From contig CAJTLA010000003.1 in NCBI GenBank assembly GCA_910576985.1, positions 1-49,213 of the forward strand: a stretch of 49,213 nt of DNA, written 5' to 3'. Under the pieces are notes generated by a model, which saw only the letters and a program-made list of their open reading frames with translations, did not search any database and was not told the origin of the DNA. The translations under genes were made by a program, and so were the position numbers. Every line of letters starts with the position of its first letter. Position 1 is the stretch's first letter. This document shows, piece after piece, positions 1 to 49,213 of the stretch. Source of the stretch: an uncultured Bacilli bacterium. Lineage in GTDB: Bacteria > Bacillota_I > Bacilli_A > RF39 > UBA660.

Positions 1-2
1 AA

Positions 3-260
3 TTTATTTCTTCTACTTGTATCATTACCAATATACCATATTACTATGAATTCAATGTTCATATAAAATATTATGACGTTAGAAGAAAAAATCAATTTTA
101 TAAAAAGATAGATGATGTAGATGAAGATCAACAATATTACAAAAATATAGAAGCAGTTTTTAAATACCTTAAAAGAAGAGCTCTTATGAAGCGATTATTC
201 AAAATAAAACTACAGGAGATTGCAAAACTAAGTGCAGATTTAGAAGAACTAACAATTTAA
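3..260 (+). CDS. 3' end of an unidentified CDS that starts upstream of the window
   Basis: Frame 3 is open from the window edge to TAA at 258-260 (...KYLKRRALMKRLFKIKLQEIAKLSADLEELTI*). A hairpin plus T-run follows directly. No domain recognised. Confidence 0.3.
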   Translation, partial: FISSTCIITNIPYYYEFNVHIKYYDVRRKNQFYKKIDDVDEDQQYYKNIEAVFKYLKRRALMKRLFKIKLQEIAKLSADLEELTI

Positions 261-277
261 ATAATTGTTCTTTTTTA
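251..277 (+). terminator. Rho-independent terminator
   Basis: AACAATT (251-257) / AATTGTT (263-269) stem with a 5-nt loop, followed by CTTTTTT. Confidence 0.6.
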
Positions 278-280
278 TCC

Positions 281-420
281 AAAATTTATCACAGCCATTT
301 TTTGGACAAAACCCCTATTTTTTAAAAAATTGCTGAAAATTTTAATTTTTTTGTGATAATTTTAAAAAAATCCGCCACTTTTCCGCCACTTTTTTCTTTC
401 AAAAAAGTTGTCCAAAAATT
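281..420. repeat. Repeat-rich AT-rich noncoding block
   Basis: Tandem 11-mer TCCGCCACTTT x2 (371-392). AAATTTATCACA (282-293) is inverted in TGTGATAATTT (352-362). TTTTTGGACAA (297-307) is inverted in TTGTCCAAAAA (408-418). Confidence 0.5.
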
Positions 421-540
421 AAAAAAAATTCGATAATTCCTTATTTTAACTAGGTTTTATCGAACTTTGAAGTTTAAAATTATAATATAAAAATTCTACC
501 TTGAGAGGGTGGTGTGTTAAACCACTTCACCAACAGACCA

Positions 541-568
541 AATGTCTTTTAAAAGACATTTTTATTTT
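541..568 (+). terminator. Rho-independent terminator (plus-strand polarity)
   Basis: AATGTCTTT (541-549) / AAAGACATT (552-560) stem followed by TTTATTTT. The T-run is present only on the plus strand. Confidence 0.55.
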
Positions 569-620
569 ACCACATTTTATTAATAGTTTCAACATTTTTT
601 TGACATCATATTATTAATAA

Positions 621-1355
621 TTAACTTCGAGCAGCTCCATCTACTGATAAAATTTCTCCAGTCACATAAGAAGCCAAATCACTTGCTAAAAACAAAAAGG
701 CATTCGCAATATCTCTTGGTTCTCCAATTCTTCCAAGTGGAATTGTTTTAATCAACGGTTCGATCATTTCTTTTGGTAGTGATGATACCATATCCGTTCT
801 CGTAATTCCAGGTGCTACCGCATTCACTCGAATTTGAAATGGAGCAAGTTCACGAGCAAGAGATTTCGTCATTCCATTCACAGCAAACTTACTAGCAGGA
901 TATCCAACTCCAGAAGGCTGCCCATAAATACTAACCATAGAACTTGTATTCAAAATCACTCCACCTTGTTCTTTCATCATAGGAACAACGGCTTTTACCA
1001 TATTAAAAATCGCATTCACATTCAAATCCATAATTTTTTGGAACTCTTCCGTAGTAGTATCCTCTATTTTTTTATTCGCTGATATTCCAGCATTATTCAC
1101 CAAGATATCAATATGACCATACTCCTCCTGAATCATTTTTACGACTTTCTCTACTTCTTCCATATCATTTAAATTTGGATAGTATCCCTTGACGATCACA
1201 CCTTCTTTTTTTAATATCTCGAGTGCTTCCTCCACCGTCTCTTTTCTAGAACCAAATAAAACAACTTGTGCCTTATTTTCATAAAAAACTCTAACAGTTT
1301 CTAAACCAATTCCTCTAGTTCCCCCTGTAACAATTGCAACACGATCCTTTAACAT
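621..1355 (-). CDS. Classical short-chain dehydrogenase/reductase (FabG-like 3-oxoacyl reductase family); substrate not assignable
   Basis: TGGTRGIG cofactor motif, NNAG, catalytic S...YPASK (YxxxK). RBS AAGGAGGAA upstream. Confidence 0.85.
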   Translation of the reverse strand: MLKDRVAIVTGGTRGIGLETVRVFYENKAQVVLFGSRKETVEEALEILKKEGVIVKGYYPNLNDMEEVEKVVKMIQEEYGHIDILVNNAGISANKKIEDTTTEEFQKIMDLNVNAIFNMVKAVVPMMKEQGGVILNTSSMVSIYGQPSGVGYPASKFAVNGMTKSLARELAPFQIRVNAVAPGITRTDMVSSLPKEMIEPLIKTIPLGRIGEPRDIANAFLFLASDLASYVTGEILSVDGAARS

Positions 1356-1393
1356 ATCTATTCCTCCTTATTTTCATTATAATATAAAATCGA

Positions 1394-2062
1394 TCATAAA
1401 TTCAATCGTTTTTTTAACTCTTCCTTCATTTCCTCAAAATAAAAAATAAATAAACCAATCAGTAAAATAAGCGCAAAACAAAAACAAATATAAGAGAGTA
1501 AAGGAAACGTAATCACCCGAAATAAAAGCAACAAAGCTGGAAACAAAAGCAACAACAAATTCAATAATACCAAACTAAAATAATTCACAATATAACTATT
1601 TTTTAAAATGATAAATGTAACAGAATTAAATAAAAGTTCAAAAATACAAATCGATGGAATGATAAAATTTGGAATCACACGATATCCAGTTCCCAAATAC
1701 CACAAAAACGATAAGATCACAAAAATAAATCCATATTCTAAAAAAAGACCTAACACATTTTGTTTATTTTTCAAAGTAAAATAGATCACAATATAATTGG
1801 TTAACAATCCACCAAAAACAAACCATGAATAATAAAATTGCTCACGAACAAGAAATTCAATAAACCCAGTCAATAAAACAACTACAATTGATAAAAATAA
1901 TAACAGTTTTAATAAAAAAGAACCTGTTTTATATCGTACATTTGATGAAAACACTGAATCTGACTTCCCACTCAATCCATTTTGACATAAAGGACAGATC
2001 TCTTCTGTTGTTACAAACTGAATATGACAATGTTTACACGTTTTCACTTTAATCAACCTCAC
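1394..2062 (-). CDS. Polytopic membrane protein with N-terminal zinc ribbon (DUF6320-like)
   Basis: N-terminal CKHC...CPLC pair, then about 5-6 long hydrophobic segments. The start overlaps the stop of the upstream acyltransferase gene by 14 nt. Confidence 0.6.
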   Translation of the reverse strand: MRLIKVKTCKHCHIQFVTTEEICPLCQNGLSGKSDSVFSSNVRYKTGSFLLKLLLFLSIVVVLLTGFIEFLVREQFYYSWFVFGGLLTNYIVIYFTLKNKQNVLGLFLEYGFIFVILSFLWYLGTGYRVIPNFIIPSICIFELLFNSVTFIILKNSYIVNYFSLVLLNLLLLLFPALLLLFRVITFPLLSYICFCFALILLIGLFIFYFEEMKEELKKRLNL

Positions 2063-3275
2063 TTACATTGATCACCATAGAAAGCCCTTGCCTTGAAAAA
2101 TAATTGCAAAAATTTTTAATAATTTCATGATATCGATACTTAGAAGAAATTCCAATTGATAAATCATTTTCAAAAGAACAAATCACAAACTGAAAATAAT
2201 TAGTAGAAGTAAACGCATTCACATTTTCAATATATGGAATAAATTCTGCATCAAACCTCATCTTTCCTACATTCGATACACAAGTAGTACTCATTTTAGA
2301 AGAAAATGAATCAATAACTTTTAAAACTATATTCTTAACAAATAAAGGGGCCACACGACAAAACAAATTTTGTTCAAAAGCCACCATTTGATTTACCCTT
2401 TCACTTAATTTTTCCAATACTAAATTTTCTTTTAACTGCTTATTTACCGATTTTATAATGTCTTCTAAAGTATCATCCCTACTTTGAAAACGATAACAAA
2501 CAGAAGTCATAGCAAAATAATTTTTAGAAGAAGAAGACTTAAAATATTCTCTCAAATCAACGGGAATTTCAATCTTAATCATTTTTTTTAACTCACGTTC
2601 AGACATCACCTCTTTACAAGAATCAATCAAAATGGAAACCATAAAAGAAGTTAATGTAGAATCATAAGAATGAGCCAATTTCAAAATTTCTTTTACCTCA
2701 AGATGAGCCTCCAAATAGCGAGTTCTATTTTTAAACCTTCTTCCAGAATAAGTATAAATCGAACCTCTTTTTTCACGCGTTTTTCTCGTCTTCTTATAAT
2801 ATTTCAAAAAACTATCTTCCGACTTTTCCATATAAGAACTATCCGTTGAAATTTGAAAATCCATACAATATTTTATTTTCAAATAATACATTACCAAAGA
2901 GCGAAAAAAAAGAGCACAGCCTCTCCCATCTGACAAAATATGAGAAACTTCCAAATTAATTCGCTTTTGATAATAAGAAACACGATATAAAAAATCATTA
3001 CTATTATTATATACCCGAAAACAAATAGGCAAATTTTCTTGAGTGACTTTATTTATTTTCTGTGCTTCTTCTAAGTAATACCAAAAAAATCCCTTTTTTA
3101 GATGAACATTAAAATTTGGAAAAAGAAGAAGTGTCTGGTCTAATGCTTGATTCAATATTTCTTCATCAATCTCTGTTTTTAATGTTACTGAATAACGAAA
3201 TACATTTTGAGATTGTTTGTGAGCAATTGAAGAAAAGAATTTTCCAACATTATCTAGTTTATACCATTTTTTCAT
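2049..3275 (-). CDS. Condensation-domain-like / alcohol acyltransferase-like protein (HxxxD(G) superfamily)
   Basis: SHILSDGRG = HxxxDG catalytic motif about 110 aa from the N-terminus. About 400 aa, no TM segment. RBS GAGGTGA. Confidence 0.6.
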   Translation of the reverse strand: MKKWYKLDNVGKFFSSIAHKQSQNVFRYSVTLKTEIDEEILNQALDQTLLLFPNFNVHLKKGFFWYYLEEAQKINKVTQENLPICFRVYNNSNDFLYRVSYYQKRINLEVSHILSDGRGCALFFRSLVMYYLKIKYCMDFQISTDSSYMEKSEDSFLKYYKKTRKTREKRGSIYTYSGRRFKNRTRYLEAHLEVKEILKLAHSYDSTLTSFMVSILIDSCKEVMSERELKKMIKIEIPVDLREYFKSSSSKNYFAMTSVCYRFQSRDDTLEDIIKSVNKQLKENLVLEKLSERVNQMVAFEQNLFCRVAPLFVKNIVLKVIDSFSSKMSTTCVSNVGKMRFDAEFIPYIENVNAFTSTNYFQFVICSFENDLSIGISSKYRYHEIIKNFCNYFSRQGLSMVINVSEVD

Positions 3276-3338
3276 AAATCACCTCAATCACTCTATTATA
3301 TTTTTAAAATTCCGATTGGTTGTGTATTTTTCACCATA

Positions 3339-4748
3339 TTACATTTTGTTTTTCATATTCTCTTCTAAAAGCATTCCAATAAACATGTTATTTTCTAAAA
3401 CGATTTCTCGTTCTTGAAGTGAATCTGGCAAAATTTTTAACGCCCTATCAAAATGATACATTTCATCATCAAATTTCAAATAAGGATCACATTGCTGTTT
3501 TAACTGTTCACTAAAATAAGCTTTATGAAATTGATAACAATACACAGGACTAAAAGTATACTCTATATGACGAAAAGCCTCCAGCAAATAAGTCAAAACA
3601 GAAGCCTTTCCTGCATTTTCCTCCACTTTGATTTTATAATATTCTTGTAAAATTGAATATATTTGTTCCTTATAAGAATCCAGCAAATCTGCCTTTTCCA
3701 AACGAATTCCCATTTTTGAAATCGCTGTCATTTGATCCATCAATTCAATCAAACGATGAGCCTTTTCCGGGTCTCCATCTAACATACCTAATTTTTCTAC
3801 CACAATATCAATATCATGAGTAGAATAACCATACAAAAGCACATCTGCTCCGATTAATTCTGCAATAAACTTCACCAAAAGAGTTTCTTCTTGATAAGTA
3901 TAAGTAATACCATTTGCTCTTTGATCAAAATATTCTTCAACCAAAATCTGTGTCACTCCTTCGGATAATGAATCCCCAAGTGAACAAATCTTACCTTTCC
4001 AAACATCAAATTTCTTAAATCCACTATCTTTTCCATTACTAGAAAACATATGCATTCCTTCATGCCATAATGTAGAAGCATTCTGATGAGAATCATAATT
4101 GTTACAATTATACATAGTAATATAGTTCTGCTGAGTATGATACTCCCCCAAAACATGTTTATTTTGAGATCGAGAAATATAATATACTTGTAAATTTTTC
4201 AAATTATAATACGAGTCCTTAATACTAAGATATGGATTTCCCTCTAAATAAGCTGAATATTGCTCAAAAAATTTTCGTTCTTCATCCATTAAATCTGAAT
4301 TATTAGAAACACCTTGTTGAATCAATTCCATCATAGAAGTAGAGGTTGGAACAATTGTAAGAGCTCTTCCAATTGGATCTCCCATAATATGATTACAAAC
4401 ATATCCTTGTCCTAAAATAGTAAGGGTTGCAATTGTAGCCATTGTAATTCTGAATTTCTTATCACTCATATTACGAATCTGATTCAAAAAACTTTTTCGT
4501 TGGTTCAAAAGAGAAAGATCTGATTTTTGAGCCACATGATATTTCATTAAAAAAAGGTCTAGTTTCTTTTTATCATATGGAAACAATGCACGAATTTCTT
4601 CTATAAATGTAGAAACTTTAACCTCACTTTCCAACCAGTTTTTTTTGAGTGTCATAACCAATGTATCATTCAATTCATCAGAATAAACATTCTGTAAGCG
4701 TTCTAATAAACTTATTAATTGATATTCCAAAGAATGTTCTATTGCCAT
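3339..4748 (-). CDS. Membrane-anchored putative zinc metalloprotease-like protein (HExxH), unknown family
   Basis: HEGMH motif with downstream SLSEG (possible third ligand). Single TM near aa 110-130 (FRITMATIATLTILGQGYV). Start moved to the ATG at 4748 because the track's GTG lies inside the SD (GAGGGA). Confidence 0.5.
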   Translation of the reverse strand: MAIEHSLEYQLISLLERLQNVYSDELNDTLVMTLKKNWLESEVKVSTFIEEIRALFPYDKKKLDLFLMKYHVAQKSDLSLLNQRKSFLNQIRNMSDKKFRITMATIATLTILGQGYVCNHIMGDPIGRALTIVPTSTSMMELIQQGVSNNSDLMDEERKFFEQYSAYLEGNPYLSIKDSYYNLKNLQVYYISRSQNKHVLGEYHTQQNYITMYNCNNYDSHQNASTLWHEGMHMFSSNGKDSGFKKFDVWKGKICSLGDSLSEGVTQILVEEYFDQRANGITYTYQEETLLVKFIAELIGADVLLYGYSTHDIDIVVEKLGMLDGDPEKAHRLIELMDQMTAISKMGIRLEKADLLDSYKEQIYSILQEYYKIKVEENAGKASVLTYLLEAFRHIEYTFSPVYCYQFHKAYFSEQLKQQCDPYLKFDDEMYHFDRALKILPDSLQEREIVLENNMFIGMLLEENMKNKM

Positions 4749-4775
4749 GTTTTTATCCCTCACAATTCTAGCTTA

Positions 4776-4804
4776 AGTATATCATGTTTCCCCCTTTTTG
4801 TAAA
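4776..4804 (-). promoter_or_regulatory. Sigma-A type promoter for the HExxH / acyltransferase / membrane protein / SDR genes
   Basis: TTTACA (4799-4804), 17-nt spacer, TATACT (4776-4781) on the minus strand. Confidence 0.5.
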
Positions 4805-4807
4805 CAA

Positions 4808-4834
4808 ATGAAAAAGGATTCAAATCATTGAATC
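4808..4834 (-). terminator. Rho-independent terminator after the Mbeg1-like gene
   Basis: GATTCAA/TTGAATC stem (4817-4834 on plus), followed on the minus strand by CTTTTTC. Confidence 0.5.
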
Positions 4835-4837
4835 TAC

Positions 4838-5872
4838 TTAAAAAACTCCCACGGATTGGCATAAATCCATAGTTAACTGTTTGGCTTTGGGATTCATCCT
4901 TTGAATCCGAAACAAAACCTTTACCATATTTTTGATATTTCTTAAATGAATCGTCTCAGAAATATGAGAATCTTCCAACACCTGAAAACAATGATTTACA
5001 ATCATATCTTTCTCTTGCTTTGTATGAGTATCTAACCAAAAAATCATCGAATCTCGAAACTTTCTACTTTTTGTAGATAATACACTGAACACCAATTCAT
5101 CATGATCAATTTGCCAAGTAGACATCGAGTGACAATGCAAATTACGTTTATTAGATTTTACCACTTTATGATAATGATTTCGAAACAAAGTTCCTACAAC
5201 ACTATATTCAGGAACAATATGAATATATTTTTTGATTACCTTTTGATATTTCTTAGATTCAAACTCTTGTTTCCGAAGCCCAGGACCATCATTACTATAA
5301 ATTTTTCTAATTTTAAATTGTTTCCAATTTTGAATGTACATTCCTGCAACCAATGCCAGATGACCTCCCTTAGAATGCCCTCCTAAAATTACATCAGGAC
5401 CAAAGATAGACACGTGTTGATTGACATAATGAATTGCTGCTTGATGAGCAGGAACAGGAAAAAGATACGCCAAGCGAAAATCCTCTTTCCATCCACTTAC
5501 CTGTTCATCAGTTCCTTCAAAACCAATATATTTTAAATGTTTTGACAAATGGAATGTTACCGCACTAAATTGCATCTCCTCATCAATTTTATATTCATAA
5601 TCAGATACCATAATATCTTTATAACGTTTTTGATTCATCACAAGCAGAAGTAATGAAATCGCTTCTTTTCTAGAACATCCCATTTTCTTATTTTTCCAAA
5701 ATAGATCATTTTTGAAATATTCTTTTCCTACCTCTAATAAAGTAGCAGGCAAAGAAACTCTTGAAAAATCAAGATAAGAAAGAGAAGAAAACACCATATT
5801 ATCGATATCGTTAAACTTTTTTTCGCAAAACTTTTTATCACCATTTTGACTTACATATTGAAATAAATTCAT
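4838..5872 (-). CDS. Mbeg1-like / DUF2974 alpha/beta-hydrolase (lipase-like)
   Basis: GGHSKGGHLA nucleophile elbow (GHSxG). Size and N-terminal region typical of DUF2974 as I recall it. Confidence 0.6.
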   Translation of the reverse strand: MNLFQYVSQNGDKKFCEKKFNDIDNMVFSSLSYLDFSRVSLPATLLEVGKEYFKNDLFWKNKKMGCSRKEAISLLLLVMNQKRYKDIMVSDYEYKIDEEMQFSAVTFHLSKHLKYIGFEGTDEQVSGWKEDFRLAYLFPVPAHQAAIHYVNQHVSIFGPDVILGGHSKGGHLALVAGMYIQNWKQFKIRKIYSNDGPGLRKQEFESKKYQKVIKKYIHIVPEYSVVGTLFRNHYHKVVKSNKRNLHCHSMSTWQIDHDELVFSVLSTKSRKFRDSMIFWLDTHTKQEKDMIVNHCFQVLEDSHISETIHLRNIKNMVKVLFRIQRMNPKAKQLTMDLCQSVGVF

Positions 5873-6115
5873 AAATCCCTCTGAAATTCCAAAAAATTAT
5901 TTTCATTTCGGTGATAAAATAACAATACTTGAACTTTATCAATCAATAAAATCACTTCCTTTGATATTGTATGCAACAATCATTACAATTCCCTATTTTA
6001 TAGAAAAAAAACATAAAATCAACCAACAGTTTTCTTATTTTGTTTAAAAAACAACAGTTCTATAGAAAATTTTGTTTTAAAATCCTATTCAATTTGCCAA
6101 ATTTCACTTTGAAAA

Positions 6116-7111
6116 TCAATCCTTCATATACATGTGACTCTTTGGAAATACGATACAAACCTTCGTATAAACATTCTCCTTAGACTCAAGTCTGATCTCC
6201 AACCCCAAACGATCACATAACTTCTTAGCCAAATATAACCCCATTCCAGTCGCCTGTGTTTTTGTTCGATCTGAACCAGTAAACCATTTTTCAAAAACTC
6301 GGCCTAAATCATACTCCTTAATCCCAATTCCATTATCTAAAATTACTAACACAATATTATTCTGATGTTCTAAAGAATAAATCTCTAATTTTTTAGAAAA
6401 ACCATCCATATACTTAATTGCGTTTTGAACCACTTGAGAGATAATAAAACAAATCCATTTTTCATCACTGTAAACAGTTCTTTCCAAATCATGAATGTCC
6501 AATTTCACAGAAGAAAGCAAGAGACTCTCACGAAAATCTAAAACGACTGAATGAACCACATCACTTAACAATAACTCTTTTACAAAATAATCATTCTCTG
6601 TATTTCTGCTTCTCGCATAATAAAGCATCTGTTCTAATAAACGCTCAATCTTCTGAACTTCTTGCTTCATTTCATAATTTTTCTGATTATCAAACATAAG
6701 AGACAAAACTGAAATCGGAGTCTTAATTTCATGTGCAAAACGTTCCACATACTCCTGATACTCCAAAGCCTCAGTTTCCAACAAACCAATCCGATCAAGA
6801 TACGCTTTGCTAGACCTTTTAAGAGCATAAAAATAAGCTTGATTTTCTAACCCTTTTGGTTTTTTTAACACCTCAGAAATCAAATAGATCTCCTCTAAAT
6901 GATCCACCAAAGAAATCATTTTCTGATATCGCTTTAATAAAATCCAATAACTCAAAAACAAATATCCAAAGAACAAGCCAAACATAACAAAAACAAATAT
7001 CAAAATATACAAAAAAGGAACCATAAAAAAGCCAAAAAAAAGAGAAACCAAAAACACAAAAGAACAAAATAATAAAATAACAACAATTTTTTCTTCTAAA
7101 TACGTTTTCAT
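6116..7111 (-). CDS. Intramembrane-sensing histidine kinase (BceS-like), module 1
   Basis: Two N-terminal TMs with no extracellular domain. H-box HEIKTPIS, N-box QVVQNAIKY, G-boxes DNGIGI / GMGLYL. 4-nt overlap with the regulator gene. Confidence 0.85.
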   Translation of the reverse strand: MKTYLEEKIVVILLFCSFVFLVSLFFGFFMVPFLYILIFVFVMFGLFFGYLFLSYWILLKRYQKMISLVDHLEEIYLISEVLKKPKGLENQAYFYALKRSSKAYLDRIGLLETEALEYQEYVERFAHEIKTPISVLSLMFDNQKNYEMKQEVQKIERLLEQMLYYARSRNTENDYFVKELLLSDVVHSVVLDFRESLLLSSVKLDIHDLERTVYSDEKWICFIISQVVQNAIKYMDGFSKKLEIYSLEHQNNIVLVILDNGIGIKEYDLGRVFEKWFTGSDRTKTQATGMGLYLAKKLCDRLGLEIRLESKENVYTKVCIVFPKSHMYMKD

Positions 7112-7767
7112 AATCGATATCCCTTTCCCCGAACTGTTACAATCAAATTTAAAATTCCAATAGAAGAAGCCTTCTTTCGAAGACGATTAATATTGACTAG
7201 TAAAATACTCTCATCCAAATAATACTTATCATTCCACAAATCCTCTAATAACGCCTCTTTAGAAATCACCCCATCATGTGTAAAAAAATAATATAAAATC
7301 CGAAACTCATTTCGAGTAAGCTCTACTTCCTGTTGACGATATTTTAAAATAGATAACGGCAAATTCAATACATATTCTCCCTTCACAATCTCTTGATAAT
7401 AAACAGGATTTTGAACCAAAACTCGTTTAATCTTTTCCAACAAAATCAATTTATTATAAGGTTTTGTAATAAAATCAATTCCTCCAGACCGAATACTTTC
7501 CAATTCATCTTCCATACAATTTCGACTCGTAACAAAAATAATAGGAACTTTTTTTTCTTTTCTTAACTGCCTGCAAATCTCAAATCCATTTTCATAAGGA
7601 AGATTTACATCAAGTAAAATCAAATTCATTGATTCTCGTTTTAACACTTCTAAAAGATCAAAAGAAACATCAATCGGTTGTGTTTCATAACCATTAGATC
7701 TTAATAACTCAGATAACTCATTTCTAAGATGAATATCATCTTCCACAATTGTAATTACCACATTCAT
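7108..7767 (-). CDS. OmpR-family response regulator (BceR-like), module 1
   Basis: Receiver domain (IVEDD...LDVNLP...TSR...KP) plus winged-helix output (...TVRGKGYRL). The track start is a TTG that overlaps the permease; the ATG at 7767 is preferred. Confidence 0.85.
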   Translation of the reverse strand: MNVVITIVEDDIHLRNELSELLRSNGYETQPIDVSFDLLEVLKRESMNLILLDVNLPYENGFEICRQLRKEKKVPIIFVTSRNCMEDELESIRSGGIDFITKPYNKLILLEKIKRVLVQNPVYYQEIVKGEYVLNLPLSILKYRQQEVELTRNEFRILYYFFTHDGVISKEALLEDLWNDKYYLDESILLVNINRLRKKASSIGILNLIVTVRGKGYRL

Positions 7768-7783
7768 CACCACATTTATTATA

Positions 7784-9745
7784 TCATTCTGAAATATTTT
7801 TTTTAAACCCAAAATATGTCGCCAAAAAATAAATCATATATATCACTAGAAAAATTCCCAAATTAAAAACATAATACCCCAAATACTCCATATCATTACT
7901 CAAAGCAATTTTAAACAATTGATTCATTGAAACAATCGTACAAAAAGAAATAACAATAGGATAAATCAATGGAAAAATAAAAAATATCAATAACTGCTTT
8001 CTAACCGTTTTATATAATTGCTCTTGCCGTTCTCCCAGTTGAAATAATACCCTATAACGATATTGATATTTGGTAGAATCACTCAACTGTTGTATCGCCA
8101 AAATAGTACCTACAACCGCAATAAAAATAAACGCTATATAAAAACAGATAAATGAAGTAATTGTCATAAAACCATTATATAAAGCCTCTTCCTTCCCACG
8201 AACAGTAACACTAGACAATGGATAACAGATTGTATATCCCGCCTCTGCTTCTTCACACAAATCTGGTTGCTTCACCTTCACCAGCTCATCATAAAAGACT
8301 TCCGTTGTTTTCTCTTTGGTATCCACCACCAAATGATGTGTCACTGGCTCTAACCCTTGAATCGCATCATCAGGAACCACTATCACATAACCATATCCAA
8401 CACCCCAAGCATATGTATATTTTTTGGTAACATATGATTTCTGTTGTAATGTGATCCCATTTGACAATGTAATTTTTTTGAGTGAATCAATAGATAGTTT
8501 ATCTTTTAACTCCTTCGTAGAATGCAACAAATACTCATCACTATTTAACGTAACAGGTTCCATTCCTCTCCACTTTAACAAAGTATTATAGTCACTTAAT
8601 CTCATCAATTTTTCATACCCTTGATTCCAAGTATAACCTCCATTTTGCTCGATCGTTCGAAGAAACATATCACTGGGCTCCTTATAGCCATCATAAGTAA
8701 TTGAATCCAATACTGTATAATTCTTACGAATCAGTTCCATAAATTTTGGAAGTTCTTCTTGCTCTCCATTAATACTAATATCATAAGGGGCCACTTGCTC
8801 AATTTGATATAAAAACATCCCTTTAAATAAACTAGAAACATTGAGTGAAACAAGTGCCAAGGCAATCAATAACGTCAGAGTTCCCAAAGTAACACTCATC
8901 GTTCGAGCTTTACTGCGAAAAGTTCTAGCTACAAACAAATGATCACTACCATATTTAAGATTTTTATTTTTCAAAACAGTGCTTAAAATTAAATCTGGTA
9001 ATGTAAAACAAACACCATAAATACTAATAATAATCAAACAAAAACAAAGTAATATCATTCCTAAGGAAGGATCCTCATACTTAAAATTTTGATCAAACAA
9101 AAACAAAGACAAAATTCCAACCAAAAGAAAACATACAAAAGCAATTTTTGAAAATCTTTTATTACTTACTTTTTCATTCTGTTTATCATAATATAATAAA
9201 TCATATATTTTCAGTTTCCGAATCCTTTTATAAGCGAGAAAAAGAACAAGTATATAAATAATTACAAAATAAATAAACGAAAGAAACAGTGCTTTTGCAC
9301 TAAAACCAATAGTGACAATATGATCCAATTGAAAATTATTCATGATAACAACACTGAATAGTTGACTAAATAGAAAACCAATTGGAAGAGAAATTAAAAA
9401 AGCCATAAACCCCAACAACAAATTTTCTACAATAAAAACTTGTGAAATATTTCTCTTTTTAATCCCTAAAATCATATAAGTTCCAAATTCTTTACTACGT
9501 TTTGTAAACATAAAACGAACAGTATAATTAATCAAAAAACAAATAATAAAGACAATCACAATATTTACAGCAAACATCACATACCGAAAATTTGACATAA
9601 TACTACTAAGTTCAATTACTTCTTTTGAATAAGAAATTAATCCTAAAGCAAATAGAAAAGAAAAAGAAAAAATCACAGTAATTAAATAGACAATATAATC
9701 TTTAATACTTCTTTTCGCATTTCGGACAGAAAGTTTACTTAACAT
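7784..9745 (-). CDS. FtsX-like ABC permease, BceB type (10 TM with a large extracellular loop), module 1
   Basis: 653 aa. TM bundles at both ends with a roughly 200-aa hydrophilic loop in the middle. 11-nt overlap with the ATPase gene. Confidence 0.85.
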   Translation of the reverse strand: MLSKLSVRNAKRSIKDYIVYLITVIFSFSFLFALGLISYSKEVIELSSIMSNFRYVMFAVNIVIVFIICFLINYTVRFMFTKRSKEFGTYMILGIKKRNISQVFIVENLLLGFMAFLISLPIGFLFSQLFSVVIMNNFQLDHIVTIGFSAKALFLSFIYFVIIYILVLFLAYKRIRKLKIYDLLYYDKQNEKVSNKRFSKIAFVCFLLVGILSLFLFDQNFKYEDPSLGMILLCFCLIIISIYGVCFTLPDLILSTVLKNKNLKYGSDHLFVARTFRSKARTMSVTLGTLTLLIALALVSLNVSSLFKGMFLYQIEQVAPYDISINGEQEELPKFMELIRKNYTVLDSITYDGYKEPSDMFLRTIEQNGGYTWNQGYEKLMRLSDYNTLLKWRGMEPVTLNSDEYLLHSTKELKDKLSIDSLKKITLSNGITLQQKSYVTKKYTYAWGVGYGYVIVVPDDAIQGLEPVTHHLVVDTKEKTTEVFYDELVKVKQPDLCEEAEAGYTICYPLSSVTVRGKEEALYNGFMTITSFICFYIAFIFIAVVGTILAIQQLSDSTKYQYRYRVLFQLGERQEQLYKTVRKQLLIFFIFPLIYPIVISFCTIVSMNQLFKIALSNDMEYLGYYVFNLGIFLVIYMIYFLATYFGFKKNISE

Positions 9746-10505
9746 GATTGAAATCTCCTCCTAATAAAGTTTGAACATCTAAGATTTCGTTAAAGAATTC
9801 TTTTCTTGTCTTATTTCCTCTAATAATTTCATTAAATATTTTTCCATCCTTCAAAAATAAAATCCGTTTACAAAAACTTGCACTAAAAGAATCATGAGTC
9901 ACCATTAAAATAGTTGCTTGCAATTCTTCATTCATTTCCATCAACGTTTCCAACAACATTCTAGCTGATTTAGAATCCAATGCCCCAGTTGGCTCATCCG
10001 CTAAAATAAGAGTTGGATGATTAATAAGGGCTCTTGCACACGCACAACGTTGCTTTTGACCTCCTGACACTTCATATGGAAACTTTTTTAAAATATCTTG
10101 AATCCCTAATTTTTTAGCAATCATCATAACACGATCTTCTATTTCTTTTGCCTTCACTCGATTCATAATTAAAGATAAAGCAATATTTTCTTCAATAGTC
10201 AAAGTATCTAACAAATTAAAATCTTGAAATACAAATCCTAATCGTTCTCTCCTAAAATCAGACAAATCATTTTCTGGAATTTTAGTAATATCTTTTCCAT
10301 CGATGCAAATAGTTCCACTTGTTACTTGATCAACAGTAGAAATACAATTCAGCAATGTCGTTTTCCCACTTCCACTTGCTCCCATAATTGCTACAAATTC
10401 ACCTTCTTGCACATAAAACGTAATTCCACATACTGCCTTAGTCATAACACCTTGAAAACTTCCATAATATTTTTTAACATTTTCTACTTTTAAAACGTGA
10501 TTCAT
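9735..10505 (-). CDS. ABC transporter ATP-binding protein, BceA type, module 1
   Basis: Walker A GASGSGKTT, signature SGGQKQR, Walker B ILADEPT, H-loop VTHD. Confidence 0.9.
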   Translation of the reverse strand: MNHVLKVENVKKYYGSFQGVMTKAVCGITFYVQEGEFVAIMGASGSGKTTLLNCISTVDQVTSGTICIDGKDITKIPENDLSDFRRERLGFVFQDFNLLDTLTIEENIALSLIMNRVKAKEIEDRVMMIAKKLGIQDILKKFPYEVSGGQKQRCACARALINHPTLILADEPTGALDSKSARMLLETLMEMNEELQATILMVTHDSFSASFCKRILFLKDGKIFNEIIRGNKTRKEFFNEILDVQTLLGGDFNHVK

Positions 10506-10656
10506 ATAATCCCCTCTTCCTGAAAAACATAGTTCTCATCAAATGAATAATCGAAATCAATACAATGAAAAACAAAACTGGCACTATAATCGTCATCCAC
10601 AATATAGTCAGTACAATTCCAGATAAGAAAAACCAAATATCCATAAAACTACTCAT
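10474..10656 (-). CDS. Small (60 aa) membrane protein, unknown function
   Basis: ATG at 10656 is preceded by AAGGGAG with a 6-nt spacer. MSSFMDIWFFLSGIVLTILWMTIIVPVLFFIVLISIIHL, then a basic tail. The 3' end overlaps the ATPase start by 32 nt. Confidence 0.4.
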   Translation of the reverse strand: MSSFMDIWFFLSGIVLTILWMTIIVPVLFFIVLISIIHLMRTMFFRKRGLYESRFKSRKC

Positions 10657-10680
10657 CTGTTTCTCCCTTCTGACAATCCA

Positions 10681-10723
10681 ATTATATAATATTGGAGCAA
10701 AAAAAAACATTACAATTTTGTTA
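10681..10723 (-). promoter_or_regulatory. Candidate BceR-type operator (TAACA-AAAT-TGTAA) plus -10 box for module 1 transporter genes
   Basis: Inverted repeat at 10710-10723; TATAAT at 10681-10686 (minus). It lies directly downstream of the terminator of the preceding gene. Confidence 0.5.
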
Positions 10724-10726
10724 GAA

Positions 10727-10752
10727 AAAAAGAGTCATCGACTCTTATATAT
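10727..10752 (-). terminator. Rho-independent terminator after the 218-aa gene
   Basis: Minus strand reads AAGAGTCGATGACTCTT followed by TTTTTT. Confidence 0.6.
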
Positions 10753-10765
10753 AACTTATGATGTT

Positions 10766-11422
10766 TTATCTAGCTTTTCCTTTTCCTTCCATTTCTGCCA
10801 TTTTAACGCTATATCCTAACATTTCTAATTGCGCAGTCACCAAACCCATTTGGTCTTTTGGTGTATATCCTTTTGCCTCTGGAACAGAATAAATCACATT
10901 CCCATTTAGATCTTGAATTTCTTCTACAGCTTCACTTTCCCCTACAAATGGAATAATATTATTATTAAGTGTCATTCGGTCATTTGGAACTACTTCTGTT
11001 AAAACTCCCTCATATGGTACTTCCACACCATATCTCCAAGATTTTGCTCTTACATGAGTTCCAATTCTAGATTCTAAAGCATCAAAATCAACAATTTTAA
11101 CTGCTGGTTTCACTTCTGACACAGGAGTCGCAGTTACCTCTGATTCCTGGACATTAGAATTTCTGAATTCCACTGGCACTACTCCAGGGTTCGCAAAAAC
11201 CGTCTTTCCATTACTCATAAGCTTAATTTCTGAAATTGCGATAATCCCATTATCAAATGGAATATTCAAATCATCTATAATAACGCTTTCATAGTCAACA
11301 ACCTCAATTAATTTTCCTTGTTTTTCAAATTCCTTTCCTTTAGCCCATACAGTACAAAAAACCTCTTGTCCTTTTTTACTTTTTAAAATTTCAAACATCA
11401 TATCTGCTAAGTCTGCACTCAT
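10766..11422 (-). CDS. Hypothetical soluble protein with internal tandem duplication
   Basis: RBS AAGAGGA. Two related halves: ...GKLIEVVDYESVIIDDLNIPFDNG... and ...EGVLTEVVPNDRMTLNNNIIPFVGES... The gene is flanked by its own terminators. Confidence 0.6.
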   Translation of the reverse strand: MSADLADMMFEILKSKKGQEVFCTVWAKGKEFEKQGKLIEVVDYESVIIDDLNIPFDNGIIAISEIKLMSNGKTVFANPGVVPVEFRNSNVQESEVTATPVSEVKPAVKIVDFDALESRIGTHVRAKSWRYGVEVPYEGVLTEVVPNDRMTLNNNIIPFVGESEAVEEIQDLNGNVIYSVPEAKGYTPKDQMGLVTAQLEMLGYSVKMAEMEGKGKAR

Positions 11423-11540
11423 ATATTCATCCTCTTTTCTATCTTAACATCATCACTTTAACATAAATAATCGAAAAAATCAAGCAATTCCTTATGTAAA
11501 TGAAAAGCCAATGTCTATAAAAATAGTATTCTCAAAAAAA

Positions 11541-11584
11541 CAATATTAATACTTTATAAAGACAAAAACATCTCTCGATGTTTC
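11541..11584 (-). terminator. Rho-independent terminator after permease 2
   Basis: Minus strand reads AACATCGAGAGATGTT followed by TTTG, just after the stop at 11585. Confidence 0.45.
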
Positions 11585-13657
11585 TTATCTTCTTTCTTTT
11601 ATAATATTCTTACTACACCAATAAGTAATCATAAAATACCCTCCATAAATAATTACCATAAATAACGCAGTCATCACAATAGACGGTAACAATCCTTTAT
11701 TTCCAAACACAGACAAAATGTAATTAGAAAATATAATTCCAAAAATAGAATGCAAAATAGCAATCACTAATGGGAACAAAAAGAATATTCCAATTTGACG
11801 AAATAACGCCTGATGAATCATTTTCTCACTCACACCAATCTTTCGTAACATTTGAAATCGCTCCTTATTATCAGTACTTTCAGACAACTCTTTTAAAGCT
11901 AATATCGCAGCACTACTCATCAAAAAAATAATTCCTAAATATAAACCAATAAACGTTACCATTGCTCCCAAACCAACACTCGCTTCATACAAATAACGTT
12001 TTGTAGAACCTTCTAAACCTGTATATTTTACATATTCATGATTCTCCATATCATTTCTCACAAAAGATTCTATTCGTTCTTTTTCAGAATCCGTTTGCCC
12101 ACGATAATTCGCAGTAATAATGCTATCACTGACAATCAGTTTTTCTACTGCTCGATCAGGAACCACAAAGAAACCAATATTTGCACGTGTACCATTCATA
12201 TAAACAAACCCATCTTCACAAGTCTCAAACTTTGGATAATATTTTTGTTCAGATAAAACAATTGGTGTATTTCGTTTCAAAGCCTCATTCCGTATCTTCA
12301 CAAATTCTTGATAATCAGCAACTAAAAGGTACTCATCATCATCAAGCGTATACGTTTTTCTTCCATAAAGTTTCATCAATTGATTATAATCACTTAACCT
12401 CACAAAAGTCTCTACACTATTAAACTCCAAAAATGGATATTTTTTAAAAACCTCTTCATAATACGAACCCAACGTATCAGAAAGTAATAATTCACTTTTA
12501 TAAATATCAAATTCTACTACATCTGTTAAATTTTCCTCTATTGAAAAATCTAACTTTTGCAAAGTTTCTCTTAATGAAATTTTAGAATCCTCAATCATAT
12601 TAACATGATATTTAAAAGACAACTTATCAACTTGCTCTTCAGTCAAATTCAACGCCTTTGAAAATTGAATATCTACAGGTGCTAACGACTTTAAATTAGA
12701 AGTCATTGAATTCTTAATCGACAAAGCAGAAGACAATACACAAATCGTAATAAATAACATCAGACAGATCATAGAACTCGAAAAAAGAGTCGTGTTGATC
12801 TTACTACTAATCTGACGAAATGTAAAACTATTTAATCCTTTATAATATTGTTTTCTTAATCGAGTAGCAAGTCCTAAAAGAAGCCCTGACATTGACCAAA
12901 ACAAAAGAAATGTACCCAACGTTCCTAAAATAATTGGCTTAAAAATGGCAGAAGCATCAGAAAGTTGTTTCACACCACCAGTAACCAAATAATAAGCATA
13001 TCCTAGCATGAAAGCAGATAAAATAAATACAATCAAGCAAAGAATTGAATTCTTAAGTTTTACTCGTTCACTTTTCTTACTTGCATGTAACAAATCAATC
13101 AACTTACACTTACTAATATTAATAGTATTAAATATCATCACAAGCAAATACATAATTCCAAAATAAATCAATGTTTTCACAAAAGCACTACTAGAAAAAG
13201 TAAACGTAAACTGTGTCAAATCTGCCTCAAACATATTCGCTACTAACAAACTCATTAATTGAGAAAGTACGATCCCAAATCCAAGCCCAACCGCCAATGA
13301 AATTAGACCAATCAGAAAAGTCTCAAAAAACAAAATCATAGAAATCTTTCGCTTGCTCATCCCCAAAGTCAAATAAATTCCAAATTCCTTCTTTCTTCGT
13401 TTAATCAAAAAACGAGAAGCATAAATAATTAAAAAACCTAAAATAAACGAAACAAAAACACTAACTCCAGATAAAATATTTGTCATTAATTGAATAATAT
13501 CTCTCGTATCTTTTGTTACATTTAACAAAACAGTTTGACTTTCAATCGAATTAAATACATAAAAAATAGCAACTCCCAAAATCAAAGTAAAAAAATAAAT
13601 AGCATAATCTTTCATACTTTTCTTAATATTTTTTAAAGACAACTTAAAGAGCATCAT
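11585..13657 (-). CDS. FtsX-like ABC permease, BceB type, module 2
   Basis: 690 aa with the same architecture as 7784-9745. 14-nt overlap with the ATPase gene. Confidence 0.85.
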   Translation of the reverse strand: MMLFKLSLKNIKKSMKDYAIYFFTLILGVAIFYVFNSIESQTVLLNVTKDTRDIIQLMTNILSGVSVFVSFILGFLIIYASRFLIKRRKKEFGIYLTLGMSKRKISMILFFETFLIGLISLAVGLGFGIVLSQLMSLLVANMFEADLTQFTFTFSSSAFVKTLIYFGIMYLLVMIFNTINISKCKLIDLLHASKKSERVKLKNSILCLIVFILSAFMLGYAYYLVTGGVKQLSDASAIFKPIILGTLGTFLLFWSMSGLLLGLATRLRKQYYKGLNSFTFRQISSKINTTLFSSSMICLMLFITICVLSSALSIKNSMTSNLKSLAPVDIQFSKALNLTEEQVDKLSFKYHVNMIEDSKISLRETLQKLDFSIEENLTDVVEFDIYKSELLLSDTLGSYYEEVFKKYPFLEFNSVETFVRLSDYNQLMKLYGRKTYTLDDDEYLLVADYQEFVKIRNEALKRNTPIVLSEQKYYPKFETCEDGFVYMNGTRANIGFFVVPDRAVEKLIVSDSIITANYRGQTDSEKERIESFVRNDMENHEYVKYTGLEGSTKRYLYEASVGLGAMVTFIGLYLGIIFLMSSAAILALKELSESTDNKERFQMLRKIGVSEKMIHQALFRQIGIFFLFPLVIAILHSIFGIIFSNYILSVFGNKGLLPSIVMTALFMVIIYGGYFMITYWCSKNIIKERR

Positions 13658-14411
13658 TCAAATCCCCACCTAATAATGTTACAACATCAATAATTTTATC
13701 AAAAAACACTTTTCTAGAATCATCACCTCTATGAATTTCACTAAAAATTCTACCATCCTTAATGAAAATCACCCTACTCGCATAGCTAGCTGTAAAAGCA
13801 TCATGAGTAACCATCAAAATAGTTGCCTCCATAGCTTCATTCAAATAACCAATACGTTCTAATAACATCCTAGATGACTTAGAATCCAAAGCCCCAGTTG
13901 GCTCATCCGCCAAAATAAGTTTCGGATTTGTAATAATTGCTCTAGCAGAGGCCACCCTCTGTTTTTGACCTCCACTCATTTGATATGGATATTTATTTAA
14001 AATCCCCTGAATATCTAACTCTTTTGCTACTTTTTTAATACGAAAGTCAATCTCATTCACATTCACATTTTGAATCGATAGCGCTAATGCAATATTCTCA
14101 TAAGCAGTTAAAGTATCTAATAAATTAAAATCCTGAAAAATAAATCCTAATTCTTCTCTTCGGAAACGATTCAAATCAGAGCCTTTTAATTTCGTAATAT
14201 CTGTACCAGCTACATAAATATGACCAGATGTCACCTTATCAATCGTAGAAATACAATTCAGTAATGTTGTTTTCCCACTTCCACTTGCTCCCATAATCGC
14301 AACAAACTCTTTTTTTTCTACTTCAAAAGATAAATTGTCAATTGCTTTGGTAAGCGATGAACGACTTCCATAATATTTTTCAATCCTATCAATTTTTAAA
14401 ATTTGTTCCAT
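13644..14411 (-). CDS. ABC transporter ATP-binding protein, BceA type, module 2
   Basis: GASGSGKTT, SGGQKQR, ILADEPT, VTHD. Clearly paralogous to 9735-10505. Confidence 0.9.
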   Translation of the reverse strand: MEQILKIDRIEKYYGSRSSLTKAIDNLSFEVEKKEFVAIMGASGSGKTTLLNCISTIDKVTSGHIYVAGTDITKLKGSDLNRFRREELGFIFQDFNLLDTLTAYENIALALSIQNVNVNEIDFRIKKVAKELDIQGILNKYPYQMSGGQKQRVASARAIITNPKLILADEPTGALDSKSSRMLLERIGYLNEAMEATILMVTHDAFTASYASRVIFIKDGRIFSEIHRGDDSRKVFFDKIIDVVTLLGGDLNDAL

Positions 14412-14471
14412 AATTTAACCCCTTTCACAATCATCATAAACTAAAATTCTAATTTTGTCGTTTGTTTGACC

Positions 14472-14499
14472 TTACAAAAACCTTACAAAATTGTAAGGT
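14472..14499 (-). promoter_or_regulatory. Perfect palindrome TTACA-AAAT-TGTAA plus an extra half-site: candidate BceR-type operator and/or terminator hairpin between kinase 2 and ATPase 2
   Basis: ACCTTACAAAATTGTAAGGT at 14480-14499 abuts the kinase stop codon and is followed on the minus strand by TTTTT. An extra TGTAAGG copy lies at 14470-14476 (plus-strand CCTTACA). Confidence 0.5.
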
Positions 14500-15518
14500 T
14501 ATTTCAAAACATCATAATAGCAATTCTGAAAAAAAACAATTGATACTTTCGTATAAGACCCTTGTTTTGAATCAATCGATATCGTATGCCCTAATTTCTC
14601 ACATAAATTTTTCACAATAAAAAGTCCCATTCCAGTAGATCTCGCTTTCATTCTCCCATTATATCCAGTAAAAGATTTCTCAAACACTTTTTTTAAATCA
14701 GAAGAAGGAATCCCGATCCCATTATCCAAAACCTCTAAAACTATAGTCTCATTTTCTTCTAGAACTGTGATTTTAATATAAGAAGATTTAGAATCATCTT
14801 TATATTTAATACTATTATGAACCACTTGATTTAAAATAAAATAAAGCCACTTAGAATCAGTCATCACAGATTCCTTTTGAACATCAACAATAAAATCAAT
14901 TTGATGCTCTAAAAAATCATCTTTATTTTTAAGAGCCACATTCGAAATAACCTTCTGCAATGATACCTCATTAATAAAATAATCTTTATGAGCATTCTCA
15001 CTTCTCACATAATAAAGTACCTGTTCCACATAATCTTCAATCTTTCGTACAGATTCTATCGCCCTGATTGGAATTTCATCTTTATGATTGTGTGCAATCA
15101 ATAAAAAACTAGAAATCGGAATTTTCACCTCATGTATCCACATTTCAACATATTCTTTAAAATCATTCATTTGTAACTCAAATGATTTTACATTTTCAAT
15201 CATAGACTTATTAATATCATAAAGCGCCTGATACAACAATTCCCCCTCGTAAAAATGAGGTTGTTCTAACAATTCTAATACCAAATAACTCTGATCTAAC
15301 TGATCAATTTGTAACAACAACTTTTGATAAAAACTTTTCTTCCGAAAAAAATCAATGAAAAACAATAGTCCAAAAAAAGAAACAAACAAAATAGAAGCAA
15401 CAAAAATAAGATCAAACGGAAGCTTAAAAGCAAAATAAAGCAATAATAAAATGAAATAAAAACAAAAAAACAAAACAATCGCATATAATTTATCTTTCAA
15501 ATAATCAAAAAATTTCAT
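14499..15518 (-). CDS. Intramembrane-sensing histidine kinase (BceS-like), module 2
   Basis: Two N-terminal TMs. H-box HEVKIPIS, N-box QVVHNSIKY, DNGIGI, GMGLFI. 4-nt overlap with the regulator gene. Confidence 0.85.
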   Translation of the reverse strand: MKFFDYLKDKLYAIVLFFCFYFILLLLYFAFKLPFDLIFVASILFVSFFGLLFFIDFFRKKSFYQKLLLQIDQLDQSYLVLELLEQPHFYEGELLYQALYDINKSMIENVKSFELQMNDFKEYVEMWIHEVKIPISSFLLIAHNHKDEIPIRAIESVRKIEDYVEQVLYYVRSENAHKDYFINEVSLQKVISNVALKNKDDFLEHQIDFIVDVQKESVMTDSKWLYFILNQVVHNSIKYKDDSKSSYIKITVLEENETIVLEVLDNGIGIPSSDLKKVFEKSFTGYNGRMKARSTGMGLFIVKNLCEKLGHTISIDSKQGSYTKVSIVFFQNCYYDVLK

Positions 15519-16174
15519 TCTAAAATGTACCCATATCCCTTTCTGGTTTCAATCACATTTTCATACCCAATTTCCTTTAACTTCGCTCGTAATCTACTCA
15601 TATTCACGGTAAGAGCATTATCATTGATATAAAAATCACTATTCCATAAAGCAGTCATCAACTCATCTCTAGTAACAATTTTTTTTTGATGATTCACCAA
15701 ATAAGAAAACATAATCATCTCATTTTTCGTCAAAAACACTTCTGTTTTACCACGTTTTAAAATTCCATGTTCCTTATCAATCATAACATCATGATAAACC
15801 ATTTCTTCATTTTCACCCATCCGCTTAAAAATATTCGCAATCCGAAGCAATAAAATATTAGGATTATAAGGCTTCGTAATATAATCATCCGCTCCATACA
15901 TCATAGATAATAACTCATCTGCCTCTGAATTTTGACTAGTAACCATAATCACTGGAATATTCGAATTTTTTCTAATTTTTTGAAGTAACAATTCTCCATT
16001 CACATAAGGAATATGAATGTCCAATAAAATTAAATCTGGATTCAATTCCATAATTTCTTGATAAGATTCTTTAAAATTTTTCAAAACAAGAGGTTCATAA
16101 TCTGAATTTTTCAGCAATGAAAATAATTCAGAAGCAATCATTTCATCATCTTCTACAATCAATATCTTTTTCAC
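15515..16174 (-). CDS. OmpR-family response regulator (BceR-like), module 2
   Basis: KKILIVEDD...LDIHIP...KP receiver plus winged helix (...TRKGYGYILE). The GTG at 16174 is preferred because the track's GTG lies inside the SD AGAGGTGA. Confidence 0.85.
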   Translation of the reverse strand: MKKILIVEDDEMIASELFSLLKNSDYEPLVLKNFKESYQEIMELNPDLILLDIHIPYVNGELLLQKIRKNSNIPVIMVTSQNSEADELLSMMYGADDYITKPYNPNILLLRIANIFKRMGENEEMVYHDVMIDKEHGILKRGKTEVFLTKNEMIMFSYLVNHQKKIVTRDELMTALWNSDFYINDNALTVNMSRLRAKLKEIGYENVIETRKGYGYILE

Positions 16175-16247
16175 ACAATTCACCTCTATTTATCATAACA
16201 CATATTTTAAGATTCTTATGTTACAATCCTGTAATGTCCTATTAATA

Positions 16248-16883
16248 TTATTTCACTTTTCTAATTGGATGACGAATCACTGTTTTCAATCGTCCAGTAG
16301 CACATCTTCTAGGATCACTCAAATAAATCTCATGATGATATCGCTGTTCAGTAATATCTAACTCATATCCCTGATCTTTCATGTATCTATGCATAAATTC
16401 AATCGTAGTAGGTTCATCATCATAACTTCCAATATGCATACATTGAACACAAATTCCCTCTAAATAAGAGAAAAACTCTACCTTACTAAAATCTTGTTTT
16501 TTCTTCTTCGTTGCTTCTTCTATAGCCCAATCAAAATCCTCTTTTGTCACAAAATCAGGCAAACGAATCATGGATATAAAACACATTGCACTTTTATTAC
16601 AATAATCAATACCATCAACACCTTCTTGCCACCAGAATCCTTCTAACGGTGGAACAACAAATTCAAAAAAACCATCCATTTTATGAGTTCCTTTACCACT
16701 CATTTTTATAGTATAAGCAATTCCATATAATAAACCAATAGACTGCTTATATTCTCCATTCGAATCATTGGGATCTCCTTTTCCTCTAACAGCAATATAA
16801 TTCATTTTAGGAACTTCTATAATACTTGGTGTATCCTTTGGCATATAAAATTCCTGATATTCTTTCTTATAATCAAAAGCCAT
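16248..16883 (-). CDS. GyrI-like small-molecule-binding domain protein
   Basis: MAFDYKKEYQEFYMPK...IIEVPKMNYIAVRGKGDPN...PPLEGFWW pattern, recalled as typical of GyrI-like/SOUL-type effector-binding proteins. ATG at 16883 with RBS AAGAGGTG. Confidence 0.55.
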   Translation of the reverse strand: MAFDYKKEYQEFYMPKDTPSIIEVPKMNYIAVRGKGDPNDSNGEYKQSIGLLYGIAYTIKMSGKGTHKMDGFFEFVVPPLEGFWWQEGVDGIDYCNKSAMCFISMIRLPDFVTKEDFDWAIEEATKKKKQDFSKVEFFSYLEGICVQCMHIGSYDDEPTTIEFMHRYMKDQGYELDITEQRYHHEIYLSDPRRCATGRLKTVIRHPIRKVK

Positions 16884-16897
16884 AACAACACCTCTTT

Positions 16898-17503
16898 TCA
16901 AACATTCCCTTGAAATAACTCTTTTGTAACTCCACAAATTGGACACTGAAAATCTTCTGGCAACTCTTCTTTATAATAAACATAACCACACACTGTACAA
17001 ACCCAAGCAGTATTTCCATTTTCTGTTTTTATTTTTAATAACTCTTCCTTATGTTCCTGATAATAACCATAACTCATTGCTTCTCCCTCTAAAAAAACAT
17101 CTGCTTCGATTAGTTTTCCAATAAACAAAGTATGAGTTTCATTCACAATAGAATCTACTTTTTCCAAAACCATATAACCCAAACAATCCTCAATCACAGG
17201 AATCCCTTCGATTTCTTTCATAACTACAGATTCAAACTTATTGATATCTCTCATAGAACAAAGACCAAATGTTTTAATAATCTCTGGATTCACCTCCATC
17301 CCAAGAATAGAAAGTGCGAATCGTTCATTATTTTTTAATAACGCATTTGTATAATTTTGATTCATAACAGCAACTGATATAAGTGGAGCATCTCCACTAC
17401 TAATTTGTGAGACAGCATCTACAATACAGCCACCACCATTTGTAGTAAGAACATACATCCTTTGTGTAATTTTACGAGTAATTTTTTTATTTTTCACATT
17501 CAT
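16898..17503 (-). CDS. Flavin reductase-like domain fused to a C-terminal rubredoxin domain
   Basis: C-terminus [10 protein letters not shown]...FQCPICGV (2 x CxxC rubredoxin knuckles). The N-terminal ~150 aa resemble an FMN-binding split barrel. Confidence 0.65.
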
Positions 17504-17507
17504 TCTC

Positions 17508-18467
17508 CTAACTAGTTTGTTTCTCTAAAAAGCTTACAATCGATTGATATACTTTTCGAGCTTCATGTGTATTTAAATGATAAATATAATCATGATATAA
17601 ATTAGAATTTTCCCAAAGAAATGGCACATATTCAATATGGTTATCTTCCAATACTTTCATCATCTCCTCTGTTTGAGAAGCAAGTGGATCAATATCTCCA
17701 ACAGTAATAAACGTTGAGGGATATTCACTTGTAACATACCGAATCGTAGATAACTCATCAATCCGTGGATAAGACTGATACTGCTTCGTTCCAGTATAAG
17801 CCCAAAGATATTTTTTCAAAAATGGGAAACGACAATCTGAAATAGTATCCATATTATAAACCCCACTAAGTAGTAACAAACCTTTCAAATTTTCTGCTGG
17901 AAGACTCACACTCACACCCACTTTTTCAGCATACGAAGAATTTGTCACAAGTCCCCCTAATTGACTAGATAAATGAGCACCTGCTGAATGTCCTCCAATA
18001 ATAACATTAGTAACATCAATTCCATATTGGTCCGCATGTTCATACAAATAATTCAAAACTTCTACCAACTGAACAATCGCAGAAGGATATGGATACTTTG
18101 GAGCCAAAGCATAATCTACATTCGCAACGACATATCCATTAGAAGATAACAATTTCCCAAAAAAAGCAACTGAAGAAGCATCTCCTGCGACCCATCCACC
18201 ACCATGAATATAAACAATAAGTGGCAAAGGATGATCACTTTCTTTAGAATATAAAGTAACAGAAGCATCTGGATAATTTTCTACCTCAATATGAAATTTA
18301 GTTTGTCTCACATCTTGAATATGATCTTGATAAGGTCCAATATCCCCTTGTTTTTTCACTGATTTCATCAACACCTTAACACTAGTCGCAAAAGGAACAA
18401 CTGTAATTCCATCAATGACAACCAAACAAACCAGAAAAATCAAAAAAATCACCAATTTTTTTTTCAT
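17508..18467 (-). CDS. Membrane-anchored/secreted alpha/beta-hydrolase, HSL-type esterase/lipase
   Basis: N-terminal hydrophobic anchor, HGGGW oxyanion motif, GGHSAGAH nucleophile elbow. Confidence 0.8.
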
Positions 18468-18480
18468 TCAAAACCACTTC

Positions 18481-20214
18481 TTACTTTAATACTTTCATTT
18501 TACTTTTCACAAATTGGCAAGCATCATCAATATAAGTTTGCGATTCTAAATCAATCCCAACAAGATTCAATGCTTCCCGAATACTTTTTCGATTTCCAAC
18601 CTTTAAAAATTCAATATATTTCTGACGCATTCCATTTTGATCCAATATCAAATCAAATGCAATTTTATTCGCAATTGCTACTCCTGTGGCATATTGAAAC
18701 ACATAATAAGAAGGATACAAAAAGAAATGAGCAATTTTTGTCCAATTAACACCTACCAAATCATCTATAGTCACATCTTTTCCATAATAAGAGCGAGCCA
18801 AAGACAAATATAACTGATGCAAATAAGTAGCATCCACTCGTTCTTTTTTCCCAATCCGATCAAGTACAGTACTTTCAAATTCTGTAAGCATTGTCTGTGA
18901 AAACAAAGAAGTACAAAAACTTTGAACCATATGTTCTATAATAAATTGTTTTTCTTCCTCTTCAATATTTTGTTCTAACATATAGTGATAAAACAAAGCT
19001 TCGTTCACTTTTGATGCGATTTCTGCTAAAAATAAAGGATATTCAAAATACTCAAACCCATTTTCTTTGGCATAAGAAGTATGAATTGCATGTCCTAGTT
19101 CATGACTTAAAATCCGAACAGAATCTATTTTTTCTTTATATTGTAACATAGTATAAGGAACACCACTATAAGTAATACAACTAAAAGAATCTTTTCGTTT
19201 CGTTTTACTCAAAGTAAGATCTAACCATCCATTCAAAAAAGCCTCTTCCAATCTTTTTTGATAATCAGGACCTAAAATACCTGTCATATTATGAATAATC
19301 GTTTGCGCTTCTTCTAAAGAAAAATCTCTTTGGAAACCTGAAACACTTGTTTTATTCATATCATACAAGTGATATTCCTTTACGCCCAAACGTTCCTTTT
19401 TGAAAGAATAAAATTGGTGCTGGATCTCCAAATTTTTTTTCACAGAAGAAATTAAATTAGAAACAATATCTGATGGCAAAGAATCTTGAAATAAATGAGC
19501 CTCCAAAATAGAAGAAAAACCTCTACATTGCTCTAATCTAAGTTCTGCTTTTAACTTACGATAATAAATCGTAGACAATGTATTTTCAAACCCTTGATAA
19601 GTCTTCATTGTTTGAAAAAAACTACGAGCTCGGACTTCTTGATCATCACAATCCGAAAGCTTTTGCATTACCATAGGAGTCGCTTTTACAATGTTTCCCT
19701 CTTCATCTTCTATTTCCCCAAAATCCAAGTCCCTCCTAACCAAGGATTGATAAATTTCTTTTAACATATTCAACTGATCTTGAAGACCATAATATTCATC
19801 TTGATTCAAAATAGGATGTTCCATATCTTGAAATAACAAATCAAAATACCTTTGATAATAAGGATTTTTTTCTAAAAACTGCATCACTAACTGAGAATGC
19901 TCCTTCATTCTTTGAACAAATAAAGTATCTATTTTTTGAGTTTCAGTATATTGTGCTAAAGCAATTTCAAACATTTCTTTGGCATCCCAATTTTCAGAAT
20001 CTAAATCTAACATCCTTTTAGGATAACAATAAATCGTTTCTATTTGTTGATTCATCTCTATTTTATGTCTTAAAACTGTTTCTATTGATTCTATAGAATT
20101 GCAATGTTCTAACTCTATTTCCAATTGATGAATCAGCAAATCTAGTTGTTCTTTCCTCTGTTGCCATACTTCTTTACTATCACATAAATAATTTAAATCC
20201 CACGTGTTTCTCAT
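18481..20214 (-). CDS. pepF: M3B-family oligoendopeptidase F-like metallopeptidase
   Basis: HELGHAIH zinc motif. Size about 577 aa. 4-nt overlap with gltX suggests translational coupling. Confidence 0.75.
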   Translation of the reverse strand: MRNTWDLNYLCDSKEVWQQRKEQLDLLIHQLEIELEHCNSIESIETVLRHKIEMNQQIETIYCYPKRMLDLDSENWDAKEMFEIALAQYTETQKIDTLFVQRMKEHSQLVMQFLEKNPYYQRYFDLLFQDMEHPILNQDEYYGLQDQLNMLKEIYQSLVRRDLDFGEIEDEEGNIVKATPMVMQKLSDCDDQEVRARSFFQTMKTYQGFENTLSTIYYRKLKAELRLEQCRGFSSILEAHLFQDSLPSDIVSNLISSVKKNLEIQHQFYSFKKERLGVKEYHLYDMNKTSVSGFQRDFSLEEAQTIIHNMTGILGPDYQKRLEEAFLNGWLDLTLSKTKRKDSFSCITYSGVPYTMLQYKEKIDSVRILSHELGHAIHTSYAKENGFEYFEYPLFLAEIASKVNEALFYHYMLEQNIEEEEKQFIIEHMVQSFCTSLFSQTMLTEFESTVLDRIGKKERVDATYLHQLYLSLARSYYGKDVTIDDLVGVNWTKIAHFFLYPSYYVFQYATGVAIANKIAFDLILDQNGMRQKYIEFLKVGNRKSIREALNLVGIDLESQTYIDDACQFVKSKMKVLK

Positions 20215-21863
20215 TTTAAATAATTCAACCTTTCTAAAATACGTTTTTTTCCTAACAGTCTTAAAATTTCATACAAATCTGGTGTCTGAGCTTTTGAAGT
20301 AATCGAAACACGAATCACAGTACTAATATCTGCAACATTGCCCTTATAAGAATCAGGATTCAACTTATATTCTTTCATATCTGGAGAGTATCCAAGCTCT
20401 GAAGACAACAATTTGATCTTATGAAACCAAACCTCCTTATCATCAGATTCATCATAATAATTTTCAAAATAAGTAGTCACAATATGTTTGATTTCTTCAG
20501 GATCATTCACCTTTCCATATTCATAATCGACATCATGAAAATATTCATCATAGAAATACCAAACTTCTTTTTTCACGTCTTTCCAACTAGAATAATCTTT
20601 TCTTGGCTTTTTTTGTTCTCTTTCAATATTAAAAATCGCAATCGAATAATCTGGATATTTTTCTAAAATAGACGCAAATTCTAAATCAAATTCTTTTGCA
20701 TAACTAAGAGTTCTTGCATAAACTTCACTTGCTTTTAAACGACTAATATAATTTTTAGAAATATTGTATAATTTTTCCAAATCAAATAAGCCTCCACTTG
20801 CACTTACCTTTTTAAAATCAAACTGAAAGTCATCAATTCCCAAAGTTGGATTGGCATCCAACCAAGCTTCAAAATTGGTATTTGCTACTGTCATCAAATA
20901 GCGTAAAACAGCTTCATTAGGGATCCCAGCTTCATGATAATAACTCACTGCTAACTCAGGATCTTTTCGTTTGCTTAATTTTCGTTTATTTTTTGTTTCT
21001 TCATCTACCTTCATGAGTGGTGACAAATGTGCATATTTTGGCGGAGTAAATCCAAATACTTCAAATAATTGGATATGCACTGGCAAAGAAGAAATCCACT
21101 CATCTCCACGAATCACATGAGTCGTTCTCATCAAATAATCATCTACAATATGTGCGAAATGATATGTTGGTAACCCATCTTTTTTAATAATTACAATATC
21201 TAAATCATTTTCTGGAAACTCTATTTTTCCCCTTACCAAATCTTGTATCACCACTTTTTTATCAAAATGTCCTGGTGACTTTAAACGAAGAATATAAGGT
21301 TCCCCATTTTTGATTTTCTCTGCTACCATCTCTAAAGGTAAATCTCTATATTTGGCATATTTTCCATAACAACCAATGCGTTCCTTGCTTGCCTCTTGAA
21401 CTTCTCTAATTTCTTCCAATTCTTCCTTAGTATAAAAACAAGGATAAGCCTTACCTTCTTCAATTAAAGCCTTCGCAAATGTCTGATAAATTTCCTTTCG
21501 TTTGCTTTGTAAATATGGACCATAAGCGCCTGTTTCTTCTGTTTCTGAAATCATTCCCTCATCAAATTCAATGTGAAAGTCTTTCAAATCTCGAATAATT
21601 TCAGTCACACTATTTTCAACCAATCGTTCTTGGTCTGTATCTTCAATCCGAAGAAAACAAATACCATGGGTATCCGTTGCCACTTTTCTTGCTACAAACG
21701 ATGCAAAAAGAGAGCCCAGATGAACAAACCCTGTAGGAGATGGAGCAAAACGAGTCACAACTCCATCCACATTCCTTTCTGGATATAATACTTCATAATC
21801 TTGAATGGTCTTTGTAATATTTGGAAATATTAAATTTGCTAATTCTTTGTTTGTCATTGTCAT
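20211..21863 (-). CDS. gltX: Glutamate--tRNA ligase, long form (~550 aa)
   Basis: RFAPSPTGFVHLGS (HIGH region) and KLSKRK (KMSKS). Preceded by a T-box leader with a GAA specifier. The start is ambiguous among ATGs at 21863 and 21857. Confidence 0.85.
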   Translation of the reverse strand: MTMTNKELANLIFPNITKTIQDYEVLYPERNVDGVVTRFAPSPTGFVHLGSLFASFVARKVATDTHGICFLRIEDTDQERLVENSVTEIIRDLKDFHIEFDEGMISETEETGAYGPYLQSKRKEIYQTFAKALIEEGKAYPCFYTKEELEEIREVQEASKERIGCYGKYAKYRDLPLEMVAEKIKNGEPYILRLKSPGHFDKKVVIQDLVRGKIEFPENDLDIVIIKKDGLPTYHFAHIVDDYLMRTTHVIRGDEWISSLPVHIQLFEVFGFTPPKYAHLSPLMKVDEETKNKRKLSKRKDPELAVSYYHEAGIPNEAVLRYLMTVANTNFEAWLDANPTLGIDDFQFDFKKVSASGGLFDLEKLYNISKNYISRLKASEVYARTLSYAKEFDLEFASILEKYPDYSIAIFNIEREQKKPRKDYSSWKDVKKEVWYFYDEYFHDVDYEYGKVNDPEEIKHIVTTYFENYYDESDDKEVWFHKIKLLSSELGYSPDMKEYKLNPDSYKGNVADISTVIRVSITSKAQTPDLYEILRLLGKKRILERLNYLK

Positions 21864-21884
21864 CAATCCTTTCATAAACAAAAA

Positions 21885-22072
21885 AATATTATGTCATAAG
21901 GGCGAAATTTCGCGGTACCACCTTATTTCATAATATTTCTATTATCTCTTATGTTAACGCCATCAACGAATATAAATATCAAGCTCATAAGTTTCTTCCA
22001 ACCTGTTTTTTCTTCATTCTCACCAAACATGAAGTCTCTTAAAAAAAACATGATTATACTCTTCTTATATCT
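21885..22072 (-). promoter_or_regulatory. T-box riboswitch leader, Glu specifier (GAA)
   Basis: Read on the minus strand. Stem I base is ATAAG/CTTAT. The 5' specifier-loop side is AAGAGUA. An AGAGA bulge precedes the distal stem CUUCAU/AUGAAG, whose loop contains GGUGAGA. The 3' side reads GAA-GAA-A (specifier at 21993-21995). T-box sequence AAGGUGGUACCGCG lies at 21911-21924, followed by a GC hairpin and a U-run. Confidence 0.8.
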
Positions 22073-22092
22073 TTGCTCTTTTACCATATTTT

Positions 22093-22168
22093 TGGCTGCC
22101 TCGGCTAGGTTCGAACTAGCGAAATGTCGGAGTCAGAGTCCGATGCCTTACCACTTGGCTACGAGGCA
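22093..22168 (-). tRNA. tRNA-Gln (anticodon CUG)
   Basis: Cloverleaf by hand: U1-A72, G73, encoded CCA. D-arm GCCAAGUGGUAAGGC, anticodon arm UCGGA-CUCUGAC-UCCGA, T-arm CUAGUUCGAACCUAG. Closely parallels E. coli tRNA-Gln2. Confidence 0.85.
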
Positions 22169-22179
22169 ATCACATCCCT

Positions 22180-22209
22180 ATTATAACACACTTCTAATAA
22201 AAGAGTCAA
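22180..22209 (-). promoter_or_regulatory. Strong sigma-A promoter upstream of tRNA-Gln / T-box / gltX
   Basis: TTGACT (22204-22209), 18-nt spacer, TGtTATAAT (extended -10; TATAAT at 22180-22185). Confidence 0.6.
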
Positions 22210-22220
22210 AAAAAAGATGA

Positions 22221-22946
22221 TTATTTTTCACCTTTTACTTTTTGTTTTGGAATTTCTGTTGTTTCTTCATGAATCAATTGTGACCTCATAGCTTCCAATT
22301 CTTTTATTTGTGTTTTCCTAGAAGTACTCTTTCTTAAATCCATATAAGAAGTATTGCGACAAGAGTCCATAAAATGCTCCATATCTCCATATTTCTGAAT
22401 CCCTGAGCGTAATATAGATTCCCAAGCTTTTTTCAATTCCACGATTTGTTCTGATGGAGATAATGTAGCAAGAGGGCCATTCACTTTTAAAATTTGAATT
22501 TTTTCAAAAGTCCCATTTATTTGAAAAAAGATTTCACTACTTCCTGCTTCCGTTTGAATTTTAACAGAGCAAATAACCCCTGTATTTTGTACATTCACAC
22601 GAAAAGCATTCATAGCAGTTGGCGCTTTTTGATATTCCTGTTGCTCTTTTTTCGTCATTTTTTCTAGCACACCCGCTTTTTCTAACTCTTCAAATACACG
22701 ATCTTTCATAAAATGATATTTAATCTTTCTTTTTACTACTTCTAAAATATTAATAATAGGAATAAATAGTGAAAAAAAGATATGTTTACTACTATCTAAT
22801 CCAGTAATTCCTTTAAGATCAGAAAACCTTTCTAAATCAATTTTATAACCTCGATCTGCTGCATCTCGCACAATTCTAAAATGATTTCCTAATTCCAAAC
22901 AACCACTAATGACAAAAATTCCTAGCCATAAACCCAATAGTTCCAT
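22221..22946 (-). CDS. Hypothetical protein with N-terminal TM segment
   Basis: RBS AAGGAGGGA. N-terminal hydrophobic helix, then a charged, probably helical region. No motif recognised. Confidence 0.5.
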   Translation of the reverse strand: MELLGLWLGIFVISGCLELGNHFRIVRDAADRGYKIDLERFSDLKGITGLDSSKHIFFSLFIPIINILEVVKRKIKYHFMKDRVFEELEKAGVLEKMTKKEQQEYQKAPTAMNAFRVNVQNTGVICSVKIQTEAGSSEIFFQINGTFEKIQILKVNGPLATLSPSEQIVELKKAWESILRSGIQKYGDMEHFMDSCRNTSYMDLRKSTSRKTQIKELEAMRSQLIHEETTEIPKQKVKGEK

Positions 22947-23048
22947 ATTATTCCCTCCTTTTAAGTGTTTAATATACTATCAATATTTTTCCAGTTTGTC
23001 AAATAAATTCGTTTTCATCAAATAAAAAAATGAACAGGAATGATACAA

Positions 23049-23085
23049 AAAAATACTTTCACAAAAGAAAAGTATTTTTTTATAT
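23049..23085 (-). terminator. Rho-independent (bidirectional) terminator downstream of tRNA-Val
   Basis: AAAAATACTTT ... AAAGTATTTTT hairpin flanked by A-runs and T-runs. Confidence 0.55.
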
Positions 23086-23114
23086 TTACTCGGAAAATCG
23101 AGTCATCATCCATC

Positions 23115-23191
23115 TGGTGGGCGATTACGGACTCGAACCGCAGACCCTCTGCTTGTAAGGCAGATGCTCTAACCAACTGAGCTAATCGCCC
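23115..23191 (-). tRNA. tRNA-Val (anticodon UAC)
   Basis: GGGCGAU acceptor, GCUCAGUUGGUUAGAGC D-arm, UCUGC-CUUACAA-GCAGA anticodon arm, UGCGG-UUCGAGU-CCGUA T-arm, encoded CCA. Confidence 0.85.
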
Positions 23192-23249
23192 GACTACATT
23201 TTTAGTTTACTACAAACCTAAAAATTTTGCAAGCAGAAAATCAAACTTT

Positions 23250-24326
23250 TTAAACTTCACATTTTTTTTCAATCAATTTTTTATTATTTAAAAGTCGCTC
23301 ATCGTTTGGTGCTAATAAAAGTGCTTCATGAATATATTCTAATGATTTTGAATAATCACCTTGATAATAATAACTTAATGATAATAAATCAAAAACAGTA
23401 TGATCCCAACTGAATGGCTCATTAATATAACTTTTTTGATGACTTGAAATTGCAAGGGCTTTCAAGCAGTATTCCTCTACCAAATCCCAATTTTCCAATT
23501 TCTGTTCTAATATAGCACGTTCTACATAGGCATCTCTCAAATAAGGTGCCTCCTCTATCGCTTTTTCTAGCCACATTCTAGATTCTTCATAACGTTTTAA
23601 AGCTTTATAAGAGCGTGCAATAAATCTCATAGAAGCAGCTCGCTCGTCTTTCCATGTCGCAGTTGGCAACTGAAGATGTTTCAACAATGTATCAATACAA
23701 TCATTCCATCTCTCATAATACATATACTCTCTTCCCAAATAATGCATATTTCGATCATCAAGAGGACTTTCCTCAACAGACAATTCCAACAAAGGCAAAT
23801 AACTTCCTCTAGATTTTGTTCGATCTGGATAATGATTGAGTGTAATTGTATCAATCGTAATCACATTTTCATAATCAGACTCAGAACATAATACTTCATG
23901 AACAGGATGTGTCCAATAATAATTCTTTCTTTCATGGATCTTTTCGATATAAAAATTAACTGCTGGATTTCCATAAGAATCAAAACTCCAATTATAATTA
24001 TATCGAGCTTTTGTTGTTGATTCCAGCCATTGTGATTCTAATTCTTTTCTCCAACCTGGTTCAAATACCTCATCCAAATCAGTACAAACACATATGTCAG
24101 TATCTAATGGAACCAACTGCAAAGATTCATTACGAGCAACATCGAATCTCCAAGGATCAATTTTTTTAGTAACAACATTAGCACCATATTTTTTTAATTC
24201 TTCTACAGTATGATCAGTAGAACCTGTATCTAATACATATACAGCATCAGCTTCCCTCATCGATTCCATCCAACGTTTCACAAATTTAGATTCATTTTTC
24301 GCAATTGCGTATACACAAACTTTCAT
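23250..24326 (-). CDS. Family 2-type glycosyltransferase with C-terminal TPR repeats
   Basis: N-terminus VYAIAKNESKFVKRWMES...VLDTGSTDHT...CTDLDE (GT-A fold with DxD-like motif). The C-terminal half has TPR-like repeats. ATG at 24326 with RBS AGAGGAGGA. Confidence 0.65.
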   Translation of the reverse strand: MKVCVYAIAKNESKFVKRWMESMREADAVYVLDTGSTDHTVEELKKYGANVVTKKIDPWRFDVARNESLQLVPLDTDICVCTDLDEVFEPGWRKELESQWLESTTKARYNYNWSFDSYGNPAVNFYIEKIHERKNYYWTHPVHEVLCSESDYENVITIDTITLNHYPDRTKSRGSYLPLLELSVEESPLDDRNMHYLGREYMYYERWNDCIDTLLKHLQLPTATWKDERAASMRFIARSYKALKRYEESRMWLEKAIEEAPYLRDAYVERAILEQKLENWDLVEEYCLKALAISSHQKSYINEPFSWDHTVFDLLSLSYYYQGDYSKSLEYIHEALLLAPNDERLLNNKKLIEKKCEV

Positions 24327-24370
24327 ACATTCCTCCTCTATTATAACATATGACAATATGGAAATAAGGT

Positions 24371-24399
24371 TTGTTTTTTTACCAAACTTCTGCTATAAT
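24371..24399 (+). promoter_or_regulatory. Promoter of tRNA-Thr(CGU)
   Basis: TTGTTT (24371-24376), 17-nt spacer, TATAAT (24394-24399), 13 nt before the tRNA. Confidence 0.5.
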
Positions 24400-24412
24400 A
24401 AATGTGGAACGT

Positions 24413-24488
24413 GCTGGAATAGCTCAGTTGGTAGAGCAACTGTCTCGTAATCAGTAGGTCGCGGGTTCGATTCCTGTTTCCAGCACCA
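24413..24488 (+). tRNA. tRNA-Thr (anticodon CGU)
   Basis: GCUGGAA acceptor, GCUCAGUUGGUAGAGC D-arm, ACUGU-CUCGUAA-UCAGU anticodon arm (U-U at 31-39), encoded CCA. Very similar to B. subtilis tRNA-Thr apart from the anticodon. Confidence 0.85.
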
Positions 24489-24526
24489 GATTTGATTGAT
24501 ACTCGAACTTCGGGTTAAAATAACAA

Positions 24527-24556
24527 AACGACTTATAAAAAAAAGTCGTTTTTTAT
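24527..24556 (+). terminator. Rho-independent terminator after tRNA-Thr(CGU)
   Basis: AACGACTT (24527-24534) / AAGTCGTT (24543-24550) stem followed by TTTT. Confidence 0.65.
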
Positions 24557-24594
24557 GATATTATGAATATGTCAAGAAAACTGGTATAAAATAA

Positions 24595-24810
24595 AAAAAG
24601 GCTTATGCTGATAATCCAGCAGTTTTACAAAGATTAGGGACCTTTGAAATTCCAAAGGTTGATGAAAATGGATATACTCAAATGTCAATGTTGAAAGTAA
24701 TAGAAGCATTTGAAAATTATATGTATGATGGAAATCCTATTCCATTTGAAACAGAAATTACAATATCTGAGAAATATTTAAAAAATCAGGAAAAAGGAAA
24801 AAGTTTCTAA
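24595..24810 (+). pseudogene. Start-less 3' fragment of an unidentified gene
   Basis: A 71-codon open frame begins right after a stop. It has no start codon or RBS near its 5' end: KKAYADNPAVLQRLGTFEIPKVDENGYTQMSMLKVIEAFENYMYDGNPIPFETEITISEKYLKNQEKGKSF*. The composition looks protein-like. Confidence 0.35.
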
Positions 24811-25010
24811 TTAGTACTTTTGAAATGTATCCCAAAATCTGTATAAATGGCAATGATTACCTTCCATTAAGAATCACCAAAACGATGGTTCTTTTTACTT
24901 TATTATAATAATTGATAAATCTCCGTCAATAAACTTACTGTTTGCCTAGTATATAAATATCCAAAGAGCAACTGAATCAGAAATACTAGTCTTTTCTTAT
25001 TCAATGCTTT

Positions 25011-25400
25011 ATATTTATTATCTGAACAATCATATTCGTTATATACATAACCTTGCAAACTTCAAGAGAAAATTTATAAAATTTAGATAAAGAATTCCTG
25101 TTATTCAACCAACTATTGACAGTATAGGAATATCTATTTTCCCATTTCTCTTCCAGTTTTATCCCTCATATTCCAATTTCTTTCGTTAATATTTGATATA
25201 CTCCTTTTTAATCACTCATCATTTCTTTATAATCTTTATATATACGAACTTTAAACTTGTTCCAATTTGATAAACAATACAACATTGATATTCACATTTT
25301 GGATATACTGCTTCTTATCGTAGAATCAGTATTATTTTATATCCTTTCAATTAACTTGAAAAAAGCATCTTTTCTCCCTGTAAAGACAAACAAATTATTT
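25011..25400 (-). mobile_element. IS256-family (Mutator-like) transposase remnant, 3' portion, disrupted by stops and frameshifts
   Basis: Minus-strand frames give ...KDYKEMMSD* / LKGVYQILTKEIGI* / GIKLEEKWENRYSYTVNSWLNNRNSLSKFYKFSLEVCKVMYITNMIVQIINIKH*. This matches the recalled IS256 C-terminal pattern KD.KEF..DLK.IY...(f).KW..KYP......W..NW..L..FF.FP.EIRK.IYTTN.IE. No intact ORF and no N-terminal part. Confidence 0.6.
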
Positions 25401-25417
25401 CCCTCATTTAAAATTAC

Positions 25418-26797
25418 TTATCTTCTTGAATCTTCCCTAATAAAAGGTTTTTGAACATTATTTTCTATCAATTTTTTATAAGCTTTTGGCTTTCTATAAG
25501 CATCTCCCAGAGTTTCTTTGCTTCTATATTCTCGAATTTCACTCATATTAAACTTAACAATCTTAACGGCCTCTTGATCGTCCATGATCAAGAGTTCACT
25601 TTCCAACTCTTGCTTATTTATATTTCTTACTATTGGACTATAAGCAGATGACTTACCTCCATGGTTAGCATAGTTTATGGTTACAATTCCTAACATATTT
25701 TCGTATGCTCTTACTTTTAATTGATCTAGTCTTATTTGAGACATATAACAAGCATTTGGTACAATAATTATTTCACTTCCTTGTAACATTAAAACTCTTG
25801 CACTTTCAGGAAAATCCCTATCAAAACAAATCATTGTACCAATTTTTACTGTTCCTCTTGTATATTCTAAATCACAAGTTTTAAATGCTAAACCTGGTTG
25901 AGTATAAGCCTCCATTTTTGAATCCACGGTGTGAACTTTTGAATATTTTAAGATTACTTCCCCATTTTTATTAATTATCATGGCAGTATTCTTTGGCTTA
26001 TCTCCTGTTTCTTCCAAATAAGTAATCGCAATTGACATTTCAAGCTGTTTTGCCAAGTCCATATAGCAACTGATGAATTTATGGTTATCACTAATTGCTT
26101 TACTATTCCAATTATCTATTTTTTCTTGTGATATGTTATCTTGGTCTTTTAAATTTCCCTCAAATAGCATTTCATATCCAGTATTCCACATTTCTGGAAA
26201 CACTGCTATGTCAGCACCCATTTCTTTTGCTTTTTTACAATATTCAATTCCCTTCAACAGATTACCTTCCATTGTACCAGTTGGATTTAATTGTAATATT
26301 GCTATATTAAAAATATCTGATAATGTTTTTATATAATCTAATAATACACTTGATATTTTCATGATATCTTCAATATTATTTATAGTTGGAATATGAATAA
26401 AGGCAACTTTTGTCTTTAATTTGTTTTTTCGTTTAAAATTTAGCGCTCCAAAAAATACATTATTACATAAATAATTTCCAGCATCATTTGAACTCAATAC
26501 TTTAAAATTAGCCTTTTCTAAAAATACCTTTAAAACTCCATAGTAATAGTCTGTAATTAATTTAGTATCTTCTAAAATAGCATTGTTCTCTAAATAAATG
26601 TTTTTAGTCTTTGGTTTTTGCCCAAAAATTAATATATAATCATAATTTTGTAACATTTTATCTTCTATTTGTTTTTTACTAATTTCAAAACTATTTTTTA
26701 AATATAAAATATCTATATTATTTGTATCTTTTATACTATCTAAAAGAATTTTAGCCGAATTTGTGTCCCCTTCAAAACCTGCAATTAAAATTTTCAT
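25418..26797 (-). CDS. Fusion protein: N-terminal pyroglutamyl-peptidase I-like (C15) domain plus C-terminal carbon-nitrogen hydrolase (nitrilase superfamily) domain
   Basis: N-terminal domain: FGQKPKTKNIYLENNA (Glu), DAGNYLCNNVFF (Cys), AFIHIP (His). C-terminal domain: VFPEMW (Glu), KYSKVH (Lys), GTMICFDRDFPE (Cys). RBS AGGAG with an 8-nt spacer. Confidence 0.7.
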   Translation of the reverse strand: MKILIAGFEGDTNSAKILLDSIKDTNNIDILYLKNSFEISKKQIEDKMLQNYDYILIFGQKPKTKNIYLENNAILEDTKLITDYYYGVLKVFLEKANFKVLSSNDAGNYLCNNVFFGALNFKRKNKLKTKVAFIHIPTINNIEDIMKISSVLLDYIKTLSDIFNIAILQLNPTGTMEGNLLKGIEYCKKAKEMGADIAVFPEMWNTGYEMLFEGNLKDQDNISQEKIDNWNSKAISDNHKFISCYMDLAKQLEMSIAITYLEETGDKPKNTAMIINKNGEVILKYSKVHTVDSKMEAYTQPGLAFKTCDLEYTRGTVKIGTMICFDRDFPESARVLMLQGSEIIIVPNACYMSQIRLDQLKVRAYENMLGIVTINYANHGGKSSAYSPIVRNINKQELESELLIMDDQEAVKIVKFNMSEIREYRSKETLGDAYRKPKAYKKLIENNVQKPFIREDSRR

Positions 26798-27101
26798 TTT
26801 TTCATCTCCTACACTTAACTTATAGATAATAAAATTATACTATAAATCCAAAAAATTTCATATGCTCCAATTAAAATTTAATAATAACTCATACATAATA
26901 TTTTTTAGAAAGGGAGCAAAATTCGTAACTTGTACGTGATTTACTCCTGGTAATAAATCGTTTGAACAATTCAAACTCAGCACATATAATACCAGTCATT
27001 GATTAATATTTTTTATTTCCATAAATAAATTTGCTATGTTTAACAAAATGACTAGAGATATCTAGTTATTACTTAATATTAAAATAATAAAGATAAAATA
27101 C

Positions 27102-27130
27102 TTGAAAAATTTAAAATTCTACAGTATAAT
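27102..27130 (+). promoter_or_regulatory. Near-consensus sigma-A promoter of a candidate small RNA
   Basis: TTGAAA (27102-27107), 17-nt spacer, TATAAT (27125-27130). Confidence 0.6.
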
Positions 27131-27136
27131 GTATAT

Positions 27137-27250
27137 AGATGAGGAAAACCTCATAAAATAAAAAGTGGAACACTTGACTTATCGCAAAGTTGAGTGTTAG
27201 CCAAGATGGTTAACACCTTAATTCTTCTTGAATTAGGGTGCTATTTTTTT
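27137..27250 (+). ncRNA. Candidate ~115-nt small RNA (putative type I antitoxin), promoter to terminator
   Basis: Three hairpins: 27139-27154 AUGAGG/CCUCAU; 27169-27198 AACACU/AGUGUU; and the terminator at 27214-27240 (CACCUUAAUUC/GAAUUAGGGUG) with a U-run at 27244-27250. No ORF longer than 5 codons. Antisense to the 3' end of the 30-aa peptide gene. Confidence 0.45.
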
Positions 27251-27333
27251 ATTTCGGCTACTAATAAAAGTAGAAGGAACAAAATGAGAATAATGTTATT
27301 TAGAACTTTCAAAATAAAAACTCTTTTTTTCAT
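27241..27333 (-). CDS. 30-aa hydrophobic peptide (candidate type I toxin)
   Basis: MKKRVFILKVLNNIILILFLLLLLVAEIKK. GGGAGG at 27343-27348 lies 9 nt upstream of the ATG. Too short for the supplied ORF track. Confidence 0.45.
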   Translation of the reverse strand: MKKRVFILKVLNNIILILFLLLLLVAEIKK

Positions 27334-27406
27334 AATCTCAAGCCTCCCTTCAATAATAACAATGGAAGTTCGGCAAACACCCAACAAAGTCTTGTATTCC
27401 AAATAT

Positions 27407-27435
27407 ATTATACCACATTACAATGTAGTAGTAAA
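27407..27435 (-). promoter_or_regulatory. Promoter for the 30-aa peptide mRNA
   Basis: TTTACT (27430-27435), 17-nt spacer, TGgTATAAT extended -10 (TATAAT at 27407-27412). Confidence 0.5.
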
Positions 27436-27792
27436 CGAATTATCTCTTATTTTATAAAGAAAAATGCACATTACAGATTTTGAAAAATCTATATCTTGTT
27501 AAAATTCTATTTTAATATCCAAATATTATAGTATAATTCAGTCATGATTAAAGTAGGAAAAACAAATTTCTGAAAGTTCAGTACCTAACCACCAATTAAT
27601 TGAAACATAAACTTTTCAAATAAATAATAGATTAACTAGAATTGTTCACACAAACCATAATTCTAGAATATGAACAAAAAAGTCAATAATCCTTTCTTCT
27701 AGTCAACATCAAAAACATATATTACAGAAAAAATATTGAAAAAAATAAAAAAAAGTAATATAATTTCATAAGAATTAGAAAGAGGGAAAAAA

Positions 27793-28338
27793 ATGAAATC
27801 AAAAAATTTAATGTTAGGATTTATAACAATTTTATGTGCACTTTTTTTTGCTACAGGATGTTCCAAAGAAACATTAGAAGAAAAAAAAGAAGAAAAAATC
27901 GAGGGAAATTGCTCTATAACAGAATGTATGAAAAAAATAAAAGCCACAAATACTATGGAAGAAATTACTACTATTATAGGCTTTGAATCTACTACAGACG
28001 CTATGATTGGAAGCGACCCAATTTGGAAGTTTGATTCAAAAAATTGGATCAGTTTCAAAACCTATGGGAATGATGATATTACAATTCAAGCAACCATTGA
28101 TAAAGAAAGTATAAAAAATGAAAACGTAACACTCCCATCATCAAGTGATTTGCAAAAAGATTTAAATAATGGATCATTCACTTATGAAGAATTAGTTGAA
28201 AAACTTGGTGGAGACGGAACACTAACGAGTATATCAAAAAATTCTCTTAGTTATACATGGGTAGATAAAACAGGTCAAAGACTAGGAGCAACTTTTAACA
28301 ATGAAAGTGGAAAATGTACTGTAGCTAGTTATCGATAA
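27793..28338 (+). CDS. Lipoprotein with two BLIP-like/DUF3862-type repeats (tentative)
   Basis: Signal peptide with lipobox FATGC. RBS AGAGGGA. Two repeats of the form ..(T/M)(Y/E)EE(L/I)...(I/L)G......S......(Y/W)(T/K)(W/F)......(L/I)(G/S)(A/F)(T/K)(F/T). Confidence 0.6.
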   Translation: MKSKNLMLGFITILCALFFATGCSKETLEEKKEEKIEGNCSITECMKKIKATNTMEEITTIIGFESTTDAMIGSDPIWKFDSKNWISFKTYGNDDITIQATIDKESIKNENVTLPSSSDLQKDLNNGSFTYEELVEKLGGDGTLTSISKNSLSYTWVDKTGQRLGATFNNESGKCTVASYR

Positions 28339-28390
28339 CCATACAAAAAGTAAAAATAAAAACATTTTATATAATACATCCATCATATAG

Positions 28391-28421
28391 CGTTAGAAAT
28401 GAAATTTTCTAACGTTTTTTT
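28391..28421 (+). terminator. Rho-independent terminator after the lipoprotein gene
   Basis: CGTTAGAAA (28391-28399) / TTTCTAACG (28406-28414) stem followed by TTTTTTT. Confidence 0.7.
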
Positions 28422-28529
28422 ACCAATAAAAAAGAACTGAATAAAAATGATTCATTTCTACCCAATTCCTTATTTTGGAATACTAGATTTGATAAAAGAA
28501 TAAAAAAGAGAATGAGGCTTTGCGCTCCC

Positions 28530-28952
28530 CTACCATCTTGTATTTTCAATTAATAAATCGTTAGGCAACTCAAATAATTCATTATGTCTAACATTAACTA
28601 TTTTGCTTGCTATACTAAAAATTGTAAAAATAGATAGTTCATGAAAATTATTGATTCTTTCCATCATTAGATTCCAAATATCTTCACTTTTTATGGTATC
28701 TAAAGCTTTATCCCCCTTTTCAGTTAAGCATTTAATTTTGTGATCTCTAAAAACATCATTATCATCATAACTGACTTTATCAAGTACAGTTAGGTAATGT
28801 TCTTTGTTGAATAAAGTTACTAAAAATAGTACATCTTCAATTGGAAAATCTGAAATTCTTTCTTGTAGCTTTGCTACTGTTAAAGTTTCCCCATTAGGAA
28901 TTTTTTCAACTTCTAATAAAATTCTTCTAGCACAATGGTTATTTATTTTCAT
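28530..28952 (-). CDS. Small hypothetical protein, possibly winged-helix (DUF2513/YjcQ-like)
   Basis: RBS AAGGAGGAGA. The N-terminus ...CARRILLEVEKIPNGETLTVAKLQERISDFPIEDVLFLVTLFNKEHYL... resembles phage-associated wHTH proteins from memory only. Confidence 0.35.
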   Translation of the reverse strand: MKINNHCARRILLEVEKIPNGETLTVAKLQERISDFPIEDVLFLVTLFNKEHYLTVLDKVSYDDNDVFRDHKIKCLTEKGDKALDTIKSEDIWNLMMERINNFHELSIFTIFSIASKIVNVRHNELFELPNDLLIENTRW

Positions 28953-29364
28953 AAAATTATCTCCTCCTTAAATAATTTTATACCATAATCAAAAAAAAGT
29001 ATCGTAGCTTATTTATGAAAAAATCTATTTTACAAAATTCCCATGAACACTTTCAAATAATATTTCATTTTCTAATTTTAATATTATTCTTTGGTATATT
29101 ATTAGATTTTTGAAATATTTTATATTCTTTATTTTTGTAAAAGAAAAATCATATTTCTGCAATGAATTTAGTACAGATCTTGAAAATCTGCATACATTAT
29201 ACTAGACTTTTTTATTTTATGAAAGTTTCTAATTGAAAATTTTTTACTTCGTTTGTGATATGAAAAATCATTTAGACAGTAACACCTAAATAATCTCCAT
29301 GTCGTTCTTTTTCAATATAACATGATAGGATTTTAAAACAACTCTTTTATTTTTTTTTAGAATG

Positions 29365-29373
29365 TGTTATAAT
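29365..29373 (+). promoter_or_regulatory. Extended -10 promoter element of tRNA-Thr(GGU)
   Basis: TGtTATAAT 19 nt upstream of the tRNA 5' end. The -35 is poor. Confidence 0.4.
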
Positions 29374-29392
29374 TAATATTACCAAGCAACAT

Positions 29393-29466
29393 GCCACAAT
29401 AGTATAATGGTATTACGAAGCCATGGTAAGGCTTTAACGTAGGTCCGATTCCTACTTGTGGCACCA
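29393..29466 (+). tRNA. tRNA-Thr (anticodon GGU)
   Basis: GCCACAA acceptor, AAGCC-AUGGUAA-GGCUU anticodon arm, GUAGG-UCCGAUU-CCUAC T-arm, encoded CCA. Confidence 0.8.
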
Positions 29467-29552
29467 GATGGATAACAAACTCGAACTTTCGAGTAACAAT
29501 TAAAAAAGAGAACATTCAATTTAAAAAATTGGAATATCTCCCTAAATTTAAT

Positions 29553-29590
29553 TAAGCGGACATTTAATTCACTGAAGAATTAAGTGTCAT
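29553..29590 (+). terminator. Rho-independent terminator downstream of tRNA-Thr(GGU)
   Basis: GACATTTAATTC / GAATTAAGTGTC stem (one G-U pair) followed by ATTTTTTT. Confidence 0.55.
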
Positions 29591-29705
29591 TTTTTTATTA
29601 CTACTATCATAATGATAAGAAGAAATAAAATAATACAATCAGTTTTAGAATCCGTATTACAAAAAAATTGGCCATATTTCAGACCAAAAATGATAAATAA
29701 AAATC

Positions 29706-29972
29706 CTACTGATAACGATGACAAGAATGATGTCCATTATGTCTTCCATATCCTGTATGATTTGCAGCATGTGTATGTGGAGCTTGCTGATCACAATTTG
29801 AAAATCCATAACGACAATAAGAACTTTGATTATGTCTATGATAAGTTGATGAATTATCAGAAGTATCATTGACTACTGGATTAGAAACCACATGATTTTG
29901 TGTATAAGCATAAACAGTTCCACCACATAAAAATAAAGCCATAACACCTACAATACATAAATTTTTTTTCAT
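29706..29972 (-). CDS. Small secreted His/Cys-rich protein (88-aa precursor)
   Basis: RBS GGGAGG with a 7-nt spacer. Signal peptide MKKNLCIVGVMALFLCGGTVYA. The mature ~66 aa carry 10 His and 3 Cys (HRHNQSSYC...SNCDQQAPHTHAANHTGYGRHNGHHSCHRYQ). Confidence 0.6.
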   Translation of the reverse strand: MKKNLCIVGVMALFLCGGTVYAYTQNHVVSNPVVNDTSDNSSTYHRHNQSSYCRYGFSNCDQQAPHTHAANHTGYGRHNGHHSCHRYQ

Positions 29973-30288
29973 ATATTTTCCTCCCTCTATGAATACATTC
30001 TTTTAAAATTATACTACTTTTTCACCAATTTCATTATAAAAAATGAAGTTTTTTATTGAAAAGTGAAACAGAAAAATTGGATGAATGATCTACCATAGTA
30101 GATTATGATACAAGTAAAAATGCATCATCAAATACATTTTAACAAAATATTAAAAAAGTCGCAATAACTATTTTCCTCTTATATATTTTCTTAATGACCT
30201 AACAAAGTCTATTTCATCTCATATATAATTATCTTAACTCAACTTTTCAAAAATTATGAAAGAAATCATCTAATCTACTCTTCCCTTT

Positions 30289-30564
30289 CTATTTTGATAA
30301 CCTGATATATCCTTCTTTAATACAAATTGGAACAATCTCATTTTTTAATGTATTAGAAAGAATAGAAAAATCATCTTCTACCCCTAATTCTTCATGACAT
30401 TCCCGAATCGCCGCTTCATACTCACTTTCACCGACCTCTACACTACCACCAATCATTTGATAAATCGGTCTTTTCCTAGACTTATCAATCAATAATTTTC
30501 CATCTTTAAAAAATAATGTTCCCACAACTTTTTTTCCATACGATCCCTTCTTTTCCAATTTCAT
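30289..30564 (-). CDS. Short NUDIX-box protein (possibly truncated NUDIX hydrolase)
   Basis: GGSVEVGESEYEAAIRECHEELGV matches Gx5Ex7REUxEExGU. Only 91 aa, with a short region after the box. Confidence 0.55.
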   Translation of the reverse strand: MKLEKKGSYGKKVVGTLFFKDGKLLIDKSRKRPIYQMIGGSVEVGESEYEAAIRECHEELGVEDDFSILSNTLKNEIVPICIKEGYIRLSK

Positions 30565-30595
30565 TTTATCATAAATTTCATAGAAAAAAGAGACT

Positions 30596-30919
30596 TTAAT
30601 CTCTTTTTTTTAACTTTACAGCTGTTCCATACGCAATAATCTCAGCAGCCCCATTCATAACTGCAGAAGAACCATAGCGAATATTAATAATTGCATCAGC
30701 ACCTAAACTTTTTGCCTCATCTACCATTCTCTTAGTAGCCATCTGCCTAGCCGTTGCAATCATTTCTGTATATCCAGCAATTTCCCCACCTACAATCGTT
30801 TTCATGCCTGCCATAAAATCTCTTCCAATATTCTTAGATTGAACAATTTGTCCTTTTACAATCCCCAAAGCTTCTATAATCTCTTCTCCTGGAATATAAT
30901 CAATATTTACTAGCTTCAT
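30596..30919 (-). CDS. YbjQ/UPF0145 (DUF74) family protein
   Basis: Family-typical sequence ...GIVKGQIVQSKNIGRDFMAGMKTIVGGEIAGYTEM...AR..A..RM...A..LGADAIINIRY. ATG at 30919 with RBS GGAGGAGAA. Terminator hairpin at its 3' end. Confidence 0.8.
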   Translation of the reverse strand: MKLVNIDYIPGEEIIEALGIVKGQIVQSKNIGRDFMAGMKTIVGGEIAGYTEMIATARQMATKRMVDEAKSLGADAIINIRYGSSAVMNGAAEIIAYGTAVKLKKRD

Positions 30920-31544
30920 CTTCTTCTCCTCCATTAATTTCTTTTATTCTATGAATCAAATTTACAATAATACCAAGTAGTGGAATTACTAAAATAAATA
31001 TCATAAACGCATAAATAAACCATGGCATATTTTTAGGCTCTGTACATTGAAAATAAGTAATTATCCCTATTAAAAATAGAAAAAAGCTCCCAAATAAAAA
31101 ACTAGATATTATTGCACCCACTATTTTTTTAGTTTTGCTTGTTTTTATCTCTCTCATTGTAAAACCTTCCTTATTTAAAACATTCATTGTTTTAAAATAT
31201 TCTTCAATTTCAATTGTTTCATAAGTATCGTTTGAAGTACTGATAGAAACACACATAGCCTTTATTTTTTGATAATTCTCTTCTTCTTTTTCTATTTTCT
31301 GAATTCTATCTATCATGCATTCCTGTAATGTGAGATCTCCATCTTTTAGTTGCCTTAATTCCCTAATAGAAACATTTAATTCTCTTAAAAATTTAATAAT
31401 TTTCAATGTTCGAATCTCTTTTTCTGTATAAACGCGGTAATCATTTTCTTGATTTCGTTTTGGTACAAGCAAACCATTTTCTTCATAATAGCGAATGCTT
31501 TTTTTAGATAACCCAACTATGTGTTCTACTTCATTAATAAGCAT
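30900..31544 (-). CDS. MerR-family transcriptional regulator with C-terminal transmembrane region
   Basis: N-terminal HTH IVGLSKKSIRYYEENGLLVPKRNQENDYRVYTEKEIRTLKIIKFLRELNVSIREL. Coiled-coil region, then two hydrophobic segments near aa 145-200. Confidence 0.8.
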   Translation of the reverse strand: MLINEVEHIVGLSKKSIRYYEENGLLVPKRNQENDYRVYTEKEIRTLKIIKFLRELNVSIRELRQLKDGDLTLQECMIDRIQKIEKEEENYQKIKAMCVSISTSNDTYETIEIEEYFKTMNVLNKEGFTMREIKTSKTKKIVGAIISSFLFGSFFLFLIGIITYFQCTEPKNMPWFIYAFMIFILVIPLLGIIVNLIHRIKEINGGEEDEASKY

Positions 31545-31605
31545 ATGTTCCTCCTTCCTAAAATAGATAATAAGCTATTCCCTTAGGGGAATGTCAAGTA
31601 CATTT

Positions 31606-32244
31606 TTATTTTTCTATCAATTGATAACTTTCACCAATTAATTGCTTTAACAAATCGATATCCAAATTAGAATCTAATAAAACTGTAATCCAATGTTTTT
31701 TATTCATATGATAAGCTGGGAAAAAATGCTGATGATCGATTAATGACTGAATTCGATTAGGATCATTCTTTACATTCATTGCCTCCACTTTTTCTGCCCC
31801 CTGTAACCCTAAAGTTTCACGTGAAATATTGATAATAAGACCAAACCATTTTTGTTTTTTTTCTGTTTTCAATACAGCATAACTCGAATGCTCTTCCCAT
31901 AGATATTCAGGTATAATCCCATACTTCTCCTTTACATACAATAATATTTGATTTCGAATATCAATTGGTTCAAAGCAATTTTGAATGATATCATCTCTTA
32001 ATAATGAAATCTTTTTTCTTAAATCACTCACATAAGAACCTATTTCCTCTTGAACATAAAAAGGCAAATACTTTTCTTGAAAAGAATCATATACATCAAT
32101 TTGCAACCCTGTTAAGGTAAGCGTAAAAACAACACATAGATCATCAATGAGTGACTTTCGTAGTACATAATTTGATTTTTCTTGATGAAATCCATAGTCC
32201 AATAAATAATCAAAATTTGGCCGATACTGACTAATCTCATACAT
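31606..32244 (-). CDS. MmcQ/YjbR-family protein with N-terminal extension
   Basis: C-terminal ...PAYHMNKKHWITVLLD... signature of the YjbR family (from memory). ATG at 32244 with RBS GAAGGAAG. Confidence 0.55.
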   Translation of the reverse strand: MYEISQYRPNFDYLLDYGFHQEKSNYVLRKSLIDDLCVVFTLTLTGLQIDVYDSFQEKYLPFYVQEEIGSYVSDLRKKISLLRDDIIQNCFEPIDIRNQILLYVKEKYGIIPEYLWEEHSSYAVLKTEKKQKWFGLIINISRETLGLQGAEKVEAMNVKNDPNRIQSLIDHQHFFPAYHMNKKHWITVLLDSNLDIDLLKQLIGESYQLIEK

Positions 32245-32311
32245 AACAACACTTCCTTCTAACAATAGAATACCAGAAAAGAAAAACAAAAATCAACGTC
32301 TTATAAAAAAA

Positions 32312-33196
32312 TCATTTACGAATTTTAATTGTATCTTTCTTTTGTAACGTTCCAATCAATAAACTAGAATTAGAATCATGATCTAATATATTTTTAGCAA
32401 CTTTCTTTTCATCATAATTTGCATAACAATACTTACAGAAATGTTCACAAGTATTATAGACTCCAATATCAACCATCTCTACACAACTACATAGTCCCCC
32501 TTTTCTAGCTTTCCACTTATGATATATTTTTTTAGTCATTTGATAAGCTTTCGTTGCTGACAAACAATCTCCTTTTGTAAACCCATATTGAGTTAAATCA
32601 CATTCTTCAAAACAGGTCTGAACTACCATACCATGTTTCCTCGCACTTTCACTAAAAGAAATTCCAATCTGCTTTAAATCTTCTTCCGTAAATGGTTTTA
32701 TTCTTAATGTCTTGATATGATTACGAACGTTTTTATAATCATCAATAAAAGATACAATCATTGTTTTCGTATAACCTTCTAATAAAGCACATAAATGCTC
32801 AAATGCCTGCTTATGATATTCTAAATGATATTGATCATTTAAAAAAATAGGATCATAACGAATACATACTTGATCACTCCCAATCATATTAGAAATTTTT
32901 TTAATTGCCTCTATTAAAATTCCCTTTGGAGGGACATTTGGTTCAATATTGCTTTTATATGGAGTTAAAGTCACATGAAATAACATTGGCTTTTGAATTT
33001 CAGATAAAAATTCTAAAATAGGAATTGGATTTTTTGTACAAAAAAATATAGCATCCACATCATTAAAATAAATTCTACTGACCTGATCTGGATAAAATGG
33101 ATTCCTAACATCTACAAACCCTTCTCGATAACGATTGATAAACCATTTAGAATAAAAAGCCACAATATCTGTTCTTCCACTCACATTTAAAATCAT
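32312..33196 (-). CDS. DUF1848-family protein (Cys-rich, probable Fe-S)
   Basis: N-terminus ILNVSGRTDIVAFYSKWFINRYREGFVDVRNPF and C-terminal Cys cluster CSCVEMVDIGVYNTCEHFCKYCYAN. ATG at 33196. Confidence 0.55.
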   Translation of the reverse strand: MILNVSGRTDIVAFYSKWFINRYREGFVDVRNPFYPDQVSRIYFNDVDAIFFCTKNPIPILEFLSEIQKPMLFHVTLTPYKSNIEPNVPPKGILIEAIKKISNMIGSDQVCIRYDPIFLNDQYHLEYHKQAFEHLCALLEGYTKTMIVSFIDDYKNVRNHIKTLRIKPFTEEDLKQIGISFSESARKHGMVVQTCFEECDLTQYGFTKGDCLSATKAYQMTKKIYHKWKARKGGLCSCVEMVDIGVYNTCEHFCKYCYANYDEKKVAKNILDHDSNSSLLIGTLQKKDTIKIRK

Positions 33197-33406
33197 ACAA
33201 ACCATCCTTTTTTTCAGTATATCACCAACAAATAATATAATCAATATTTCAAAACGATACATTTCATAAAATAAAGAATCCTATAAACAATAAATTGTAT
33301 CATTATTCCCATGAAAAATACAGTTTCTATTGCAACCATAAAATGAAGAAAAATCATAGTAAAATAAAATAATGTATGATATAATATTCAGGGAAAGGAG
33401 CCATAG

Positions 33407-34657
33407 ATGATGAGACAAATCAAACAACTAACCCAAACAGAATTTAGATCATTTGCAAATACATTTAACGTCCATTCTTTATATCAAACCGTAGAATATG
33501 CAGAAATCATGGAACGTCAAGGATTTACTTCCCTATTTGTAGGAATGATTGAAGAAAATCAAATTGTAGCTGCTTCTTTGATTTTAGTCCAAAAAAAAGA
33601 TGGCTTTAAATACGCTTTTGCACCAAGAGGATTTCTAATCAACTATAATAATTTTGACTTATTAAAGAACTTCACACTTCTTTTAAAAAAATTTCTTGGA
33701 AAAAAAGATATTGTTGCTATAAAATTAAATCCATTAATTATCAAAAATGTATATAATAAGCATCATAATCTAAAAGAAACCAATTTATATTTTGAAAAAA
33801 TATTCAATGACTTCAAAAGACTTGGATACTACCATTTAGGATATAATCACTACTTTGAATCATTTAAACCAAGATTTGAGGCAATCTTAAATATTGATTA
33901 TCCATATTACCAACTTTTTAAAGATATATCAAAAAATTTCAGAACAAAAATTAGAAATGCAGAAAATAATGGAATTAAAATTCATAGAGGAAACTTAAAC
34001 AGTTTAGATGCTCTATATTTACAAACCAAAAGTAAATATCCAAGAGATCTAAAATTCTTTCAAGATGCTTATCAAACCTTTGGTCCTAATATTGAATTTT
34101 ACTATGCAAAATTAGATACCACTTATTTTCTAACAAAAACACAAGAACTCTATTCTTTAGCCGAACAAAAAAGCATTGATATCAATAATCAAATTTTTGA
34201 AAAAGTTGGAGAAAATAATGCGAAACTAATTGATCAAAAAATTATTTGTGACAATGAAACAAACAAATATAAAAAACAGCTCATTTCAGCTACCAATTTA
34301 TTAAAAACATATCCAACTGGAATCATTTTAGCAACTGCCTTAGTAATCAAAAACAAAGATGAAATTTTTCTATTTATGGATGGATACGATCAGACAAAAA
34401 AAAGCTTTAACGGAAAACACCTATTACTATGGAAACTAATTCAGAAATATGCACAATCAGAATATAAACGTTTTAACCTAAATGGAATTACTGATTTTAA
34501 TTTAGAAAATAATCCTTACAAAGGATTAAATGATTTTAAAACAAACTTTGGCTCTGATATATATGAATATATTGGTGATTTAGAATTGGTTACCAACAGT
34601 ACATTATACTTTATGTATCGTAATTCTGCTCCAATTAGAAACATATTAAAACATTAA
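33407..34657 (+). CDS. FemAB-family peptidoglycan interpeptide-bridge aminoacyltransferase
   Basis: 416 aa. N-terminus ...SLYQTVEYAEIMERQGF...APRGFLI. Central coiled-coil insertion and C-terminal GNAT-like half (...YKGLNDFKTNFG). One of the few plus-strand genes. Confidence 0.7.
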   Translation: MMRQIKQLTQTEFRSFANTFNVHSLYQTVEYAEIMERQGFTSLFVGMIEENQIVAASLILVQKKDGFKYAFAPRGFLINYNNFDLLKNFTLLLKKFLGKKDIVAIKLNPLIIKNVYNKHHNLKETNLYFEKIFNDFKRLGYYHLGYNHYFESFKPRFEAILNIDYPYYQLFKDISKNFRTKIRNAENNGIKIHRGNLNSLDALYLQTKSKYPRDLKFFQDAYQTFGPNIEFYYAKLDTTYFLTKTQELYSLAEQKSIDINNQIFEKVGENNAKLIDQKIICDNETNKYKKQLISATNLLKTYPTGIILATALVIKNKDEIFLFMDGYDQTKKSFNGKHLLLWKLIQKYAQSEYKRFNLNGITDFNLENNPYKGLNDFKTNFGSDIYEYIGDLELVTNSTLYFMYRNSAPIRNILKH

Positions 34658-34734
34658 TTAAACAGACAAAGTCTGTTTTTTATTTCCACTTCTTTTTCAA
34701 ACTGATAAATACAACTGTGATTTCTTACCAAAAA

Positions 34735-34760
34735 AAAACAGACAAAAGTCTGCTTTTCTT
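34735..34760 (-). terminator. Rho-independent terminator of the str/tuf operon
   Basis: Minus strand reads AGCAGACTTTTGTCTGTT followed by TTTTTTT. Confidence 0.7.
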
Positions 34761-35943
34761 ATTCAACGATTTCTGAAACGTTTCCTGCTCCAACAGTTCT
34801 TCCACCTTCACGAATTGAGAATTTTGTACCATTTTCAATTGCAATTGGGTGAATTAATTCTACTGTCATTTCAACATTGTCTCCAGGCATAACCATTTCT
34901 ACACCTTCTGGTAATTCAATAGTTCCTGTAACATCTGTTGTACGGAAATAGAATTGTGGACGATAGTTACTGAAGAATGGAGTATGTCTTCCACCTTCTT
35001 CTTTGCTAAGTACATAAACTGTAGCTTTGAATTTTTTATGTGGAGTAACTGATCCTGGTTTTGCTAATACTTGCCCACGTTCTACATCTTCACGAGAAAT
35101 ACCACGTAATAAGATACCTGCATTATCTCCTGCTTCAGCATAATCTAATTGCTTACGGAACATTTCAATTCCTGTAACTACTGATTTTTTAGTTTCTTTA
35201 ATACCAACAATTTCGATTTCATCATTTAATTTTAATTGACCTCTTTCAACACGTCCTGTAACTACTGTTCCACGACCTGTGATAGTAAATACATCTTCAA
35301 TTGGCATTAAGAATGGTTTTTCAGTATCTCTAGTTGGAGTTTCAATATACTCATCTACTGCAGCCATCAATTCATCAATTTTTGCTGCCCAAGTAGCATC
35401 TCCTTCTAATGCTTTAAGTGCTGAACCACGAATGATTGGAGTATTGTCTCCATCGTATCCATATTCACTTAATAATTCACGAATTTCCATTTCAACTAAA
35501 TCTAACAATTCTTCATCTTCAACCATGTCACATTTGTTCATGAATACAACCATACGAGGTACACCAACTTGACGTGACAATAAGATATGTTCACGAGTTT
35601 GAGCCATTGGACCATCAGTTGAAGCAATAACTAAGATTGCTCCATCCATTTGAGCTGCTCCTGTAATCATGTTTTTTACATAGTCAGCATGTCCTGGACA
35701 GTCTACGTGTGCATAATGTCTATTTTCTGTACTATATTCAATATGTGAAGTATTGATTGTAATACCACGTTCTCTTTCTTCAGGTGCTTTATCAATATTG
35801 TTAAAGTCAACTTTTTCGTTACCGTTTTTCCCAGCTAAGTGAGATGAAATAGCAGCTGTTAAAGTTGTTTTACCATGATCTACGTGTCCAATTGTACCAA
35901 TGTTAACATGTGGTTTTGAACGATCATATTTTTGTTTTGCCAT
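34759..35943 (-). CDS. tuf: Elongation factor Tu
   Basis: [21 protein letters not shown]. Full-length 394 aa. Confidence 0.98.
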
Positions 35944-36014
35944 AATATTCCTCCTTATATTTCATTACATATACTATTTTATATCAACTAAAGAAAAATA
36001 GCAAGTGCCTTTTC

Positions 36015-38087
36015 TTAGTTTCCACCATTTTTCTTAATTATGTCGTCTGCGATATTTCTTGGAACTTCTTCATAATGATCAAATACCATTGTAAATTGTC
36101 CCCTACCTTGTGTATTGGATCTAAGTGCTGTAGCATATCCAAACATTTCTGAAAGTGGCACTGACGCATCTATCGCTAATGCATTTCCACGTGATTCTTG
36201 ACCAAGCGGACGTCCACGACGAGAAGTAATATCTCCCATGACATTTCCTAGATATTCATCTGGAACAATTATCTGAACTTTCATAATTGGTTCTAATAAA
36301 ATTGGTTTACATTTGTTTTTTGCCTCTTTTAAAGCCAAAGATGCTGCTATTTTAAATGCCATTTCTGATGAGTCAACATCATGATAAGAACCATCAAATA
36401 ATGTTGCTTTTACATCTACCATTGGATATCCTGCTAAAACACCAGTTTTCATAGCATCTTGAAGACCTTTATCAGTAACTGGAATATATTCACGAGGAAC
36501 AACTCCACCAACTACTGCATCAACAAATTCATATCCTTTATCTGGATTTGGTTCAAATTTAATCCAAACATGTCCATATTGTCCACGTCCTCCAGATTGT
36601 TTTATATATTTTCCTTCACAATCAGCAGCTTGTGTTAAAGTTTCACGATAAGATACTTGTGGCTTTCCAATGTTTGCTTCAACATTAAACTCTCTTTTCA
36701 TACGATCCACAATAATATCCAAATGAAGTTCACCCATACCTGCTATAATTGTTTGACCAGTTTCATGATTGGTACTAGCTCTAAAAGTTGGATCTTCTTC
36801 TGATAATTTTTGTAAAGCCGTAGCCATTTTATCTTGATCTGCTTTTGATTTTGGTTCAACAGCAAGTTCAATTACTGGTTCTGGAAATTCCATAGATTCC
36901 AAAATACAAGCTTTCTTTTCATCACATAAAGTATCTCCTGTTGTTGTGTTTTTAAGTCCTACTGCTGCCGCAATATCTCCAGTATATACTTCTGTAATTT
37001 CAGTACGATTATTTGCATGCATTTGCAAAATACGACCAATTCTTTCCTTTGAATTTTTAGTTGCATTTAATACATAAGAACCACTATTTAAATGTCCTGA
37101 ATAAACACGGAAAAAAGTTAATTTTCCAACAAATGGATCTGTCATTACTTTAAATGCCAAAGCACTAAATGGTTCTGAGTCACTTGGATGACGCTCGATT
37201 TCTTTTCCATCCATATCAAATCCTTTAATCGCTTCGATATCAAGTGGAGATGGTAAATAATCGACTACAGCATCTAGTAACAATTTTACTCCAATATTTC
37301 CTAAAGCAGTTCCACATAATACAGGGAAGAATTCTACTGCTAATGTTCCTTTACGGATTGCACGCTTGATTAAATCATTACTGATTTCATCCCCTTCCAA
37401 GTATTTGTTCATAAGTTCATCATCAAACTCTGCAACAGCTTCAATTAAGTCATTACGTTTTTCTTCTACTAAGTCTACCATATCTGCTGGAATATCAATA
37501 ATAGTTGGTTCTTCTTCTTGTTTTCCATCATAATGATATGCTGTTCTAGTAATTAAATCAATAATTCCATTAAACTCATTTTCTGCGCCAATAGGCCACT
37601 CAATTGGTTTTGCATTTACTCCCAATCTATTCTTAACAGTTTCCAAGCTATATTCAAAACTTGCTCCCATTTTATCCATTTTGTTACAGAAAATCATACG
37701 AGGAACTTTGAATTCAGTTGCTTGACGCCATACAGTTTCTGTTTGTGGCTCAACTCCTGCTTGTGAGTCTAGAAGCGCCACTGCTCCGTCTAGTACACGA
37801 AGTGATCTTGATACTTCAACTGTAAAATCTACGTGTCCTGGAGTATCAATGATATTGAATCTATGATCTTTCCAAAATGCAGTTGTTGCTGCTGAAGTAA
37901 TGGTAATTCCACGTTCTTGTTCTTGCTCCATCCAATCCATCTGTGCAGCACCATCATGTGTCTCACCAATTTTATGAATTTTACCAGTGTGGAATAAAAC
38001 ACGTTCTGTACAAGTTGTTTTTCCAGCATCAATATGTGCCATAATTCCAATATTACGTGTATTTTCTATACTATATTCACGAGCCAT
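36015..38087 (-). CDS. fusA: Elongation factor G
   Basis: [21 protein letters not shown]. 690 aa. Confidence 0.98.
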
Positions 38088-38105
38088 ACTCTTGTTTCCT
38101 TTCTT

Positions 38106-38573
38106 CTACCAACGATAATGTGCGAATGCTTTATTTGCTTCTGCCATACGATGTGTATCTTCACGTTTTTTTACTGCTGCTCCTACTCCATTAGAAGCAT
38201 CAATCAATTCGTTTGCTAAATTTTCTGCCATAGAGTGTCCTCCACGAGATCTAGCAGCATTTGTTAACCAACGCATTGCTAAAGCTCTTGCTCTATCTGG
38301 TTTTACTTCAATTGGTACTTGATAGTTTGCTCCACCAACACGGCGGCTTTTTACTTCTAATGCTGGTTGAATGTTTTCCATAGCTTTATTAAAAACTTCT
38401 AATGGTTCTTCTCCAGTTCTTTCTTTGATCATATCGAAAGATTTATATAGAATTTTTTGTGCAGTACCTTTTTTTCCATCTATCATAATCGTATTAATTA
38501 GTTTTGTCACTAATTTTGAATTATATAATGGATCTGGTAAAACGTCTCTTTTAGTAGCACGTCTTTTACGCAT
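38106..38573 (-). CDS. rpsG: 30S ribosomal protein S7
   Basis: 155 aa, typical S7 sequence. Lies between rpsL and fusA. Confidence 0.97.
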
Positions 38574-38588
38574 ACTATTCCTCCTCTC

Positions 38589-39005
38589 TTATTTATTTTT
38601 TGGTTTTTTAGCGCCATATTTAGAACGTCCTTGACGACGTTTTTCAACTCCAGCAGTATCCATTGTACCACGAATTACATGATAACGAACACCGATTAAG
38701 TCTTTTACACGTCCACCACGAACTAATACTACACTATGTTCTTGTAAGTTATGTCCTTCTCCTGGAATATAAGCATCGATCTCACGACCATTACTTAATC
38801 TAACACGAGCATATTTACGAAGTGCTGAGTTTGGTTTCTTTGGTGTTTTAGTTCCAACACGAGTACAAACTCCACGTTTTTGAGGAGAGTTTTGGTTTGT
38901 TTGTTTTTTCTCCTTGCTGTTATATCCAATACCAAGTACAGGTGATTTACTGTTTGTTGGTTTTTTGCTTCTTCTATTACGAACCAATTGATTCATTGTA
39001 GGCAT
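38589..39005 (-). CDS. rpsL: 30S ribosomal protein S12
   Basis: [10 protein letters not shown]...[10 protein letters not shown]...[10 protein letters not shown]...[15 protein letters not shown]. The ATG at 39005 is preferred over the extended track start. Confidence 0.97.
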
Positions 39006-39092
39006 AGTTTCGAACCTCCTTTCCACACATCCAGGTGTCTCCTTTTTTTAATCAAAGATTTACAAAGTAAACCTTAATTAAAATGTACTACT

Positions 39093-39122
39093 AATATAAC
39101 ACCAATATGTATATTTTGTCAA
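39093..39122 (-). promoter_or_regulatory. Promoter of the str operon
   Basis: TTGACA (39117-39122), 18-nt spacer, TGtTATATT (-10 at 39093-39098). Confidence 0.55.
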
Positions 39123-39162
39123 TAAAATTTCTATTTTTTATGATATTGAAGTTTGAATACTA

Positions 39163-39190
39163 CAAAAAATAGGCCTTATAGACCTAGTAT
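39163..39190 (-). terminator. Rho-independent terminator after the pilin-like gene
   Basis: Minus strand reads TAGGTCTATAAGGCCTA followed by TTTTTTG. Confidence 0.55.
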
Positions 39191-39217
39191 ACAAATATTT
39201 CAAAATGAAATGTGATA

Positions 39218-40780
39218 TCATTCTAATAAAACAACTCGAAATGAAATATTATCAACTGCTCCCCCTCCTGCTCCTGAATAATAAAGATAATATAGTCCTG
39301 CTTCACTTCCCCAACCAGATTGTCCTCCACGAAGATACCATGGATTATTAACAAGAAAGAAATAATCGGAATACCAACCACTCGTCTCACTTAAGGCATG
39401 CCCATAACAAAGTTCTCCTTCACATGCAGTTGCTACCGACGTTGACGTATAATTATCATAATACTTACGTTCTGGTAAACTACTAAATCCTGATGAGCCT
39501 TTGTTTTCATTATATAAAGCCATCACATATTCATGGGAACCTCCACTCATATCATATACGCCATATATCGTTCCCGTTGTTGACGCACCTGTCCCATCCA
39601 AAGGCTTTTCATATGTATACACACATGCACCACTTTTTCCTGCACTAGGAGTCCCTCCGCTACAACCAGTGATATAACTACTATTATTATTAATATACAC
39701 TTCTTTATTCGCACCCAAATAGGAATCATTCCCATATTTTCCATATGTACTTTGTGATAAATATGCTACTGCTCCCCACTCACTACTCTTCATCATATGT
39801 GCATCTGCCGATGTATTTATTCCATAATTGTTTTCTGATGCACTAAACTTCTGCGCTGTTGTGAACATATTACTTACATTCATATATCTCAATGAATTGA
39901 TATTTGGTTTTATGGTTGGAGTCGTTGCATTTCCTGTTGTCTCAAATTTTCCTACCCAAAACCCAGATAATTCTTGATCTCCAAATGTAAAGGCTGGATG
40001 AATTACGTAATTTTCACTAGAATTGGTTTTATTTACCGCTATAAAATTGACCTTAATTTCTCCAGGTTGTGCCTTTGTTCCTCCTGCATCATTTTGTATA
40101 CTTACATAATCATATTCATATCTTGGGATCCATACAAAATACGCATTGATTGCACTCTCTGGTATTTCATCTCCAACACTCACATTTCTATATTCCTCTG
40201 TTACACTTGCTGCATTCGCCCACATCCATTGACCATAATCATACCATTGATGTTCTCCAGCTCCATTATTTTCATCAGCCTTTATCCATGTTGTTCCATT
40301 CCATTTTATTGGAACCAATCCAGCTAAAGTTGGTTTTTCGGCTCCCGATTTATCTGCATTTATAAATTCTGAATTACCAGTAAGGACACATTTCCCTTCT
40401 TCATATTTCAAAATCTTCACTTTATTATCATCGGCTTCTTTTATCGCACACCATGTATGATTATGAACAGCTACACGAATCTCCCCATGACGCTCTAAAA
40501 TCAACATACCACCTTCTGGAGTAAGTCCATGATAATTTAATTCTTCTGGTTTTCCATAATCAAATGAAAACGTCTTTGACCCTTCTAATACACCATCAGA
40601 CATCATTTCCGTATATAATAACTTCGCACTTTCAATAATTCCATACACACTATCCTCAAAAGAACTCTTTTTAGAATTTTCTACAAGATTCAATATCATA
40701 GGAACAGTAACCAAAACAATGATAACGAGTATCACAATTACTGCCAATAACTCTATTAATGTAAACGCCCTTTGTTTCAT
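39218..40780 (-). CDS. Large protein with a type IV pilin-like (prepilin-type) N-terminus and an uncharacterised ~480-aa globular region
   Basis: MKQRAFTLIELLAVIVILVIIVLV = class III signal-like motif with Glu at +5. C-terminal region includes HPAFTFGDQELSGFWVGKFE...SSEWGAVAYL, faintly FGE/DUF1566-like. Confidence 0.65.
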   Translation of the reverse strand: MKQRAFTLIELLAVIVILVIIVLVTVPMILNLVENSKKSSFEDSVYGIIESAKLLYTEMMSDGVLEGSKTFSFDYGKPEELNYHGLTPEGGMLILERHGEIRVAVHNHTWCAIKEADDNKVKILKYEEGKCVLTGNSEFINADKSGAEKPTLAGLVPIKWNGTTWIKADENNGAGEHQWYDYGQWMWANAASVTEEYRNVSVGDEIPESAINAYFVWIPRYEYDYVSIQNDAGGTKAQPGEIKVNFIAVNKTNSSENYVIHPAFTFGDQELSGFWVGKFETTGNATTPTIKPNINSLRYMNVSNMFTTAQKFSASENNYGINTSADAHMMKSSEWGAVAYLSQSTYGKYGNDSYLGANKEVYINNNSSYITGCSGGTPSAGKSGACVYTYEKPLDGTGASTTGTIYGVYDMSGGSHEYVMALYNENKGSSGFSSLPERKYYDNYTSTSVATACEGELCYGHALSETSGWYSDYFFLVNNPWYLRGGQSGWGSEAGLYYLYYSGAGGGAVDNISFRVVLLE

Positions 40781-40824
40781 AACCCCACTCCCATCATAAT
40801 TTTTATAAAATATGAAAATAAAAC

Positions 40825-41688
40825 TTATTTCCTATCTCTTTCTTCTGAATTTAAATTCAAATCTACAGCATGTTTTGGTTTTCTTTTCTCTACTGGTAGT
40901 GGATCATACCATTCTTTTCCATTCCATTTTTTAAGACAATTCGGTCCATACCATTCAGATACTACCTTTTTCACATTATGATAAGAATAGAACTGTCTCC
41001 CCTCAAACTCATAAAGCGTAAAAGGATATACATCTTCCCTCTTAAACTTTGGCTCCTTTAAAAACTTTTCCCAAGGAATTGCAATTGTCTGTGAAACCAT
41101 ATTGCTATTCTCATTTTTAAAAGCATACTTAGCAGAAATCTTTAACACCAATTTCTTCAAAAAAACTGGATTAATATGTATGTTGTCCAACAACACCATA
41201 ATAGGCATTAACGCCCTAACCTTAAATCGATTCCATTCGTCAACCCACTTATTTTCAGAAACACCATCATAAATCACAACATCAATAAAAATTCCATCTC
41301 CTGATTCACAACGATTTTTAAGTAAACTATTTACTTCTTTAATATAAGTTCCACGCTTTCGAATCTTCATCGATGGAACTAAAACATTATATTTTCGATC
41401 TCGTTCAAAACATTGAAAATAAAACTTAGAGTCCAAATCCATTTCTAAAGCTTGAACAAATCGCTCCCAATCTTTTCTTTCAACACACATATCAATATCA
41501 TCATCCCATGGAATAAACCCCTGATAATTACAAATACCTAGTGCAGAACCAGCAATCAATGCATATGGAATATCATTCTTTACACAAACTCGATGAATTT
41601 CATCCATAATCTCTAAAATAGCAAGTTGTAGATCTCGCACTGTAATCTCAGATCCATCTGGATTTTTTTTCAGCACATACTTTTCCAT
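40825..41688 (-). CDS. LicD-family phosphotransferase (phosphocholine/polyol-phosphate transfer to glycans)
   Basis: LQLAILEIMDEIHRVCVKNDIPYALIAGSALG...PWDDDIDM signature. ATG at 41688 with RBS AAAGAGGT. Confidence 0.75.
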   Translation of the reverse strand: MEKYVLKKNPDGSEITVRDLQLAILEIMDEIHRVCVKNDIPYALIAGSALGICNYQGFIPWDDDIDMCVERKDWERFVQALEMDLDSKFYFQCFERDRKYNVLVPSMKIRKRGTYIKEVNSLLKNRCESGDGIFIDVVIYDGVSENKWVDEWNRFKVRALMPIMVLLDNIHINPVFLKKLVLKISAKYAFKNENSNMVSQTIAIPWEKFLKEPKFKREDVYPFTLYEFEGRQFYSYHNVKKVVSEWYGPNCLKKWNGKEWYDPLPVEKRKPKHAVDLNLNSEERDRK

Positions 41689-41692
41689 ACTA

Positions 41693-42493
41693 CTACCTCT
41701 TTCTTCTAAATGTTTTTTCATCAATTTCAAATACAATATTTTCTGTTGTTAATTCATAAGGAAGTTTCAAACGATTTAATAAAGATACCGTTTTTTCATC
41801 TTCCTGAGGAGAAGTAATAACCACAAATCTAGGATCCAACCGTTCTAACAATAAATTGATATTTGACACATATCTGCCATGATAAGGAAGCTTTACAATA
41901 TCAGACTTTAATATGTCATCTTCCAACAACTCCTCAATTCGTTTCTTTTTCATATCAGCCCCAAAAAAGGTTGTTACCTGACCCACTGTAATCCATGTAG
42001 CCAAAGAAGAGTTATTCGAACTATCATACTCTACCATTGGTGGTTTTATTAAAACCTCCATTTTCCCAATATGAATCTTCATTTGTTCTTCCAAAGCTTG
42101 ATAATCATTTTGATTCCTCTCTACATAATTGAATAACTCTGATTCCGCACTTGAATGTTTTCGATAACTACTTGCAACAACCTTTTTCACATTCCATCTT
42201 TCCATAATAGAAACAGCATTCCCTATATGATCCTTATCAGGATGTGTTAATATCATGAGATCAATCGATTTGATTTTCTTTTTTTGCAAATAAGTAAGAA
42301 CCGAATTTCTACAAATAGCTTCTCCAGTATCAACCAAAACAACATGATCACGATCCTTAATCACAGTAATGTCTGCATCTCCACAAGCCAAAAAAGACAT
42401 TTCTGTATTCATATTCATATTTTTAGAACATCCTCCTAATAATATACAAAAAAAGAAAAGAACAAGAACTTTAACTACAATATATTTTCTCAT
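41693..42493 (-). CDS. Lipoprotein with metallo-beta-lactamase fold (ComEC C-terminal-domain-like)
   Basis: Signal peptide with LLGGC lipobox. DADITVI...VLVDTGE, THPDKDHIGN, LPYHG motifs. Confidence 0.7.
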   Translation of the reverse strand: MRKYIVVKVLVLFFFCILLGGCSKNMNMNTEMSFLACGDADITVIKDRDHVVLVDTGEAICRNSVLTYLQKKKIKSIDLMILTHPDKDHIGNAVSIMERWNVKKVVASSYRKHSSAESELFNYVERNQNDYQALEEQMKIHIGKMEVLIKPPMVEYDSSNNSSLATWITVGQVTTFFGADMKKKRIEELLEDDILKSDIVKLPYHGRYVSNINLLLERLDPRFVVITSPQEDEKTVSLLNRLKLPYELTTENIVFEIDEKTFRRKR

Positions 42494-42542
42494 TCTTTAC
42501 CTCCTTTCTCATTGTAATATGATTTTTAAATAAAGTCAAATT

Positions 42543-44795
42543 CTATTCTGCTGTTACACTCAAATTATATTTATCTAAAAGTGTAAGCTGGATATTGGAA
42601 CCATTCACAATCACTGTTCCTGGTTCTATACTTTGTGTATCAACATACCCATAACCTGTGGAAGTCACATTGAAGCCAACCAATTTCAAATAGTTCATAG
42701 CGTCAATTCGACTCCATCCTTTTAAATTTTCCATCGTCCAATTAGAATCATTCGTCATTAAAAATACCTTGTCCCCTTTTAAAATAGTTGCACTAGCATT
42801 TGGATAGGACGAGATCACACGTTCGCCATTTCCAATAGTAACTACATGTAATCCCATTCCAGTAAGTTGATTTTTGATGTCCGTTGTTGACTGATTCATC
42901 ACTAATGGCATTTCATACTTTTCATTAGAATTAGAAGTATTTTGCTCTGAAAACATATTACGATATTTGGCAATACTCTTCATCACCGAAGTGGTAGCTT
43001 TGGCAACTGCTGCCCCTTGACCAAAAGAAGGAATTTTAACAGCTGTATAAATCACAATTTCTGGATCATCTTTTGGATACATTCCTGCAAACGAATGAAT
43101 ATAATCATTTTCACCTTTTAAATATCCACCATTTTTCGAATCATAAATTTGAGCTGTTCCTGATTTTCCAATCACCTCAAATCCTGGAATATTAAATTGA
43201 ATCGCACTTGTAGATCCCACATCTTGACTATGAACTGCATTATACATTAGATTTTTCATTTGAGTTACAGTTTCCTTACTAATCAATTGTTCACTTTCCT
43301 CAATATTCCTTTGATAGACTGTTTTTTCAGTATTTGGATCAACAATTTTACTAATAATATGTGGTGTTAGCATTTTTCCATTATTAGAAAGAATGCTCAA
43401 AGCTTGTAACTGCTGTACCGCTGTAATTGTGATTCCTTGACCATAAGAAGCAGCAGCCACTTCAATAGGATAAGTAAATTTGATGCTTCCTGCTAGCTCT
43501 CTTGGAAGCAAAATCCCTGTTTTTTTCCCAAATCCATATTTTAATAAACATTCTCGTAACTCATTCCTGGTAATAAATTGATTTACAATAGAAGTTGCCC
43601 CTACATTACTAGAAAACTCATAACCTTTATCAAACGTAATAGTTCCCCAACCTTTTCCCTCATTCCAATCTTGAATAAACTCTTCTCCAATCTGATAGGT
43701 TCCAGATTTATAAGTCGCACTTCCATCATAGGTTCCTTTTTCCATTGCACACATATAAGTATACGTTTTCATAGTAGATCCTGGTTCAAATAAATAAGAG
43801 GTCAATGGATTTTCATAATTCTTGATATCACGAACATTGGGATCAAAAGATGGTGTAGAAGAAGTCGCTAAAATATCTCCCGTTTTCGCATCCATTACAG
43901 CCATCATCATCCACTCAGGAGTATAGATTTCCGACACTTCTTTCAAAGCACCTTCTACGAACCTTTGAATACCAGAATCAATAGTCAGGTAAATATCATT
44001 TCCATCAATCGCTTCCACACGTTCTTCCTTAGTATCTGGAATTTTATATCCATATTTATCCCTTTGATAAACTAGTTTTCCATCAGTTCCTTTTAACTTA
44101 CTATCAAACTCTAACTCAACTCCTAATTCACCTACTATTTTTTCTGTACTTCGGTATTTATAATCTTTATTTCCTGCTAACTTTTCGTTAATTTCTTCAT
44201 CTGTAAGTTCCTCTCCACTATCAGGATCCACTTTTACTGGATATGATTTTGCATATCCAATAACATAAGAAGCAAAATCTCCATTTGGATAATATCGTTT
44301 AATGTTTTCAATGAAATCAATTCCATCTAGTCCTAAATTTTCAACTTCTTCTTTCTTTAATTCGCTAATCCCTCTTCCCCCTGGACCAAGCTCTACTTGA
44401 TAAGCTTTGGTATTTAATAGTTTTAAAATAGCCTCTTTATCCATAGAAAGAACAGGTGCTAATGAAGTCGCTGTTTTTTCTTTATCAATAACATGTCTTG
44501 GATGCTTTTTATCCGTAGTTCGTTTCTCATCTAAATAAGCAATCACCGTATAAGAAGTGACATTAAGTGCTAAAGTCCCACCTGAACTATCAAAAATAGA
44601 ACCACGATGTGCAGTTAATACCATTCTAGCGGTATCTCGCTTACGAGCAAAATCCTCCATATTTTCTCCATAAACAATTGGAGAAAGTGATAAGTAAGCA
44701 TATTGAATATATAATAAAACAATACAAAAAAGAAAGAAATAAAACATTCTCTTTGGATATTTCCAAGTTTGTTTTTTTAGTCCTTTCTTTTCCAA
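42543..44795 (-). CDS. Class B penicillin-binding protein (PBP2B/FtsI-type) with two C-terminal PASTA domains
   Basis: N-terminal TM, STMK (SxxK), SSN, KSGT motifs. Two PASTA-like repeats at the C-terminus. Located after ftsL. Confidence 0.9.
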   Translation of the reverse strand: MEKKGLKKQTWKYPKRMFYFFLFCIVLLYIQYAYLSLSPIVYGENMEDFARKRDTARMVLTAHRGSIFDSSGGTLALNVTSYTVIAYLDEKRTTDKKHPRHVIDKEKTATSLAPVLSMDKEAILKLLNTKAYQVELGPGGRGISELKKEEVENLGLDGIDFIENIKRYYPNGDFASYVIGYAKSYPVKVDPDSGEELTDEEINEKLAGNKDYKYRSTEKIVGELGVELEFDSKLKGTDGKLVYQRDKYGYKIPDTKEERVEAIDGNDIYLTIDSGIQRFVEGALKEVSEIYTPEWMMMAVMDAKTGDILATSSTPSFDPNVRDIKNYENPLTSYLFEPGSTMKTYTYMCAMEKGTYDGSATYKSGTYQIGEEFIQDWNEGKGWGTITFDKGYEFSSNVGATSIVNQFITRNELRECLLKYGFGKKTGILLPRELAGSIKFTYPIEVAAASYGQGITITAVQQLQALSILSNNGKMLTPHIISKIVDPNTEKTVYQRNIEESEQLISKETVTQMKNLMYNAVHSQDVGSTSAIQFNIPGFEVIGKSGTAQIYDSKNGGYLKGENDYIHSFAGMYPKDDPEIVIYTAVKIPSFGQGAAVAKATTSVMKSIAKYRNMFSEQNTSNSNEKYEMPLVMNQSTTDIKNQLTGMGLHVVTIGNGERVISSYPNASATILKGDKVFLMTNDSNWTMENLKGWSRIDAMNYLKLVGFNVTSTGYGYVDTQSIEPGTVIVNGSNIQLTLLDKYNLSVTAE

Positions 44796-44807
44796 ATTGG
44801 CTCACCT

Positions 44808-45104
44808 CTACTCATTAATAATAACGATATTATCATTATTATACGCAAGTCCCATGTCTTTGACAATATCTTTTACTTTATCAAAGGAAGTAAGTTCACT
44901 CACTTTCATAGTTAAACTTTCATTTTTCTTTTCTTGTTCATTAATTTGATAACGAATATCCTCAATGTTCATATTTAAATTCCCGATATTGGCACTACAA
45001 AAAACTTGAAAAACTAAAGTCATTACTGTCGCAAAAATCGCACTTAAATAAACCAAACGTTCTCCTTTTGTAAAACGAATTTTTCTTACTTTTTTTCTTG
45101 CCAT
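44808..45104 (-). CDS. ftsL: Cell division protein FtsL
   Basis: Small bitopic protein (basic N-terminus, one TM, coiled-coil) between rsmH and the PBP gene. ATG at 45104 with SD AAGGTGA. Confidence 0.75.
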   Translation of the reverse strand: MARKKVRKIRFTKGERLVYLSAIFATVMTLVFQVFCSANIGNLNMNIEDIRYQINEQEKKNESLTMKVSELTSFDKVKDIVKDMGLAYNNDNIVIINE

Positions 45105-45109
45105 AAATA

Positions 45110-46021
45110 TCACCTTTTTATTCTTTCAATCACTCTTAATTTCGCACTTCTAGCACGATTATTTTGTTCTATTTCTTCCTTAGTTGGTTCATACGTTCCA
45201 ATAATTTTATATTTTGGTTGGAATTCTTCTGGAACCATTGGAAGACTTTTTAACGTAGGATCAATACTACTAACTTCCTTAAATACTTTCTTACAAAGTT
45301 TATCTTCTAAAGAATGAAACGTAATAACACAGATTCTTCCACCAACAGAAATCATTTCCAAAGCTTGATAAAGAGCTTTTTCAAATACATTTAATTCATC
45401 ATTCACTTCAATCCGAATTGCTTGAAATACTTTTCTTGCTGGATGCTTTTCTCTGCGGTATTTTTCTGGAACACTGTTTTTTATAATCTCAACTAATTCA
45501 AGAGTTGTATGAATGGGTCTATTTTGAATAATTGCAGAAGCAATTTTAGATCCATATTTTTCTTCTCCATATGTATAAAAAATGTGTAATAGTTCTTCAT
45601 AGGAATATGTATTTACAACTGTTTCCGCAGATAATGTAGCATTTTGATTCATACGCATATCTAATTTTGAATCCTTATGAAAACTAAAACCTCTATCTGC
45701 TTCATCTAATTGAGGACTAGATACGCCTAAATCAAATAAGATTCCATCCACATGAGAAATCCCTCTGCGTTCCAATTCCTCTTTTAAATGAACAAAATTG
45801 CTAGGAATAATTTCGTAATTAGAACCAATTTGATTTAGTTTTTGTTGGCTGAATTGAATCGCTTCACAATCTTGATCAAACGCATATAACATTCCATGCT
45901 TAGTTTTTTTTAATATTTCACTGCTATGTCCTGCATATCCAAGTGTACAGTCAACAATCACACTATCTTCTTTTAACAAAAGATTATAAATACATTCTTC
46001 TAGTAATACACTGGTATGCAT
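45110..46021 (-). CDS. rsmH: 16S rRNA (cytosine1402-N4)-methyltransferase
   Basis: HTSVLLEE...DCTLGYAGHS...FDLGVSSPQLD...SLEDK...NNRARSAKLRV. Confidence 0.95.
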   Translation of the reverse strand: MHTSVLLEECIYNLLLKEDSVIVDCTLGYAGHSSEILKKTKHGMLYAFDQDCEAIQFSQQKLNQIGSNYEIIPSNFVHLKEELERRGISHVDGILFDLGVSSPQLDEADRGFSFHKDSKLDMRMNQNATLSAETVVNTYSYEELLHIFYTYGEEKYGSKIASAIIQNRPIHTTLELVEIIKNSVPEKYRREKHPARKVFQAIRIEVNDELNVFEKALYQALEMISVGGRICVITFHSLEDKLCKKVFKEVSSIDPTLKSLPMVPEEFQPKYKIIGTYEPTKEEIEQNNRARSAKLRVIERIKR

Positions 46022-46031
46022 AACATCCCCC

Positions 46032-46466
46032 TTAGTTTATATTATTTGAAAATAAGTGTTCTGCAAGATCTGAAAATTCATCTTCATTCGTATCCATAAA
46101 GTATTCCCAACGATCTTTACTCCAGATTTCCAATCGATCATTGACACCAATAATGACACATTCTTTTTCTAGGCCTGCATACGCAATTAGTGGGTCTGAA
46201 ACATTAATTCTTCCATGTTTATCAAAACTACATTCAGTCGCTCCAGATAAAAAGAATCTCATAAAATTTCTGGCATCTTTCGTATTTGGTAATTCTTTAT
46301 ACTTTTCAATAATACGTTGCCATTCTTCTTTTGGATAAACAAATAAACAATGATCAAGTCCTCGAGTCAAAATAAATTGATCACCCATTTCGTCTCTCAT
46401 TTTTGATGGAATAATAATTCTTCCTTTTTCATCGATTGTATGATGATATTCCCCCAGTAGCATCAT
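46032..46466 (-). CDS. mraZ: Transcriptional regulator MraZ
   Basis: Two SpoVT/AbrB-like halves: DEKGRIIIPSKMR and DKHGRINV. Confidence 0.95.
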   Translation of the reverse strand: MMLLGEYHHTIDEKGRIIIPSKMRDEMGDQFILTRGLDHCLFVYPKEEWQRIIEKYKELPNTKDARNFMRFFLSGATECSFDKHGRINVSDPLIAYAGLEKECVIIGVNDRLEIWSKDRWEYFMDTNEDEFSDLAEHLFSNNIN

Positions 46467-46470
46467 ATTT

Positions 46471-46537
46471 CACCCACTTTATTCCATTTCTACCCACTTC
46501 ATACCACCATTTTACCTTAGGAGTATTCTTTTGTAAA
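46471..46537 (-). promoter_or_regulatory. Pmra promoter with four phased GTGGG-like MraZ-box repeats
   Basis: Read on the minus strand. TTTACA (46532-46537), 17-nt spacer, TAAAAT (46509-46514). Then GTGGT, GTGGG, ATGGA and GTGGG start exactly 10 nt apart, ending 6 nt before the mraZ ATG. Confidence 0.6.
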
Positions 46538-46574
46538 GAGTTTTTCCACCTTTTCTACGAAAAAGATTGTCAAA

Positions 46575-46602
46575 AAAAAACACTTTACAAAAAAGTGTCA
46601 AC
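46575..46602 (-). terminator. Rho-independent terminator after mraY
   Basis: Minus strand reads ACACTTTTTTGTAAAGTGT followed by TTTTTTTTT. Confidence 0.6.
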
Positions 46603-47604
46603 TTATAACCATACCCCAAAAGCGATTGCAGCCATTGCAAGTAGTGCACCTACAATCCAAAAGCCCTTCACAATATCTCGTTCATGAAATCCTAATTTTT
46701 CAAAATGATGATGAAGTGGAGCCATTAAAAATATTTTTTTATGAAAATACATAACTGAAATCATTTGAGCAATACAAACAAGTGTTTCAATGATAAAGAC
46801 ACCTGCTACAATAATCATAGTAATTTCATGACTAGTAATAATCGCAACACTTGCTAATGTCGCTCCAAGTGATAACGATCCTGTATCTCCCATAAATACT
46901 TTCGCTGGATAAGTATTATAAACTAAAAATCCCATCAATGATCCAACTAATACAAAACAAAATATTGCAATGTCCTCACTACCTGCTACCCAACTAGAAT
47001 TCCAACTAATCATTCCAAACGCTAAAAAAGCCATCACTGACAAGCCTCCTGCTAGTCCATCTAATCCATCAGTTAAGTTGACAGCATTACTACTGGCAAC
47101 TAAAATAAATAATAAAAATATTCCATAAAACCAACCCATGTCAATTTTAATTCCTAACGTATGAATATCAAACATCGGTTCATTTCCACTTTTCATAAAA
47201 ATATAAAAAAACAGCAGTGCAATAAATAATTGTCCAAACAATTTTCCAATTTCTGTAAGTCCTTCATTATTATGGCGTTTAATAATTAAAAAATCGTCCA
47301 AAAATCCTAAAAGGGCATATCCTACAAAAACAAATATCACAATAAATAAATTTTCTGAAAAATTGATTTTTCCCATCAACAATAATATCAAAATGGTCAA
47401 CAAGGTAGGAACGATAAAAATCAAACCTCCCATTGTTGGTGTCCCCTCTTTTTCTTTGTGAGTTTTCGCTAAAAAAACACTCACTTGCTGTTTCACTTTC
47501 AACTTCCGAAGAAAAGGAATTAATATAAATCCAAAAGCGACTGATAATATAAAGCCGATCATAAGTGCTAGTACAGCTTTTGCTAAAATTAACATGAGTA
47601 TCAT
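46603..47604 (-). CDS. mraY: Phospho-N-acetylmuramoyl-pentapeptide transferase
   Basis: 10-TM protein with DDFLII, NAVNLTDGLDGLA, MGDTGSLSLG, APLHHHFE motifs. Confidence 0.95.
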   Translation of the reverse strand: MILMLILAKAVLALMIGFILSVAFGFILIPFLRKLKVKQQVSVFLAKTHKEKEGTPTMGGLIFIVPTLLTILILLLMGKINFSENLFIVIFVFVGYALLGFLDDFLIIKRHNNEGLTEIGKLFGQLFIALLFFYIFMKSGNEPMFDIHTLGIKIDMGWFYGIFLLFILVASSNAVNLTDGLDGLAGGLSVMAFLAFGMISWNSSWVAGSEDIAIFCFVLVGSLMGFLVYNTYPAKVFMGDTGSLSLGATLASVAIITSHEITMIIVAGVFIIETLVCIAQMISVMYFHKKIFLMAPLHHHFEKLGFHERDIVKGFWIVGALLAMAAIAFGVWL

Positions 47605-47607
47605 CTC

Positions 47608-48957
47608 CTATATGATTTCTAATACAGTTTGTTTATCATCAAAATCTATTTTTTCTTTTCCAATAATTTGGTAAGTTTCATGCCCTTTTCCAAGCACTAA
47701 TAGTATATCATTATTTTCAAGCATTTGTATACCCTTTATAATTGCATTTTTTCGATTTGTAATTGTTTCATAGTTTTTGTTTTCCAAATGATGAATCATA
47801 TCTTCTATAATATCATTCGGATCTTCTAACCTAGGATTATCACTTGTGAATATTGCATAATCGGATAAATGAGTTGCAATTCTAGCCATTTCTGGACGTT
47901 TTGTTTTATCCCGATTACCTCCACAACCAACAATTGTATAAATATGATTTGGATTTAATTCTTTTACTGCTCCTATTACATTAGAAACTGCATCTGGTGT
48001 ATGAGCATAATCAATAATAATTCGATTTGTATCATAAAAGATGGTATCCATTCTACCTGCTGGTGCTTTTAACTCCTTTAAAATTTCTTTGATTTGCAAA
48101 ATTTCAAATTGTTCTTCTAATAAAATAATGGCAGTCACAAATACATTATATACATTATGTTTTCCAAGCAGCTTTGTTTCTAATTGAATAGGTTCATTGT
48201 GCTTAAAAGTAAAACTACTTCCACTTACATGAATATCATAGTCTAAAATTTGATATTCAGCTTCTCCGAAACCATATGTAATATTATTATTTTCTTTTAA
48301 TAAAAAATAATTCTTATAATCGTTATCAATATTTACAATTGCTTTCCCATTCTCTTTCAATTTAGAAAATAGTTTCTGTTTTGCCAAAGCATAACTTTTC
48401 ATATCCAAATGATAATCCAAATGATCTTTTGTTAAATTACTAAATATCGCGTAAGTAAATTCAAGACCTTCAACACGATTCATTGCTAACGCATGACTAC
48501 TGACTTCCATAACCACATACTCTACTTCATTTTTAGAGCAAAATAATAACATTTCATACAATTCGTTAATTTCTGGAGTTGTATTTGATAAATCTTTTAT
48601 TTTCTCTCCATTTACATAAAATCCAAGAGTCCCAATATAAGCAGCTGCTTTTTTTAATTTACAAAATGATTCATAAGTTAAAAAACAAGTCGTTGTTTTC
48701 CCATTTGTTCCTGTCATTCCAATCAATTTCAAATCTTTAATTTGTTCATAATATTCTTCTTTTAAAGTACGTATCAAATATTCTTTTGTATCATTTACAA
48801 TTAATGTATCTACCTCATAAAGCCCATGTTCTACAACAACAGAACTGGCCCCATTTTGAATGGCATCTTCTATATAAGTATGACCATCATTATTTAATGT
48901 TTTTAAAGCAACAAAAGTATCACCCTTCTTTACTTTTCTAGAATCTGTTCTTATCTT
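47608..48957 (-). CDS. murE: UDP-MurNAc-L-Ala-D-Glu:meso-diaminopimelate ligase (MurE, DNPR type)
   Basis: IRTDSRKVKKGDTFVAL, GMTGTNGKTTT, SNLTKDHLDYH, TSDNPRLEDP. ATG at 48957 (SD GAGGTG). Confidence 0.85.
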   Translation of the reverse strand, partial: KIRTDSRKVKKGDTFVALKTLNNDGHTYIEDAIQNGASSVVVEHGLYEVDTLIVNDTKEYLIRTLKEEYYEQIKDLKLIGMTGTNGKTTTCFLTYESFCKLKKAAAYIGTLGFYVNGEKIKDLSNTTPEINELYEMLLFCSKNEVEYVVMEVSSHALAMNRVEGLEFTYAIFSNLTKDHLDYHLDMKSYALAKQKLFSKLKENGKAIVNIDNDYKNYFLLKENNNITYGFGEAEYQILDYDIHVSGSSFTFKHNEPIQLETKLLGKHNVYNVFVTAIILLEEQFEILQIKEILKELKAPAGRMDTIFYDTNRIIIDYAHTPDAVSNVIGAVKELNPNHIYTIVGCGGNRDKTKRPEMARIATHLSDYAIFTSDNPRLEDPNDIIEDMIHHLENKNYETITNRKNAIIKGIQMLENNDILLVLGKGHETYQIIGKEKIDFDDKQTVLEII

Positions 48958-49023
48958 CATAAAAAAACACACCTCACTATAAAGTATGTTTTCTTCTAAA
49001 AAGAGTGATAAATCACATATTGC

Positions 49024-49213
49024 CTAAAGACTTTGATATTCCATAATTTGTTGCTTTGATAAATTAGCAGCACTTGCAACAATATCAAGATCAACACCTG
49101 ATGACAATAAATTATGAATCATTTCTATTTTTTCTTCCATTCTCCCTTCTATTTTTCCCTCCATTCTTCCTTCTATTTTTCCCTCCTCTTTGGCATGTGC
49201 AATCAACCCTGAG
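49024..49213 (-). CDS. C-terminal part of an Rpn/YhgA-like (PD-(D/E)XK, transposase_31) family protein; the 5' end lies outside the window
   Basis: EEGKIEGRMEGKIEGRMEEKIEMIHNLLSSGVDLDIVASAANLSKQQIMEY matches the characteristic E/G/K-repeat plus HTH-like tail of this family. The frame remains open to the window edge. Confidence 0.55.
   Translation of the reverse strand, partial: SGLIAHAKEEGKIEGRMEGKIEGRMEEKIEMIHNLLSSGVDLDIVASAANLSKQQIMEYQSL
49117..49188. repeat. Three imperfect tandem 24-nt coding repeats
   Basis: TCTCCCTTCTATTTTTCCCTCCAT / TCTTCCTTCTATTTTTCCCTCCTC, preceded by a weaker copy. They encode the (E/G)KIEGRME repeats. Confidence 0.6.

Follow-up and report, generated by a model that had tools for sequence, protein, structure and literature searches.

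The window, by which we mean the whole 49,213-nt stretch of DNA analysed here, probably carries an intact chromosomal copy of a module from a hitherto unannotated, type I toxin-antitoxin (TA)-like family of gut Clostridia. Annotation notoriously overlooks type I TA families, and outside model Firmicutes and Proteobacteria they are hardly known. The present family, from uncultured gut Clostridia, was defined by sequence only; its 80+ members, peptide profile, sRNA alignment and structure can serve for an entry in T1TAdb, Rfam or Pfam and for the annotation of MAGs. The window copy consists of a candidate toxin gene on the minus strand and a convergent candidate antitoxin sRNA on the plus strand, with the following elements.

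27102..27130, plus strand: sRNA promoter, TTGAAA-17-TATAAT, 11/12 (promoter scan)
27137..27252, plus strand: candidate antitoxin sRNA, ~115 nt (fold, homologues, covariation)
27139-27154, plus strand: sRNA hairpin H1 (fold)
27155-27166, plus strand: A-rich linker of the sRNA (fold)
27170-27197, plus strand: sRNA hairpin H2 (fold; covaries)
27198-27212, plus strand: sRNA hairpin H3 (fold)
27214-27240, plus strand: sRNA hairpin H4, the terminator stem (fold; covaries)
27244-27250, plus strand: U-run of the sRNA, T7 (terminator scan)
27407..27435, minus strand: promoter of the peptide mRNA, TTTACT-17-TGgTATAAT, 10/12 plus extended TG (promoter scan)
27372..27400, minus strand: fold-back box GGAAUACAAGACUUUGUUGGGUGUUUGCC of the 5'UTR, with its complement in the 3'UTR of the same mRNA at 27170-27203 (mRNA fold)
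27364..27368, minus strand: CUUCC, candidate anti-SD in the 5'UTR (read from the sequence; pairs with the SD in the window MFE fold)
27343..27348, minus strand: Shine-Dalgarno (SD) sequence GGGAGG, 9 nt 5' of the ATG (read from the sequence)
27241..27333, minus strand: gene for a hydrophobic 30-aa peptide, candidate toxin, MKKRVFILKVLNNIILILFLLLLLVAEIKK, stop TAG (ORF list and homologues)
27155..27197, minus strand: mRNA terminator, the reverse complement of H2 (hairpin 27170-27197), then UCCACUUUUUAUUUU (read from the sequence and fold)

A convergent peptide gene and small RNA

A preceding sequence-only reading had described the minus-strand ORF (27333..27241) with its GGGAGG SD, a CUUCC motif and a promoter of its own, opposed by a structured plus-strand RNA that runs from promoter to terminator, and all of these are present at the positions given. 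The peptide is basic at its N-terminus (MKKR) and hydrophobic in its core, has KK as its tail, and is predicted to form a single membrane helix. Its ORF is enclosed by a 53-aa TTG ORF of the ORF list; an 87-aa plus-strand GTG ORF (27194-27457), antisense to the peptide gene, we take as spurious. From the predicted promoter and terminator, the mRNA would be ~245 nt long. Four hairpins are predicted for the RNA at 27137-27252 (−41.6 kcal/mol, z = −6.9); none of 200 shuffled sequences folded equally well. The terminator scan called two terminator-like sites, compared with 0.2 expected. It did not call the mRNA terminator because a 5-nt spacer separates this hairpin from the U-run; family members carry CCCUUUUUUAUUUU after the equivalent hairpin.

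The 3' ~95 nt of the sRNA matches the final three codons and the 3'UTR of the mRNA with perfect complementarity. The predicted overlap of the two transcripts is ~96 nt (~27155-27250), comprising codons 28-30, the stop codon and the 3'UTR, close to the roughly 100 nt that had been suggested. Each transcript would have a separate terminator, the sRNA ending at H4 and the mRNA at the reverse complement of H2. Both T-runs noted earlier, at 27244-27250 behind the plus-strand terminator that lies on the last codons of the ORF and on the minus strand after the H2 hairpin, are in place. The U-tract of the mRNA is the A-rich linker of the sRNA on the opposite strand, and the KK codons (AAAAAA) with part of an Ile codon make up the T-run of the sRNA terminator. 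The C-terminal KK may be conserved for the sRNA U-run and not for the peptide. This layout goes beyond chance, because the whole arrangement is conserved in 80+ loci of other organisms. It is the layout of a 3'-overlapping type I TA locus, as had been proposed.

The fold-back box in the 5'UTR is almost identical in sequence to H2/H3 of the sRNA. In the predicted MFE structure of the window mRNA, the 5' end pairs with the 3' end (z = −4.8). RNAalifold analysis of 54 mRNAs gave a long-distance 5'-3' helix of 13 consecutive pairs, each found in 49-54 of the 54, with a few double changes. Since the helix varies so little, covariation support for it is thin, and an inverted repeat evolving in concert could also explain it. 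The SD of the toxin mRNA is predicted to be sequestered, but the two models disagree on its partner: in the window MFE fold it pairs with CUUCC, whereas the family has CCUCU at this position and the consensus fold of the 54 mRNAs pairs the SD with codons 19-21 instead.

Co-conservation of the peptide and the small RNA

The first homologue, found in a related MAG (L039), has a 30-aa ORF with 50% identity, an SD, both promoters and compensatory hairpin changes. A metagenome pattern scan then yielded 120 stretches, ~90 of which are true members; a 'MKTMEN*L*RS..' group (~17 matches) and out-of-frame or low-complexity matches were discarded as false positives. Together, the scan and the related MAG provided 84 intact homologous ORFs encoding 41 distinct peptides of the same design, all of 30 aa and all preceded by a conserved SD. 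The peptide consensus of the family is MKTKTFIIKVLKLIAIILFLLIIMIVVIKK and the SD consensus is AGAGGAGGTTTGAT, at a constant distance to the ATG in all true matches. The scan pattern required an ORF of the shape of the 30-aa gene and contained, of the sRNA sequence, only the last 9 nt of the ORF. As most homologues were retrieved in this way, the intactness of the ORF in the set is partly ascertained, and evidence independent of the pattern comes from the unconstrained codons, the co-occurrence of the sRNA and the L039 match only.

Conservation of the reading frame had been put forward as a check on the peptide gene, and the variation proved to be of the coding type. Third codon positions are the most variable in the family alignment, Leu11 is retained via both CTN and TTR codons, and Phe6, Leu11, Ile17 and Leu18 are invariant with synonymous changes present. 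Codons 14, 16, 25, 27 and 28, which the search pattern left unconstrained, still hold T at position 2. The pN/pS ratio was 0.33 for codons 2-30 and 0.58 at the unconstrained codons, the latter being only moderately low. Contigs of the same species (L001-L010) were 99.3-100% identical and thus uninformative on ORF conservation; the sole variant inside the module was a T>C change at 27419, in the promoter spacer.

A second proposed check was whether peptide and sRNA are conserved as pairs in relatives. The full convergent sRNA was present at 76 of the 79 intact ORFs that could be tested. With the sRNA profile, nhmmer found homologues at 104 places, 11 of which had no adjoining ORF at all, and a few more had a frameshifted or unrelated ORF only. 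Lone sRNA copies thus exist, while an ORF that lacks the sRNA is almost never seen; this is the asymmetry predicted for a TA pair. In the homologue alignment the sRNA helices were paired in 97.5% of cells, and H1 was found in compensatory versions. Ten sRNA pairs showed double changes (4.0±1.1 in shuffles, none of 500 reaching 10; slid controls, ≤5). G.U cells in the helices greatly outnumbered A.C cells (119 compared with 8), and pairing dropped from 97.5% on the sRNA strand to 85.3% on the other, the excess of G.U indicating that selection acts on the sRNA strand. In the family, the −35 box of the sRNA promoter reads TTGNAA and its −10 box is TG-extended; 28 of 56 members scored at least 10/12 (score distribution alone). 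For the mRNA promoter, a score of at least 10/12 was reached in 36% of family members and in 4% of shuffles.

The family had no match in Pfam, NCBIfam, PADLOC, PHROGs, Rfam or the plasmid and phage collections, and is essentially absent from protein databases. Five family peptides found nothing in Pfam or NCBIfam at E≤10, searches that should include the Fst models. The peptide lies outside the toxin families known to these two databases, so the earlier remark that it does not match Fst and may represent a new family was right. The conserved Pro of Fst is also absent. An exact look-up did not find the 30-aa peptide in a collection of 15 billion proteins, the 53-aa extended ORF had no match in viral contigs or the protein database, and three pattern scans of viral contigs gave no matches. 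Searching the family peptides by tblastn against the phage (50,697 records) and plasmid collections also returned nothing, with low power owing to the short peptides and the low-complexity filter. No Rfam family reached its gathering threshold with the sRNA; RsaH (24 bits, E = 0.21, threshold 50) scored 15 bits on a typical family member and was rejected as a chance match.

It had further been supposed that the module stabilizes, or is left over in, the tRNA-Thr islet, such loci being often found in islands and prophage remnants. This island or prophage reading was not supported: 60+ family members have housekeeping genes as neighbours (MnmA, topoisomerase, aaRS, Dus, ScpB, Spo0A, trigger factor), without enrichment of integrase or phage genes and without transposase association, and the phage, plasmid and viral collections gave no match. 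Among 38 related loci retrieved via the 459-aa neighbour, only L039 contained the module and none shared the other neighbours, so that its position is not conserved.

Housekeeping neighbours in place of mobile elements would also suit a conserved small membrane protein with a benign role, such as a transporter or envelope modulator, the level of which is tuned by a cis-antisense RNA. Many small membrane proteins of Gram-positive bacteria are non-toxic, the toxicity of the present peptide is a prediction, and conservation of ORF, SD and sRNA is compatible with such a protein. We nevertheless consider this explanation unlikely. The family is multi-copy within single loci (L058, L059 and L080; the window has three copies), its copies decay often and asymmetrically, with the sRNA outliving the ORF, it is patchy and non-syntenic among relatives, and its mRNA is predicted to be locked twice, as is typical of toxins, by the 5'-3' fold-back and by burial of the SD. 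These are hallmarks of selfish TA modules and not of housekeeping small proteins.

Proposed mechanism and comparison with known systems

For a type I TA module of this kind we propose that a sigma-A-type promoter would drive the ~245-nt mRNA for the 30-aa single-helix membrane peptide, while the convergent promoter would drive the ~115-nt four-hairpin sRNA. The full-length mRNA would fold back on itself with its SD buried, as in hok and aapA1, and would therefore be translationally inert. Present in excess, the sRNA would anneal along the mRNA 3'UTR into a long duplex, leading to RNase III-type cleavage and decay and/or holding the SD closed, as for RatA/txpA and SR4/bsrG. A fall in the sRNA level would allow the peptide to be made, to insert into the membrane and to arrest growth.

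Type I TAs of Gram-positive bacteria as a rule have antisense RNAs that overlap at the 3' end (PMC8594479). The module resembles TxpA/RatA and BsrG/SR4 (also BsrE/SR5 and YonT/SR6) of Bacillus subtilis in its convergent mRNA and antisense RNA, its small single-helix toxin, and an antisense RNA of ~100-200 nt with a 3' overlap that includes the end of the ORF (here ~27155-27250). By analogy, RNase III-type decay may apply, as may an SR4-like induced change in the SD region. It differs in having no peptide (Pfam, NCBIfam) or RNA (Rfam) similarity to these systems, in its shorter peptide, which at 30 aa has a basic N-terminus and no more than KK as a tail, in its occurrence outside prophages, and in the predicted pairing of a 5'UTR box to the 3'UTR.

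Fst/RNAII (par of pAD1) and SprA1/SprA1as likewise originate from Firmicutes and have a toxin of ~30 aa, convergent transcripts and back-to-back terminators; an SD locked by an upstream helix, predicted here, would be a further likeness. In par, however, functional pairing occurs at direct repeats (DRa/DRb) located in both 5' regions outside the overlap, and one bidirectional terminator is shared, whereas the present module has an overlap of ~95 nt and two separate terminator hairpins. Its repeat is inverted, so that the 5'UTR resembles H2/H3 of the sRNA instead of complementing the sRNA directly.

The systems CD0956.2/RCd10, CD2907.1/RCd9, CD2517.1/RCd8 and their relatives of Clostridioides difficile belong to the same class, Clostridia, and are also convergent and overlapping. 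Their toxins of 30-56 aa, hydrophobic towards the N-terminus and rich in Lys at the C-terminus, were unannotated until RNA-seq (PMC6563280). These systems lie in prophages or beside CRISPR arrays, in contrast to the core chromosomal location, often after tRNA operons, of the present family. No similarity to C. difficile-type phage toxins was found by the low-power tblastn search of the 50,697 phage records, which we assume to include C. difficile phages.

The predicted closure of the full-length toxin mRNA between its 5' and 3' ends, with a buried SD, is an analogy to hok/Sok (fbi) and aapA1/IsoA1, and activation would presumably need processing or refolding as it does there. Those systems are Gram-negative, their antisense RNA lies at the 5' side of the mRNA or fully inside it, and neither hok nor aapA1 is related in sequence to the module. 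Unlike hok with its mok leader ORF, the family has no conserved mok-like overlapping upstream ORF, and its antisense RNA is at the 3' end of the mRNA, where it is predicted to bind exactly the 3' partner of the fold-back. The ~330-bp unit would join a 3' overlap in the Gram-positive style, a 5'-3' fold-back like that of hok, and two terminators that each draw on coding or linker sequence of the other transcript, with a candidate antitoxin that matches the 5' lock of the mRNA in sequence. The combination of three such features in one compact unit makes it an attractive model of RNA-based control.

Placement behind tRNA operons and decayed copies

The actual link to tRNA genes differs from the islet idea: modules recur directly downstream of tRNA operons of many identities, and the sRNA is always co-directional with the tRNA. 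Read-through from such a tRNA operon would therefore add antitoxin only, never toxin. We found no report of this recurrent and strictly oriented placement in the searchable literature. It suggests either a selection rule, by which toxin genes tolerate only read-through in the antitoxin sense, or a physiological link to stable-RNA synthesis. The window contains two further, decayed copies, one behind each tRNA-Thr.

24413..24488, plus strand: tRNA-Thr(cgt), immediately 5' of remnant 3 (tRNA detection)
24489..24605, plus strand: remnant 3, after tRNA-Thr(cgt) (alignment; weak nhmmer match, E = 0.19)
29393..29466, plus strand: tRNA-Thr(ggt), immediately 5' of copy 2 (tRNA detection)
29467..29700, plus strand: copy 2, decayed, fused to the tRNA-Thr(ggt) trailer (nhmmer, alignments)

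Copy 2 was matched by nhmmer with E = 3e-46 and by the sRNA profile with 5.7e-12 (model positions 26-123). It has retained the post-tRNA hairpin, H2-H4 and the terminator (29559-29588) with its T7, and has lost ~70 nt comprising the promoter and H1. Its minus-strand toxin gene has neither SD nor ATG and carries a 1-nt deletion. That the likeness of its terminator to the module terminator is a coincidence was rejected, since the alignments and nhmmer show a decayed copy.

An extension of the TA interpretation, which we regard as rather unlikely, is that the family is coupled to tRNA transcription as a growth-rate-sensing type I TA, the antitoxin of which can be a tRNA 3'-trailer RNA. The antitoxin gene would be nested in the terminator of the tRNA operon, and the antitoxin of copy 2 would be a promoterless part of the trailer; being inside the terminator or trailer, it would be supplied by tRNA read-through or co-transcription. 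When stable-RNA synthesis is switched off (starvation, stringent response), antitoxin levels would fall and so free the membrane toxin.

Many copies are located 47-81 nt after a tRNA, where the first post-tRNA hairpin is a terminator; orphan sRNA-like copies occur, and copy 2, which retains only hairpins, would serve as the terminator of tRNA-Thr(ggt). The element might accordingly be read as a terminator or insulator cassette of tRNA operons, with the 30-codon ORF as an incidental by-product of AT-rich sequence. We judge this very improbable, as about three quarters of the modules, including the intact window copy, have no adjacent tRNA. Moreover, the ORF lies outside the hairpins and yet its length, start, strong SD at fixed distance, promoter and 5'UTR are conserved, Leu11 is maintained through CTN/TTR synonymous switches, and exactly 30 codons in 41 different sequences are not expected of an incidental ORF. 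A MITE-like element without TA function, the inverted repeats of which would be the 5'UTR box and H2/H3 and which would spread to sites downstream of tRNAs, could account for the ~27-nt inverted repeat flanking the ORF and for the multi-copy, patchy and recurrent post-tRNA distribution, but is hardly credible: both promoters lie outside the repeats, so that the conserved unit encloses these, no target-site duplications or defined termini were noticed in the alignments, no transposase is associated among the neighbouring genes, and peptides that differ by up to 50% with the frame retained fit a selected gene and not recent transposition.

Remnant 3 holds only the post-tRNA hairpin, an sRNA promoter embedded in the terminator, H1 and the A-rich linker. 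It runs into a 5'-truncated ORF, an open frame at 24601-24810 without a start codon.

Layout of copy 1 and recovery of its relatives

Reading of the sequence and motif scans bore out every feature of copy 1 (27102-27435) named by the sequence-only reading (ORF, SD, CUUCC, both promoters and plus-strand terminator), and its layout is confirmed.

Features of copy 1
27333..27241, minus: peptide ORF, encoding MKKRVFILKVLNNIILILFLLLLLVAEIKK
9 nt upstream of the ATG, minus: GGGAGG Shine-Dalgarno (SD) sequence (sequence reading)
27364-27368, minus: CUUCC (sequence reading)
27435-27407, minus: promoter of the peptide mRNA, TTTACT-17-TATAAT with extended TG (consensus scan)
27102-27130, plus: sRNA promoter, TTGAAA-17-TATAAT (consensus scan, 11/12)
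27214-27240, plus: sRNA terminator stem, followed by seven T (terminator scan)

The scan of this region found two terminator-like sites (0.2 expected); the GC content of the window is ~30%, and its source is a Firmicute. The plus-strand RNA (27137-27252) was predicted to form four hairpins, H1 to H4, with −41.6 kcal/mol and z = −6.9. For the minus-strand transcript (z = −4.8), the predicted fold pairs the 5′ end with the 3′ end.

Ten same-species contigs were uninformative on constraint because they were 99.3-100% identical over the 995-bp spacer. Via a 459-aa neighbour gene, 38 loci from related species (named Candidatus Merdicola or uncultured Clostridia/Bacilli) were gathered and searched for module homologues. 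One homologue was found, in L039 from a rabbit-gut MAG (nhmmer E = 4e-10). The ORF there likewise encodes 30 aa (MKTKTFVIKVLKLIAIILFLLIVMIVVIKK, 50% identity), the SD and both promoters are present, and compensatory changes occur in the sRNA terminator and the 5′ hairpin.

From these two peptides a codon-aware search pattern was derived: ATG AAR, T at codon position 2 for 13 hydrophobic residues, ARR for four basic residues, a stop and two flexible gaps. At least 120 stretches of metagenome contigs matched. Among the matches listed, ~90 were true relatives from human-gut, rodent-gut and other metagenomes, with a canonical length of 93 nt and, in all of them, AGGAGGTTTGAT ~9 nt upstream of the ORF. 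At least 84 ORFs were intact, encoding at least 41 distinct peptides (e.g. MKKRNFVIKVLRYITIILFLLIIMIVVIKK and MKNKTFILKFLDFICTILFLVIILIAIIKK). Copy 1 is intact and diverges more than any other member seen, sharing 50% identity with the rest; no tRNA adjoins it. None of 2.9 million viral contigs matched the pattern, which also does not reach another subfamily (..IILLLSTLLVLAIKK, 33-34 aa).

Constraint on the peptide gene and the antisense RNA

Since the search itself dictates some ORF positions, we examined those that the retrieval pattern leaves free. Codons 14, 16, 25, 27 and 28, which are hydrophobic and were deliberately left unconstrained, almost invariably have T at position 2. Across 53 distinct nucleotide sequences, Phe6, Leu11, Ile17 and Leu18 are invariant, and the Leu11 codons switch between CTN and TTR. 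Entropy is highest at third positions (12.2 versus 8.5 bits at NTN codons; 9.9 versus 7.9 at free codons). The sequence-only reading held that a reading frame not conserved in homologues would refute its inference; the frame is kept, and pN/pS is 0.33 for codons 2-30 as a whole and 0.58 for the free codons. Family members also keep the SD, the promoter and the ~65-nt 5′UTR.

A profile search of the collected loci with the sRNA region found 104 copies. RNAalifold predicted H2 and the H4 terminator from a 40-sequence alignment (A3), in which 97.5% of cells are paired on the predicted structure. Ten pairs are changed on both sides, versus 4.0±1.1 in shuffles, none of 500 shuffles reaching ten; sliding the partners as a control gave at most five. 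The helices hold 119 G.U against 8 A.C cells and are paired to 97.5% on the sRNA strand versus only 85.3% on the mRNA strand, which argues that selection on them acts on the plus-strand RNA. H1 was found in every member, in the compensatory versions CAAG/CUUG, GAAG/CUUC and GCAAA/UUUGC (GAGG/CCUC in the window), often with a GAAA loop. The promoter upstream of H1 in the family combines TTGNAA at −35 with a −10 box extended by TG (28 of 56 score ≥10/12).

The search for co-conserved peptide and sRNA homologues that the sequence-only reading had proposed did yield such pairs. A full convergent sRNA lies beside 76 of the 79 intact ORFs with enough flanking DNA, and the pattern contained no sRNA sequence except the last 9 nt of the ORF. 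Eleven of the 104 sRNA copies stand without any neighbouring ORF, and at a few others the adjacent ORF is frameshifted or unrelated; copies without an intact ORF include L060, L062, L112, L080, the L056 type and copy 2 of the window. This asymmetry, in which the antitoxin persists after the loss of its toxin but the toxin is almost never alone, is the one expected of a toxin-antitoxin (TA) pair. Taken together, the comparative evidence supports well the reading of the module as a putative type I TA system.

For only three of the intact ORFs was no full sRNA detectable; at one of these, L081 (753-845), other sequence takes the place of the cognate sRNA region upstream of the terminator. Several copies of the MKKRNFVIKVLRY subtype adjoin giant ORFs of 2,500-3,600 aa (L122 388-9693, L123 118-10833, L107 2992-10773 and L085 302-7882); in L123, 50 nt separate the end of the giant gene from the toxin stop, and the locus has no detected sRNA.

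Predicted mRNA architecture and novelty of the family

A consensus structure computed for 54 putative full-length mRNAs (~245 nt) predicts that the molecule is closed by a long-distance helix between a 5′UTR box (UUGAGUGUCUACC and flanks) and the 3′UTR (GGUAGACAUUCAA). The 13 pairs of this helix are consecutive, and every one of them is present in 49-54 of the 54 sequences. Compensatory versions of the box occur in the window (GUUUGCC with GGCUAAC) and in L058, L120 and L121. The box is almost identical in sequence to sRNA H2/H3, so the sRNA is predicted to bind the very sequence with which the 5′ lock of the mRNA pairs. Pairing of CUUCC with the SD, proposed from the sequence alone, appears in the predicted fold of copy 1, whereas the family consensus fold pairs the SD with codons 19-21. 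The mRNA is predicted to end in the reverse complement of H2, then CCCUUUUUUAUUUU.

Each of the two genes draws on the other's sequence for its end. On the opposite strand, the codons of the conserved C-terminal Lys-Lys (AAAAAA) serve as the sRNA terminator U-tract (27244-27252, and family-wide), so that this end of the ORF is under double constraint; the mRNA terminator U-tract is the A-rich sRNA linker read on the opposite strand.

Five family peptides had no match at E≤10 in Pfam and NCBIfam, which are expected to include Fst, holin-like and other type I toxin models, and four had none in PADLOC and PHROGs. Rfam gave no family at copy 1 (best, RsaH, 24 bits versus a threshold of 50), nothing at E≤10 on a typical module, and only tRNAs and a tmRNA on 15 family loci. 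Among 5.8 billion proteins there were only ~20 family matches, all unnamed and mis-extended calls. Some of these (P0009-P0012, P0016 and P0017) read the family TGA stop as Trp (..IKKWHL..); the gene callers therefore used genetic code 4 on those contigs. Full-text literature searches found no paper with the peptide strings and no report of tRNA-linked type I TAs. T1TAdb lists 24 families, and 3′-side overlap is the rule for Gram-positive type I systems (PMC8594479). The toxins of C. difficile share the general design of the family peptides but, unlike them, are prophage- or CRISPR-associated (PMC6563280). We conclude that the module is a new family of candidate type I TA systems, as the sequence-only reading had guessed.

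Genomic context and decayed copies

That reading had also noted that loci of this layout often sit in islands and prophage remnants, and had taken the module for a stabiliser of, or leftover in, the tRNA-Thr islet. Of 66 proteins encoded next to family members, most have housekeeping roles (MnmA, topoisomerase I, an aaRS, Dus, ScpB, Spo0A, trigger factor and deformylase), one is an IS21 helper and none is an integrase, and no copy of the module was found in phage and plasmid collections. The islet-stabiliser idea is thus not supported, and a recurrent association with tRNA operons replaces it.

A tRNA lies 150-260 nt beyond the toxin stop in 16 of ~74 evaluable modules, always on the sRNA strand and with nine amino-acid identities (Lys, Leu, Glu, Gly, Thr, His, Ala, Met and Phe). 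Its 3′ end is mostly 47-81 nt before the sRNA start. Modules directly behind the last tRNA of an operon include L050, L059, L063, L086, L099, L105, L109, L127, L153, L155, L159 and L165, among others. The tRNA terminator hairpin (e.g. GGAACTTGAAAAAAGTTCC then T5) holds the sRNA −35 box in its loop, and a conserved ACTCGAAnnTTCGAGT hairpin is often found 3′ of the tRNA. Since sRNA and tRNA are co-directional, read-through from the strong tRNA promoter could only make antitoxin, which would make sense of the orientation rule.

The window holds two decayed copies, which retain complementary halves of a module.

Decayed copies
29467-29700, plus: copy 2, fused to the trailer of tRNA-Thr(ggt); ~70 nt (promoter and H1) lost, H2-H4 kept
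24489-24605, plus: remnant 3, after tRNA-Thr(cgt); only the post-tRNA hairpin, terminator/promoter, H1 and linker kept

The copy 2 terminator is now predicted to end the tRNA-Thr(ggt) transcript, and its toxin is a pseudogene with no SD, no ATG and a 1-nt deletion. Remnant 3 abuts a 5′-truncated open frame that has no start codon (24601-24810, AYADNPAVLQRLGTFEIPKVDENGY...); the junction looks like a deletion scar. An 88-aa ORF (29706-29972, minus) encodes an N-terminus resembling a signal peptide and a tail rich in His and Cys (..HRHNQSSYCRYGFSNCDQQAPHTHAANHTGYGRHNGHHSCHRYQ); where the 5′ part of the copy 2 toxin gene would lie, there is instead the terminator of this ORF (29687-29668).

The neighbours of copy 1 are conserved in none of 37 relatives, so the region is variable, yet it bears no mark of a mobile element. 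The 459-aa protein (25418-26797, minus) is a fusion of a pyroglutamyl-peptidase-like domain (Peptidase_C15, weak) and a CN_hydrolase domain. It is found at 69-86% identity in ~25 related MAGs, where none of its window neighbours accompanies it; more distant relatives have no N-terminal domain. A T-box leader (21895-22082, minus; 101 bits) lies upstream of a 556-aa ORF (20211-21881), between this ORF and tRNA-Gln.
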